64,000 nucleotides of DNA from Thecamonas trahens ATCC 50062 (Eukaryota; Protista; Apusomonadida), in contig NW_013657647.1 of NCBI RefSeq assembly GCF_000142905.1, positions 316,598 to 380,597 on the forward strand, in the 5' to 3' direction. Position numbers and translations under genes: made by a program. The notes under the pieces are model-generated. The model searched no databases and had not been told where the DNA came from. It saw only the letters and a list, made by a program, of their open reading frames with translations. Positions 1 through 64,000 of the stretch are shown here, piece after piece; position 1 is the stretch's first letter, and each line of letters starts with the position of its first letter.

Positions 1-2
1 GC

Positions 3-227
3 GTTGCCCAGAAGACCAGCAGCAGGCCTCTCTTGGAGACGTACTTACGCCAGCCGATCTTGGCCGGGTTCTCCACCACACCAAAGGTGGCATTCGGCCC
101 GATGCTAGCCCGATCAGACCTCGAGGTGTGCGACGAGGCCGACGACGCCTTGCGCCGCGCTGGGCTTCCACCGTTCCCACCGCTCCCACCGCCGAGCGCA
201 GGCGACATGCCTCCGTCCGGAGATTGA
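3..227 (+). CDS. Possible 3' end of a gene entering from the left edge (unknown product)
   Basis: Frame open from position 3 to TGA at 225-227; no recognisable motif. Confidence 0.3.
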   Translation, partial: VAQKTSSRPLLETYLRQPILAGFSTTPKVAFGPMLARSDLEVCDEADDALRRAGLPPFPPLPPPSAGDMPPSGD

Positions 228-1322
228 ATGCTACCACCGAGAGGGTGCCGACCCGCTCCATTCGGACCAGGACCATGTCGTCCCGATGCCGCCAGAGACA
301 ACGTCGCCGCAGACGACATGCCTGGTCCACGGCCACCACCGCCACCGCCGCCCGCCGCCAGTTGAGCCAACAACGACGAGCTGTCGCCAGCCTCACGCTC
401 ATGTGTTCCCGAGCGCACACGCACAGACATGCTCTCCCTCCTCTACGTCACGTGTATGGTCTTCTTGAAAAGTCGCTTGCGCGAGGGGGAGGGGGGGAGC
501 GCAGTGAGCGCCGAATGACGCCACCAGTGGGATCGAGCTCGTGCCGTCTTTTTTCACCCACATGTTTTTCCCCCCTCCGCTCCATTCCCGCCCGCAAGTG
601 TGGCTGTTTGTGGCCATTGCGGCTCGGCATGTGCTTGATTGGGGTGTGTGGCTGGTATGGGGGTTGTAGAAGGGGTCAGTCATGAGAAATGGTACATTGA
701 TCGGCGTTGGGAACTGGCTTGTGTGTAGAGAGTGACGGCGGCGGCTTGGTCACGTGACTGCTGCAGTGATGAGCGTCGCGAGCGCGTGGTCCCACGGCTG
801 TAGTTGCACTGATCATAGTTGAGCAGATCATGCGAAAAGGTTACATGCTGGCGAGCTTGTGGCACAGCAGTCCTGGTGCGCACTGCGGTCGTGAAACTGT
901 TCCTGTACCGAGCTCAATGCTCTTGGCAAGGTTGCCCGCTGACCAGGTCCCATGGTTTCCAACGCCGCAACTTGGCCTTCCCTTCCACCCCCCCCCCACC
1001 CCCCCCCCCCACCCCCCCAAACAAACCCAACATCCCCTCCCCCCCCAGGTCCTTCCCCCCCATCCCCAAACTCGATCGAGTGTGCCACAGTTCGAGAGCT
1101 AACCCTCCACAGCGAGTTGATATGAAAAATTTTCTTCCAGTCACGCTTTCCGCAACCTGCCTTGATAAACGAAGCGGCAGAGCGGCGAGAAGAGGGCGGC
1201 GAGTCGGTCGGTTGTTGGGCGGGAATTTTTGCGCGAGCGACGAGCGGTGGACGTGGTGGGGAGGGGGGGGAAGGGAATGGAGAGGCTACCACTGCTCGCT
1301 GTGCAGGAGAGTAATCGTGGAT

Positions 1323-2705
1323 ATGTACACTTCGTATTCTTCATACTCTGACGATGACGAGTTTGAAGAGGAGGGGACTGTAGTGCTGGGAAGTGAGCCA
1401 GCAACGGGTGTTCCCGCCCATGGGAGTGGTGGGCGTGGCGGCGCGTCGTCAGCTGCGCGTTTGAGCGGTCGCAAGCGACGTGCGACACCAAAGGCTGCAG
1501 CTGCAGCAGCTTCTGGAGAAGAGCGCGACGTCAAGCGGAAGGAGTTGCTCGACACTAGTGTGGTCACTATGGGCGCTGCGCTGGCACCTGGTGACAACTA
1601 TGCTGCCGTGGTCCAGGCCTTGCGTCATGGCGCCTCGGATGAGCATGCCAACGATTTGCTGGCGGCCATGAAGGCTATGGTGGCTGATGAGATCCGCGAC
1701 GAGGTGATAGCTCAGGTGAGGGCCGAGGTGGAGGCAAGCTGCAAGACAAAGATGACGCAGATGAGCAGGAAGATGAAGAAGTTGAAGACGCGGTACAAGA
1801 GCCTCAAAGACGAGGTCGCCCAGATGCGTCCGGTCTACTCGGCTTCGCTCACCTTTGCCGACCAGATCCGCCGCGCTGTCAACCTCGACTGGAGCTCGGT
1901 CGGTGGAAGTGGAGACGGCTACGAGGCGAGCGGTGGGAGTGGTGACCGGGGCGGCGCAGGAGCTGCTACCAAGCCGCGGGCCTCGTCGGGCTCTGCTGCT
2001 CCTCAGCAGCAAGCCGAGGCGCACGGGACTCCGATGGCAATGACAGCGCCGGCGGTGACGGCTGACGACGCGGTCCAGGTCATGAGTAGCGAATCTCGTG
2101 CCGCCAAGCCGGTCGTCCTCCCTTCGGGCTTTGGCAACACAGCGGCACTGCTGACGCAGACATGGGCTGGCGACGGCTTTACCCACGAGGACAAGACTCG
2201 CCGCATCTTTGTCTCGGGCGTCATTGCCGCCTCGCTCCGCTGGGCTGTTGCCCGTATTGCGCACCGCAACAACGGTGACCTCTACGACTACATCTGCGCG
2301 GCCGAGGGCGGCTGGAAGCTCCGCAACCGCAAGCCGAGCATGAAGGACGCCCGTGACCTGCTCGACGCCGCTGGCATCCGCGACGACGTCATTGCCGAGC
2401 TTGGCCTCTATGGCGGCTTTCCGGAGCAGACCGAGGTCCTCGCCGCCATCGGTGCCAGCGTGGTGTACGGTACTAACCCGGTCCGCACGGTCAGCCCCGT
2501 TGGCCCGTGGGCAGAGTGCGGCGCCTACACCCGTCTCGTCGGCCTTGTCCGCGCTGTGATCAACAAGGCTCTGGGCCGGACGACCATCAACTGGTACACC
2601 GTTCTCTACAACAACGGCCTCCCCGTAGATATGGTCATTGCCACCTCGTGCAACCCCGACTGGGGCGTCGCGCTCACGCCCTCAGTGACCTCGTACACAG
2701 CCTAG
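1323..2705 (+). CDS. Hypothetical 460-aa protein with acidic N-terminus, basic NLS-like patches, coiled coil and unknown C-terminal globular domain
   Basis: ATG at 1323 (MYTSYSSYSDDDEF); GC3-rich codon usage like neighbouring genes; upstream part of the ORF track entry runs through poly-C DNA. Confidence 0.7.
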   Translation: MYTSYSSYSDDDEFEEEGTVVLGSEPATGVPAHGSGGRGGASSAARLSGRKRRATPKAAAAAASGEERDVKRKELLDTSVVTMGAALAPGDNYAAVVQALRHGASDEHANDLLAAMKAMVADEIRDEVIAQVRAEVEASCKTKMTQMSRKMKKLKTRYKSLKDEVAQMRPVYSASLTFADQIRRAVNLDWSSVGGSGDGYEASGGSGDRGGAGAATKPRASSGSAAPQQQAEAHGTPMAMTAPAVTADDAVQVMSSESRAAKPVVLPSGFGNTAALLTQTWAGDGFTHEDKTRRIFVSGVIAASLRWAVARIAHRNNGDLYDYICAAEGGWKLRNRKPSMKDARDLLDAAGIRDDVIAELGLYGGFPEQTEVLAAIGASVVYGTNPVRTVSPVGPWAECGAYTRLVGLVRAVINKALGRTTINWYTVLYNNGLPVDMVIATSCNPDWGVALTPSVTSYTA

Positions 2706-2755
2706 AACCTGGCGTCGATGTAAAGTATTGGCTTGCCGTTGGCCCCACATCGGTT

Positions 2756-2831
2756 GGCAGCCGTAGTTGTGATCGGCAGCCGTAGTTGTGATCGGCAGCC
2801 GTAGCTGTGATCGGCAGCCGTAGTTGTGATC
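2756..2831. repeat. Tandem repeat, 4 x 19 bp (GGCAGCCGTAGTTGTGATC)
   Basis: Four near-identical adjacent units read directly. Confidence 0.95.
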
Positions 2832-2902
2832 GACTGCGCCCGTCCATCGTCGTGTCATTTGCCGACTCGAGTGACCGCTGCCGCATGTCACGCTTGCTCA
2901 AC

Positions 2903-2973
2903 CAGCAGCAGCAGCAGCAGCACCAGCAACAGCAGCAGCACCAGCACCAGCACCAGCACCAGCAGCACCACCA
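2903..2973. repeat. (CAG/CAC)n microsatellite
   Basis: Direct reading. Confidence 0.9.
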
Positions 2974-3009
2974 CCTGACCCAGCCACCCTTCGAAGCTCT
3001 TCTATTCGT

Positions 3010-3119
3010 ATGGACTGGTTCCGAAGCCGACTGCGTAGTTGGGGCACTCACGAGACCGGGAGCGGGGAGAAGGACAAGGCAAGACATGGCGAGGCTCGGG
3101 TGGTGGAAGCACAGCAAGC

Positions 3120-3163
<44 letters not shown>

Positions 3164-3897
3164 ATGGTGGTGGTGGTGGGGACGGACAAAAGGCGCCTGG
3201 TCCACGCGGGATTGGCGCTGATGGCATGGTGGTGCCCGAGTCGGAACGAGTGGCCGAGGTGGCATTCTGGGCTGCGTATGGACCGGCCAATGGCAATCCC
3301 TTTGTCCATCTGCGCACGGATGAGCCGTGTGTTCCTCGCAAGAACGATCTCTGGCTCAAGATGACCACCTTTTCTTCTTCAAGACGTCGCAAGCGCCGTA
3401 AGAGGCATCACGGCGTCGCTTCAAAGCGAGGTGAGTTTGTCAAGGATGTCACGAAGAAGAAGAACAAGAAGAGCAAGTCAGCCCATGGCGCTGGCAAGCC
3501 GGCTGTCCGATCAGGCTCGGGCTGGCTCGCTGGCCCGCCCATCTTTCGCAGGCAGGCTCTGTCGTCGCCTATTCGCCACGAGGAGGCCGTCGAGTCAGCA
3601 GAGCTAGTTGCTGCGGCAGATGCGAGCGATGGCGGTGGTGACGGTGGTGGCCGCAACGACAATGACGCCAACAACAGCAGTGCCAGCACCGACGCCTGGC
3701 TCCCGCATCCGGTCCCTAGCACGCGAAGACGAACAGGAACTGCGCGATCGGCGCGCGAGGCGGCGAGTCTGATCCTGGAGCGGCAGGGCGTGGCGTCGAG
3801 CGATGGAACCGGCGTGGCGTCGAGCGATGGAACCGGCGTGGCGTCGGGCGATGGAGCCGACGAGGCGTCAGTCCATGAGGGAAAGGGTAAAATGTGA
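3010..3897 (+). CDS. Hypothetical low-complexity protein (poly-Ala from a GCT repeat, Lys/Arg-rich, 3 x 8-aa repeat)
   Basis: 295-aa ATG-initiated ORF; no recognisable domain. Confidence 0.45.
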
Positions 3898-3956
3898 CAA
3901 GAGAGGGAGAGAACGAGAGGCTGTGTGTGTGTGTGCACATGTGTGTGTGTCTTCAA

Positions 3957-4754
3957 TCAGCGGCGGCGCTTGGAGGAGACGTTGATCCAGTGCGAGGCGC
4001 GGGCAACAGCGTAGAGAAGGGCGATGGAGAAGGCAAAGCAAGTGGTGACCGAGACGCCATGAACAGTACCAGCGATGACGATAGCAGCAAAGAGAGAGAT
4101 GGCAGCCTCAGCCCAAGAAGCCTCATGCGAGGAGCCCAAGACGATGACGGCGACGTTGCCCAGGACGAGGAAGCCGAGGACTGTGAGAATAGCGCAGATA
4201 AGACCAGCAAGAATGGTCAGCGGAGGAGAGGCAGCCAGTGTCTCGGCATAGATCTGGAGGAAGGAGAAGAGAATGCCATAGATCAGCGATCCCAGCACCA
4301 CTGTCGACTGAGGTGTTTGCGCTGTATTGCCATGGCGATGGCGATCAAGATCGCCATCGTGATCGCGATCGTGATCAACGAGGGTGGTAACGAGGGTCAG
4401 TGAGAAAAGTGGAGATGGGGTTGAGGGCCGAAGACATGGGATAGAAGATGAATATGTGAGTATGTGCATGTGTGTGTGTGTGGGTGGTATGTATCTTGCT
4501 CCATGGCTTGCCCATGCCCACAACTCCCTCCCAGGTCACTCGGACAGAACCCGCCGCCGTCGGTGACATGAATTTGTAGCAGGCGACGAGCAGCAGCGCG
4601 GGAACCACTAGGGCTGAGGTGGGGTCAGAGCCAGGACCAGGGCCAGGGCGGGCTAGCAGCAGCCAGCAAGAGGCAGCAGAGGTACAGGCAGAGATGGGAG
4701 CATGCAGCACTGGAGGGACTAAGGGGTATGTGGGGAGATTGCTGACTTACCCAT
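3957..4754 (-). CDS. KRTCAP2: Keratinocyte-associated protein 2 (oligosaccharyltransferase subunit KCP2); exons 4754-4751 and 4321-3957, 122 aa
   Basis: HGVSVTTCFAFS matches the family motif HRVxVTTCFxFS; ATGG|gtaagt donor joins tacag|CG acceptor in phase giving MAQTPQST; basic C-terminus. Confidence 0.85.
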
Positions 4755-5646
4755 GACCACTCGTGTCTTGGAAACAAGTACTGCCGCCGCTCGCACAGAC
4801 GGGTTCACACTCGCCGTCGCCCACTACCGCCTTGCCCGCTACAGCTTGATCGGGCGCGGAGTTGATGAGATAGGGATGGGGATGAGTGATCGGAGGCAAA
4901 GTGAGGGTGCGGACGGCGTGTGGAGGAGGGCAGACTGGTGGGGATAGAGTCGAGGGAGGTGCTCTCTGTGGCATCTGGCGAGGTGCGATCGGCGGCTGTG
5001 TTGATGGGATGGGGATGGGGAAGGGGGACAGAACTCGACCTGCAGCATTGTCACCGGCACCGTAGACTAGGCAGCAGCTCTGCTGACAGGCAATGGCATC
5101 ATCGCCATGTTCTTTCTCTGAACATCGTTTCACATGCCGCCCCGCATCGCATTCCAAGAACCGCCCGCCTGGCCGGGTAGCGCCAGCTGACAGCGAGCGA
5201 GAGAGTAGAGAGGACGATCAGCGCTCTCAACGCGCATCCTACGCTTCCTAGACCAATCCAAGCCATGCATTGTCCCACCAAAGTCTTAAACCAAGTGTTC
5301 AACACGCTACGCAGTGGCTCCCATCTGGCGATAGTCCAGACGAGAGCGAGAGCTGCAAGCTCTACCTCACGGCTCTTGCCACTGCCAGCTGTCGATGTGT
5401 GAGACAAGGATCACGGCAGCCTGGACCCGACATCGCCGGCACGCCCGAGCCGATCACATCGATTGGATGACGGCGATATAAGCCAAGTACCACCATGGCT
5501 GTTTGGGCAAAGATGTGGCTGATGGGCGTGACGGACTGTCGGCGACTGCTCCAAGGCGGAGCAATGATTGCGAGTGGCTGGCCGAGTAACCTTAACCGGA
5601 CACACTCAGCTCTCGGCACGCCTCGCACCTTTAGACTCTAAAAAGG

Positions 5647-8600
5647 ATGGAGGATCATGAGTATGTGTACGAGTATACTGAGGAGAGCGGATCATCATGG
5701 GGATCCTCATGGGACCTTGAAGAACGTCCTTCTTTCCGCGAGCGTCAGCCAGGAAGTCCCTCGGCTGTGCCCTCGGTAGCTTTGCTTGAGGCTTCCAACG
5801 ACAACTCGGCCTCGGACAACATGCCAGCTACCTCGCACCAACCTCTGGCTGGCAGCCCGAGGAGAAGAAAGCTCAGCTAGGTATGTGTCATGTCTCTTCT
5901 CCCTTCTCTTCTCTTCCCCACATACCATTGCCCATCACTAACTCTCCCTCTCCCTCTCTCCTGCCTCTCCTGTATACCTGCCGTCCCACCCCTCACCCCC
6001 TCCCCCGTGTGATCTTGATCTTGATCATGATCATGATCAACGACTTGTTGTTGTCTCGACTCGACTGGCTCGGTCTCATTCCGACCATCACCGCCACCAA
6101 TCCGCCTTTCCAACTCTCGACCTCTCTGGATTTTTGCTCTGCGGTGGTTGGTATGGCTATGGATATGGCTATGGCGTCGCTGGTGGCGATGGCTCCTCCT
6201 CTTGCTACTGATTGTCGCATAACTGTTGCTGGTCGTGGCGGATGTGGTGGATGTGGTTTTCTTTCCCCCTCCCTCCTCTCTCTCTCCTCGTCCTGTCGCC
6301 ATGCACTTTCATGGATTGCTGCATTTGCCTACGTCTGCTGTCTGCTGTTGACATAGCTCCGGCTGCGTCGCCCAACGTGTGGTCAATCTACGACACGCTC
6401 GAGGCGCCACCCAAGTTTGATGCTTACCGCACTGGCGGCCGTCGCCGCAAGCCGCTCTCCGAGTTTAAGAACATGTCGACGATGCAGAAGAAAGAGGCTG
6501 CGTCGTTGGCGTCGCAGCTCAAGGCTGCACTCGAAGGCGAGGGCGTGAACGAGGTGCCCGAGGACGAGAATGTGCCCATCATCGACGTCGGCGACGCCGG
6601 CGCCGATCCCTTGGATTCGAGCTCTAAGCTTGGTTGGGCCAAGGGCGTGCTCATCCCGTGCCTGCTCAACATTTGGGGCGTGATCATGTTCCTCCGGCTC
6701 GGTTGGTGTGTCGGCTTTGCTGGCGCGGGGCAGATGACCGTCATCATCCTCCTCGCCGGCGTAGTGACGACGCTCACAACGCTCTCGCTTTCGGCCATTG
6801 CCACCAACGGCGAGGTTAAGGCCGGTGGCGCATACTTTCTCATTTCGCGCAACCTCGGCCCGGCGTGGGGCGGCTCCATCGGCGTCATTTTCTCATTTGC
6901 CAACGCCGTCGCCGTTGCCATGTACATTGTCGGCTTTGCTGAGACCCTCACCGACATCTGGGGCTGGAAGGACCATCCGTTTGGCTCGAACGCGCTCCGG
7001 GTCGTCGGCTTTGTCACCCTCATCATCCTCTTTGCCATGTGCCTCTACGGCGTGGGCTGGATCGCCAAGCTTCAGGTTGGCTTGCTTGTTGTCCTCGTTG
7101 CTGCCATGGGCTCGATGATTCTCGGCGCGCTCATTTCGGGCGCGTGGGGCGCCAAGCCGTCGTCTGGTTTTGTTGGCATCGACAAGGCCAAGCTTGTCGC
7201 CGGAGCCGACTATGGCTCCGAGTCGTTCTTCTCCATTTTTGCCATTTTCTTCCCGGCCGCGACCGGCATCATGGCTGGCGCCAACATCTCGGGTGATCTC
7301 AAGCGGCCATCGGCCGCCATCCCCAAGGGCACCCTCCTCGCCATTGGCATTTCGACGGTGGTGTACATCGGGATGGTGTGGATCATTGCCGCCGTTTCGA
7401 CCCGCGAGAAGCTCAAGACCAACACGCTCATCATGATGGACATATCTGTGGCGGGCCCGGTCATTGTGGCCGGCATCTTTGCGGCCACGCTCTCGTCTGC
7501 GCTGGCTTCGCTTGTTGGCGCGCCGCGGGTGCTGCAGGCGGTTTGCCGCGACCAGCTCATTCCCGCGCTCAACATGTTTGGCAAAGGCCGGCGGTCAGAC
7601 GACGAGCCGATTCACGGGTACATCCTTGTCTTCTTTGTGGCGGTGGCGTGCATCTCGATCGGCGACCTCAACGCCATTGCCTCGCTCATCTCGCAGCTCT
7701 TCCTCCTCTCGTATGGCTTTGTCAACTACGCCACCTTTGCCATGGCGTACTCCAAGCCTCTGGGATGGCGGCCGGGCTTTGTGTACTACCACTGGAGCAC
7801 GGCGGCGTTTGGCGGCATCCTCTGTCTCGGCGTGATGTTCCTTGTCGACTGGACCTTTGCTCTTGTTGCCTTTGTCATCTGTGGCCTGCTCTACGCGTAC
7901 ATCTCGTACCGCGACCCGGACGTCAACTGGGGCTCGGTCAACCTCGCGCGGGTGTACTCGCGGGCGGTCCGAGCCAACATTGCGCTGCAGGCCCAGGAGC
8001 CGCATGTCAAGAACTGGCGCCCGCAGGTCCTGCTCCTCACTGGGGACTTTGCCGCCCGCCTCGCTCTCGTCAAGCTCACTGCGTTCTTCACCGAGCAGGG
8101 CGTGCTCTTCCTGGGCAACATCATCATTGACGACGCCATCAACGACGCCCACAACGACGAGATCGAGGCCGCGGCGGACTGGGTCGTTGCCCACAACGTC
8201 CGCGCCTTCTCAGACGTCACCATTGCGCGCTCCTTCCGCCGTGGTGTCCGTCACTTTATGCTTGTCTCGGGCCTCGGCCGCGCACTCCGGCCCAACACCC
8301 TCGCCATGGGTTTCCGCCACACCTGGCATGACGACGCTGCGGCGTCGCTCGAGTACGTTAACGCCATCCGCGACGCCATGGACAAGAAGCTCGGCCTCAT
8401 GATCATCCGCAATGCCAACCTCGTCGACTTTACTGTTCCCACCTCGGACCCCATCGATGTGTACTGGCTCGAGGACGACGGCGGCTTCACGGCCATGATG
8501 CCGTACATTCTCTCGCGGTCGCACCTCTTCTCCAACGCGCCCATCCGTCTCTTCTCCAAGATCATCTCGCCCGACGCCACCGACGCCGACGACGAGAAGG

Positions 8601-9025
8601 AGCAGCTCGCCCTGCTCATGCGCAAGCTCCGGATCACCACCTCGGAAATCAACCTGCTCACCACGCTCGGCGCGACGCCCAACCCGGCAACGACCGAGTG
8701 GTATGCCCGCTACGAGCTGCTGACCAGGGCGCGGGCCCAGTCCTTCCTCGACGCCCGCGTCTGGGCCGAGGGCGACGAGCCGCTCACCGTGGAGGAGCTC
8801 GAGCAGTACCAGCAGTCTTGGACCGACTACTACCTCCGGCTCGGCGAGCTCATCCACCAGAACTCGGCCAACGCGTCGGCCGTCTTTGTCTCGCTCCGCA
8901 TTCCCGACAACAACGACTCGGCGCTGATGTACATGTCGTGGCTGGAAGCCATCTCGCACGGCATGGAGTGCCCGTTCTTCTTTGTTCGCGGCTCGCACGA
9001 GAACGTTGTCACTCTCGAAGCGTAA
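5647..9025 (+). CDS. Cation-chloride cotransporter (SLC12, NKCC/NCC-like); exons 5647-5880 and 6357-9025, needing a -1 shift in exon 1 (otherwise starts at ATG 6473)
   Basis: Motifs GVLIPCLLNIWGVIMFLRLGW, FFPAATGIMAGANISGDLK, HVKNWRPQ, RGSHENV; donor gtatgt at 5881, acceptor atag at 6356. Confidence 0.93.
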
Positions 9026-9054
9026 ACGCGGCGCTGTTCCGCATCTGCTGCGCT

Positions 9055-11378
9055 TTACTTTGCCCGCTGCTGGTTCTTAAACCGGACAACGAGCGAGCCG
9101 GTGCCGGTCGACCACCCGTTGAGCGCTGCAATAGCCATCTGCGAGGCCGGCTGCGGCGGCTCGTACCGCACAAAGCCGTAGCCCTTGGAGACACCGGTCT
9201 TAAAGTCGATGATGAGTCGGCAGTGCACAATGTTGCCGTACGGCGCAAAGAGGGCGCGGAGGTCAGCCTCGCTCACCGCCGGCGGGAGGTGGGCGACGTA
9301 GAGCGAGTCGCGCTCGCGCGTCTTGTCGGCGGCGCCCTTGCCTCCGCGGGCGTTGTGCTGCGGGCGCCCGTGCTGTTGCTGCGGCGCCCACGCCATGCCC
9401 TGGGGCTGTTGCGGCGGCGGCGCGGCATAGCCGCCTCCCGGAGGCATCATGTGTTGCTGGCCGTGCGGCGGCATGGCGATACCCGGCGGCGGCGGAGCGA
9501 ACGCCATGGGCGGCTGCGGCTGCTGCGGGGCGGGGTAGCCCATTGGGCCGGGCGGGAGCGGATGCGGCGGCGGGTGCGGTGGCGCCTGCATGCCCATGTG
9601 ATGCGGCGGGCCGGGCGGTCCTGGCGGGCCGGGCGGTGGCATGTTCGGGCGGCCCATGTGATGATGTGGCATGGCTGGCGGTGGCATGTAGCCCGGCGGG
9701 GGCATGGCCATGTGCGGCGGACCGTGAAGTGGCGGACCGCCCATGGGCGGGCGGAGGTGCGGCGGTGGTGGGCCGTGGAACCCGGCGTGGCCGGCGCCGG
9801 GGCGGGCGTACGGGTGGGCCCGCGCGTTGCCTGGCGCGCGCATCTTGCCGCCGCCGCGCTTGCGGCGGGCCGACCGGCTCGCCCGCTCTTGGCGCTCGGC
9901 CTCCTTGGCGCGCGCCTTTTCGCGCTTGGCGGCCTCGGCCTGGGCGAGCTTGAACTCGCCGTAGTTGACGGCTTGCGCCACCGCAATCGGCGGGGACGTC
10001 TCCAGCTCGACCTTGCCGGCGACCAGGCCGGCCAGCGCGGCGGCGGCGTGCTCGGCCGTGGCAAATGTGACAAGAAGGTGGCGGACGACTCCGCGGCTCA
10101 TACCTGGCTTGTCGTCATCAAAGGTAATGCTGAGCACCGGTGCATGCGGCGCGATGACAGCCTCAAGCGCCTTGATCACCGCTTCGTTGTCCGGTATCGC
10201 CTCCACCACCACCATGTCAGCCTGTGATTCTCCAGCGGTGGACTCGGGCTCGGGTTCGGTAGCGGGCTCGGGCTCGGGCTCGGTGGCGGGCTCGGACTCG
10301 GGCTCGGGCTCGGTAGCGGGCTTGGGCTCGGGCTCAGTGGCGGGCTCGGACGCGGGCTCGGGCTCGACAGCGGGCGCCGGGGCGTCTGCCGCAGGGACGG
10401 GCAGAGCAGCGGACACGTCGTCGTCGACAGCCTCGGCCATCGGCGCAATCTTGCTCTCGCTGTCGTTTTCGGCAGCGGTGTCGGCAGTGGTGGAAGTGGC
10501 GTTGCTGTCCGCGGTGGCGGTTTTGTCCGAGTTGGCAGCCGTGGAGCGGTTGGCGGGCGGGACTGGGATGACCAGCGAGAGTCTCAGGACAGAGCGGGCG
10601 GCGAGCACATCCAAGCGAGTCTTTTCTCCAGACGCATACTCGATGACCATATCTCCAGTTGTGCACGGAATGGTGGTACCTGCGAGAGCATCGATGGCCA
10701 TATCGGCCTTGTCGACCGACTCGAGCCACACAAATGCGGATCCTGTGCGTCAATGAGATGTGCAGATGTGTTCACGTCGCATCGGCCCAGCGAGTTAGCC
10801 CCGCGAGTCGACCCAGCGAGTTGACCCAGCAAGTCGCGTTGATTGGTCGAGTCGGCCGAGTCATGAGCGAGTCGCATTGATGTGTTCGCGTCGGTCGTGT
10901 TGGTGGTATTGGTGGTGTTGGTGGTATTGGTGGTGTTGGTGGTGTTGGTGGTGTTGGTGGTGTTGATCGTGTTGGTGGTGTTGGTGGTGTTGGTGGTGTT
11001 GTCCGGGTAGTTGACGGTCATCGGTTGGGAGACGGACGGAGGGAGGAGGGGGAGGGGGGAGGGAAACAGGGTGAGTATATGAGGAATACGAAGAGTATGC
11101 AAGATAAAGACAGAGGGCATGTAGAGGAAAGACATAAGTAGCTACGCATGTAGTTTGTATGGAAATAGAGTCGGTATTGAGTACGTACCCGAGAGATTGC
11201 CAGGAGTCTGGTTCCGTGACGGCCGCTGTCGGCGAAGGAGCTCAACCTTGAGGCAACCATAGTCATTCAAGGCATGGCTAATGCCGGTCACAAGCTCTTC
11301 CTCACTCTGCGTAGCAATGGCAAGCGGTTTGATAAATAGCTTGACGGCACTCTCGCTCACTTTCTCAGACTCGTCCAT
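9055..11378 (-). CDS. RNA-binding protein with 2-3 RRMs and Pro/His/Met-rich region; exons 11378-11189 and 10742-9055, 625 aa
   Basis: C-terminal RRM LYVAHL...KGYGFVRY; phase-1 splice (gtacgt...cacag) rebuilds an N-terminal RRM (LFIKPL...GSAFVWL). Confidence 0.85.
10897..11001. repeat. Intronic 9-bp GGTGTTGGT-type tandem repeat
   Basis: Direct reading. Confidence 0.85.
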
Positions 11379-11565
11379 CTAGCCCCCGCCACGAGTCACG
11401 TCTGTCTGTCTGTCCCCCCTCCCTCTCTGTCTTGCCGCCTTGCCGTCTTGCCGCCACCCTCCGCCGCCCTCCCGCCATGCTCACACAACATCCATTCCGG
11501 ATATCTCCCTGTTGTTGTCTCTTAGCAAGCGTGTTGGCCAGTTAGCTAGCCAGAAGATCGGTTGG

Positions 11566-12130
11566 TCTGTCTGGTGATCGGTCTGTGTCTCTGTCTGGTG
11601 ATCGGTTTGTGTCTGGTGATCAGTCTCTGTCTGGTGATCAGTCTCTGTCTGGTGATCAGTCTGTGTGTGGTGATCGGTCTCTGTCTGGTGATCAGTCTCT
11701 GTCTGGTGATCAGTCTGTGTCTGGTGATCAGTCTCTGTCTGGTGATCAGTCTGTGTCTGGTGATCGGTCTCTGTCTGGTGATCGGTCTGTGTCTCTGTCT
11801 GGTGATCGGTTTGTGTCTGGTGATCAGTCTCTGTCTGGTGATCAGTCTCTGTCTGGTGATCAGTCTGTGTGTGGTGATCGGTCTCTGTCTGGTGATCAGT
11901 CTCTGTCTGGTGATCAGTCTGTGTCTGGTGATCAGTCTCTGTCTGGTGATCAGTCTGTGTCTGGTGATCGGTCTCTGTCTGGTGATCGGTCTGTGTCTGG
12001 TGATCAGTCTCTGTCTGGTGATCAGTCTCTGTCTGGTGATCAGTCTGTGTCTGGTGATCGGTCTCTGTCTGGTGATCAGTCTCTGTCTGGTGATCGGTCT
12101 GTGTCTGGTGATCGGTCTGTATCTGGTGAT
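11566..12130. repeat. Minisatellite of about 31 x 18 bp (TCTGGTGATCRGTCTSTG) with a 204-bp higher-order duplication
   Basis: Variant units recur at 11581/11785 and 11661/11865. Confidence 0.95.
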
Positions 12131-12241
12131 TGGCCAGCCAACCAGCCGCCCTCCCTCCCCCCCCTCCCCCTCCCCTCCCCCCCCCTCCCCCTCCCCTCCC
12201 CCCCGCCCACCCCCCACACGTGACTCTACAAGGAAAACAGG

Positions 12242-13320
12242 ATGAGCAGGGTACTTCCTGAAGACAGCCATGGCCTTGTGCTGTACACGTATGGAGGAGC
12301 ATGGGGACTGCCTACCTTCTCCCCGCACTGCATGCATGTCCTTGCTTACGTCCGCTTTGCCGGTCTGGAGGAGAACGAGCTCAAGGTGATGACCTGTGGC
12401 AATCCGGCTCTGTCCCCCTCGGGCAACTTGCCTTTTCTGAGAGATGGTGAAGTGCTGGTGGCTGGTGCAGACAACATCATTGCTTATCTTAAGCGTCGTG
12501 GTCACAATCTCGACTTTAAGCTCGCTCCGGAAGAGATGGCTGATGTCCTCGCCTACTCTGCCATGGTCAAGAACGAGCTCTTTACAGCAATGATGCACTC
12601 GTGGTGGAACGAGGAGGAGAACTACCAGGTCGTCAAGTCCTTGTATGCCTCTTCCCTTCCTTTCCCGCTCTCTTGGATCTTGCCCAAGCAGATGCAGGAT
12701 GCTGTTCAGGCTGGTCTTGGCGCCATCGTCCATGCTGAGGATCTCTCCACTGCTCGTCTCTCTGAAGTGCCAGACGTTGATGCCGATGCCCTCTACGCTC
12801 GTGCAAACGCCATCTACATTGCCCTCGCTGCCCGCCTCGGTGACTCGGAGTACTTTTTCGGGCCCACACCGTGCTCGCTCGACACCATCATCTTCTCGCA
12901 TCTGCTGCTCCAGTACCTGGCTCCGCTGCCAAACGCCCGCCTCTCGAGCATGATCCGCACACACCCGAATCTCGTCTCCTACCTCACCCGCCTCGCCTCC
13001 GAGTACCTCGGCATGGACATGATGGCATCTCCTGCCTTTGCCATGCCTTCTCCCGTCCGCGTCCGCATGGCGTCCTCGCCCTCGCCGCAGAAGCGCCGCC
13101 GTGCTGCCGACCCGCCCAAGCCCGAGCGCGCCGGTGCAGCGGCCGGCGACAACGACGACGACGAGGAGGAAGACTCGGCTGCTGCCTTTTCTCCTCGCCC
13201 GAGTTTAAGCGCCGCTCCCGCCTCTACATCGGCCTCGGCCTCACCGCCGTCGTCGGCTACGTCACCTTTTACCTCGGCGGCGGTGTCCTCACCTCGTTCC
13301 GTGGCCCGCGGCGTCGCTAA
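12242..13320 (+). CDS. MTX1: Metaxin-1/Sam37-like mitochondrial outer-membrane protein, ~359 aa with one -1 frameshift near 13187-13190
   Basis: WGLPTFSPHC, SPSGNLPFL, YFFGPTPCSLD; the TM tail anchor KRRSRLYIGLGLTAVVGYV lies in the -1 frame. Confidence 0.85.
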
Positions 13321-13509
13321 ACCCATCATCAATCACCATCTCCCTCCCTGCAACCGTCCTTCTCACCTACCACCCGTCATTCCTCCCTCCTCCCCCTTCC
13401 CCCGGATCTCCCGTTGCACGCCTCATTCCTCCCTCGCCGCCAGCCGCCCACCGCCCACCGCCCGCCAGTGCAGCGAGACATACTTGACCCCCCCCCCCCC
13501 CCGAGCAGC

Positions 13510-14892
13510 ATGTCGAGCGAGAACAACAACGCAGCGAGTGCCGCAGCAGCCGACGAGATCGAGAGGAAGAATGCCAAGCCTGGGACAGAGGCTCAAGTTG
13601 CTTTGGCGTTGTTTGCCGCTGTGACGGGCATGAATCTCTCTGCCGTCGACCAGTCCGAGAACATCTCGTTGGCAGTGACCGAGTTGGATTCGTATGACGA
13701 TCGCAACTTTAAGATCACCATCACCACCAAGTCCGAGACAACATCCACTACGACAGCGACGACGACGGCATCCGAGTCGGGATCAGGTTCCATGTTGCCA
13801 GGGCTGGGTTCTCTCGTCTCTGAGGGTTGCTACGTGCTCAAGGTCCACAATGGCGTCGAGTCGTCGCCCAAGGGCCTTCCGCTGCTTCATGCTCAGAACG
13901 CAGTGCTGGATCATCTGGCAAGCTCTGGGTTTGCTGTCCCGGTTCCGATCCGCCTCGCCGAGGTGGACACGGCGAGCAGGGCTGGATGGCCGGTCGGCGA
14001 CGCCGATGCCGCTGCTCGCCGGGCGGCGTTTGACGTCGGCGCTGCGCGGGCGGCGTACGACGACGGCGCCGAGGACGGCGGCAAGCTTCGGCTGGTGCCG
14101 CTGGAGAGCAAGGATGGGCGCGTGCGGCTGCACGCCGTCCGGGTTCTCACCTGGGTTGATGGCGTCCTGCTCGCGGACAAGGTTGATGCTGGATCGCCGG
14201 GCTTTCTGGCGCTGCTCAACAAGGTGGGTGCGACGCTTGGCCGGATGGATGTTGCGCTGGCATCGTTCTCGCATTCGGGCGCAGTGCGGACGCATCTGTG
14301 GGACCTGGCTTCGCTGCCGCAGCTTGAGGTCTTTGTCGACCACATCAGCGACGCGGACAATGCTGCCCTGGCCCGGCGAGTCTACGCTGACTTTGCGGCG
14401 CAAGTGCTCCCGGTCGCCGACTCGCTCTCGAGCCTCACACTCCACAACGACGCCAACGATCAGAATGTGCTGGTCAACACCGAGGGGACCGAGGTTGTGG
14501 GCGTCATCGACTTTGGCGACATGGTCTACTCGAAGCGGGTCTACGAGCTCGCCATTCTCATGGCCTACACCATGCTCCCATCGCGGGCGCTCCTCGATGA
14601 TGCGAGCCACACCGATGAGGCAGAGTCGGCGCGGCTAGTTGCTGCTGCGCACGCCGTGTACACCGGGTACGCCGACGCTGTCGCGGACTCGGCGCCCATC
14701 ACCGATCTCGAGCGCTCGCTCCTCTTTACCCTTGTCCGCTCGCGACTGGCCCAGTCGGTCACCATGTCTGCCTACTCCTTTTCCAAGGATCCCACCAACG
14801 AGTACCTGCTCGTCACCGCGCGTCCCGGCTGGAACACTCTCCGCCTCCTCGAGGCTCTTGGTGCCGAGCCGTTTACCGCCGCCCTCCAGTGA
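13510..14892 (+). CDS. HYKK: Hydroxylysine kinase / aminoglycoside phosphotransferase-domain protein
   Basis: ELDSYDDRNF, YVLKV, WDL, HNDANDQNVLV, GVIDFGD. Confidence 0.85.
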   Translation: MSSENNNAASAAAADEIERKNAKPGTEAQVALALFAAVTGMNLSAVDQSENISLAVTELDSYDDRNFKITITTKSETTSTTTATTTASESGSGSMLPGLGSLVSEGCYVLKVHNGVESSPKGLPLLHAQNAVLDHLASSGFAVPVPIRLAEVDTASRAGWPVGDADAAARRAAFDVGAARAAYDDGAEDGGKLRLVPLESKDGRVRLHAVRVLTWVDGVLLADKVDAGSPGFLALLNKVGATLGRMDVALASFSHSGAVRTHLWDLASLPQLEVFVDHISDADNAALARRVYADFAAQVLPVADSLSSLTLHNDANDQNVLVNTEGTEVVGVIDFGDMVYSKRVYELAILMAYTMLPSRALLDDASHTDEAESARLVAAAHAVYTGYADAVADSAPITDLERSLLFTLVRSRLAQSVTMSAYSFSKDPTNEYLLVTARPGWNTLRLLEALGAEPFTAALQ

Positions 14893-15265
14893 TGTGCCGC
14901 CGCCCTTTCAATGATCACGCCGACCATGATCTCGCCGACCATGATTGATCACCACGTCAACCACCACCACCATCACGCCAACCACTACCACCATTGGCAA
15001 TATCATCAAAACCCATCTCCCTTCCCCTGGTACCCCTCGTAGCCCTCGCCCATGGCTCACGCTTCAAAAATTCGGAACAATCCAGCTCTTGACGATGGCG
15101 ATCATGATCACGATCACGATCATGATCACCCCCCACTCCCGCCACCACCTCACTCACCCCCCCCCCCACCCCACCCCCGACCCCATCCCACGTACACCCT
15201 ACTCAACCACACAAGTGTGTCTGGGTCCCCTTCCTCGCTCGATTTTGTCAGAAGAGCTCTGAAGG

Positions 15266-17632
15266 ATGAGCCAGAGACGGCCGTTCATGACGGCCAACAT
15301 CCCGCAACGAACGCCGCTGGAAGAGACGCTTGTGGTCCATCCGACGGCTGAAGAGTTTGCTGATCCGCTGGCGTACATTGCATCGATTGCTCATGTGGGA
15401 AGAGAGTATGGCATTGTTCGCGTCGTTCCGCCGGATTCCTTCAAGCCGCCCTTTTGTTTCCCTCCGGATGCCGTCTTTCCTACTCGCTCGCAACAACTGG
15501 GTCAACTCCAGCGTCGCTCGGGTCCCTCGACCGTCTTTCTGGACAAGATTCGTGTCTTTCATGCCGCCCGTGGTCGCTCGCTGCCTACCACTACAGAGCA
15601 TGGCAAAACTCGTCTGACACTGCCCATTGTTGATGGTTCGGAACTGGATCTGTTCTCCCTCTTTCGCACCGTCGTCGCCGCTGGCGGGCCAGCTGCTCTC
15701 GATGCTGATCCGGCCGGCTGGCGCAAGCTCGCGGATACCATGGCGCTGCACTCGACGTCGGCGGCGGTAGAAATTCGCCACTGGTACGGGATCTACCTCG
15801 CTGAGTATGTCAGGGCCTACTGCACTGTGATTGCCGCTGACAAGGCGGCGGCCCAGGAGCGGCGACGCAACAAGCGCGACCGGTCCGGCTCGGCATCCGG
15901 CTCGGCCTCTCCGCCTGGAGTCGAACCGGGCGCCAAGCGAGCCAAGGGCCTTGGCGGCGAGGTGCTGGTCAACGCACCCGCAACGGCGGCGCTGGCATCG
16001 GCCGACGGCGACGCCGGGAACGCGTGGATCAAGCTGCCGCGCGACGCCAGCGGCGCTGTGGCGCTCGACGAGCGCGCCTTTGAGCTCGAGTCTGCCAACT
16101 GCTCGGTGGCCGAGACCAAGGCTGCTGCCAAGTTTGCGTTCCGGACCGGCGGTGACTACACGCTTACCTCATTCCGGGCCATGGACGTGGAGCGGCGCGA
16201 GCGGCTGTTTGGCCGCTCGCGGTCGCTCTCGATTCCCGAGCTGGAGAGCATGTTCTGGAAGGTCATCGAGGACGGGACGATGATGATCGACGCCGAGTAC
16301 GGCGCCGACCTCGACGTGCGCCAGTACGGCTCCGGGTTTCCCAAGCACGGGCCGTACGGCTCGTCGGGCTGGAACCTCAACGTCATGCCGACGCTCCCGG
16401 GCTCGCTCCTCTCGCTGCTGGAGGACGACATTGTGGGCGTCACTATTCCGTGGTTCTACGTCGGCTCGACGCTCTCCACCTTTTGCTGGCATACCGAAGA
16501 CAACTACCTGTACTCGATCAACTACCTTCACCTCGGCATGCCCAAGATCTGGTACGGCATCCCATCGTCGGGCGCAAGCGCGTTTGAAAACGCCATCCGC
16601 ACCCGCCTCTCACACGAGTTTGAGGCCGCGCCCGAGCTCATCCACCACCTCACCACCCAGATGTCGCCGTTTGAGCTCCGCGACGCCGGCGTCCCGGTCT
16701 ACCGCACCACCCACCATCCGGGCCAGTTTGTCATCACCTTTCCGCAGGCCTACCACGCCGGCTTCAACGCTGGCTTCAACGCCGCCGAAGCCGTCAACTT
16801 TGCCCTCCCTGACTGGCTCCCGTTTGGCTACTCGGCCATTCTCAAGTACGCGCCCATCAAACGCGAGCCGATCTTTGCCTTTGAGCATGTCGCCCTCAAG
16901 GTCGCCGTTCGCCATGGCCGCGCCCTCTCGCTCAAGCAGCGGGCCATGCTCGCCGAAATCCTCGACGACGCTGTCTCTCGCGAGGAGCGGCTGCGAGAGG
17001 CCGTTGTCGCCGAGCTCGATACTGACTTTGTTCTCGACTACGGCCCGACCAACGTCCTTTTCACCTCGCCGGCCCTCGCCTCGCGCTCCAAGCCGGCCCA
17101 GGATCCCGACGACGAGGAGTTTTGCTCTATCTGCAAGCGCTTTGTCCCGTTCTCGCTCGTTTACTGCGGCACAAACTCGCGGGTCATCTGCCCCGAGCAC
17201 CACTCGTTCTCCAGCCACCCGTTCAAGCAGCCGGTCGCCCGCTATGCCATTGCTGACCTCAAGCGCGTCGTCGCCTCGCTCCGCGACACGCCTGCTGATG
17301 CTGCTCATCGCGCCGCCGTGGCTGCCGAGGCCGAGGTTGACGCTAATGCTGTTGCTGTGGCTGCAACCAGTGACGGGCTCAAGCCCATGGCTGGCGTCAA
17401 GCCCGAGCCAGAGGCCAAGACTGCTTTGCCGGAGCACACTGCTACAGGCAGTCTGGCGCCGATGGACCTCGCTCTGGCGTCGGCTCGCTCTCCTCCTTCG
17501 CCGCCCCTCCAGTCCCAGCCGGCACCTGCGCCGACGTCTCCACCTGCACCTGCGCAAGCGCCAGCGGTCATGCAGGCGCCCAAGGCCTCTGGGCATCCCA
17601 CGCTTGTACCAAGCATCATCGACATCAAATAA
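15266..17632 (+). CDS. JmjN-ARID-JmjC histone demethylase (KDM5/JARID1-like) with degenerate C5HC2 finger
   Basis: PTAEEFADPLAYI (JmjN), ELDLFSLF (ARID), EYGADL, FCWHTEDN and AYHAGFN Fe ligands. Confidence 0.92.
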   Translation: MSQRRPFMTANIPQRTPLEETLVVHPTAEEFADPLAYIASIAHVGREYGIVRVVPPDSFKPPFCFPPDAVFPTRSQQLGQLQRRSGPSTVFLDKIRVFHAARGRSLPTTTEHGKTRLTLPIVDGSELDLFSLFRTVVAAGGPAALDADPAGWRKLADTMALHSTSAAVEIRHWYGIYLAEYVRAYCTVIAADKAAAQERRRNKRDRSGSASGSASPPGVEPGAKRAKGLGGEVLVNAPATAALASADGDAGNAWIKLPRDASGAVALDERAFELESANCSVAETKAAAKFAFRTGGDYTLTSFRAMDVERRERLFGRSRSLSIPELESMFWKVIEDGTMMIDAEYGADLDVRQYGSGFPKHGPYGSSGWNLNVMPTLPGSLLSLLEDDIVGVTIPWFYVGSTLSTFCWHTEDNYLYSINYLHLGMPKIWYGIPSSGASAFENAIRTRLSHEFEAAPELIHHLTTQMSPFELRDAGVPVYRTTHHPGQFVITFPQAYHAGFNAGFNAAEAVNFALPDWLPFGYSAILKYAPIKREPIFAFEHVALKVAVRHGRALSLKQRAMLAEILDDAVSREERLREAVVAELDTDFVLDYGPTNVLFTSPALASRSKPAQDPDDEEFCSICKRFVPFSLVYCGTNSRVICPEHHSFSSHPFKQPVARYAIADLKRVVASLRDTPADAAHRAAVAAEAEVDANAVAVAATSDGLKPMAGVKPEPEAKTALPEHTATGSLAPMDLALASARSPPSPPLQSQPAPAPTSPPAPAQAPAVMQAPKASGHPTLVPSIIDIK

Positions 17633-18344
17633 GCACCCCCCCCCACCCTCCTTCCGCCCCCCCCTTGCTGCCCGCTCGCTTTCAGCCCGCTTTTAGCCTG
17701 TTTCTTCTCCCGAAACTCTGTCGTGCGCGTGCCGAGACCGAGACGGGCACGAGTGCCACGGGAACAACGTTTTGCTTCGCCAAAGACGACCTCTGTCTTG
17801 GCCCCCTCCTCCCCCCCCTCTCCACACCCACCACTCCTTAGACATCTTCACTTCTCTCTCTCGCTTTCTCCACCGTATGTATCTCTTTCATTACCCCTCT
17901 TCCTTCTACCCTTTCCCTCTGCACCCCCTACCACCACCGTCCTTGCTACCGTGTCCCTTCCTTGCCTCCTGCCCTGCTGCCTGATCCTGATCAAGGCCAC
18001 TGGCTAAAAAAGTGCCTGTTGTGCTGTCGATGGAGCGGAGCGAGTGAAGCAGTTACGTATGGGGCAGAGGTTGGTTGGTTGGTTGGTTGGGGGGGGATGC
18101 GGGTGGTGAACGCATGGGTTGTAGCGAGGGAGGTGGTGGGGAGGGGGGGGAGAAGAAGGTAGACCACGTCAGGGGATGTTGGGTGCTCCCTTGTGATCAA
18201 GGCCGTGATCAAGGTCATGATCAAAGCCTTGATCACCCACCCTGTTCTTGTTCTCCCCTCTCTGCCTTCTCCCTCCCTCTCCTTTCCCTCCTCCCCTCCC
18301 TCCCCCCTCCCTCCCCCTCCCCCCCTCCTCCTCCCACTTCTACT

Positions 18345-18444
18345 NNNNNNNNNNNNNNNNNNNNNNNNNNNNNNNNNNNNNNNNNNNNNNNNNNNNNNNN
18401 NNNNNNNNNNNNNNNNNNNNNNNNNNNNNNNNNNNNNNNNNNNN
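18345..18444. other. Assembly gap (100 N)
   Basis: Run of N flanked by poly-C low-complexity DNA. Confidence 1.
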
Positions 18445-18763
18445 ACCTGATCCCTCCCGTCTCCTTCCTTCTCCCACCTCCTACATCCCCCCCCCCCCCC
18501 CCACCCCCCCACCCCCTCCTCCTCCTCCTCCTCCTCCCAAAAGGCCGCAAACGACAGATTCTCCCGAATTGTGGCCAGTGAACAATTTTCGGTCACTCCC
18601 TTTTTCTTTCTCTACGATTATCTGTTGTATCGTTTATGCATGGCCCGTCAATCGGCTCTTCACCAAGCCGCTCCGCACCTCTCACCTCCCCCTTCCCCTT
18701 GTCTCGTCTCGCCTCTGTTCTTCCTCGTGGACTAATACTACACTTTGCCAAACCCACGAACAG

Positions 18764-21700
18764 ATGGAGCAGGTTATTGAGTCGCTGGCCGAGTCCATCT
18801 CGCAGCTTACGTCGTATGTGCTCTCGCTTGCCGAGGCTAATGCGGAGCCGCCGCCGAACCTGCCGGAGAACGGGTCGAACGTGACCAAGGTGGCGAACAT
18901 TCTGGTGCAGGTCGCGCACCAGACGGCAACGGCGTTTAAGGACTACCCGGACGTGCAGGCTGAGATCGACTCGGAGGCTGACAAGGTCGGGCAGTTTGTG
19001 ACGAACCTCGGTGACGCGCTCAACAACATTGTGGTTGCCGCCGATCGTGCTGGGGCGTACAAGACGCTACTGGGCGCGTGCAAGGCTATTGCCACGGGCA
19101 CGTGCTACCTGCTCATTCTGGTGTACGGTGCGCGGACCAAGGCGATTCTCATCAAGGCGCAGCAGGCCAAGTCGTCGCTCGCCGACTACCGCACGCACGT
19201 AGTCAAGGACGCGCCATCCAACGAGCTGGTCACCGGCGTGCAGGACATCACCAACGAGATGGGCTATCTCGCAGCACTGGTTGCTGCTGCTGCAAAGGAG
19301 GCGACTGACGAGGACCAGAAGGCTATGCTGGCGGGTCACACCCAGAAGATTGCCGGCTCGCGGCAGAACTCGATCAACGTGGCCAACGGGTGGCTGCAGG
19401 CGCCGGCTGACGAGGCCGCGCATGCTGCGCTTAAGCAGGACTGCGACGACCTCGAGGCTCTCATCGACGCGCTCATTGCGGACCTGACACCCGATTCGGA
19501 GACGGATGCCAACGCGCAGCTGCTGGCGGTTTTCCAGGGCGCGCAGGCGAACCAGAACGAGCGCGACCGGGCCGCCAAGGCCAACGAGGCTGCCGCCCGC
19601 GACCTCAACGCGACCGGCAACCAGGGCCTTGCTGCGGGCAACCGCGTGTCGGAGAACGAGAAGCCACTGATGACTGCTGCCGGCGAGCTCGGCAAGTCGG
19701 CTGCCAAGCTCGTCAACGAGCTCAAGTCGAACCCGGACGCGTTTGGGCCCAACGCCGAGGACTTTAAGGCCAAGCGCGATCAGTTCCGTGACGCCGGTGC
19801 GACGGCCATTGCCGGCGAGGACGACGACGCAAACCGAGCGGCCATCGAGTCTGGTGTCGGTGCCGTCGAGGCTGCAGGCGCGCGCCTCGAGGCCGCCACT
19901 GCGGCGTCGAATGCCGACCCGACGTCCGAGGCCGCCAACACCGAGGTCACCGAGGCCTCCAAGGAGCTTCAGGACGCACTCGACGCGCTCATCCGCGACG
20001 CCATCAAGCGTGAGGAAGATGCGGAGCGCCAGCGTCGCGAGGCCGCGGCTGCGGCCGAGGCTGCGGCTGCTGCCGCCCGCGCCGAGCAAGAGGCTGACGC
20101 CCATGCGGCGATCGGTCCGGCTGCAGCTGCTGCCCGCGACGCCGCCAACATGCAGGGCGCCAACTCTGCGGCGGCCGACCTTCTCAACGCAGCGGCCAAG
20201 CTCCTTGCCGACGCCGACCAGTCGGTTGCGGACGCGCACCACAACCCGGCGGCCGTCCCGCAGGATGTTGCCACCATGGAGGCCGACACGGCCGACTTTA
20301 ACGACAAGGGCGCGCTGGCTGCTGCCGGCGCGACCAAGGTCAACCCTGCCGACGGTGACGCGCTGTCGGCTGCGGTGGCTGCGGTGGCTGCGGCGGCCGA
20401 CGCGCACAACGCGGCGGCTTCGGCGGCGGCGGCCGACCCCAAGTCGACCGACGCGTCGAACGAGCTGACCAACGCGACTCAGTCGCTTACCGATGCTGTC
20501 GACTCGCTCGGCGCGGAGATGGAGAAGCAGCGCGCGGCTGCGGCTAAGCGTGGGCTTGACGCAGCGGCGTCAGCGGCCGAGGCCGAGGCCAGCTCGGAGC
20601 CCGAGGGCTCGGCGCTCAAGGACTTCCTCGACGCCGGCGCGGCGCTGGGCAACACGGCGCCGTCGGCGATCGACGCTGCGCAGGCTGGCGACGCCAGCGC
20701 GGCAGCCGACGCTGCTGCAGGCGTGCAGAACGGTGTCCAGGCCATTGTCGCCGCGGCCAAGGCTGCGGCGGCTGATGCCGACTCGCCCGAAGAGCGACGC
20801 CAGGTGGTGGCGGCGTCGGCGACGGTCTCGAACGCCGGCTCCAAGCTTGCGGACGCGACCAAGGCTGCCGGCAACACGGCACCGGGCACGGCTGAGCATA
20901 CCAAGGCGCTCGCGGCGGTCAACGAGGCGGCCGAGGAGCTTGCGGCGGGCATCAACGAGCTCGCGGCGGCCGGCGCCGACAAGCACTACCGCGAGGCGCG
21001 CGATGCGCTTGAGCACGCGGCCAAGCGTGCTCAGGCTGCGGCGGACGACGCGACGCAGCACCACGAGCGTTCGCTGCTCAACGGGGCGGCGACGATTGCG
21101 TCGGACTCGGGTTCAATCCTGGACGCGTCGCACGGTGAGTCGTCGCCCGAGGCGGCGGCGCAGCTTGACGCGGACACCAAGGCGCTCAACAAGGAGGTTG
21201 TGGCGTTTGTCAACGCCGGCAAGGCTGCGGCGTCCGAGGTGACTGACCCGGACGAGGCTGCCAAGCTCAAGCACAACGTCAAGAGCGTGGCCAAGGACGC
21301 GGCGCTGGTGCTCAAGGCCCAGGGTGCGGCGGTGGCGGCGGCGGCGACTGCGGCCAACGCGCCGGGTACCGAGGGCGACGCCGCGGCGCTTGCGGCCAAG
21401 AACGAGGTCAACCAGAAGATGAAGGACCTCGCGCAGGCGATCGAGGACATGGCCGCCGACGCCGAGGCCAAGCGCCAGGCCGAGGCCATTCGCCGCGCCA
21501 CCAAGGCGCGGACCCAGGGCCACGGCGAGGAGCTGCTCGGCCTCCGTGAGGCTATCCAGGCTGCCGGCGCGGCGGGCGACTCGGCTAACGCTGCCGACTC
21601 GTCGTCCAAGATGCGCGAGGCCATCGAGGAGCTTGCGGACATCTCGCCCGACTACCAGCGCAAGGCTGCACTCCGCGACGCGGCGGCCAAGCTTGGCGAG

Positions 21701-24700
21701 GCTGGCGCATCGGGCGACGCGGCGGCGATGGCAACCGCGGCCAACACGGCGCTTGCCACGGCGGCGACCGACGCGGCGGCGGCGGATCTCGGCGACGAGG
21801 CGGCCAAGGCTGGCAACGCGGCTGACGCTGCGGGCGCTAGCACGCCAATCGGCAAGCTGCTGGATGCGGCCAAGAACGTGGCCAAGTCGGGCGCAAACCT
21901 TGCGTCAGACGCCAAGTCGCACCCGGAGAACGTGCCTGCTGACGTGGCGGCGCTGGAGAACGCCAACGGCGTGCTCGACGCGGCGGCCGAGGTCGCACGC
22001 GACGCACTCGCCGCCGGCGAAGTCGACGCGGCGGTTGTGGCCGAGGACCTTGCGGCCGTCCACGCGGCGTCGGACGCGCTTGCGGCTGCGGCCACGGCGC
22101 TGGCCAACGGCGCCACGGACGACCCGGCGCTCAACGAGGACGTGCTCCGCAAGGGCATTGCGCTTCAGGAGGCGGTGGACAAGCTCGTTGACGACGTGCG
22201 GCCGAAGAAGTCTGCGCTCGAGGAGCTCAACGACAACGCTGACAACCTGCTCGCGGCGCTCGACAAGCTCGAGGGCTGCGTCGACCGCAAGGACGGTGCC
22301 GGCGCCGACCCGGCGACGAGCGCGGTGGTGGAGGCTGCCAAGGCGCTGGGCGTGAACCTCGACGATCTCGGGCTGACGGATGCGGCGGCGGCAGTGAACG
22401 ACGGCTCTGCAGCGGTTCTCGCGTCGTCGCTCCCGTGGCAGGCCGACGTCAACGATGCGGCCAAGACCGATGCGGTCAAGGCGGCGATCGACCAGCTGCG
22501 CAAGGCGGCGAACGACGGGCGCCGCGCCGGGATGGGCGAGGCTGCCGGGCGCGACCTTGACAGCACTGGCGCACACGCCGACGAGCTCGCGGCCGATGCT
22601 GCGGGCGCGCTGCCCGCCGAGGAGTCGCGGCTGCTCGACGCCATCAAGGCGACGGCGGCGTCGGCCAAGACCTTGGTCAACGACGTGTCGGCGAACCCGG
22701 GGAGTGTCGACGCCGACGCGGCCGACCTCGACTCGAAGGTCGACACGCTCGGCGGCGCAGTCGACGATGTGCTGGCCATCCTGGACAACCAGGGCGACAA
22801 GTCGCGGCTGCAGCAGTCGATGCCGGTGGTTCGCTCGGCGGCGGCTGGGCTCAACGAGGCGGCCAAGGCGTCTGCGGCAAACCCAGACGACGCCGAGGCG
22901 GCGAAGCAGACGGCGGCCATGGCCAAGGCGCTCAACGACGCGCTGGAGAACATGATCCGCGACGCGCGCGACCGCGCGCTGCACGCTGCCGACGCCGCCA
23001 ACGCGCAGGCGCAGGACACGCTTGGTGCGCTCGGCCCGGCGGCGGACACGCTCAAGGACGGCGCGACGCCGGAGCAGATTGCGCTCCTCGACGCGACGGC
23101 TGCAGCGGCCGACCAGGCTGCAGGCCTGGTCGCCGACCACGCTGCGGGCGGTGCTGGCCTCGACGGAGCGGTCGCTGAGCTGGAGGCTGCCGCGGGCCCT
23201 GCGGCGGGTGCGGCTGATTCGGCTGCGGCGACCGAGGTTCCGCGGGTGGTCGGCGGCGCCAAGGATGCGGCGACGAGCCTGGCGACGACGGCGGCGGCGG
23301 CCGAGGCGGCGCCAACGTCGGTGGCTGCAGCTGCAGCTGCGGCGGGCGCGGCGGGCGAGACTGCCGATGCGCTCCGCGACGTTCTGGGCGAGGTTGTGCG
23401 CCAGCAGCGTGCTGCGGCCGAGGCCGCGCTCCGCGACGAGGCTGCGGCATCGGGCGCTGCGGCGAGCTCGGTTTCGGAAGCGGACGCACCGCTGATGGAG
23501 GCCAACTCGGAGGTGGCGACCAAGGCTGCGGACCTGCTTGCGGAGATCACGTCGAACCCGAGTGGTGTGGAGGAGGCAGCCAAGGCTGTGTCCAAGGCGC
23601 TTGCGGCGTCAAACGCGGCCAACAACGAGCCGAACGACGCGGTCGACGACGCCGCGTCCGAGCTGTTGACGGCGGCCAAGAAGGTGGCTATGTCGCCGAA
23701 CAACGTCGAAGCCGCAGCTGGAGTGGTCAAGTCGGGCAAGGCGCTGGCGGAGGCGCTGGCAGCGAGCCGCGAGTCCAAGCTTGCGGCCGCGGCTGCGGCG
23801 TCGGCTGCTGCGCTGGAGGACATCAAGAAGCGGCTGGACGACGCGGCGGCAGCGATCGGGACCGAGCCTGCGGGCGCGGTGGCCGCGGCTGGTGGCGCGG
23901 CGCTGGGCGGAGCCGGCGGCGACGGCGCGGTGGCCGCAGCTGCGGCTGCGCTTGGCGCGGACCTCCGGGCTTCTGGCGATAACCCGGCACTGGTCAACCT
24001 GCTTGGTGAGCTCGACTCTGCCGCGGGCGCGCTTGACAGTGCGAGCAACAACGCCGAGCGCGAGGAGGCCGGGTCGCGGCTTGCGGCTGCGATGGAGGGC
24101 CTCGCCGGGTGGAACACGCAGCGCGAGTCGGACGCGGCGCGTGACGCCCTCAACGCGGCGCTCTTTGACCTCGCTGGGTTTGACATCGACGGGCTTGGCG
24201 ACCTGCTGGGCCTGGCCGGCGACCTCGGGCGTGCGCTCGGCGACCTGGTGGGCAACCTGCCCGGGATGAACCTCGCGGATGCGCAGGCCGGCGCTGATGG
24301 CATCGACGGCCTGGCCGGCGACCTCAAGGCCGAGTCGCGGGTGGTGCAGCTGGAGAAGATCAAGGACAAGGACCTCAAGAACATTGTGGCCGACGCGGTG
24401 CGGGCGATGGTCAAGGCGGCGTCAGCTGAGTCGTCGGCGGCGCGCGAGCAGGACGTACCGCAGTCTGCGGCGGCCGGGCATAAGATGGCCAAGGCCATGG
24501 CCAAGTTTGCCGAGGATCTCAAGGCGTGGCGCGAGGCCAACGCTGGCGGCGGCGAGGCCGACGCAGCTGGCGCCATCCAGGACATGGCAGCGAACCTCAA
24601 GTCGCACGCGCAGGAGTTTACCGGCGAGCAGGCGTCGGACCCGGCGGTGCTCGCAGGGCTCGAGCTGGCCGATCTCATGGCAAAGCTCGCCAAGGCTGCC

Positions 24701-25036
24701 AAGGAGGGCAAGGGCTCGGAGATCATTGCCGTGGCCAAGGCCATCTGCGTCCTCGCCAAGAAGATCGCCAAGGACGCCATCGGCATCGGCAAGACGTGCA
24801 AGGGCAACGCCCAGCGCGGCATTCAGGAGATGGGCTCGACCATCTGTGGCGCCGCCACCGCTCTCGACACCTTCTCTACCCAGCTCAAGATCATCTCCAT
24901 CTCCAAGGCTGCCATCGCCGCCTCAAACGAGGTGGATGACGCTGCCGAGTCGCAGCTCATTGCCGTGTGCATGGGCATCCAGCGCTCAGTCATGACCGCC
25001 ATGGATGGTGTCGTCTCGGCCCGTCTTGTCAAGTAG
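18764..25036 (+). CDS. Giant vinculin/alpha-catenin-family protein, ~2090 aa
   Basis: N-terminus resembles vinculin D1 (IESLAESISQL...CKAIATGTCYLL); C-terminus resembles the vinculin tail (IIAVAKAI...STQLKIISISKA); Ala-rich helical bundles between. ATG follows actaat...cag, so an upstream exon is possible. Confidence 0.8.
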   Translation: MEQVIESLAESISQLTSYVLSLAEANAEPPPNLPENGSNVTKVANILVQVAHQTATAFKDYPDVQAEIDSEADKVGQFVTNLGDALNNIVVAADRAGAYKTLLGACKAIATGTCYLLILVYGARTKAILIKAQQAKSSLADYRTHVVKDAPSNELVTGVQDITNEMGYLAALVAAAAKEATDEDQKAMLAGHTQKIAGSRQNSINVANGWLQAPADEAAHAALKQDCDDLEALIDALIADLTPDSETDANAQLLAVFQGAQANQNERDRAAKANEAAARDLNATGNQGLAAGNRVSENEKPLMTAAGELGKSAAKLVNELKSNPDAFGPNAEDFKAKRDQFRDAGATAIAGEDDDANRAAIESGVGAVEAAGARLEAATAASNADPTSEAANTEVTEASKELQDALDALIRDAIKREEDAERQRREAAAAAEAAAAAARAEQEADAHAAIGPAAAAARDAANMQGANSAAADLLNAAAKLLADADQSVADAHHNPAAVPQDVATMEADTADFNDKGALAAAGATKVNPADGDALSAAVAAVAAAADAHNAAASAAAADPKSTDASNELTNATQSLTDAVDSLGAEMEKQRAAAAKRGLDAAASAAEAEASSEPEGSALKDFLDAGAALGNTAPSAIDAAQAGDASAAADAAAGVQNGVQAIVAAAKAAAADADSPEERRQVVAASATVSNAGSKLADATKAAGNTAPGTAEHTKALAAVNEAAEELAAGINELAAAGADKHYREARDALEHAAKRAQAAADDATQHHERSLLNGAATIASDSGSILDASHGESSPEAAAQLDADTKALNKEVVAFVNAGKAAASEVTDPDEAAKLKHNVKSVAKDAALVLKAQGAAVAAAATAANAPGTEGDAAALAAKNEVNQKMKDLAQAIEDMAADAEAKRQAEAIRRATKARTQGHGEELLGLREAIQAAGAAGDSANAADSSSKMREAIEELADISPDYQRKAALRDAAAKLGEAGASGDAAAMATAANTALATAATDAAAADLGDEAAKAGNAADAAGASTPIGKLLDAAKNVAKSGANLASDAKSHPENVPADVAALENANGVLDAAAEVARDALAAGEVDAAVVAEDLAAVHAASDALAAAATALANGATDDPALNEDVLRKGIALQEAVDKLVDDVRPKKSALEELNDNADNLLAALDKLEGCVDRKDGAGADPATSAVVEAAKALGVNLDDLGLTDAAAAVNDGSAAVLASSLPWQADVNDAAKTDAVKAAIDQLRKAANDGRRAGMGEAAGRDLDSTGAHADELAADAAGALPAEESRLLDAIKATAASAKTLVNDVSANPGSVDADAADLDSKVDTLGGAVDDVLAILDNQGDKSRLQQSMPVVRSAAAGLNEAAKASAANPDDAEAAKQTAAMAKALNDALENMIRDARDRALHAADAANAQAQDTLGALGPAADTLKDGATPEQIALLDATAAAADQAAGLVADHAAGGAGLDGAVAELEAAAGPAAGAADSAAATEVPRVVGGAKDAATSLATTAAAAEAAPTSVAAAAAAAGAAGETADALRDVLGEVVRQQRAAAEAALRDEAAASGAAASSVSEADAPLMEANSEVATKAADLLAEITSNPSGVEEAAKAVSKALAASNAANNEPNDAVDDAASELLTAAKKVAMSPNNVEAAAGVVKSGKALAEALAASRESKLAAAAAASAAALEDIKKRLDDAAAAIGTEPAGAVAAAGGAALGGAGGDGAVAAAAAALGADLRASGDNPALVNLLGELDSAAGALDSASNNAEREEAGSRLAAAMEGLAGWNTQRESDAARDALNAALFDLAGFDIDGLGDLLGLAGDLGRALGDLVGNLPGMNLADAQAGADGIDGLAGDLKAESRVVQLEKIKDKDLKNIVADAVRAMVKAASAESSAAREQDVPQSAAAGHKMAKAMAKFAEDLKAWREANAGGGEADAAGAIQDMAANLKSHAQEFTGEQASDPAVLAGLELADLMAKLAKAAKEGKGSEIIAVAKAICVLAKKIAKDAIGIGKTCKGNAQRGIQEMGSTICGAATALDTFSTQLKIISISKAAIAASNEVDDAAESQLIAVCMGIQRSVMTAMDGVVSARLVK

Positions 25037-25104
25037 ACGAGAAGCCAGGCACGATGCTGTTGTGTGAGATTAACACAAGTTTACAAACTCGTCGGCCACT
25101 GCGG

Positions 25105-28100
25105 TCACGAAGACGCCGATGATGACGAGGACGATGACGAGGACGATGACGATGGCGATGACGACGAGGAGGAGGCGTCTGCGTATCGGTCGTGAGCGGT
25201 AAAGGTGACGCTGGTGTTGGCGCTGGTGTTGAGATAGTGGTCGGCGTAGTCGGCGGGCGGAGCGGCAAACATGGCCGATTGGGTCTTGGTACGCGAGAGG
25301 CCTGAGACGGAGAGGGTGAGGCTGCGGGTGAGGCCGGCGTCAAGGGCGCCGAGGCGTTCAGCAGCCTTGCGGGCGCGCCAGGCCCAGGCAATGCCAGCGA
25401 TGCCCATGACTAGGCCTGCAATGACGCCGAGGGCGACGACGATGGAGCCGTTGCGGCGGGAACCGTGCTCGATGAGCATGATGACGCCGGCCGAGGCTGC
25501 AAAGATGGCAAAGTGGAGGCCGAGCTCGAGCAGGTTCCACACCTTTGCGCGGTACGGATGGCAGAAAGTGGCGCCGGTGAGCGAGATGGCGTAGACGATG
25601 AGAACGACGATGACCTGTGAGTAGGCAGATCGCGAGGCAAACATGACGGCAACAACGACACAGGCCTTGCGGATGAGAACAAGGAACTCCCAGCCACGGG
25701 CGCCGAGACGGTAGGGCCTGACGAGCGAGGACCAGATCGAGCCGGCGACGCCGACGCCGGAGCGGGTGAGATGGCGGACGCGCGAGGAGGCGTAGAGCGG
25801 AAAGATGATGCCGTAGGTGAGGGCGACGATGGAGCCAACAACAGCGAGGGTCATCCATGCGTTGCCTTCGCTCCGGGACCAGCACTCGGTCCTAGGATCG
25901 GCGTCCATGATGGGCTTGGTCGACCCGTCGCCAGCCTTCATCCACGAGCAGTCAAAGGCCTCGAGCGATCGCGAGACAACCGGGATGTACAGGAGCGACC
26001 AGGCCTTGATGGCAAGGCGACCGATGGACTTGGCCTTGCACATGACCTTGAGGAGGAGTAGCCAGGCGAGGAGGACGATCGGAATGGCGAGGCAGAGGAG
26101 CCACTTGGTCTCGTAGGTGATGTCGGTGGCGCATTCGGGCGGCGTGGCGTCGACGTCAAAGTTGGCCGTCGCGGCAAAGGTGAGCATCTGGCGGGTTCCG
26201 CGCGAGAACTGGACGCCCTGCATGCGGCGAAAGAGACCGATGATCTGCAAGAATGACCAGAGCATGACCAAGCCCGTCCGCGGATCAGGCACAAATGCGC
26301 GGCGACGGGTGCGGCCGCTGGCGACGTCGCCGTCGATCGACTCGCTGCCCGAAGCCTGGTCATCGGACGCATGCTCCGAGCCGTGGCGGATGCGGGTCTT
26401 TTCGGAGTGCTCGATGTGGACCGAGATGGCGAGGACGATGTGTGCGATGAGGAAGATGGAGATGAGGACGATGAAGACGACAAAGACCGAGGCGATGGCG
26501 CCGGCTGAGGGGCAGGCCTTGCAGATGGAGTCGCTTGGGTAAAATGACGGGGCGCAGTCTCCGCATCCGTCGCCTTGGTAGCCCTGAGCACACGTCGAGT
26601 TGCCCGGGCAGATGTCAGGGGTCCGGCAGGCGATAAAGGCATTGGCGGTGGCAGGATCGGGCGCAAAACCCGGCAGCGAGACGCACGACGTGGCGCCGAC
26701 GGCGTTGGTTGTCCCGCCGAACGGGCAGTTCAAGCAGGTGGGATCATCGATGATGCCATAGGTTCCGATGGTGCACGGCGAGCACTCGAGAGAGCCTGTT
26801 GCAGTGGTGCCGGTGGAGCCTGCGGGGCAGGTGATGCAGCGTCCGTCGGCGCCCGGCAGAGACATCCATCCACTGCCGCACACTGAGTGGATGACGAGGG
26901 TGTAAGCGTGAAAGTCCGAGTTGAACTCGACAGTGAACGGGAGGATGACGGCTGATGACGAGCCTGGCGAGTCGGATGGTGCGTAGAGGGCCTCGGCCTC
27001 GGGCTGGAAGTTGGGGACGGTGTGGGCACCGATGGCGACGAGGGCGACGGGCGAGGCGCGAAGGGCTTCGGTGTCGATGAAGGCGCCAAAGCTATCGGTA
27101 GGTCTCGCGCGGAAGACAGCGTCAGAGATGGAGATATCGCTGGATTTGCAGGCAGCCGAGGAGGTGTCGATGGGGCAGAAGGTGTGGTCGAGGGTGTACG
27201 ACGGATCGTTGTCGTAGAGAGCGAGGGTGACGAGAGCAGCGGCGGCGTAGTCGATCGAGGCGGCAAGGAGAGTGACCTGGCCGGGCAACGACCGGGATGT
27301 CATCCAGTTTGGCACTGGGCTTGGGAGCTTGGTGGTGGGGTAGAAGCCAATGATGTGCCACTCGGTCTGCCCGTTGAGGTTGCGGGTGAGGATGAGGTCG
27401 ATGACGCCGGCGTGGTCGGGATTGGCCGAGACACCTACGACGGTGGCATCGGCGGCCGGGTAGTGGAACAGGTCTGTGACGAGGTAGTTTGCGTCGGACG
27501 AGCCATCGAGAGCAAAGGTGATGACGCGCGGAGCAGGCATCGATTGCGAGATGACGACGATACGATCGGCGGTGGCGTTGCCGACAAAGTGGATGGGCGC
27601 GCCGTCCTGCGGCCACCACAGGTTCCTGGTGCTACAGGCGGCGAGCGAGCGCGGGCACGAGACAAGAGTGAGGCCAGCAGCAGCATTGGGGTAGACGACG
27701 ACGATGCGATCGCCGATGGGTGTGATGACCGGCTTGGCAGCAGGATCGGCGTGAAGCGCGTCGGGAACAACGACGGTGGCAGGCTTGGTGGCGGAGAGAT
27801 CGATAAAGTTGGAGCAGACAATGCTCAGGCTAGATGGGCCAAACATGCGTGGAATAGCGAGCATGCACAGATCGACATTGTCGTTGAGCGATGTTTCAGA
27901 GCGGGCATCGGCCCAGATGGCTAGGCCCTCGTCTTGGCTTGGAACGAGGTCGGCGACGGGATTACAGACCCACACGGTCTCGAGGCTATCCGAGGGCACG
28001 CCTGGGTTGGCGCAAGTGCGATCATCGGGGCTGCTTGTGGTCTTGAGGACGCACACTTGATAGGTGCCGGATGCAGCGACGGCGAGGACCTGGCTCGAGT

Positions 28101-28317
28101 TGCGGGCGAGGGCGATGGCGGAGGGAACATTGCCGCCGGGGAGCGGGTCGGCGCCGTCGTGGTTGATGAGCGCCTTGAGTGAGACACGGGTCGTCGTCTT
28201 GACTGGAGCAGAGGCCGGCGGCACAAAGTCCTGCAGCCAGCAAGCCTGCTGAGCCGTGGAGGAGGCGATGATGGTGGCGAGCGCGATGGCGACGGCCAGG
28301 GGGAGGAGCAGGTGCAT
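25105..28317 (-). CDS. Cell-surface protein: signal peptide, beta-rich ectodomain, Cys-rich CxxCPxG (GCC2/GCC3, laminin-EGF-like) repeats and multi-pass TM region, 1070 aa
   Basis: Hydrophobic N-terminus; CITCPAG, CSPCTIGTY, CAQGYQGDGCGDC; WEFLVLIRK and HPY...NLLE motifs typical of an expanded protist receptor-like family. Confidence 0.85.
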   Translation of the reverse strand: MHLLLPLAVAIALATIIASSTAQQACWLQDFVPPASAPVKTTTRVSLKALINHDGADPLPGGNVPSAIALARNSSQVLAVAASGTYQVCVLKTTSSPDDRTCANPGVPSDSLETVWVCNPVADLVPSQDEGLAIWADARSETSLNDNVDLCMLAIPRMFGPSSLSIVCSNFIDLSATKPATVVVPDALHADPAAKPVITPIGDRIVVVYPNAAAGLTLVSCPRSLAACSTRNLWWPQDGAPIHFVGNATADRIVVISQSMPAPRVITFALDGSSDANYLVTDLFHYPAADATVVGVSANPDHAGVIDLILTRNLNGQTEWHIIGFYPTTKLPSPVPNWMTSRSLPGQVTLLAASIDYAAAALVTLALYDNDPSYTLDHTFCPIDTSSAACKSSDISISDAVFRARPTDSFGAFIDTEALRASPVALVAIGAHTVPNFQPEAEALYAPSDSPGSSSAVILPFTVEFNSDFHAYTLVIHSVCGSGWMSLPGADGRCITCPAGSTGTTATGSLECSPCTIGTYGIIDDPTCLNCPFGGTTNAVGATSCVSLPGFAPDPATANAFIACRTPDICPGNSTCAQGYQGDGCGDCAPSFYPSDSICKACPSAGAIASVFVVFIVLISIFLIAHIVLAISVHIEHSEKTRIRHGSEHASDDQASGSESIDGDVASGRTRRRAFVPDPRTGLVMLWSFLQIIGLFRRMQGVQFSRGTRQMLTFAATANFDVDATPPECATDITYETKWLLCLAIPIVLLAWLLLLKVMCKAKSIGRLAIKAWSLLYIPVVSRSLEAFDCSWMKAGDGSTKPIMDADPRTECWSRSEGNAWMTLAVVGSIVALTYGIIFPLYASSRVRHLTRSGVGVAGSIWSSLVRPYRLGARGWEFLVLIRKACVVVAVMFASRSAYSQVIVVLIVYAISLTGATFCHPYRAKVWNLLELGLHFAIFAASAGVIMLIEHGSRRNGSIVVALGVIAGLVMGIAGIAWAWRARKAAERLGALDAGLTRSLTLSVSGLSRTKTQSAMFAAPPADYADHYLNTSANTSVTFTAHDRYADASSSSSSPSSSSSSSSSSSSASS

Positions 28318-28731
28318 GTTCTGCGGTTGCGTTTGACCGATACCGAACCTTTAATCAGATGCGGGAAAAATATGAGTGAGGTGATTGCGAATACGATCAC
28401 GGGCGGAGGAGCGAGCGCTGGGGATAGGGGTGAGATGATGTGTGTTGTAAGTGTGTAGGTGAGTGAGTGAGTGAGTGTTGCGAGAGAGAGAGAGAGAGAG
28501 AGAGGAAGTGTGTGTGTGTGTGGTGCGGGTGGTGGGTGTGGGGGGTGGGTTGGCCGGTGTTGAAAATTTTTATTGATGTGTGCGGGTGGGGGGTGGCGGT
28601 TGGCGGTTGGACGAGTCGGGCGGAACGAGTTGGTAGGTGGCGAGGTGGAGGCCGAGGTGGGGGCCGAGGTGGGGGCGGGGCAGTTGGACGGTAGAGGTAA
28701 CAGCTGACAACGTGAGCTTGGGCGGACGGGC

Positions 28732-29631
28732 ATGGGCTGCGGGCCGTCATCCGAGGGCCGTGTGGACGACGTTCAGCGAGAGAGCAAGCGCGGCGGAGGT
28801 CGGCAAGGAGGCGATGATGATGCTAGTCGGAGGGCAGCTAGCAGCGACGATGGCGGCAGTGATGCGGCGAGAGCCGAGGCAGAGGCGCGGCAGGCGGCGA
28901 TGGATGCGGCGGCGCTGCGGGCACAAGTCCGGCGAGAGCGAGCGGATCAAGAGGCAGCGGAGAAGCGGGTAGCGGAGGAGGCAGAGGCAGCGTCGCAAGC
29001 GAGGCACAGGCGCAGGAAGGACGGCGGCAAGGACGACGAGCCGCTGTCGGACAACGTGCTGATCCGGAGGCGGCAGGTGGCGGCACGAGCGGCGGAGCGG
29101 CGGAAGCAAGCTGAAGAGGCCGAGCTGAAGGCCAAGTGCACGTTCAAGCCAAAGATCAACGCGACTTCGGCAGTGGTGGCGGCGGCAGCCAAGGACGGCG
29201 GCAGCGGCGGGAGTGGCGGGCAGTCGAAGGGATCGGTGTATGCGGCGCTGACGCCGGCGCCGGTCCCGGTGCGGTCGAAGAACCTGCAGCGGATGGCGGC
29301 CGACTACGCGACAGGCTCGCCGTTTGCCTTTACCGACTACGTCGAGGCGCGCGGCGCATATGCTACGGCCTTGATCGAGGCCGAGACCGCGACGGAGCAG
29401 GCCGAGGAGGTGCCGGCAGACCACTTTGTGGTTCCATCGCCGCGGACGACGCTCCCGCATCGCAAGCAGCAGCTTGACCGTGCCAAGAAGGCGGTGATGC
29501 TTGACTTTAAGGCGTGGTACGGCAGGCAAGAAGCAGCCGGTAAGCCTGTGGAGCCGTTTCCGGACAAGGCCTCGGCTTTTCGCATCATTGATCGGCTCGC
29601 GGCGTCGCGGCAGCGGGCGCGGCTGTATTGA
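28732..29631 (+). CDS. Putative dually acylated (MGCxxS) coiled-coil protein with CTFKPKIN motif, 299 aa
   Basis: Starts MGCGPSS; coding-like codon usage. Confidence 0.7.
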   Translation: MGCGPSSEGRVDDVQRESKRGGGRQGGDDDASRRAASSDDGGSDAARAEAEARQAAMDAAALRAQVRRERADQEAAEKRVAEEAEAASQARHRRRKDGGKDDEPLSDNVLIRRRQVAARAAERRKQAEEAELKAKCTFKPKINATSAVVAAAAKDGGSGGSGGQSKGSVYAALTPAPVPVRSKNLQRMAADYATGSPFAFTDYVEARGAYATALIEAETATEQAEEVPADHFVVPSPRTTLPHRKQQLDRAKKAVMLDFKAWYGRQEAAGKPVEPFPDKASAFRIIDRLAASRQRARLY

Positions 29632-29840
29632 GTGGCAGGGGGGTGGAGGGAGGAGGAATGGGGGGGCCTGATCCGGAACCACTCGAGTGACCACCGCATC
29701 ACCATCATGACGGACCGCGGTTCCAAGCCGTCCAAGGAGCTCAGACCATTGACCGATGGGTAAAGAACCAGATCCGAGCCATTGGCCATGTGTCCCTCGT
29801 GATGAGGGGTGTGATGGGATGGGGATGAGTCGGGATGGGG

Positions 29841-30128
29841 ATGAGTCGGTATGGGTCATGATGAGTCGGTATGGGTCATGATGAGTCGGTATGGGTGATG
29901 ACGGGGTGTGATGAGGTGTGATGGGTCACGATGGGTGATGACGGGGTGTGATGAGGTGTGATGGGTCACGATGGGTGATGACGGGGTGTGATGAGGTGTG
30001 ATGGGTCACGATGGGTGATGACGGGGTGTGATGAGGTGTGATGGGTCACGATGGGTGATGACGGGGTGTGATGAGGTGTGATGGGTCACGATGGGTGATG
30101 ACGGGGTGTGATGAGGTGTGATGGGTCA
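29841..30128. repeat. Compound minisatellite: ~3 x 20 bp then 6 x 40 bp, built from related 10-mers
   Basis: Unit ATGGGTGATGACGGGGTGTGATGAGGTGTGATGGGTCACG from 29891. Confidence 0.95.
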
Positions 30129-30261
30129 GTATGAGCCAGTATGTGTCGGGATGGGGACTGGGCGGGAGGACCAGCAGGGTCACATAGTGTTACCACTGTC
30201 TCCACTCCGCCTCTGCCTCTGCCTACGGACACCACTTGACTAACCACTTAAGCGAGTGACT

Positions 30262-31525
30262 ATGGTCTCCCTCAAGGTTATTGGCATTGCCCTTGGTGTT
30301 CTCACTGTTCTTGCTGGCATGCTTATTGAGACGCAGGAGGTACGTGAGGGGAGAGGGAGGGGTGACGGGGGGGGAGTGGGGGGGGGGGGGACGAGGAGGG
30401 GGGGGGGGGCGACGAGGAGTGTGTGCGGGGAATTAGAGGGAGGGACTCATGGTGGGCGGAATGATGGTCATGTGACTGGTGGTGGCGGTGGTGATGGTGA
30501 TGGTGGTGGTGGTGGTGGTGGTGGTGATGGGGATGATGCTGCTGCTGCGATGGTGCTGATGCTGTGATGGTGTGCTGTTGCTGTGATGGTGTGCTGATGC
30601 TGTGATGGTGATGCTGTTGCTGTGATGGTGATGCTGGTGGTGGTCTGGTGATACTGCTGCTGCTGCTGCTGCTGCTTCCTCTATCTCTGCTGCTGCTGCT
30701 GCTGCTGCTACCTCACTGCTGCTGCTACTGCGATGATGCTGCTTCTCTGGTGATGATGGCTGACGTTCCTGGTCATCACAGCTCGACGGCTGCATGTTTG
30801 ATCCGGACCACCTTCACGAGATCGTTCAGTCGGTCATCTCTGACTATCCGGACCCGGAGGATGTGCGCGGGCGGATTGATGCTGTTGTGGAGCGCGTGGA
30901 CAAGGCGTACCCGGGGTACCTGCAGGGCAAGGACCGCGAGGAGTGGCTGCTCAACTTTGCCGGCAACGCTGTGGGCCAGATGTGGCCGCTGCGGATCACG
31001 CTCTCGTCGTACCTCATCATCTTTGGCACGCCGCACGGGCCCAAGGAGAACCCGGGCATTCCCGGCATGTCGACCAACGCGGCGTTCACCGGACGCTACC
31101 CGCTGGCCACCGACTTTTTCATGCCGCTCACCGGGATCCAGCTCGGCTACGCGCCTGGCGACATGCGCGTCACCGTCCACAAGCCCGGTGACATGCACAT
31201 TCTCAAGCCCGGCGACGCCGAGGTCTACGAGTTCCCGGGCTACATTGCCGGCGAGTCGACCGGCGGCGGCTTTGCCCTCGAGTACGCCTGCGGTGGCTCA
31301 GCACTCCGCGCCGGCGAGACCGCGCCGTCGGGCAAGTCGGCTGGCGTCCGCGGCGCGTGGAAGGGCACCAAGGCCACTCTCTGGTCTCTCTTTGCCATCC
31401 CCTCGATGCTGCCGTTTGGCCTCGTCCAGATCGCCACCTCGACCCACGACTACTACACCGCGTGGCGGACTGTTTACGTGTCGGCGTGGTACATTGTGGA
31501 GAACCTGCTCCGCGGGCAGATCTAA
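30262..31525 (+). CDS. ERG2 / sigma-1 receptor family protein; exons 30262-30339 and 30782-31525, 273 aa
   Basis: N-terminal TM, WLLNFAGNAVGQM, SSYLIIFGT, TGRY, ALEY, IPSMLPFG; phase-0 gtacgt...cacag intron. Confidence 0.88.
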
Positions 31526-31541
31526 CCAGCTAAACTATGCC

Positions 31542-32341
31542 TCACACCTTTGGCCAGAGCGCGATCGAGAGCGCGCCGGCGCCGTAGGTGTACGACGGGC
31601 CGGAGACAACCTGCATGTTGGTCGTAACCACCCCAGTGTCGTCTGCGTACGTGCCTGTCACCACGTTGATGGCGCCGGCGCCGGCGTACATGACCGCGTT
31701 GAACGGGACCTGTGCATCGATGCCATCCGCGCCCGGAATGGTGGTAAAGACCACGCCAAAGGCCGAGCCATCAGCCAACGTCGCGTTCACCACGCCCTCG
31801 AATGGCGCTGTCGTCGGCCCACTCTCCTCGTCGTGCTTGAGCGACGAGACGACGTTGAACGAGAACGTCCCCTGTCCCGTCGTGCCCGCCCGGTCTTGGA
31901 ACGTGAGAGTTCCTGGAATGTCCACACATGTCTTTGATGACGACGATGAGCACGGGCCCGAGAAGGTGGCAAGGATCTGTTGTCGTCGCCCAGCCGCGCC
32001 CAGCCAGCCACCGACCCCGCCCAGTCCCCCAGCCCGCAGCCGCATCAGCCCCGCAGTCAGCCAGCCCGTAGCCGCATCAGCCCCCCTCCCTCCCGCATGC
32101 CCAGCATGAGTCTCATCGCCTCACCTTCCTCCGTACACCCTCTATCGCACCCGACCCCCCCCCCCCCCCTCCCCCCCCCTCCCGCATGCCCTCCATCACC
32201 ACCGCAAGACGACCAAGCCAGAGCCCATGGACAACATACAAAGAGCGGAACAGGTGGTGGCGGATCTGCAGCCGATGCGGCAAGAGGCATGGCGGTGAGG
32301 CAAACCGCAGCAAGAAGAACAAGGACGGTGAGTGGAGACAT
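31542..32341 (-). CDS. Secreted beta-rich hypothetical protein; exons 32341-32240 and 31976-31542, 178 aa
   Basis: Signal peptide MSPLTVLVLLAAVCLTAMPLAASA; gtatgt donor and aacag acceptor in phase 0. Confidence 0.7.
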
Positions 32342-32495
32342 GATGACGAAAGGAATGGCGAGAAAGAGTCAGGTGTCCGTCCGCGACATACCGCTCTGCC
32401 CGGCTTTCGCTCTCTCGTTCGCCGTTCTCCTCGGCACCACCCTCACTACCTGGATGAGACACAGTGTTGTTTTGTACGGCTACACTCGCTCTCGT

Positions 32496-33762
32496 CTACG
32501 CGTAGTCCTCATCCTCCGGCGGCGGATCGTCGGCGTTGGCAGCGGCGGCACCAGAGCCAGCCCCCTCGCCGTTGCCACCACTCCCGGAAGCGCTCGAGCC
32601 CTCGCCTTCGGCCTGCTCCTTCTCGCGGATGACCTCAAAGGCGGCAATGGCGGCAGCAACGTCGTCGCCCGAGAGGTGCTTGAGCGTGACGGCGCCGTCG
32701 ACGCGGGTGAGGACGGCGAGCTCGACCTTTTCAGCATCCATCGTTGTCGCGTCCATGGCCTTGGACAGGACCCGGATGGCGAGCGTCTTGGCATCGTCGA
32801 GCGTCATCTCCTCCTCGTACTTTTGCTTCAGTGTCGACCGTGCATTCTGATAGTTGGACCCGATGGCCGTAGCCTTCCACCCGCCAAAGTTGCCCGACGG
32901 ATCCGACTTGTACAGCTGGTAGCCGTGGAGCCGGTCCCAACCAGCGTAGAGGAACGAGACACCAAACGGCCGGAGGCCACCGTACTGCGTGTAGCCCTGC
33001 TTGAGGTCGCACACTTGCCGGACGAGCTGTTCCACCGGAATGTCCTTGCGGTAGGAGAAGAGGTACCGCTGGCCGACCTGCCGCGCGTAGTTGACCAGAA
33101 TGTTGGCATCCGACGTCATGCCAGCCACTGCCACCGCAGTCTGCGCATCGATCCGGTACATCTTCTCCGCATTGACCGACGGCTCAAGGAGCGGCGAGGT
33201 GACCTTCTTCTCGGCCGCGAGGACAATGCCGTCCGACGTGAGGATGCCCACGCACGCACCGGCCTGGGAGATGGCCTCCATGGCATACTCCACCTGGTAA
33301 AGCCGACCTGAAATTAGAAGACATCATCCACAACATCCCCATCACACCCCATAAGTCTAATTCCTTGCCCATGCCCCCCTCACAGCCCTTGCCCGTCCCC
33401 ACGGCTTCCACCACCAAAAAAAGGTCGCCTTCGCCCACCGCCCGCGATCACCCGCCCACAGGTCGCCGTCACGCTCACCACGCTCTCTCTCTCCCTACAA
33501 CTTCCCTACCCCTCCTACCCATTTCATACTAACCGCAAAACTCTCCTCTATAACCTCATCCCCATCTCCGTTCCAACACGTCGCCCCTGCTCAGCTTACC
33601 CTCCGGTGAGAAGATGGTTGTCCGCGAGTCGTACCGGCGAGCCTGTCCACCCAACACCGCCACCACACTGTGTGAGTCATAGACCTCCCTTCCCCCCCCC
33701 CTTCCCCCCTCCCTCTCCCCTCTCCTTCTCCTTCCCTCTCTCCCTCCCCTTGTCCGTACCAT
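32496..33762 (-). CDS. PSMA4: 20S proteasome alpha-3 subunit; exons 33762-33760, 33642-33600 and 33307-32496, 285 aa
   Basis: Spliced [53 protein letters not shown]. Confidence 0.97.
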
Positions 33763-33883
33763 GCTGCGCTGGGTTGACGAGTCGAGAGTACCGTCCTCGT
33801 CAGTCTTGGCCACTGTTGCTGGACGTCGGGGGTGAAGGCTCGCGCTTGGCTGGCCTGACCCGACTCATTCCTTCGTTTGGATG

Positions 33884-33990
33884 GTTAATCGTCACCTCTA
33901 TCGATTACTGTTGTTGGACATTGTTAATCGTTACCTCCATCGATTACTGTTGTTGGACATCGTCAATCGTTCGATTGCTGTTGGTGGACA
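33884..33990. repeat. Degenerate ~39-bp repeat (2 full and 1 partial) in the divergent promoter upstream of PSMA4
   Basis: GTTAATCGTYACCTCYATCGATTACTGTTGTTGGACAT twice. Confidence 0.8.
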
Positions 33991-34099
33991 CGCATGCCAC
34001 CCGCATGTGCGACTTGTCGGCGAACCGCACACAAACACGCATGCACGCACACTCGGTGGAAGGGCAGACGACACGCAACTACGAGGAAAGAAGGCTTTG

Positions 34100-35778
34100 A
34101 TGGCGGACTACGGAGCACCACCTGCGTACTCGGCGACCGCTGAGAGTGGCAAAGGCGACGGTCGTGGAGAGCTGGCGTCTGCCTACCCGGCCATGCCCGA
34201 AACGATGCCGAGCGAGGGAGGACCGAGTCGTGACCAAGGTGGTGGCGGAGGGTATGGGACGGGATACAACCCTGCGATGGCGACGAATCAACAGGGCGGA
34301 CACCAAGTTCAGTTTGCTGGTCAACCGTATGGGGCATCGTACCAGCCTGCACCGGCATACAATCCCGTGTATGGGGAGGAGGAGCTCAAGGCGCTGGATA
34401 TGGTCATGGCCAGCACGCCTACCAACCTCATCTGCAGATGGCTCATGGTCCGCCGGCCAACATGGATCATCGGCAGATCCGTCCTCGTCGTGGGGTTTGT
34501 GGCTACCTTGGCGGCTGGCTTGCTGCCTTTCTCTGCTGTGCTGTCGCGCCGCTGGTCATCTTCTCCGTCTTCTCGGCAACGTACTCGAATGTCAACATGG
34601 GCATGTTCATCTGGATGCCGGCCACGGTCTTTGTTCTTGGCTTTCTCTCGCTCTGCGCCTTTCGCCGTCTCTCGCACGGCGTCCTTGCTCCGCCGCTTGT
34701 CGCGCTCCTCCTCCTTGCCCTCTTCACTCTCCAGTCGGCCATCTTTGTGGGTGTTGACTATCATCAGAAGTGCATCGAGTATGAGAACCTTGGTGGGCGG
34801 GCAACGCGGATGCTGTACGGGCCAGCATGCCCGTGGGGTGCAGTCATCTACTCTGGCCTGGCGGGCGTGGTTGGCTTTGTGGTCATCGGCTTTTGCATCT
34901 TTTGCTGCGGCTGGTCGTCGGGCAAGTCGCGCGAGCGCATGCTCGCCTACCGTGCGCTCTCGGGCGTCCCGGTCGGTCTCAGCTCGTTCCACACTCCATT
35001 CCCCAAGCTCAGTCTGCGGCGCAAGATCATCAACGGCGTCCTCATCTTTGTCCTTGTCGCTGTCTTTGTTTCGGTCTTCTACTCGCTCACCTTTACCACC
35101 CACCCGTGGCTGGTCGTCGATTCCGAGGGCAACACCTTTGGCCCCGACAAGCCGCCCAAGGGCGTGACCACCTGCCCAGCCGGCGACATCTTCTACCACC
35201 AGCCGCACACCGCCGATTTGCCGTGCTGCCGCTGGCACAACAAGGCGACGTGCGTCGATGTCCACAAGCTTTACGCCTCGAACACACCGTCGGACCCCAC
35301 GTGCGTGACCAATACCGGCGACAACGTGTTTATCAATGGTACTCTCGCCCCGTCGTGCAGCGTTTGCGATCTGAAGCCAGATGTCTGGCTCTTCTTTGAC
35401 GATCCGCCCGGCTGCGACGGCGACGACGACTGCACGTACCAGAACTCCAAGTGCAACAAGCTCTCGGGCCTCTACACCTGCTCGATGTTCTCAGGCGCCG
35501 CCGCAGAGTTCCTCGACTACGGCACCGCCTCGCAGCCCATCAACAAGCTCCGCATGTGCTCTTCCTTCTGCGACGAGTGGTGGACCGAGTGCCAACCGTT
35601 CATCAACAGCAACGACTACTCCTCGCCACGCGACTTTTGCACTGCCGTCGGCACCAACATCGAGATTGTGAGCAACTCGACAAAGTGCTTCTCTGCCGCC
35701 TCTACCCTTGGCTCCCCGTCGCGCCTCGCCCTCGCCGCCCTCGCCATCATCGTTGCCCTCTTTTCCATGCTCAGCTAA
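34100..35778 (+). CDS. Multi-pass membrane protein with C-terminal folate-receptor-like Cys-rich domain and GPI-like tail, ~559 aa with one -1 frameshift (probably near 34528)
   Basis: PPAY/Tyr-Gly-rich N-terminus, ~5 hydrophobic segments, MCSSFCDEWWTEC...RDFC...KCF, hydrophobic terminus. Confidence 0.72.
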
Positions 35779-36123
35779 AAATCACCACGCTTCCACACCC
35801 CTTCCCTTTCCCATCGTCAAGCTCCCTCGCACCAGCCTCACCGCCATGCCGATGCAGCCCATCTCCAGAGCCAGCTCCACCGCCTGCGGCCACAGCTCTG
35901 CCCTCAGCGCACCGACCACCCGTTCTCCATTTCGATCGAGTTACACATCAATCTCCCCTTTTGGTTTGATCTTCCTAAAGAGCTAACCAGGCGAGTGGAG
36001 GTTGCGATGCGGTGATGCGTAGAGTCGGCCACTCCGCCCAGGGGATGACAGGGGAGGAGCGAGATACCGTGCGGTTGGCAGCTCTCTCCGCTTTCCTCCC
36101 CCTTGATCCAGTTTTGGGCCGAC

Positions 36124-37872
36124 ATGTCGGGCATGCGACGGCGGCGGGGGTCTGACGCCTCTGACGTTTCGTCGCTTCCAGAGACTGAAGAACAGGCCCG
36201 CTTGCGCCGTGCGCGGACGAGTGTATGTGCTCTCTATTGAGTTTGGGTGGTGTGCTGTATGTATGCCTGTCGGTAGCGGTCGAAACATGGTCTACCTCCC
36301 CCCCCCCCTCGTCCTCCTCCGCAGCTCAAACCCAGCTCGTCCTCCTTGCGGGGGTTCGCACTCCTCCGCCATTGACTCACACGTCATCCATTGTCTGTTG
36401 ATCATGGGTCTGGCCATTGCCATTTTCGGATGGCCGGGGGAATACCTCATTCCATTGGACGAAACGAATACGGATTACACGCTCTGGTCTGTTGGTGCAT
36501 CGGGCTGCTTCGCACGCGGGGGGGCGTGGGACGACGCGGCGAACGATCGAATCGAACCTTGCGGTATGGTTGTCGTGTGGCGGGGTGGATGGAGGGAAAT
36601 AGTCGGCGGTGTCCAAGGGCACGGGCGTGGTCCATACCAAGGTCATGGCATCGCCGCTGTCGTCGGACACGGCTTATGTGTACTCGTATCGTGGCTTCCG
36701 CAACTTGGCGCTCCTCATTCTGGTTGTGTCCAACCTGCGGCTGGTCATCGAGAACGTGACCAAGTACGGCCTGCTTGTGGACGTCTGGTCGATTCTTGTG
36801 GGCATTGCCACGCAGGACTTTTCGTCATGGCCGACGGCGTCGATGGCGATCGGACTCTCCGTCTTTATTGCAGCGGCATGGGTAATCGAGCTCCTTGCGT
36901 CGGGCTCGTGGCTCCCGTCGGGCGTGGCCAGCCTTGCTCATGCCGTCAACGTGGCGGCATCGCTTGCGATTCCGTGCCTGTGGATCTGGTACATTCCGTC
37001 GAACGAGGTTCTTGCGCTCATTCTTGTGCTCTCGGCCATCACGCTCTTCCTCAAGCTCTGGTCGTACGCAACGGTCAATGCGCGGGCGCGGGCACAGTTC
37101 CTGGAGCGTGGGCGCAAGCCGGTCTGTGCCATCAGGCCAGGTTGCGTACCCGGCCAACGTCACGCCCCGCAACATAATCTGGTTTCTGGCGGCGCCGACG
37201 CTCTGCTACCAGATCAACTACCCGCAGACGGCGGGCATCCGACCAGGCTTTCTACTCCGGCGGACGGCCGAGTTTTTCTTTTTCTCGGGCCTCATCTTTA
37301 TGCTCGCGCAGCAGTACATGGTGCCGACGGTGGCCAACACCATGGCGCCGCTGCAGGCGCACAACTACATCAAGGTGGCGGAGCGGCTGCTCAAGATTGC
37401 GGTGCCCAACTTTCTGATCTGGATCCTGGGCTTCTACACCTACTTTCACGTCTACCTGAACATCTGGGCTGAGGTCACGGCCTTTGGCGACCGGGTCTTC
37501 TACAAGGACTGGTGGAACTCGACAACGCTGTCGCGGTTTTGGCGGGCGTGGAACATCCCGGTCCACAACTGGCTGGTGCAGAACATCTACCTCCCGCTCC
37601 GTACCCTTGGCGCGTCCAAGCAGGTCGGCTACGTCGCATGCTTCTTCTTCTCGGCTCTCCTCCACGAGCTCATCATCGATGTCGCCTTTCGCTCGCTCGG
37701 CTGGCTCGCCTTTGCTGGCATGATGCTCCAGATCCCATCGTGCCTCTTCACCGACCAGTTCGAGGGCACAACCCTCGGCAACGTCATCATGTGGCTCTCG
37801 CTCCTCCTCGGCCAGCCGCTCTGCATCCTCGGCTACTACGCCGCCATTGTCTCCAAGACGCAAGCATCGTAA
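36124..37872 (+). CDS. DGAT1: Diacylglycerol O-acyltransferase 1 (MBOAT); exons 36124-36222 and 36603-37872, with a +1 discontinuity at 37121-37140
   Basis: RRRR N-terminus, SPLSSD, NLRLVIEN..KYG, APTLCYQ, FGDRVFYKDWWN, catalytic SALLHE. Confidence 0.93.
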
Positions 37873-37943
37873 CGTAAAACCGACACATTGTTGGCCCAAA
37901 CCACGGCGGGCATCAGCCGTATCGGTTCGGGCCACACGCAGTC

Positions 37944-38576
37944 TCACACCTGCAACGAGTCGCCGTGCCGCGACGACATGAGCGACGGGACCGAGGCCAT
38001 GTTGGGCATGGGAAGCATCCAGTTCAGGATGTTGGACATGTGCTTGGTGATGGCCACCCGATGGGTCTCGGTTAGGAGCTCGGGCGAGAGAGAGACTCGC
38101 AGGAACTCGACCATTACCACGGCGAGCTGGTCCATGCTCTGGATGACCGAGTCGCCCAGCCCGGCATGGGTAGAGCCGATGGCCTCCAGCTCGGGCGCGA
38201 TGAGACCAAACGAGGTCGCACCACGAACAGTGACATCAAAGACAACCGCAAAGGCATAGCCATGGTTCTTGGGCATCTCAGCCTCGATGGCCTCACTATC
38301 GGCAACGTACGCATCAAACGCATCCCCAAAATGAGCAAGTGTGCCAAAGTGCAGCTTGATGATGGACCAGATCGAGTTGAGCGCCACAAGATCCGCATCC
38401 GACAGTTCCATCAAATCATTGCGGTTGTCATTGACCACAGAGACAGAGGTCGAGAGACGGGATAGACTCCGCCGCGAGCTGTTGGCGTCATGTGTGGCCC
38501 TCCGCGACCGGTCGAACACCAGCCGTGCCGCTGTCGGCTCCTTTACCGCCCGCGACGTCGAGCCGGATGCACCCAT
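37944..38576 (-). CDS. Globin-fold protein with N-myristoylation motif, 210 aa
   Basis: MGASGS; LSDADLVALNSIW (A helix), KNHG (E7 His), LEAIGSTH..LG (F8 His), H-helix pattern. Confidence 0.72.
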   Translation of the reverse strand: MGASGSTSRAVKEPTAARLVFDRSRRATHDANSSRRSLSRLSTSVSVVNDNRNDLMELSDADLVALNSIWSIIKLHFGTLAHFGDAFDAYVADSEAIEAEMPKNHGYAFAVVFDVTVRGATSFGLIAPELEAIGSTHAGLGDSVIQSMDQLAVVMVEFLRVSLSPELLTETHRVAITKHMSNILNWMLPMPNMASVPSLMSSRHGDSLQV

Positions 38577-39042
38577 TTCTCGTTTCTGTGTGAGGGAGAG
38601 CGGTGGGTGGGTGGGTGGGGTGGGTGCGGGTTGGCGGTGTTCTCGGGTGGGGTTGGGCAGGGAGCGGTGGACAAAACCCATTTGACAGGGGGACAATTTG
38701 GCAGTCAAACCAATAAAAGGCTCAGCCAAGCGCTCTATATTTGAATGCGTTCATCCTATGCTGAAAATACCCGATCCCGTCTCGCTCTCGGAAGTCAAGC
38801 AGCATGAGGCTTGGTTAGTACTGTGGTGGGGGACCACACGGGAATACCGAGTAACGCATTCTTTTTTATTTTTGCCCAAACACACACCCTCCTCGCAGCA
38901 GCCCTGGAGGCGAACGACACACGCTTCAGCCGCCCCATGGAGTGGGCCTATTCACGCTCTCTCCCTCCCACTCATCTCTTTCCCACTCATCTCTTTCGCA
39001 AGCTTGCATTTTTTGTTCCTGTTACTGAGGATCACGCTATCG

Positions 39043-42000
39043 TCACCGCAGCGATGCGAGGAGATCGTCGGCTTCGGCCATGGCGGCGGCATCCGCAGGA
39101 GGCTTGGGCGGGCCTTGGGATGGGCGGGGCGGGGCAGGACGCAGCGGGGCAGCAGGGCGCGGTGGGGGGCCACCGGGACGCGGCGGGCCGGACGGGCGGG
39201 GAGGCGTCATAGGTCGGGTTGTGAGCGAGATCTTGCGTGGGACGGCCGGCTTGGCAGCAGTGAGTGCCGCCAGCGACCGACCGCTGGATTTGGGCGCCGA
39301 CTTGGACGGCCGCGGAGGCCCCGAGAGGTCTGCGAGCATATCATCGGCCTCAGCCAAGGTAGTAAGGCCAGGCTTGGGCGGACCAGACGATGTGGGCTTG
39401 GGTGGACCGGCGGCGCGGAGCGAGGCCATCAGGTCATCGGCCTCGGCCATGGTGGTCAAGCCTGGTGTGGGCGGACCTGCTGATGTGGGCTTGGGCGGAC
39501 CGGCGGCGCGGAGCGAGGCCATCAGGTCATCGGCCTCGGCCATGGTGGTCAGGCCTGGTGTGGGCGGACCTGCTGATGTGGGCTTGGGCGGACCGGCGCC
39601 GCGGAGCGAGGCCATCAGGTCGTCGGCCTCGGCCATGGTGGTCAGGCCTGGTGTGGGCGGACCTGCTGATGTGGGCTTGGGCGGACCGGCGCCACGGAGC
39701 GAGGCCATCAAGTCGTCGGCCTCGGCCATTGTGGTGAGGCCGGGATTCGGCGGGCCGGAGGACTTGGGCTTGGGCGGACCAGCGCCCCGGAGTGAGGCCA
39801 TCAAGTTGTCGGCCTCAGCCATTGTGGTGAGGCCGGGATTCGGCGGGCCGGAAGACTTGGGCTTGGGCGGGCCAGCACCATGGAGCGATGCGAGCATATT
39901 GTCAGCTTCGGCCATAGTAGTGAGGCCGGGATTCGGCGGGCCGGATGTCTTCCGCGGCGGCGGCGGCCCATGGGAGGCAGCTGCAGGCGGACGGGCGATT
40001 GAGGCCATGAGAGCATCAGTCTCCTCGAGGGCCTGGGCGACGACTGCACCAGGAAGTGGCGGGCCACGGGCTTCGGGACGCGGCGGGCCTACAAGGGTCT
40101 GCGACCGCGGAGGGCGGACGACGGCCGCAGCGGCCGGATCGTCTGCAGAAAACGAGGTTGGGCGGTCGATGCGCGAGCTGCCGCTTGACCCGGATGGGGT
40201 TATCATAGCAGCCTTCAGAAGCTCGTCATCTGATCCTAGAGCCGGCGGCGGACCAAGCGAGCTAAGCGCTGGCGGCGGGCCAAGTGAGCCGAGTGACGAG
40301 GGCGGGCTCGGCGTCCCTGACGCATCGCCTGTATTGAGCGCCATGCCGTTATCCGTCCGATTGACAATCGGCGGCGGCGGCTGGACCTCGGTCTTGGATG
40401 GCTTGTGCGTTGCCTTGGACTTTCTTCTCTTGGCGGTACTCGAAGACGAGGACGATGAAGACGACGAGCCCGAAGACGAGTCGGAGGACGAGTCGGAGCC
40501 CGAGGACGATGAGCTTGATCCCGATCCCGATCCCGATACAGAGGCCGAGCTGGATGACGACGAGCCAGACGAGAGTGTACCTGACGCCGACTTGGGCTGC
40601 GACTTGGACTTGGACTTGGACTTAGACTTGGGAGAGGTAGCGGCAGCGGCGGGCGCGGCTGTGGTGCTTCGGCAGCAGTGGCGGCGGCGACTGCGGCAAG
40701 CGAGGCCTGTCGGGCAGCCTCGACCTGTGCGTGTGCGGCCTCTGCAGCGGCAGCAGCGGTGGGATCGGCCGAGTCGGAGAACGACTTGTGACGAGGGATG
40801 TGGATGACGGACGAGGGGAGGAGATGGTGGTCCGGGTCTGCGCCTGCGGTGCGAACAACGGCCCAGCCATCCTGGTTGTGAAAATGCGAATGACGTGGAT
40901 GGCGGTGCCTGCAGCTAGGGAGAACGGCTTAGGAAAGGCCTTGGAGTCTTCGGAGAGGGCATAGTCAGTGGCGAGCGAGGCGTCAAAGCCAGCAGTGCGC
41001 GCAAAGGAGTGGGTGGCGGCACGCAAGGAGGTGAACGAGTCGTCCATGCTGGAGACGGCCGGGGCGAGGTAGATGCGGAGAGCGTGGAAGGTCGAGTAGA
41101 CCTGGCTGGCGACCTTGACAATGTCCGAACCAAACGAGGCGGCACGGGTGGCTTCAGCTTTGTCTGCGGCGCCGATTTGCGCAGGGTACATGGAGCGGAC
41201 CTCTGCAGCGAGGGCGGCGACACGCTCTTCAGCTTCGGCCGCGGCGGTGATGTTCGACTTTGCACGGGCCTTGACAACCTTGTCATTCCATTTGACCTGG
41301 TCGCGCTGCGCCGAGCTCACGAGGGCAGAAATGCGCTTGAGCACGGCCGTGGCCTTGCCGGTATGGCGCGAGAGCGGGCCGGAGGCGAGTTGGCCGAGCA
41401 CAACCGAGGCGGCTTCGTAGTCCTCGGCAACTTTGGCGAGGGCGGCGACGAGCTCAGCCCAGCCTCGAGAGTGCGACGAGTCCTCCTCGGTGGCGGCAAA
41501 GCCCGAGGAGTCTGCGGCGGCGGCGGCCTTGCGCAGCTTCTTCGAGTAGTCTGAAAAGTACGAGGCGAGTTTGGTGCCAATGTAGTGGAGGGCCTGCGAC
41601 TCGCCGACGCCAGCTGTGAGGATGGCAATGGCGCGATCGATCTCGGTTGTCGGGTTGGCGCCGGCAGCGAGGGCGTCACGGAGCGCAGCCGGTGGAATGA
41701 GCTGTGGGGCGAGGCGAGTGAGGTCGGGGGCCTTGTTGAGAGCGGCGGCGGCCATCTCCAAGGTGGTGAGCAGCTTGCGAAAGAGCTGTAGGAGGAGTGA
41801 CTTGCGCTTCATGTTCCATTTGTCAAACGAGTTGGTAATTTCTGCGCCTTCGACGACAAAGGCGTAGCGAAAGGCCATGACGTGAGCGCGGGTGGCTTCG
41901 GCGGCGGCCTCTGCGGTGGCAAGTGAGGCCTCGAGTTTGGCCTGCTTCTTGGTTGCCTTCTTCTTCTCCTTCTCTGAGCCCGATTCGACCAGCTGGCGAT

Positions 42001-42841
42001 TGGCGAGCGCGGCGGTGGCCGACTTGCGCAACGCGGCGTCGATCTTCTCCAGCGTATCCTCGAGCTTGCGCTTCTCCTTGGCTTGCTTTGCCACACGTTT
42101 GCTCAGCTGGGCGAGCTCGTCTGCCAGTTCGACCGACGAGTGGGCGAGGACAGTGACGACGTACTCTTCCATGGTACCCACTGAGCGAGCCATCTCCTCT
42201 GACGCTGCGGTCAGGTGCGACGAGAGGCCTGACCAAGCAGGTGAGACGGTGACACCGCGAACACCAGCGTTGACCAGAGCCTCTGCCCTCTCAGCTGTTC
42301 CCGCAACAGCCACTGTCGCCGCCTTTTCCATCTTGCGATGCAGCTGCAATTGAACCTGATACACTTTGTCGAACAGGGCAGAGACGTCCGACAGCGCCTT
42401 GACTGTCTTCCGCCCGTCTGTCACCGCCACCTCCAACTCATCCTGTGGTAGTGTTCCCCACCAGCAAGCGACATGACATGGCACATAGACATCATCATAG
42501 GCTGTACGTAAGTCGTAGCGGGAAGGGGTACGGGGGAGGGGGGGGAGGGAGGGGGGTACGGGGGAGGGGGAAGGCGTGGCAGCGTTCGCAAAAATCAGGT
42601 TCTGCGACATGCAGCGGCAACGATAAAATGACGTTAACATAATGGTGGTCAATTAAATGACAATAGGGTAATGGTTGGAAATGGCAAGAGAATGAGGTGG
42701 GCACGTGCGTTGGGTTGGCTGGTTGGTTGTAGGGAGTGGATGAGGGAGGGAGGGGGGAGGAGGAGGGGGAGGAGGGGGAGGAATATTGGGGCGTACCATG
42801 AGTCGGGTGCACCGACGTCTGAAGTCGATGGGCTCTTCCAT
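39043..42841 (-). CDS. Tandem F-BAR-like, SH3-like, Ser-rich and Pro-rich repeat scaffold; exons 42841-42797 and 42442-39043, ~1148 aa with two -1 frameshifts (~40883, ~40668)
   Basis: Two helical units with F-BAR-like YSKKLRK and W-containing helices; SH3 pattern DY...LAAGTAIHV / DGW...LLPSSVI split across frames; lengths close in frame after adding 2 nt. Confidence 0.68.
39335..39945 (-). repeat. Coding tandem repeat, ~7 x 90 bp (GPPxPGLTTMAEADDLMASLRxAGPPKPxS)
   Basis: Seen in DNA and translation. Confidence 0.95.
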
Positions 42842-43046
42842 GGTGGGGGGTGGAGTGGTGGTAGGGAGAGGTATGTGAGCGAGGGGTGGTGGCTGGTGGT
42901 GGAGTGGTGCGGCTGCAGAAGTGTTGGCCGTATTGAGAGCAACATTGGCTGGAGGGCTTCATCGTGGAGAAGCGGCTTTCGGGCCGAGAATGGTACTACA
43001 GATGATTCATTGCCAGTTGGATGTGGTTGAGGCTTGAGGTTGAATA

Positions 43047-44006
43047 CTACGGGCTTGAGGAGGTGGCTGATGAAGAGGCTGAGGGCGAGTCGGGCTCAAA
43101 GTCGGGCTCGTAGGCCGGATCAGAGCCGGTGAGGACGGCCGATTGGAAGGCCGAGTACGAGGCAAGGCGGGCTTCGAGATCCAAGGCTGTAGCGGGAGAA
43201 GCGGTCGCGGCAGCAGCGGTGGGTGATGGGGCGGAACGCTCCGGTGAGGGCGAGGGCGGGGCGCGGTTGATGGCGCATGATGTGTTCTCGGGATCGGCGA
43301 GTGCGGTGGTGTAGGAGAGTGACTGGGCGTGGAGGGCGGCGGTATTTGCGCGCGACATAAGGAGGGCGGCCTCGTTCTTGTAGTGCTCGAGAGCGGCCTT
43401 TGCCTTGCGAATCTTGCGGCGGGCGTCGGCCTTGTCGGCCATGGCGGAGCGTGGCTCCGAGTCTGCCGCCACCGATGCCTTGGCGGCGGCAGCAGCAGCG
43501 GCGGCGCGCTCCTTGCGGACCTGGGCGGCAGAGGCCTCCTGGACGCGGTCGATCTCGGCAAGGGCGGCAGTGGCCTCGAGCTGGGCACGCGTGACAACAA
43601 GGTCGTAGTCTCTGCGGAGCTTGGCGTATGCCGCCTGAGCCGCCTCCAGCTCGGCCTCGAGCGAGCGGATGCGGAGCCTGTAGGGCGTCTCGAGCTCGTC
43701 GGCGAGGCGGATGCGGAGAAGATCAAGCTCATGCGGCGAGAGGACCTGGGCAGCAAGAGCCTCAAACTCTGTGCCCTTGGCCTCGAGCTCGGCACGGAGG
43801 CGCGAGAAGGCGGCCTGCGAGGCCAGCTCTGTCTCAAGGCCGGCGGCCTTGGCCTCGCCCAGCGCAGCGGTCAGCTTGTCGTTGGCCTCGGCGAGAGCCT
43901 CATGGGCAGCTTGCAGGTCAGCAAAGTTCCGTCGATACTCGGCATTCTCCTCGCGCAGTCGGGCGACCACAGAAATGGTCTGCTGTAGTGTGGACGCGTC
44001 GTCCAT
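43047..44006 (-). CDS. CEP83: CEP83/CCDC41-like centriolar distal-appendage protein (short, 319 aa)
   Basis: QVLSPHELDLLRIRLADELETPYRLRIRSLEAE...YAKLR resembles the CEP83 block QVLTPQKLELLR..IQQELETP.RER...YNKLR as recalled. Confidence 0.72.
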   Translation of the reverse strand: MDDASTLQQTISVVARLREENAEYRRNFADLQAAHEALAEANDKLTAALGEAKAAGLETELASQAAFSRLRAELEAKGTEFEALAAQVLSPHELDLLRIRLADELETPYRLRIRSLEAELEAAQAAYAKLRRDYDLVVTRAQLEATAALAEIDRVQEASAAQVRKERAAAAAAAAKASVAADSEPRSAMADKADARRKIRKAKAALEHYKNEAALLMSRANTAALHAQSLSYTTALADPENTSCAINRAPPSPSPERSAPSPTAAAATASPATALDLEARLASYSAFQSAVLTGSDPAYEPDFEPDSPSASSSATSSSP

Positions 44007-44352
44007 GGTCCGGTGGAAGGAGGAGGGTGGGGGGTGGGGGGGGTGGGAGGCGTGGGTGAGGTGGAGTGGCGGTGGCGCGAAAACGGTGGTCACGAGAGAG
44101 GGGACGGGGGAATGTACGATTTGCGTGTGCGCAGAAAAGTTGGCTGGCAAGGAACAGGCTTTTGGGGTGGGGTGGACTGGCGGGCGAAATGTTGCGCAGA
44201 CGCAGAATGGTGGCATCTGTGCCGCATACTCGTCGATCAACGACGGGCTCAGGGGAGGCGTGGAGGGGGCGGGGGTAGCTGGACGAGAACGAGGACGACG
44301 AGGACGACGAGGACGACGGCTGGTGTTGTGGAAGGTTGCTAGAGGGCCCGCC

Positions 44353-47300
44353 ATGGCGAGCCGTAGTCGCCAGCAAGAGCCGGCAAGGAAAGGGCCGAGC
44401 CCGAGTCGGAGCCGGGCCTCGAGACCGAGTCGTCGTCGTCGGGCGCCAAGGACGGGCGATGGCGATGGCGGCAGGAGAGTGGCAGCGAGTCCATACGACA
44501 CGGGAGATTACGAGGTGAGGTGGGGCGGGGCTGAGGTCAATGGCAAGAGCAAGAGCAAGAGCAAGAGCAAGAGCAAGGGAAGGAGCCGGAAGTCGCGAGG
44601 TGATGATGGTCGGCGAGGCGGCGGAGAGCTCGCCGGCCCGCTGTTTGTAGCCGAAGTGACCGAGGCGTTCCGGGCCAAGGTGGCACGGCTGAAGGCGAAG
44701 CAGGCGAAGCAGGTGGCAGCGATGCGTGAGGTCTCGCTCGCAGCGTACCAGCGACTGCACGCGCGGTACAAGGCGAAGCAGGAGAAGATCCGCGCCGATG
44801 CCGAGCGCAACGGTGCAGTCTCACAAGCATCCAAGGCCAAGATGGCCAAGATGCGGGCGCAGCGCGATGAGGCGCGGGAGGCAGGTGCGGCGCGAAAGAA
44901 GGCGCTGGCCAAGGCCGAGCGCGAGACCAAGCGCGAGCGGATGGCGCGAAAAGAGGCCGAGGGCAGGCTGGAGTCGGCGCTGGCGGCCCGCGACGCCTAC
45001 CGCCACGAGGTCGCGGCTGTCTCGGAGCAGCTGGAGAGTGCCAAGGCTGAGTTTGACGCTCAGCTTCGACACCTGGCGTCGGGAGCGTCGTCCGATGCCA
45101 CCCTGGCCGCTCGCGAGATGCAGCGGATGCGCGAGGCGCACGAAAGGCAGATCGCGCAATGGCGCGAGCGGCTGCGGCTCAAGGACGCTGAGAATGAGTC
45201 GGACAAGCTCGTAGCAGGTATGGCTGAGATGCGGAGCTCGTACGAGGCTGAGCTAGCGGCCGTCACCGCCCAGCTGGAGGCCGCCAACGAGAGCGTGGCG
45301 CGGCTCGAGCTTGACGTCGCCCGCGCCCACGAGGCGCTCGCCGAAGCGCGTGCCGCCAGCGACGCCCATCTGCGGCAGGCCGCACAGATTGCCGGCGCCG
45401 AGTCGAAGCTCGCGCGATACCGCGAGGTTGTGGTGCGGCTCCTCGCTGAGCCCGGGATGAGCGTGAGCGAGGCCGAGGTCGGCGAGTGGATGGCCGGCGC
45501 CGAGATCCCGCCGCCACCGCCGCCACCGCCTGTAGGGCAGGTTGTGGTGAGGGTGGAGGAGAGGGCTGTGGTGGAGAATGCCAAGATGGAGGCTAAGGTG
45601 GAGGTGGATGCTGAGGCCGAGGCGAAGGCTGAGGCTGAGGCTGAAGCGAAGGCGAGAGTCGAGGCTGAAGCAAAGTCTGAGGCTGAAGCAAAGGCAAAGG
45701 CAGATGCTAAGGCAAAGGTCGAGGCTGAAGCGAAGGCTGAGGCTGAAGCGAAGGCGAAGGCGAAGGCTGAGGCTGAAGCAAAGGCGAAGGCTGAAGCGAA
45801 GGCGATGGCCGAGGCTGAAGCAAAGGCTGAGGCTGAAGCAAAGGCGAAGGCTGAGGCTGAGGCTGAAGCAAAGGCTGAGGCTGAAGCAAAGGCGAAGGCC
45901 GAGGCTGAGGCTGAAGCAAAGGCGAAGGCTGAAGCAAAGTCTGAGGCTGAAGCAAAGGCAAAGGCAGATGCTAAGGCAAAGGTCGAGGCTGAAGCGAAGG
46001 CGAAGGCTGAGGCTGAAGCGAAGGCGAAGGCGGAGGCTGAGGCTGAAGCGAAGGCGAGGGTCGAGGCTGAAGCAAAGTCTGAGGCTGAAGCAAAGGCAAA
46101 GGCAGATGCAAAGGCGATGGCCGAGGCTGAAGCGAAGGCGAAGGCTGAAGCGAAGGCCGAGGCTGAAGCAAAGGCGATGGCCGAGGCGAAGGCGAAGGCT
46201 GAAGCGAAGGCGAAGGCTGAAGCGAAGGCGAAGGCTGAAGCGAAGGCGATGGCCGAGGCTGAAGCAAAGGCGAAGGCTGAGGCTGAAGCAAAGGCGAAGG
46301 CTGAGGCTGAGGCTGAAGCAAAGGCGAAGGCCGAGGCTGAGGCTGAAGCAAAGGCGAAGGCCGAGGCAAAGGCAAAGGCTGAAGCAAAGGCGGAGGCCGA
46401 AACTGAGACAGAGGCCGAGGCTGAAGCAAAGGCTGAAGCAAAGGCGGAGGCCGAAGCTGAGACAGAGGCCGAGTCCGATGCACCACAATCGCTGTTTGGT
46501 GCAAGTGTGGCCCGCAAGCGCCCACAAGCGCCGCCGCCTTCTTCTGATCCGGGCCGCTGCTCGGCGGACGGATGTGACTGCAGCGAGTTCACGTCCTCAC
46601 CGTTTGGCTTCAAGAAATCGCAGTGCGTCACATGTTTCCACACCAAGGACGACCACTGCGGGTCATCGCCTGCAACTGACGCTGCTCCAGCACCCGCAAC
46701 TGCGGCTGCAAAGGCAGATCCCGAGCCCGCATCCGAGCCTGGGCCCGAGCCTGAACCCAAGTCTGCTTCTCCCACAGAGACATCCGCAGACGCCGACGTG
46801 GCCGCGCTACTGGCCGGTCTCGAGGACGACGACGATGACGACGATGATGGCGGTGACGACGGCGGCGCCGATCTCGCGGCTCTGCTGGCTGCTTCCGCTG
46901 GTGATGACGAGCCTGAAGCGAAACCCGCCCCCGCACCGAAGACCAAGCCTCCGCCACCACCAGGCCCGCCGCCGCCTGAGCCTGCTTCTCCCGCAGAAGC
47001 ATCCGCAGACGCCGACGTGGCCGCGCTACTGGCCGGTCTCGAGGACGACGACGATGACGACGATGATGGCGGTGACGACGGCGGCGCCGATCTCGCGGCT
47101 CTGCTGGCTGCTTCCGCTGGTGATGACGAGCCTGAAGCGAAACCCAAGCCGCCACCGCCGCCTGGCCCTCCACCGCCGGTGCGGGCCCCGGCGCGGGTGA
47201 TGATGGCAGTGACAATGACGGCGGCGACGACCTTGCTGCTCTGCTGGCTGCCGCTGGTGATGATAAGCGCGAGGCGAAACCCAAGCCGCCGCCGCCGCCC

Positions 47301-47696
47301 GGCCCTCCGCCGCCAGAGCTGAAAGCCGCGGAAACGACTGGGGACGACAATATTGCGGCGCTCCTCGACGGTCTGGAGAACGACGATGACGATGATGACG
47401 ATGGTGGTGACGATCTTGCAGCTCTCCTCGCTGCCGCTGGTGGCGACGACAATGATGACGATGACGATGGTGGTGACGATCTTGCTGCTCTCCTCGCTGC
47501 CGCTGGTAGCGACAACGACGACGACGGTGACGATGACGACATGGCTGCCCTCCTTGCCGGCCTCGAAGACGACGCCGACGACAACGACGACGCCCATGAT
47601 CTCGCCGCTCTCCTCACTGCCGCAGAGGGCAGCACGTCTGCCATCGATCCCATCGCTGCTGGCGATTCCCTTCTCGCCGAGCTTGACGACTGGTAG
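44353..47696 (+). CDS. Coiled-coil, AEAK-repeat, Cys/His Zn motif and acidic/Pro-rich repeat protein ending DDW; ~1114 aa with one -1 frameshift (~47186-47189)
   Basis: Acidic DLAALL repeats continue in the -1 frame to TAG at 47694-47696. Confidence 0.75.
45590..46470 (+). repeat. Coding Ala-Glu-Lys low-complexity repeat
   Basis: GAGGCT/GAAGCR/AAGGCN hexamers. Confidence 0.95.
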
Positions 47697-47858
47697 TCGA
47701 GAGAATACACACAGATGAAATCCGACTGCGGCGTCAGCCGCCCCGCCCCCCTAGCGCCGAGCACCAACTGGTTCGTGTCAGTCGCGTCAAACTCTGCTCG
47801 CGGGTCGTCACAGCCGAAGGGCATTCATTGGCAAGGGCAAGGACGTCACGAGCCAACC

Positions 47859-47973
47859 ATGGCGCGCCGCAAGCGCAAACGCTCAGACAAGTCACAACTC
47901 GAGGCTCCATCTGGCGCCAACAAGCTGCCCCATGCCGGTGGCCCGGGTCGGGGTCGCGGTCGGGGTCGCGGTG

Positions 47974-48016
<43 letters not shown>

Positions 48017-48968
48017 CGGACGCGGACGCGGTCGGGGTCGGGGTCAGAGTCAGAGCAAAGCTGGCTCGAGCTCTGTCGCAGGACCAAGCGTATCAAAGTC
48101 CGAGAAGGGCAAGTCGGATGTCGAGAACTCGACAGATGGTAGCCATGGCGATGGCAACGAGGGCAATCGGATGGTCGGCAGTGATCGGCTTGCTGCGGCT
48201 GACAGAGATGGCCGTGGTGTGGAGCACTTGGTGTGCTCAATGTGCGAGGTGAAGGCGTGCGCGGATGATATCGCTGAGCACTCGCGTTGGGTCCACTCTG
48301 GCGAGAAGCGGATCACCAAGGCCGAGATCAACCAGCTGCCGCTGTTCAGCATGCGCGAGGCACGAGGCTCCATCGTGGTCATCGAGACCGTGGCCCAGAT
48401 GCGTGCAGCGTGTGCAAGCATGGCCAAGGCTGTTGCGAGCGGTTCGCTTACCGCTGTTGGCTTTGATACCGAGTGGCGGCCCAACTTTCGCAAGGGCGCC
48501 AAGCCGAACCCAGTGGCACTCGTCCAGATCACCCGCGACGACTACGCTCTCACGTATCTGTTCCCTGTTGGCCGGTTGCGGACGCTCGGGCCGCTCATCC
48601 CGCTCTTTGAGGAACCGCGCCTCACCAAGTACGCCGTCGGTGTCGCCTCGGATCTGCACAAGCTCCGCCAGCAGGCCCAGTTTACTCCAGCCGGCTTTGT
48701 CGACATCTCGACCATGGCCAGTGACGTCGGTTTTACCTCGGTTTCGCTCCGCGGCCTCGTTGCCCTCATCTTTGGCCTTCGCATTGGCAAGGGCGCGCAG
48801 ATGTCCAACTGGGCGGCATGGCCGCTCAAGGCCAAGCAGATCTCCTACGCCGCCGCCGACTCGTTCTGCTCGCTCCATCTGGGCCGTTTCTTTGACCGCT
48901 CCTGCCTCTATCGCAGCTCCCTCTACGAAGCCAGCCACTTTGATCTCCCCGAATCGTCCTTTCCCTAA
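47859..48968 (+). CDS. DEDDy 3'-5' exonuclease (WRN-exo/EXD2-like) with RG repeat and C2H2-like motif, 369 aa
   Basis: VGFDTEWRP, VALVQI, VASDL, SNW..PL...QISYAAAD. Confidence 0.88.
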
Positions 48969-49217
48969 CCTCGCCTCGCCTCGCCTCGCGCCCTCCTGCA
49001 CCCGTTCATGTGAGGATAGCCTCATCACCGCTCGGGCACAATCATATACTCTCTCGTACAAACAATGGTACGCTTGCTTCAAAATCTTAGTGCCCTTGTT
49101 CCGTCGTTCGCTCATCGCTCAATCAATCGTTCCTCCGTTTGTTGCCGTCTTCAATTATTTGCGCACTTTGCATAATCGTCAAACGAGTCGTGAAGCAACA
49201 GCTCTCTGACCAACACA

Positions 49218-50073
49218 ATGGTACGATACCACGACGAGGGACCAGGGCACGAAGCCCTTCCCCCCTCCCTTCCCCCCTCCCTCCCCGGCCGCCTACCACG
49301 TACACACACACACACACACACTGTCCCCCACCAGTATCCCCCCTCTGTACCCTTCGTCAAGCTGTTCCAGCTGTGGCTTGGGTTGCGGTGGGTGTGATGA
49401 GCGAGGTCGGGCGGTGGTGGTCTGATGGGAGAGCATTGCCAGGGTACCAATCCCACCCTTAGCCATACGAGGACTACTTCCACCACCCTACGGACACACT
49501 CTGTCTACGCCATACCTATACCCTTGCTCTTAGTCCCTCCCTTGCTCTCGCTCCTTCCTCCATCCCCTTGAACTTGCCTCCCTCTACCAACCACACCCCC
49601 TCCCCGCCCACGTATTTTTACTCTTTGGTTTTGTATGACTTTGTCCCCCCACACCCACACCCACACCCACACCCACCTCCGCCAAGTCATACACACACTC
49701 CCTCCCCCCCCCCCTCCCCTCCCCCTTCATACCAATACTCCCTCCTCCGTCCACTCACTCTCTCTCTCCTCTTGAATCCGCGCCTCGCTTGTCCCCCTCC
49801 CCTCCTCGAACAACAACTCGGTCGCTCTCGTGTCATCGACCCTCCCGTCCGCCCTCTCTCCCCCCTTCTCCCTCTGACTTGTGTCTGTGTTTATGTTTGT
49901 ATGGTTGTTACCTGGTGTAGGCTGCCCACAAGCGTCTTAAGACCAAGAAGATCCTCGCCAAGAAGGCCCGGCAGAACCGCCCGCTCCCGCAGTGGATCCG
50001 CCTCCGGACCGGCAACAAGATCCGGTACAACGCCAAGCGCCGCCACTGGCGCCGCACCAAGCTCAACATCTAA
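49218..50073 (+). CDS. RPL39: 60S ribosomal protein eL39; exons 49218-49220 (ATG) and 49921-50073
   Basis: [44 protein letters not shown]; absent from the ORF track; alternative ATG|gt at 49065. Confidence 0.95.
49327..49499 (+). ncRNA. Candidate intronic H/ACA snoRNA
   Basis: Hairpin (CCCACCAG/CTGATGGG, TTCGTCA/TGATGAG), H box AGAGCA 49430-49435, hairpin (CCAGGGT/ACCCTACGG), ACA 49494-49496. Confidence 0.55.
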
Positions 50074-50391
50074 GTCAGCTCATGGAGTGTCCTAGATAAA
50101 CAGAGCGTGCTGCCATATCCCTTGCCTCTCTAGCCTCCCCTCCCCCTACTCTCCGTCGCGGTTGTCCCTTGTCATGCTCCCACCACCGCCGTGCTGATGA
50201 CCAGTCGCCCGCATCGACCCCCGATAGCGATCATGGCATGAGTCTGAAGCCGACATCATTAGCGGCCCTGCCAGCTGGATGCGCTCTGCCAGTCCCGATG
50301 TCTCCGATGTGCGGACTCTGTCACCGCAAATGAGCCACTGCAGCAGCAGTGGCAACAGAAGACACACACGTGACTCGCACGCAGCTGCGCC

Positions 50392-51639
50392 ATGCTCTTG
50401 CACCTTAGCTCTGCGGCGGGGACGACCATGGCTGTATTCATGATCATTGCAGCACTCGGAGTGGTGAGTGCAACCACAAGCATGGGTCAAGCCCAACTCG
50501 TACCGCCGCCAGATGATCTGCTCGCTGCTGTTGCCCATGACCAACCTCTGTGGAGCCGTGAGCGTGTCCACTCTTTTGCGGAAATTATGATTAATCGCAA
50601 AGTCCTCGATGTCGAGTACGCGGAGGAGGCTGATATGCCAAAGATGGAGTTCGAGAGTGTCAACTGTCCACGGTTGACTCAGCGCTCACCGCCGGATCAT
50701 GTTGGCGTGGTCAAGCCGGTGGACATTGCTGCTATGGGCGCCATCGGCGACTCGTTCACCACGGCCTCCAACGCGCTCTCGACCTCGTGGTTCGATCTCA
50801 ACTGGTTTCCCGGCGTGGCATGGTCGATGGGTGCCGACGAGGGCGTTATTTCGGCATACAACATCATGAAGGCGATCGGAAGGCCGGATGTGGTGGGCGG
50901 CTCGGTCGGTGTCGGCGACGTCGGCGCCAACATGCACTGCAACCAGGCCGTGGCCGGCTCGCACGTCCAGGCCCTCATCAACCAGACCTACGCCCTCATC
51001 GACGCCTTCAAGGCCGAGCTCAATGAGACTGGATACGCGACCGAGTGGAAGACAGTCTCTGTCTACATCGGCGGCAACAACCTATGCGATTACTGCCGCA
51101 AGCCCGGCCCCAACACGCCCGAGGTCTACGAGCTCAATCTGCGCGCCGCCTTTGACGTCCTCGCCACCATTCCACGGGTCATTGTCTCGGTTGTACCCAT
51201 TGTGGACGGCACACAGATGTGCCCGCTGATGGGTCCGTTCTGTCACATCGCGCTCGACAAGCTCTGCCCGTGCTTCATCTCGTCCAACGCCACCGAGCGG
51301 GCGATTACTCTGCAAGGTGTCGCTGCCTACAACTCGGCCATGCAGGTTGTGGTCAACGATTACAACGCCAAGACCGGATCGGACTGGGCCGCCGTCTTCC
51401 AGCCGTTTTTTGCCGGCCTCCGCGTACCGGAGGGTAAGGCCGGCAAGGCCTGGTTCGACCGCGCAGACTGCTTCCACCCGTCGGCTGTCCCCGGCCACAA
51501 GATGATCGGCATCGGCATGTGGAACAACATGATCTCGCCTCTTGGCGCAAAGGAGACTCTCACGCCTGAGACCACGCTCAAGTGCCCCACCGACGCCGAC
51601 TACATCTACACTGCCAAAACGCCCGCGACCACGGTGTAG
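50392..51639 (+). CDS. Secreted phospholipase B1-like SGNH/GDSL lipase, paralogue A
   Basis: IAAMGAIGDSFT, NQAVAGS, WK.V..YIGGNNLC, DCFHPS. Confidence 0.9.
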   Translation: MLLHLSSAAGTTMAVFMIIAALGVVSATTSMGQAQLVPPPDDLLAAVAHDQPLWSRERVHSFAEIMINRKVLDVEYAEEADMPKMEFESVNCPRLTQRSPPDHVGVVKPVDIAAMGAIGDSFTTASNALSTSWFDLNWFPGVAWSMGADEGVISAYNIMKAIGRPDVVGGSVGVGDVGANMHCNQAVAGSHVQALINQTYALIDAFKAELNETGYATEWKTVSVYIGGNNLCDYCRKPGPNTPEVYELNLRAAFDVLATIPRVIVSVVPIVDGTQMCPLMGPFCHIALDKLCPCFISSNATERAITLQGVAAYNSAMQVVVNDYNAKTGSDWAAVFQPFFAGLRVPEGKAGKAWFDRADCFHPSAVPGHKMIGIGMWNNMISPLGAKETLTPETTLKCPTDADYIYTAKTPATTV

Positions 51640-51813
51640 TGCCATCACTCGGCACTGTCCGCGACGAGATACTGGCGGGCCGTGGCATGCGTATTTTAAA
51701 GACAGCGGCAGCCAAGTAATTGGATCGAGGGCCGCAGGCCTAGCACAAGATCAGCCATGAGCTGGAGGCGTCGGCTGCGTGGCTAATGCAGCAGCAGCGC
51801 GGTTTGGGATTGA

Positions 51814-52164
51814 CCCAGCCGCCGATGTCGCAGCGCTGACTGCGGCGCTCCAGGCGACATCGCGCGCATTTCCGCCGTCCTATCGGTGGCACGAGGACTT
51901 TACCCTCAAGTTTCTTCTCAATCTGTTTGACGTGGCACAGGAGCTGGACCAGTGACGCCGCAGCAATAGCAAGCAGGCTGGGGATGGCTGTCTTTATCGG
52001 CACCGACGATCGCCACAGCCCGTACGACAGTGCAGGATGTGGCGGTCGGGGCAAAGCAAGACTAGGCTACGACGCAACTAAGAGGCCAGGACGATTAGAG
52101 GAGGGCGGCGATAGCAGCGATGGTGGCGACGACAAAGGTGGCAGCAACCGAGGGGATGGCGGTG
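51814..52164. repeat. Left arm of inverted duplication (partner 58156-58511); includes a decayed 3' fragment of UBE3D on +
   Basis: Reverse-complement match, e.g. TTTCTTCTCAATCTGTTTGACGTGGC vs GCCACGTCAAACAGATTGAGAAGAAA. Confidence 0.92.
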
Positions 52165-52841
52165 AAGGCGGCCGAAGTCGACGGCTTGGTCGCGGCCTCG
52201 CCGTGGTTGTCGGTCATGACAACAGAGAGCTTGCCAGTCGAGTCGGCAGTAATGGCGGCATAGTAGGCCTTGCCCTTGAGAGCGTTCAGCTGGGCGCCGG
52301 TGATCTCAAAGGCGGGGATGCTGGAGGTGCCGTTGACGGCCTCCCAGGTGAAGGAGATCTTCGCCGCGGTGCCGGAAAGGGTGGCAGCAATAGCGCTACC
52401 GTAGGCGACGGTGCCATCGCGCGAGCCGGCAGACGACGCAACCACACCAGCGGTGACACCGTAGTTGACCGTGTACATCTTGAAGCCGCTAGAGTCGGGC
52501 GCGCCGGAAAGGACGTCGACGTCGACGGTGGTGTCAGCCGGGCCAGTCTTGCCAAAGACAAAGACGCGGTCGGTGAGGGCAAGCGATGCGGTGGCAGTGG
52601 CGACAGAGGCACCGGCAGCAGTCACGTTGATCTGGACGTTCGAGCCGATGGGGCCGTCCTCGACAAAGGCGCACGCGCCGTTGGTGAGGGCGGTGGTCTG
52701 GGCGGTGGTGTTGGTGTCGGACAGCTCGACAATAATCGAGGAGGGGCCAGCGGCCGAGTAGTAGCACACAGCCGTGCCGTGATGGGCAGCGACAGCGGCA
52801 ACGAGCGCAACAAGCACAGTAGCAAAGACAACAAAGTTCAT
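52095..52841 (-). CDS. Secreted, probably GPI-anchored beta-sandwich surface protein, 248 aa
   Basis: Signal peptide, Thr/Ala/Gly-rich strands, small-residue site followed by hydrophobic C-terminus. Confidence 0.8.
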   Translation of the reverse strand: MNFVVFATVLVALVAAVAAHHGTAVCYYSAAGPSSIIVELSDTNTTAQTTALTNGACAFVEDGPIGSNVQINVTAAGASVATATASLALTDRVFVFGKTGPADTTVDVDVLSGAPDSSGFKMYTVNYGVTAGVVASSAGSRDGTVAYGSAIAATLSGTAAKISFTWEAVNGTSSIPAFEITGAQLNALKGKAYYAAITADSTGKLSVVMTDNHGEAATKPSTSAAFTAIPSVAATFVVATIAAIAALL

Positions 52842-53648
52842 CTTGGTAATAGTGTTGAGTGTGGTGGGGTGCGAAGAGTTGCCGATGATGTGGAAGGGCG
52901 GCGACCTGGCTTGGTTGCTTCGTACATTTTTTCAATTCCGCCGCGTCAACCGAACTCCCGCACCTCTGCCTCCTCGGCCACATGGCGACCTGGACGTGTA
53001 AGGCGAGAGAGAGGCAGGTACCAGCATTGCGTGGGAGAGGCCTGAGTGTAACAAGAAAGCATGCAGGAGGACAGTGGACAGAACGGGGTCTGCCGCGCCA
53101 TTGGCTGCGGGCTGTTGCCCCGTGCTCACAGCCCACGTGGTCTGCTGCGCATGCGTTGTGATTGGCGCACGAGGACAACTTTGTGTCAATTGATGGCGCC
53201 ATCAGTCATGGCCGTGACACTTGCCGCGCAGATATTGACGACGACGACCAGATGGTGAGGGAATGTGGCGAGCACACACGTCGACCCAATTTGTTGTGGT
53301 TTGCCGTTGTTGTGAACGCGACGTGGGCACCTGCAGCCGGCTGGCGATGATTGCAATGACTGACTGCAATGACTGAGCGGCAGGCTACGGACGTGGACAT
53401 CACGTGTCTGGCGAGCAATCATGTGTATCTTAAGCAAGGTAATCCATATACATATACATGCCGCCAACATGGAACAGTCCGTTCTCAGGCATGCTAGCGT
53501 GGAAGACCATAACGTGCGAGAGGCAAGACGTCAAGAAACCACACAAAAAACGAGGCGCACATGTGGAAATGGCCGCCATGACGGAGACGTGCCACGTGAT
53601 CCCCCACGAGACTCGGTGGGGAGAACGTAGACCCGACTCTTTAGAAGC

Positions 53649-55037
53649 ATGACATGGTCACATGCTGTGAAAGTAGCCATAGTCATGGCATGTGTTATGG
53701 CTATGGTACTGGGTACGGATGTGGCTGTGGTGGGCGAGAGGCGTGCATTGGCCGAGGGCCAGGCGGAGGAGGTGGCGGTGGCATGGGAGGCGCTGCCCGA
53801 ACCGCCGCACGAGTTTGTGACCATGATTGCCAACGAGTACCGATACTTGGAGCCGACAGAGGTGATGTATGTGGCCAAAGCCTTCTTCAATCGCAAGCAT
53901 CTGGATCCTGATTATGATGATGAACTGATCGAGGCTGTGGCTGTGGAGAGGAGCCATCGCCGTGGTGACGGTGATCGGTCGGCTCGCTCCGGTCGGGAAG
54001 CTGCGATGAGGCTTGGTGGTGGGGTGGAGATGAGCTGCCAGCGGCTGACGCAGCGGTCACCGCCGGATCATGTGGGGCTGGTCAAGCCGGTGGACATTGC
54101 AGCCATGGGTGCGATTGGTGACTCGTTTACGGTGGCGTCCAACGCGCTGTCGACGACGTGGCTCAACATGAACTGGTTCCCAGGCCTGTCGTGGTCGATG
54201 GGTGCAGACGAGGGCACCATGTCGGCATACAACATGATGCGAGCCACGGGTCGGCCGGATGTGGTGGGCGGGTCTGTTGGCGTCGGCGACGTCGGCGCCA
54301 ACATGCACTGCAATCAGGCGATTGCCGGCTCGACGGTGCAAGACATGCCGAACCAGACGTACGCGCTGATCGAGGCGTTCAAGACGCAGCTCAACGAGAC
54401 CGGGTATGCAACCGAGTGGAAGACAGTGACTGTGTTTATTGGCGGCAACAACCTGTGTCAGTACTGCAAGAAGCCCGGCCCCAACTCGCCGCAGGTGTAC
54501 GAGGCCGGCCTCCGGGCGGCATTCGATGTTCTCGCCACCATTCCGCGAGTCATTGTCTCGATTGTGCCGATTTTTGACGGGACGCAGCTTCGCGAGTTCA
54601 TGGGTCCCTTCTGCCACCTCGTACTCGACAAGCTCTGCCCGTGCTTCATCTCGTCCGACGATGGGGTGCTGGAGCAGTCGCGACACAACATCGCGACGTT
54701 CAACGGCATCATGGAGGACATTGTGGCCGAGTACAACAACCAGACCGGCTCGGACTGGGCGGCAGTCTTCCAGTCATACCTCGCGGGTCTCCGCGTTCCG
54801 CACGGCGAGGCTGGCAAGGAGTGGCTCTCCCGCGCCGATTGCTTCCACCCGTCTGGCCACCGCGGGCAGCCGATGATCGGCATGGGCATGTGGAACTCGA
54901 TGATTTCACCCGTCGGCGCCAAGCCGACGCTCACCCCTGAGACAACTCTCAAGTGCCCTACCGATGACGACTACCTCTTCACGCCCAAGACATTGCCGTC
55001 CAAGATCGTGACGTCCAAAGGCAAGGCTGCGCCGTGA
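53649..55037 (+). CDS. Secreted phospholipase B1-like SGNH/GDSL lipase, paralogue B
   Basis: Same motifs as paralogue A; long shared peptides (RLTQRSPPDHVG, GVGDVGANMHCNQA). Confidence 0.9.
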   Translation: MTWSHAVKVAIVMACVMAMVLGTDVAVVGERRALAEGQAEEVAVAWEALPEPPHEFVTMIANEYRYLEPTEVMYVAKAFFNRKHLDPDYDDELIEAVAVERSHRRGDGDRSARSGREAAMRLGGGVEMSCQRLTQRSPPDHVGLVKPVDIAAMGAIGDSFTVASNALSTTWLNMNWFPGLSWSMGADEGTMSAYNMMRATGRPDVVGGSVGVGDVGANMHCNQAIAGSTVQDMPNQTYALIEAFKTQLNETGYATEWKTVTVFIGGNNLCQYCKKPGPNSPQVYEAGLRAAFDVLATIPRVIVSIVPIFDGTQLREFMGPFCHLVLDKLCPCFISSDDGVLEQSRHNIATFNGIMEDIVAEYNNQTGSDWAAVFQSYLAGLRVPHGEAGKEWLSRADCFHPSGHRGQPMIGMGMWNSMISPVGAKPTLTPETTLKCPTDDDYLFTPKTLPSKIVTSKGKAAP

Positions 55038-55262
55038 AGGATGGATGACCAGCCAGCCGACCGACCACACGGCAACGATGCGACTCCACACATGGAGCGA
55101 TTGAACGCACCTTTGCAGGACCTTGAGAGCACCTCCCCCGTGTGACCAGAGAGGGACCAAGGTTGCGATGCGGGGAGGGGGGCGATGATCAGCCGGTTGG
55201 CGCAGGTTGGTGGCTTGGTTGACTTACGCCAGTTTGGGCACTTGTCGCGAGGAGGAGGAGAG

Positions 55263-56418
55263 ATGGGTCCAGGGATGAAGGGATGGAGTATGGGAGACAG
55301 AGTAGCAGTGGCAGTGGTGGTGATGGTGGGCATGGCGGTGGGCATGGTGGGTGGACATGAACGGTTGCTGTGGCCGCCGTCGCGTACGTGGTGTGCGGGA
55401 GGGAGGGGATGTGAGGCTGGTCTGCAGACAGTGCCCGGCCCATGGCCGCTGTCGGTATCGTGGAACACTGCCTGCGGGAATTGGGCATCGACATCGGATG
55501 ATGTGGTTGTGGCGTGACGTGCCGGAAGGGGATCGGCTGTGGCGGGTCGGGGGGAGGGGGGAGGGGATCGGCTGCCGTGGAGGTTCTGTTCTGCACACAC
55601 TCACTCTGCCTCTTCCCCCCCCCTCCTTGCGCACATGCACAGGATCGGGTACGTACCACTTTGGCGGTGGCTGCGATCCGTGGAAGATTGGCGATCCCAA
55701 CCTAGAGTTTGTCCGCGCAGATAGTGTTCTGGAGATCAGGTTTACGGCCGAGTTTGCAGACAGCTCGGGGCCCGGCCCAGGTAGCTACGCCCCGACGGTG
55801 TGGATCTCGCTGGTGGCGGAGGCCGACGAGGCGGACATGGGCCTGTTTACCCATGTTATTGCCTCGTTCGAGCCGGAAGTCGTGACAAAGACGTTCAACG
55901 CGTCGCTCGGAGCTGACGTTGCATCTGTACGTGTGAGCCTTCCGCCGTCGGCGCCGCTCGGCCGGTACGTCTTGCACTGGCGGCTCGACGGGTGGTCCAA
56001 CTGCGCCGACATCGCGATCGTGGCCGGGACCGTCCCGGGCCATGTCGCGGTGCCGCCTGCGGCACCTGCGCAGCACACCGGGCCGCTCATTGTGGTTGCC
56101 GTCGCCGCAGGGTTTATCATCGGTATTATTGTCCTCGTTACCGTCGGCTACAGCCGCACACAGCAGCAAGCTGCGCGCGCACCCGGCTGGTACTTGGACG
56201 AGCCCGAGTCGGACGAGCTGCCGACCGTTGTCGCACTCACGCGTCCGCTCTCGGCCTCGGACATCCTCGCTCCGCTTGTAGGACGTGGCATCCTGCCGGA
56301 GCGCGTCGAGTCTATGCTCTTTCCGCCCTCGCCGTCGGATGGCGGGTGGAGCGCGACATCATCGACGCGCTCGCGGACCAGGTCATCGCTGTCGTCATCA
56401 GCAACTTCGTGGTCGTGA
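55263..56418 (+). CDS. Membrane-anchored LPMO-like (N-terminal His) protein; exons 55263-55383 and 55643-56418, 298 aa
   Basis: Signal peptide then HERLLWPPSR (completed by phase-1 splice gtacgt...cacag); YVLHW...WSNCADIAI; single TM. Confidence 0.68.
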
Positions 56419-56427
56419 CATGGCGGC

Positions 56428-57314
56428 TCACGGCAACAGCGGATCGACTGCTGAGACTCGGTTGATCGACTCGGTGCCGGCGGCGCCATACGAAGCCCCC
56501 GTGTAGGCAAACGCCGTGGACGGCGCGCGCTCCTTGAAGAACCACTTGCGAAGAGTAAAGAAGGCAATGCCCGAGACGATTGCCCAAGCTGCGTCGGTGA
56601 TGTACACGATGACAAACGCAGCGTCGCCATACTTTGAGGCGAAGAGACCGCCGTCTTGGGCCGGGAAGACGATGGCGCAGTGAACGGTGGAGACGATGAG
56701 GCCAAAGAAGATTGACCGGATGAGATAGTGCGGCCAGGTGAACGGGATGAGGTGGACGGCGCCCCACATGCCGCCCCATACCATCTTGTTGTCTGTTGAC
56801 GCCGCCAAGCCGATCAACCGTCCACCATGTCAGCCAAGTTGAGCATGTCCGTCGCGCACACCACGCCGATCAGCCGTGCCAGTATCAACCGCATTCACCA
56901 TGTCGGCCAAGTTGAGCATGTCCGTCGCGCACACCACGCCGATCATCCGCGCCAGGATCAACCGCATTCACCATGTCGGCCAAGTTGAGCATGTCCGTCG
57001 CGCACACCACGCCGATCAGCCGAACCATGTCCACGACGTCGACCACGTCCATCACGCCCACGACGTACACCCGGCCATCACCTGCCCCATAAGTCGCCCT
57101 CCTCCTCCCCCCCCCCCACCCCCTCCTCCCCCCCTCTCGACAACATACACAACCAGGCAACCTTGTACGGATGCAGAGGATTCAGAGTCACGCCCATGAC
57201 CTTGTTGAGGCCGACCAACTCAAAGGCAGCTTGGACAAGAGCATTGGCAAGGCCACCGAGGGTACCTGAGCCATAGGCAAGAAAGACGAGAAAGACAAAG
57301 ACACGTAGTTCCAT
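56428..57314 (-). CDS. Small ~4-TM protein of bacterial-like type; exons 57314-57149 and 56792-56428, 176 aa
   Basis: GTLGGLANAL...AWLYNKMVWGGMWG; phase-1 splice gtatgt...aacag. Confidence 0.75.
56809..57022. repeat. Intronic tandem repeat, ~3 x 73 bp
   Basis: CACCATGTCRGCCAAGTTGAGCATGTCCGTCGCGCACACCACGCCGATCA at 56823, 56896, 56969. Confidence 0.95.
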
Positions 57315-58055
57315 GACGCACACGCACACACACACACACAATGAGAGAGATACACAATAGCCGTCTTCGGAATGTGCTTGTCTATGTAGTGGTGTGCTTG
57401 TGCTGCTTTTATTCCTCATCCCGTCCTCCCTGCTCCCCCCCCCCCCCTCCTCCTGCTCTCTCTTGCCCTCGCCCAGAGAGAGAAAGAGGGGAGACACGGC
57501 CAGTGGCAGGCACGCTTCGGTCGCTCTCCTTTTTTTCGACAGGATGGGGAGCTACCCGGTTTTTTTTTCAAGGGAGGGAGGGAAAACTCAAACTACTCAA
57601 TTGCTGTGTTTAGGGTGGAGAGGAGGGACCGGATGAAACGGTAGGTTGGAGTGGATGGTTGCGTGTGTTGGTTGCTCGTGTGAGAGGGTGATTGGGCTTG
57701 AAATGGACTGTGTGAGAGGGGGTGGAGGTTTCTGATGCCGGTCAAGGTGTTTTTTCAACAGCAGCCATTGTCCCGCCGCCACTGCTACAAGGATACGCAC
57801 GCCGTTTAACACACAAGCTCGCAAATAGAGAGAAAGACATACATGTACATTGCTCTACGCCTGTAGTACTATTTTGTGGATTGGAGGTGTCGTTCCTCCC
57901 TGACATGCCCGAGAACGGGCTCATCCCAGTTGGTGACAAGATCTGTGCACCGTGAATATTACGCGTCGGACGCCCCGTGTCCTCGCCATATCTGCTCACC
58001 CTCTGTGAAACAGCCATTTATGCGGTCGCCAGGTAGCAGTGGTGGGCTGTTTCAC

Positions 58056-58225
58056 TCTGGTCGTCGTCAACATCTGCGCGGCAAGTGTGACGGCCATGAC
58101 TGATGGCGCTGTCAGCTGACACAAAAGCTGTCCTCGTGCGCCAATCACAACGCATCACCGCCATCCTCTCGGTTGCTGCCACCTTTGTCGTCGCCACCAT
58201 CGCTGCTATCGCCGCCCTCCTCTAA
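58056..58225 (+). pseudogene. Internally deleted relic of the GPI-protein gene (upstream DNA fused to its last ~22 codons)
   Basis: 58056-58155 is the inverse of 53151-53252; from 58156 it is the inverse of 52164 downward (TAILSVAATFVVATIAAIAALL*). Confidence 0.85.
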
Positions 58226-58368
58226 TCGTCCTGGCGTCTTAGTTGCGTCGTAGCCTAGTCTTGCTTTGCCCCGACTGCCACATCCTGCACTGTCGTGTGG
58301 GCTGTGGCCATTGTCGGTGCCGATAAAGACAGCCAGCCATCCCCAGCCTACTTGCTAATGCTGCGGCG

Positions 58369-59721
58369 TCACTGGTCCAGCTCCTGCGCCACGTCAAACA
58401 GATTGAGAAGAAACCCGAGGGCAAAGTCCTCGTGCCGCCGATAGGACGGCGGAAAGGCGCGCGATGAGGCCTCTAGCGCCGCAGTCAGCGCGGCGACATC
58501 GGCGGCTGGGTTGAGCATGGGCAGAAACTCGGTGGCGTGCGAGGTCTCCCACTCGTCGCGGATCCGATCCGCGGCTTCTGCGCTCGAGCTGAGGTACATG
58601 ATCTTGAGGATGGGGACAGGGACGACGTCGAGGGCGACAGCCGCCACGTCCGGCACCGGCAGCTCCACATTGGTGGCCAGCGCCGCATCGGCGGCAAAGA
58701 GCCACAAGAGCAGGAACCGTCCGTCGCCGTCGTCGGCGATAAAGCGGAAGACGCCGTGAGCAAGTGACGCGTCGCGCATGTCTGCCGCAGCTGCCAGCGC
58801 CACAGAGTGGGCGGCGTAGTAGCAGGACTCGGCGTGAGGATGCATGTGCTCCTCGTCGCGGAAGAGGCAGATGGCGTGCTTCCGCAGCGAGTACGAGCCG
58901 TCGCTCGACTGCGTGCCCAGCTGCCCGCCGCATGCCGTACACATCACGCCCAGCGGAGCCCCGCCCCGATTCGCCGCAACCTGCGTCACCACGCCCGGCA
59001 TCAGCGTCGATGCGTGGACAACCACATAGTGCGGCGCGTCGAGGAGCAGGCCAGCCTCGCCGGCAAGCTCGCCCTTGGGCAGATGCGGGAAGGCGAGGCC
59101 GTCGTCGTCGTGGCAGATCCAATAGTCAATCATCTCGTGCCAGAACTGCGACGGCAGCGGCGCAACCTTGTGGAACAGCTGCTCGCCGTCAGGGAGCTCT
59201 GGTGTCAGCTCGGCGCCACACGCGCGGCACGCCAAGATCCCGGCCTCCTCCACCCGCGGAGCCGCTGTCAGCAGCATCATCTCCGTCTCCACACCGTTTG
59301 CCGCATCCTCAGCCGTCCGTGTCGGCGGCGCCGGGTCGTCCAGCGGCACCCGGATCACCACCGTGTCCTCGTCCTCGTTGAGCTTGGCCGAGGCGAGATG
59401 CGGCGAGACGAGGCAGTCAAGGTCGATCACCACCAGCTCGTTCCCGACGCCGTCCTCCTCGCCAACCACATCGTCGGCTCTAGCACCACGGACCGCCTTA
59501 CCACAGCCTTGCACCCCGCTTTCATCGCTACTTCCCCCGCCGCCATCGTCGCTACAGCCAGTACTTCCCGCCGCCGTCGTCGCCAATCGTAGCTCGACGC
59601 GCGAGTCCTCCACCCGCATCCGCAACGACCGGACAGCCTCGGCGGGCGTGGTCCATACCAGCACCTGAACGGTGGAGATATGGCTCAGCTTCTCCACTAC
59701 ATACCACACACTCGTCTCCAT
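58369..59721 (-). CDS. UBE3D: HECT_2-family protein (UBE3D/Ipa1-like), ~450 aa
   Basis: CRACG, PLPSQFWHEMIDYWICH, CTACGGQLG, ILKIMY; start chosen at METSVWYVVE. Confidence 0.85.
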   Translation of the reverse strand: METSVWYVVEKLSHISTVQVLVWTTPAEAVRSLRMRVEDSRVELRLATTAAGSTGCSDDGGGGSSDESGVQGCGKAVRGARADDVVGEEDGVGNELVVIDLDCLVSPHLASAKLNEDEDTVVIRVPLDDPAPPTRTAEDAANGVETEMMLLTAAPRVEEAGILACRACGAELTPELPDGEQLFHKVAPLPSQFWHEMIDYWICHDDDGLAFPHLPKGELAGEAGLLLDAPHYVVVHASTLMPGVVTQVAANRGGAPLGVMCTACGGQLGTQSSDGSYSLRKHAICLFRDEEHMHPHAESCYYAAHSVALAAAADMRDASLAHGVFRFIADDGDGRFLLLWLFAADAALATNVELPVPDVAAVALDVVPVPILKIMYLSSSAEAADRIRDEWETSHATEFLPMLNPAADVAALTAALEASSRAFPPSYRRHEDFALGFLLNLFDVAQELDQ

Positions 59722-60404
59722 TCTGCCGAGTGAGGTCTGCTCAACTCTCTCTCTGAGCTCAACCATACCTCCCCACAGGGTCCTCAACGACTCGAGTTGA
59801 GTCGATCCCTCAAGACGGGCGGGCAGCTCCTCCGCCACAATGCGCCCGTGGCTAGGGAGAGAGGACAAAGTGCGATGGGAGATAAAGTTGGATGGAGAAG
59901 TTGGAGATATGGTGGAGAATGGGCAGAGTGAGGAGAAGGGGAACGGATCAGAGGTTATGGCGGGTCATGGGTGGGGCTAGCGTCGGTGGGGTGGGCCGGT
60001 CAAGGGGAGGCAGGTGAGACAATGGACGAGAACAGCCTCTGCAGCCGCTCCACACACGTATCGCGAGCTGATTTCATGCTTACACTCATTGTGCCACTTG
60101 CCCCTAGGTCTGCACGGAACCGTGAGCAGGTTGTAAGGCTTGCGTCATTCGTATCGCCGTACTTGAGTTGCTGCATGGCGAGCCCGTGTTGCACTGCGGC
60201 TCATTGATCGCGGTGTCATAGGCAACATTAGTCGACGTTACGGCGTTTTGCGCCGCACATTTTGTGATCTTTGTCTGTATGGATGCAGAACGGGCCAGAT
60301 GGCTGCAGGAGGGCATGTTGTGGTGTACATGCTCTCCCATGTAAACCTTGGCGGAGTTGGGGGACTGTCAACACTCGTCTCGCAGGCAATCTGACGATCG
60401 GAGG

Positions 60405-61379
60405 ATGCTCGCGCGGGTCTCAGTCGGAGCACTGTCGGCCAGAGTGCGTTGGAGAGCCGCTGTGGGCAAAATAGAGCAGAAGTTGGGGCAAAGCATGTGT
60501 GCGAGCTCGCGAGTTACTGGTGAAGCAGCCGACGATGTGGTGGAGATGACGGCGAGCAAGGAGAACGATCGCGTGGCGATCATTGCGCTCAATCGGCGGA
60601 CGGTCCGCAACGCGGTGGACGGCACGACGGCCCGGGCACTGCATGCTGCCTTTCTGGCCTTTGACAGCGACGATAGCTTTGACGTGGCGGTCCTGACTGG
60701 GAGCGGCGGCGTCTTCTGTGCCGGCGCCGATCTCCATTCGCTGAGCAACCCGCTGGTCCATCCCAAGACCGGCGTGGTGACCGAGCTTGCGGGCGTGGTG
60801 GGCAGGGCGGGGGCGGGGGAAGCGGAGGTCGACGACCCGACGCTTGGACCTATGGGTCCGACCCGGCTTACGCTGTCCAAGCCTGTGGTGGCTGCGGTGG
60901 ACGGCCCTGCGGTGGCCGGCGGGATGGAGCTGGCGGCGTGGGCCTCGGTCCGTGTTGCGGCGTGGGACGCTGTTTTCGGCGTCTTCTGCCGGCGGTGGGG
61001 CGTTCCGCTCATCGACGGCGGCTCGTTCCGCCTCCCACGGCTTGTGGGTGGCTCCCGGGCAGCCGATCTCATCCTCACCGGGCGCCCGCTCTCCGGCGTC
61101 GAGGCCGAGGCCATCGGGTTTGTTAACCGTCTTGCGCCGGCTGGCGAGCCTTCTCTACCGACGGCTCTCGATCTCGCCTCAGCCATGACCCGCTCTCCGC
61201 AAGCTTGCCTTCGCTCGGACCTCGCATCATCACGATCGGCGTTTGACCCTGCCGATGCTGCTGAGCTCGACGCGATTGCCCGTGAGTACGAGCTCGGGCT
61301 CGCCACTATGCGCCAGACTCGACTTGGTGCTGTCGCCTCATTTGTCGATGGTGCCGGTCGGGGAGGAGCCCCGATCTGA
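60405..61379 (+). CDS. Enoyl-CoA hydratase/isomerase (crotonase) with probable mitochondrial presequence
   Basis: RNAVD, FCAGADL, AVAGGMELA, FGVFCRRWGVPLIDGG; Arg-rich, acid-free N-terminus. Confidence 0.9.
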   Translation: MLARVSVGALSARVRWRAAVGKIEQKLGQSMCASSRVTGEAADDVVEMTASKENDRVAIIALNRRTVRNAVDGTTARALHAAFLAFDSDDSFDVAVLTGSGGVFCAGADLHSLSNPLVHPKTGVVTELAGVVGRAGAGEAEVDDPTLGPMGPTRLTLSKPVVAAVDGPAVAGGMELAAWASVRVAAWDAVFGVFCRRWGVPLIDGGSFRLPRLVGGSRAADLILTGRPLSGVEAEAIGFVNRLAPAGEPSLPTALDLASAMTRSPQACLRSDLASSRSAFDPADAAELDAIAREYELGLATMRQTRLGAVASFVDGAGRGGAPI

Positions 61380-61535
61380 TCGTGTGTATGTGTATGTGTG
61401 TGTGTGTGTGTGTGTGATCGTGGCGGCGTGCGGGGAGCGGAGTGCGTGGACTTTGCGCATTGGCCGGCGAGTCGTGGCGGCTTGGCTGGGACTGCGGGTT
61501 GAGACACTTGGCTCGAGAATTCGACAGAGACAGCG

Positions 61536-62324
61536 ATGGATATCCCGAAACTTACACAGGAGCAGGCGCGTGGTATGTATATTGTCGACCTTGAATGATA
61601 GCTTTGTAGGTGGTAGCATGCGAGGTAGAGAGACGCTCGCCTGACTCTACTCGCCACTCTGAGTGTCTTCGTGAAAACTCACTGTTGAAAATTGATGCAT
61701 TGTCGACGCCATCGGTCCGTCCGCCACACTCGCCCTCGTCCCTGCTTGCCATGCGCATCGGCTGGGGATGGTGGCTCGCTGGTTTCGTGCGATGTTGACT
61801 GTGTCTTGGCTGGCCTGTGACGGGTTGTGTATGGCGTGTGTGTGTGTGTGTGTGTCTGTGTGTGTGTGTCGGGGGCTGTGATCTTGGGTACGGCGCGCCA
61901 TCAACGGCGACGACGTGGGCGGCGCATCAAACATGGCTGGCGACGTGGGCGGCGCATCAAATTGTGTGTGATCTGACCGGCATGGTTTTGTATGCGTGTG
62001 TGTGTGTGTGTGTGTGTAGCGGCACTGGAGGAGGTGACGGCGATCTTTGAGAAGGAGGAGTCTGTGGCGCAGCTTGAGGCTGTCAAGAGCGAGGCCGGCG
62101 GCGATCTGATGAAGTGGATGCAGATGGTGGTGCCGATGGTGATGGAGATGCAGAAGCCGGTGCTGCTCAAGTACGGCTTTGCCGATAACCAGGCTGCAGC
62201 CATGCAGTTTGCGCTCGCGCTCAACACCGCCGCAGGCGAGGACGAGGAGATGAAGGCCCGCGTCGCCGCGCTCCGCTCGCAGTTTATGCCTCCCGGCATC
62301 CAGGTGCCTGGCGGCAAGAAGTAG
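61536..62324 (+). CDS. Protein C10 (C12orf57/Grcc10 family); exons 61536-61572 and 62020-62324, 113 aa
   Basis: LTQEQARAALEEV...DLMKWMQMVVP...Q..VL.KYGF...FMPP; phase-1 gtatgt...gtag intron. Confidence 0.85.
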
Positions 62325-62547
62325 CTGTCTGCCCTTGCTTTGACCTGATCCGCCCTCGTCCTGCTCGATGTGGTCGGCTCCGACTCGAGTCTAGCCTCTT
62401 GTGAATGAAGAGCAGCGGCCATGACCGGGCTGATCTTCACTTGGTCCAGCCGTGGCGTCTTCCATGGCGTCGTCTAGCATCTCCAGCTACTGTGCATGCC
62501 ATGGATGATTGTTGGAGCAGCTGTCTTGGCTGATGTGGGGCTGGTGT

Positions 62548-62718
62548 TGTTGGCGTAGCCGTTGCCGTAGTTGATATGTTTGTTGTTGGCGTAGCCGCTG
62601 CCGTAATCGACGTGTTTGTTGTTGGTGTAATCGTTGGCGTAATCGACGTGTTTGTTGTTGGTGTAATCGTTGGCGTAATCGACGTGTTTGTTGTTGGTGT
62701 AATCGTTGCCGTAATCGA
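62548..62718. repeat. Tandem repeat, ~5 x 36 bp
   Basis: GTAATCGACGTGTTTGTTGTTGGTGTAATCGTTGGC units. Confidence 0.9.
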
Positions 62719-63181
62719 CAGCCATGGTTCGATCATTGCGTTTGTTCATTATTGGAGCGTTCGTTTACTCAAAAACCATTGATTAAAGTCAACAATGAAT
62801 GAATGTCATCCTTGGCTTCGCCAGCGCCACCACACCTCTCACAACTTGTACGAGCCATGGTGGGGAAGAGCGAGTGGGGAGGAGGGGGGAGAGAGAGACA
62901 GACAGAGAGACAGAGGAAGAGACAGACAGAGAGAATGAGTGAGTGAGAGAGTGTGTATTATGGTCATGCGTAACCTGTCCTCCTCTACCCTCCCGTTAAC
63001 CATGTCGTTGTCCTCTCGTTGGGTGGTGGTGGGGGAAGGGGAGGACCACCTGGGTGGCCTGGAGTGGCAAGTCGCCGATGCCGGCATTGTGGCACAGGCA
63101 ATGTTCCGAGAGCAGATGGGAGAGATACTCACAGGCATGCGCCATCACCCCTTGTTACACCGCATGGAACACAGTCTCATA

Positions 63182-63515
63182 ATGGTATGTACCAGGTCCT
63201 GCTCCCCCTTGTTCCCTCCTTCTCCTTGCTCATGCCTCCCCCACCCCCGCTGGTCATACCCTCTCTGCTTTTTCTGTGATTTGATGGCCACTTTTGTATG
63301 ACTTTGCCCCCCCCCAAGCCCCCCCCGCCAGCACCATCATCCCCCACCACATCCATCACCACCTCTACCCCATGCCCTTTCTCTCCTCCTCCTCCTCATC
63401 TCCATGCTCATACTCACTCATTCCCTCCAATCTCAAACAGCTTGGGAAGAAGGTCCGCTTTGTTATTGACTGCACCGCCCCCGTGTCGGACGGCATCCTC
63501 GAGACCGTCGAGTTT
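63182..63515 (+). CDS. RPL22: 60S ribosomal protein eL22, 5' part (ATG exon 63182-63184, exon 63441-63515; continues past window)
   Basis: KKVRFVIDCTAPVSDGILETVEF flanked by aacag and gtacgt. Confidence 0.85.
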
Positions 63516-63901
63516 GTACGTTGTCTTCTCCTGCCGCTCACCCTCACCCTTCCCCTCACCCTTCCTGACCTCCCTCGGTCCCCCGTCCCCGTCCCCGTCC
63601 CCGTCCCCGTCCTCCCCTGATCGTCTGCTCGCCATGATTCGCTTCTCTGTCTCCTCGCTCTGTCTTGCCTCTGGTTCTCGGCCCGGCCCGGCCCCCGGCC
63701 CGGCCCGGCCCCCGGCCCCCGGCCCCCGGCCCCCGGCTCGCTCTCGGATCGCTCTCGGATTTGTCGGCTCTGTAGGCTCTGTCAGCTTTGCTGTCTTGGA
63801 CCGTGCTGTGCTGGCTGTTGACTGTGGGACTGGACTGGCGGGGATAAGGCTGATGTTTATGTGTATATCTGCTCGTAGACGACATGACATGGCTTGTACG
63901 C

Positions 63902-64000
63902 GGACATATTCCCCTGCCCCGAACGACTTCAACTACCCAGAGGGCTATGTCTAGAAAAAGATTATTCTACTGGGAAAGGGCTGAGCCTATAGACTAGTGT
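63902..64000 (+). ncRNA. Candidate intronic H/ACA snoRNA (3' end outside window)
   Basis: GGACATA..CCCCTG/CAGAGGG.TATGTCT hairpin, H box AGAAAA 63953-63958, second stem ATTATTCTA/TAGACTAGT. Confidence 0.45.

What the first reader, a model, noticed from the sequence alone, without database searches (positions are those of the whole stretch)
55263..56418. Splice-hidden, membrane-tethered LPMO-like protein with a rewired copper site
Seen: joining 55383 to 55643 gives a signal peptide followed immediately by HERLLWPPSR, later YVLHW...WSNCADIAI, a Pro/Ala linker, one TM helix and a Ser-rich tail. No single ORF in the track shows this. Known: lytic polysaccharide monooxygenases (AA10/AA15/AA16) and X325 proteins begin with His1 in HxxLxxPxxR; LPMOs end the domain with VLQW...F/YxxCxD. 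Inference: the expected second brace His appears replaced (EFADSSG), the second-sphere Gln is His and the axial Tyr/Phe is Trp. This may be a new surface copper-protein subfamily (copper capture or sensing, or attack on prey walls) rather than a classical LPMO.
Basis: partly seen in the sequence, partly recalled or inferred. Interest (0 to 1): 0.8.

Follow-up and report, generated by a model that had tools for sequence, protein, structure and literature searches.

The report
Divergent LPMO-like membrane protein, one histidine short
A two-exon gene of the flagellate Thecamonas trahens encodes a membrane-anchored surface protein whose two ends carry the signature of copper-binding LPMO-like proteins. 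The second copper-binding histidine is missing, so it is probably a non-enzymatic offshoot of that family, but the family link rests on weak evidence.

Summary
Joining 55383 to 55643 (GTACGT...CAG, phase 1) keeps the frame. The public record AMSG_06583 (Thecamonas trahens, "uncharacterized, partial") already uses this junction, so the model is not hidden. The product reads: hydrophobic leader, His, ~136-aa domain, Pro/Ala linker, one TM helix, 88-aa tail.

The LPMO reading is partly supported.
- **Against:** no Pfam, NCBIfam or PDB sequence match, no relative among 1.8 billion representatives, and no paralogue in the genome.
- **For:** a global profile alignment to the bacterial SCE4755/BIM1-like family beats all 300 shuffles (z 6.6). 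The protein-atlas neighbours are LPMO clusters. The genome holds at least three clearer LPMO-like genes.
- **Caveat:** the alignment signal sits almost wholly in the N-terminal decapeptide and the C-terminal NCADIAI. The core adds little.

The family's brace His aligns with Asp49, or within six residues of it.

My best reading is a non-catalytic LPMO-fold ectodomain. It may bind Cu(II) through His1, a carboxylate and Trp, like the bacterial YcnI monohistidine brace. A weak SEA-like resemblance in the core is a rival. The scan has noted other LPMO-like genes elsewhere in this genome.

The parts
55263..55383 (+). Exon 1: start region, hydrophobic leader (probable signal peptide, 55263-55355) and the first nine and one third codons of the mature protein. 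The start may instead be the ATG at 55185, 55275, 55290 or 55323.
   Evidence: in-frame stop at 55143-55145. P0001 covers it from 55323.
55356..55358 (+). Codon of His1, predicted to be the first residue of the mature protein. V-G-G occupies positions -3 to -1.
   Evidence: It aligns with the invariant H1 of the SCE4755/BIM1-like family.
55384..55642 (+). Spliceosomal intron: 259 nt, phase 1, GTACGT...polypyrimidine...CAG.
   Evidence: The junction is used by public protein P0001. Reading through gives a stop at 55515-55517.
55643..56418 (+). Exon 2: the rest of the ectodomain, linker, TM helix, cytoplasmic tail and TGA stop.
55672..55674 (+). Cys20, probable disulfide partner of Cys130. It corresponds to the family's invariant C21.
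   Evidence: These are the only two Cys residues in the ectodomain.
55759..55761 (+). Asp49, followed by SSGPGPG. It sits at, or within six residues of, the position of the family's invariant second brace His (ETIxH).
   Evidence: Extension of the alignment. There is no His between mature residues 16 and 79.
55966..56019 (+). C-terminal signature YVLHWRLDGWSNCADIAI. His121 takes the place of the invariant Gln. Trp127 (55993-55995) takes the place of the axial Tyr or Phe. Cys130-Ala-Asp is conserved.
   Evidence: (TdAA15A ends CVLQW...EYRNCADIAI, with Tyr184 three residues before the Cys).
56020..56085 (+). Pro/Ala-rich linker between the domain and the membrane.
   Evidence: Low pLDDT in both models.
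56086..56151 (+). Single transmembrane helix of 22 hydrophobic residues, followed by SRTQQQAAR on the cytoplasmic side.
   Evidence: A helix at residues 167-197 in the single-sequence model.
56152..56415 (+). 88-aa cytoplasmic tail with an acidic patch (DEPESDE) and a Ser/Thr/Arg-rich end.

Best explanation
**What it is.** This is a real, single-copy, two-exon gene of Thecamonas trahens for a type I membrane protein. From the N-terminus the product reads:
- a cleavable leader;
- a ~136-aa extracellular domain that starts with His;
- a Pro/Ala stalk;
- one TM helix;
- an 88-aa cytoplasmic tail.

**Family (inferred).** The ectodomain is most likely a very divergent member of the LPMO-like beta-sandwich superfamily. 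Its nearest groups are AA15, the bacterial SCE4755/BIM1-like family and fungal X325. It keeps the N-terminal His-x-x-Leu-x-x-Pro-x-x-Arg segment, one Cys pair and the C-terminal Cys-Ala-Asp-Ile strand. It has lost three things: the second histidine of the copper brace (Asp49 or nothing in its place), the axial Tyr (now Trp127) and the family's CxxC pair.

**Mechanism (inferred, not shown).** Without the bis-histidine brace it should not be an oxidative polysaccharide-cleaving enzyme. The most likely mechanism is that the amino terminus and imidazole of His1, with a carboxylate (Asp49) and Trp127 stacked over the site, hold one Cu(II) at the cell surface. This ligand set matches the monohistidine brace solved in bacterial YcnI, which is also tethered by a C-terminal TM helix. 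The protein would then capture or hand over copper, for example to the Ctr transporters encoded elsewhere in the genome. Alternatively it could report copper through its tail.

**Shown versus inferred.** Shown here: gene structure, topology features and motif positions. Inferred: homology, fold, metal binding and function.
For: **Gene model.**

**Identity.**

**Family consensus.** The bacterial family reads HxxLxxPxPR ... ETIxH ... CxxCTLQLIQVM ... YYQCADIVL. H1, P7, R10, C21, H49, Y127, C130 and D132 are invariant in 120 of 120 sequences.

**Profile alignments.**
- Local hhalign of P0001 against that family aligns His12-Ala56 with columns 1-47, P = 0.033.
- Global hhalign is collinear over the whole domain: score 18.8, P = 0.0013.
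- None of 300 shuffles reaches that score, z = 6.6.
- The reversed sequence scores 6.2, and 87 natural beta-rich decoys reach at most 10.3.
- With the termini kept and the core shuffled, only 6 of 150 reach the real score.

**Chance of the motif pair.** The two terminal motifs at the right places have a chance of about 5e-9 per secreted protein.

**Link to solved LPMOs.** The family profile hits TdAA15A (E = 9e-8), AA13 and AA10 structures. AA15 ends in the identical NCADIAI.

**Protein atlas.**
- The nearest named clusters by features are BIM1-like, SCE4755 and LPMO_10 (0.84, 186 of 256 features).
- The Atlas's own model has TM 0.68 to an LPMO cluster.
- The same families return when only residues 22-138 are queried.

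**Structure models.**
- AlphaFold with the family alignment gives ectodomain pLDDT of about 55-92.
- Its strand positions match 8 of the 9 strands predicted with no alignment.
- Its top 15 VIA-align matches are all LPMOs: 5msz Z 10.8, 4oy7 Z 9.8, 6ibh Z 9.6, each starting at His12.

**Context.**
- The genome has clearer LPMO-like genes, two of them TM-anchored.
- 89 of 109 bacterial members carry a C-terminal hydrophobic anchor.
- YcnI binds Cu(II) at about 2 nM through the amine and N-delta of His27, Glu50 and Trp137 (PMC8424229).
- Three Ctr genes are present in the genome.
Against: **No sequence-level match.**
- No Pfam, NCBIfam or PDB sequence match at E <= 10.
- The family profile finds three other loci in this genome but not this one.
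- There is no relative among 1.84 billion representatives or 5.8 billion clusters. Conservation of His1, Asp49 and Trp127 therefore cannot be checked.

**The alignment signal is terminal.**
- The score falls to 2.4 without the first 12 residues, 4.5 without the last 9, and 4.6 for the core alone. A genuine paralogue scores 53.5 overall and 32.4 for its core.
- Matches to conserved columns in the core are no better than for shuffled cores.
- There is no pairwise similarity to the paralogue L169 beyond NCAD[IV]xI.

**Structure support is weak or circular.**
- The alignment-free AlphaFold model is poor (pLDDT 48.6). It matches only generic jelly-roll and sandwich domains.
- The LPMO-like model is circular, because its alignment is the LPMO-like family. 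Even so, Foldseek ranks Ig domains first.
- No coordinates are returned, so the proximity of His1, Asp49 and Trp127 is not shown.

**Open points.**
- The exact residue facing the brace-His position varies by up to six residues between alignments.
- Cleavage before the His is not computed, and the start codon is ambiguous.
- The core resembles an amphioxus SEA domain.
- No Ctr gene lies nearby.
Confidence: 0.5

Rival explanations
1. A dead LPMO-fold ectodomain. The fold and the N-terminal segment are inherited from an LPMO-like ancestor, but the metal site is gone. The protein would then be an adhesion, recognition or spacer module on the cell surface, with function carried by its surface and its cytoplasmic tail.
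For: The second brace His, the axial Tyr, both invariant Gln residues and the CxxC pair are all replaced. The core has drifted beyond profile detection. An LPMO-like protein without the histidine brace is already known, LsAA9B (cited in PMC10354095).
Against: His is kept at exactly the predicted first position together with Pro7 and Arg10. A carboxylate and a Trp stand where a YcnI-type site would need them. LsAA9B lacks the brace motif altogether, whereas this protein keeps His1.
Confidence: 0.25
2. Not an LPMO relative at all. It would be an orphan juxtamembrane beta-rich or SEA-like domain of a small mucin-like type I membrane protein, and the two terminal motifs would resemble LPMOs by chance.
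For: The only non-self hit below 1e-4 in 1.84 billion proteins is a Branchiostoma protein with three SEA domains, E = 2e-5. BLAST gives 29% identity over residues 44-112, and FEPEVVTKTF faces the FRPGSVVATV cleavage strand. Local hhalign scores 31.5, P = 5.8e-5, z = 10. SEA domains typically sit next to a TM helix (general knowledge). No LPMO HMM matches. The alignment-free model is not LPMO-specific.
Against: The SEA hit was chosen as the best of 1.8e9 sequences. Its E-value is inflated by three near-identical repeats. The general Pfam SEA model gives nothing. Both AlphaFold runs predict an all-beta ectodomain and the Atlas model's structural neighbours are all beta-sandwich domains; an SEA domain (alpha/beta, by general knowledge) would need helices. 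The alignment covers only the first 63 SEA positions. The terminal motif pair has a chance of about 5e-9. Atlas neighbours are LPMO families even without the termini.
Confidence: 0.2
3. A still-catalytic LPMO that completes its brace with a different histidine (His15, His80 or His121) and oxidises a polysaccharide of prey or of the cell's own coat.
For: Three other His residues lie in the ectodomain. His121 replaces an invariant Gln on the strand that leads to the active-site face. Thecamonas trahens is, by general knowledge, a bacterivore.
Against: No solved LPMO family matched by the family profile (AA15, AA13, AA10, AA11 or AA16) is known to take the second His from these positions, and the brace His is invariant in 120 of 120 family members. 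The loops that form a substrate-binding face are shortened; for example, the long loop between CVLQW and NCADIAI in AA15 is reduced to DG. No geometry could be examined.
Confidence: 0.05

Closest known systems
AA15 LPMOs (TdAA15A, PDB 5MSZ)
   Same: Signal peptide followed by an N-terminal His. The C-terminal strand NCADIAI is identical. A CVLQW-like strand (YVLHW) is present. It is the best structural match of the family-guided model: Z 10.8, rmsd 2.6 A, 120 residues, 22% identity. AA15 is reported from protists as well as animals (PMC5823890).
   Different: His91 has no counterpart and Tyr184 is Trp. Only 2 Cys residues are present, where AA15 has ten conserved cysteines forming five disulfide bonds. 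The domain is about 136 aa against about 195. There is no sequence-level hit. The protein is TM-anchored.
Bacterial SCE4755 family polysaccharide monooxygenase-like proteins (Pfam BIM1-like_dom PF20238 / LPMO_10)
   Same: HxxLxxPxxR start; L125 begins HARLVWPTPRS against HERLLWPPSRS here. Domain length is 129-157 aa. There is a Cys near position 20 and a CAD[IV]x[IVL] end. The domain is followed by a low-complexity linker and a C-terminal membrane anchor. This is the only family tested here that gave a significant global profile score.
   Different: Nine of the family's 20 invariant residues are changed, including H49, C101, C104, Q107, Q110 and Y127. The core is not detectably similar. The protein is eukaryotic, spliced, and carries a cytoplasmic tail.
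X325 / Bim1 (LaX325, PDB 6IBH; Cryptococcus Bim1)
   Same: Both are non-catalytic LPMO-like copper proteins tethered to the cell surface and working in copper uptake with Ctr1. An Asp on a Gly-rich loop joins the copper sphere (PMC7529816; PMC7924993). The model matches 6ibh at Z 9.6 over 120 of 150 residues. Here Asp49 is followed by SSGPGPG.
   Different: X325 keeps both brace histidines and a GPI anchor. This protein lacks the second His and has a TM helix plus a tail. PF20238 does not match.
YcnI / DUF1775 monohistidine brace (Bacillus subtilis)
   Same: Same architecture: signal peptide, N-terminal His, extracellular beta domain, C-terminal TM helix. The proposed ligand set is the same: His1 amine and imidazole, one carboxylate, and a Trp over the metal (PMC8424229).
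   Different: YcnI has a cupredoxin fold and shows no sequence relation; no DUF1775 hit was found. The similarity is functional analogy only, and is inferred.
LsAA9B, an AA9 member lacking the histidine brace
   Same: A precedent for LPMO-fold proteins that have lost the canonical copper site.
   Different: LsAA9B lacks the conserved brace motif altogether and is a secreted fungal protein. This protein keeps His1 and is membrane-anchored.

Membership tests
LPMO superfamily (AA10/AA15 type, Pfam LPMO_10 PF03067) | Profile match above the curated threshold | tested here: not met
   No hit at E <= 10 for exon 2 or P0001. PF03067 finds nothing in the whole genome. PDB phmmer finds nothing.
LPMO superfamily (AA10/AA15 type, Pfam LPMO_10 PF03067) | His as first residue of the mature protein | tested here: inconclusive
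   His follows an 18-residue hydrophobic stretch, with V-G-G at -3 to -1. No signal-peptide predictor is available, the start codon is ambiguous, and there are no protein data.
LPMO superfamily (AA10/AA15 type, Pfam LPMO_10 PF03067) | Second histidine completing the brace | tested here: not met
   There is no His between mature residues 16 and 79. Asp49, or a residue within six of it, faces the invariant His.
LPMO superfamily (AA10/AA15 type, Pfam LPMO_10 PF03067) | Axial Tyr or Phe three residues before the C-terminal Cys | tested here: not met
   The sequence reads WSNC, against YRNC in TdAA15A (Tyr184) and YYQC in the bacterial family.
LPMO superfamily (AA10/AA15 type, Pfam LPMO_10 PF03067) | LPMO-type beta-sandwich fold | tested here: inconclusive
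   The single-sequence AF2 model is all-beta but generic, with pLDDT 48.6. The family-guided AF2 model matches LPMOs at Z 8.3-10.8, but this is circular. The Atlas model has TM 0.64-0.68 to LPMO clusters at pLDDT 0.53.
LPMO superfamily (AA10/AA15 type, Pfam LPMO_10 PF03067) | Copper-dependent oxidative cleavage of a polysaccharide | not testable with these tools
   This needs biochemistry.
X325 / BIM1-like (PF20238) | Profile match above threshold | tested here: not met
   No hit. For comparison, the clearer paralogue L169 reaches only 19.6 bits against a cut-off of 27.
X325 / BIM1-like (PF20238) | Bis-His brace plus an Asp ligand on a Gly-rich loop | tested here: not met
   The second His is absent. 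Asp49 followed by SSGPGPG exists, but its equivalence to the X325 Asp is not shown.
X325 / BIM1-like (PF20238) | GPI anchor | tested here: not met
   The hydrophobic segment is followed by an 88-aa hydrophilic tail, so it is a TM helix and not a GPI signal.
Bacterial SCE4755 PMO-like family | Collinear match to the family profile, and the family's invariant residues | tested here: inconclusive
   Global hhalign P = 0.0013, z = 6.6, but the score depends on the termini. About 11 of 20 invariant residues are kept in the MAFFT alignment, which is no better than shuffled cores.
YcnI / DUF1775 | DUF1775 profile match and cupredoxin fold | tested here: not met
   No Pfam hit. The resemblance is limited to architecture and the inferred ligand set.
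SEA domain (PF01390) | Profile match, and the alpha/beta SEA fold | tested here: not met
   No Pfam SEA hit. The ectodomain is all-beta in both AF2 models and its Atlas structural neighbours are beta-sandwich domains. Only a post hoc similarity to one amphioxus SEA protein was found.

The most novel reading that the evidence does not exclude
An LPMO-fold ectodomain has been rebuilt into a YcnI-type monohistidine brace: His1 amine and imidazole, the Asp49 carboxylate, and Trp127 over the metal. It would be anchored by a TM helix with a signalling or trafficking tail. If so, this eukaryotic surface copper receptor or chaperone arose by rewiring the LPMO site, which would be convergent with a bacterial cupredoxin-fold protein.
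Probability: 0.2. Interest if true: 0.65.

Novelty: new variant of a known kind. Interest (0 to 1): 0.4.

Why it matters
Histidine-brace proteins are known as oxidative enzymes (LPMOs, pMMO) and as copper carriers (CopC, X325/Bim1, YcnI).

If this reading is confirmed, the protein would show that the LPMO scaffold can lose one brace histidine and still keep a plausible copper site of the YcnI type. It would also extend membrane-tethered LPMO-like copper proteins to apusomonads, which by general knowledge branch close to animals and fungi.

Together with the clearer paralogues found here, it would suggest that a wall-less bacterivore uses a small set of LPMO-like surface proteins. That would bear on the original, non-digestive roles of this fold.

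If it is not confirmed, this is simply a lineage-specific orphan membrane protein.

Tried and rejected
**Searches that found nothing.**
- Pfam and NCBIfam scans of exon 2, the exon-1 read-through and P0001.
- PDB sequence search.
- Word search of 5.8 billion clusters: self only.
- Full HMMER search of 1.84 billion representatives: self plus three marginal hits to repeat-rich or biased proteins.
- Paralogue search in the genome: none.
- PF20238, PF03067 and PF01390 against the genome: none.

**Structure attempts that gave no support.**
- Foldseek and VIA-align on the single-sequence AF2 model gave only generic CBM, jelly-roll and SID1 ectodomain matches at background Z.
- Foldseek on the family-guided model put Ig domains first.

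**Alignment tests that failed or were weak.**
- Local HMMER with an 11-sequence family model scored -0.2 bits; 54 of 2000 shuffles did as well.
- A pairwise test against the paralogue L169 found nothing beyond NCAD[IV]xI.
- Counting matches to conserved columns showed the core is no better than shuffled cores.

**Other.**
- Trying to broaden the SEA profile returned only Branchiostoma orthologs at 81-84% identity.
- No Ctr transporter is linked to the locus.
- The neighbours are two GDSL lipases, an unassigned small membrane protein and a HECT_2 protein. They give no functional clue.

**On the spliced model.** Exon pieces were searched by reference. The spliced protein was used only as the public record P0001 returned.
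Full report
**Source and gene model**

The window comes from Thecamonas trahens ATCC 50062. The exon-2 translation is 100% identical to the NCBI protein 'uncharacterized protein AMSG_06583, partial' (P0001, 278 aa). The assembly is 28.7 Mb in 131 contigs, and the window lies on contig C33.

- Exon 1 (to 55383) and exon 2 (from 55643) lie in different frames of the ORF track.
- They join in phase 1 across a 259-nt intron. The intron starts GTACGT and ends with a polypyrimidine run and CAG.
- P0001 reads ...HERLLWPPSR|SGTYHFGGG..., which is the same junction (compare).
- GC3 is 0.75 in exon 2 and 0.77 in the neighbouring lipase gene. The intron is flat in all frames.
- Without splicing, the exon-1 frame stops at 55515-55517.

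Exons were searched by reference, and the spliced form was used only as the public record P0001.

The 5' end is open. P0001 starts at 55323 and is flagged partial. In-frame ATGs lie at 55185, 55263, 55275 and 55290, and an in-frame stop lies at 55143. The upstream gene on the same strand ends at 55037, so a further upstream exon is unlikely.

**Anatomy**

From the N-terminus:
- Hydrophobic leader (VAVAVVVMVGMAVGMVGG).
- His1 at 55356.
- An ectodomain of about 136 aa with only two Cys residues (Cys20, Cys130) and one NAS sequon.
- A Pro/Ala linker at 56020-56085.
- A 22-residue TM helix at 56086-56151.
- Basic residues, then an 88-aa tail with an acidic patch and a Ser/Thr/Arg-rich end.

Cleavage before the His fits the -3/-1 rule (V, G), but it was not computed.

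**Sequence searches**

Nothing matches at the sequence level.
- No Pfam, NCBIfam or PDB sequence hit at E <= 10.
- Only self in the word search of 5.8 billion clusters.
- Only self plus three marginal hits in a full HMMER pass over 1.84 billion representatives.
- No paralogue in the genome.

By sequence, the protein is an orphan.

**Testing the LPMO hypothesis directly**

The protein atlas gave a lead. The nearest named clusters by features are BIM1-like_dom, 'SCE4755 family polysaccharide monooxygenase-like' and LPMO_10, with a score of 0.84 and 186 of 256 shared features. The Atlas's own low-confidence model has TM 0.68 to an LPMO cluster.

To test this I fetched the bacterial family.
- Eleven PF20238 loci came from Myxococcota genomes.
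- 120 further members came from the cluster library.

The family consensus is HxxLxxPxPR ... PCG ... VxVxFxETIxHPGxFR ... VTLPxxxCxxCTLQLIQVM ... YYQCADIVL. H1, P7, R10, C21, E45, H49, C101, C104, Q110, Y127, C130 and D132 are invariant in 120 of 120 sequences.

The family profile hits TdAA15A (5MSZ, E = 9e-8), AA13 and AA10 structures. AA15 ends CVLQW...EYRNCADIAI, and Tyr184 is the axial residue.

P0001 against the family:

| Test | Result |
|---|---|
| Local hhalign | His12-Ala56 on columns 1-47, P = 0.033 |
| Global hhalign | collinear over 1-135, score 18.8, P = 0.0013 |
| 300 shuffles | mean 2.9, sd 2.4, max 12.5; none reaches 18.8; z = 6.6 |
| Reversed sequence | 6.2 |
| 87 natural beta-rich decoys | max 10.3 |
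| First 12 residues removed | 2.4 |
| Last 9 residues removed | 4.5 |
| Core alone | 4.6 |
| Termini kept, core shuffled | 6 of 150 reach the real score |
| Genuine paralogue L169 | 53.5 overall, 32.4 core only |
| Matches to conserved columns | 12 of 32; no better than shuffled cores |

The signal therefore depends on the two ends. Statistically, the case rests on three things:
- the two terminal motifs, at the right places and the right distance apart, with a chance of about 5e-9 per secreted protein;
- the Cys pair;
- the domain length of 136 aa, against 129-157 aa in the family.

Querying the Atlas with residues 22-138 only, without either motif, still returns LPMO_10, BIM1-like and SCE4755 clusters. 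The best structural neighbour is again an LPMO_10 cluster at TM 0.64. This counts as soft support only.

**Structure prediction**

- Without an alignment, AlphaFold gives a poor all-beta model (pLDDT 48.6). Its matches are generic jelly-roll or sandwich domains at background level.
- With the family alignment A2, the ectodomain rises to pLDDT 55-92.
- The strands in that model fall where 8 of the 9 alignment-free strands fell.
- An exhaustive VIA-align search puts 15 LPMOs first: 5msz Z 10.8, 4oy7 Z 9.8 and LaX325 6ibh Z 9.6. All start at His12.

This second result is circular, because the alignment is the LPMO-like family. It shows compatibility, not proof. Foldseek on the same model still ranks Ig domains first. 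No coordinates are returned, so the distances between His1, Asp49 and Trp127 could not be measured.

**The copper site**

Under every alignment, no His stands at the brace position. There is none between mature residues 16 and 79.
- Extending the alignment puts Asp49 on the family's His49 (LEVSFEETINH against LEIRFTAEFAD).
- MAFFT puts the His one residue later.
- Global hhalign puts it six residues later.

Trp127 aligns with the invariant axial Tyr, and His121 with the invariant Gln107. The CxxC pair is absent.

A solved precedent exists for the resulting ligand set. Bacillus subtilis YcnI binds Cu(II) at about 2 nM through the amine and N-delta of its N-terminal His, with Glu50 and Trp137 stacked on the metal. 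It too is a signal-peptide, ectodomain, C-terminal-TM protein (PMC8424229). X325/Bim1 adds an Asp on a Gly-rich loop to a full brace and serves copper uptake with Ctr1 (PMC7529816; PMC7924993). LsAA9B shows that LPMO folds can lose the brace.

**Context in the genome**

The family profile finds three clearer LPMO-like genes in the same genome.
- One on C34 has a signal peptide, HICALHPVQR, ALNH and FYNCADVLI. It shows sub-threshold BIM1-like, AA9 and ependymin hits.
- A tandem pair on C41 is TM-anchored.

Earlier first-stage notes of this scan flagged several such genes in this genome. Even the clearer paralogue stays under Pfam's cut-off, so Pfam silence on this gene is weak evidence against the reading.

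Surface tethering is typical of the wider family:
- 89 of 109 bacterial members carry a C-terminal hydrophobic anchor.
- X325 is GPI-anchored.

Three Ctr transporters exist on other contigs. The neighbours here are two GDSL lipases, an unassigned small membrane protein and a HECT_2 protein, and they give no functional clue.

**The SEA rival**

The best non-self hit in the large search is a Branchiostoma protein with three SEA domains.
- BLAST gives 29% identity over residues 44-112.
- Local hhalign scores 31.5, z = 10.

SEA domains typically sit next to TM helices, so this rival deserves weight. Four points count against it:
- The hit was selected from 1.8e9 sequences, and its three near-identical repeats inflate the E-value.
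- The general SEA model does not match.
- Both AlphaFold models are all-beta in the ectodomain, and the Atlas model's structural neighbours are beta-sandwich domains.
- SEA would not explain the terminal motifs.

**Verdict**

My estimates:
- About 0.5 that the best explanation as stated holds: a divergent LPMO-like ectodomain that lacks the second brace histidine and is therefore not a classical LPMO.
- About 0.2 that it binds copper through a YcnI-like monohistidine brace.
- The rest is split between a dead LPMO fold and an unrelated orphan or SEA-like domain.

If real, it is a new variant of a known kind.

Noticed in passing
G000 contig C34:360996-361370 (locus L169:1360-2493, + strand): A clearer LPMO-like gene in the same genome. 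It has a signal peptide, HICALHPVQR, the brace His in ALNH, and FYNCADVLI. A C-terminal region follows with a sub-threshold ependymin hit. Profile A1 gives E = 1.4e-7. Pfam BIM1-like scores 19.6 bits and AA9 16.8 bits, both under their cut-offs.
   Followed up: partly
G000 contig C41:82743-83174 and 84386-84817 (loci L170, L171): A tandem pair of near-identical LPMO-like genes: ...SWHETIN, an apparent intron, ...ATLQLLNPM...FSVYHSCASISI. Each is followed by a Pro-rich linker, a TM helix and a short tail. Profile A1 gives E = 2.9e-5 for each.
   Followed up: partly
window 50392-51639 and 53649-55037 (+): Two tandem GDSL-type lipase or phospholipase B-like genes lie directly upstream. Pfam Lipase_GDSL gives E = 1.4e-10 for each.
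   Followed up: no
window 56428-56817 (-): A convergent 129-aa hydrophobic ORF begins 10 nt after the stop of this gene. It has no Pfam family.
   Followed up: no
window 58369-59868 (-): An ORF with a HECT_2 (E2-binding HECT-like) domain, E = 3.6e-28.
   Followed up: no
Bacterial loci L124-L134 and proteins P0005-P0124: In the SCE4755/BIM1-like family, most members end in an acidic low-complexity linker and a MYXO-CTERM-like hydrophobic anchor followed by an Arg run (89 of 109). Many carry both PF03067 and PF20238 annotations, so the two Pfam models overlap on this family.
   Followed up: partly
G000 contigs C13:193439-193945, C35:124552-124839, C20:357383-357721: Three Ctr-family copper transporter genes in T. 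trahens, with a fourth weak match on C3. None lies near the LPMO-like gene.
   Followed up: no
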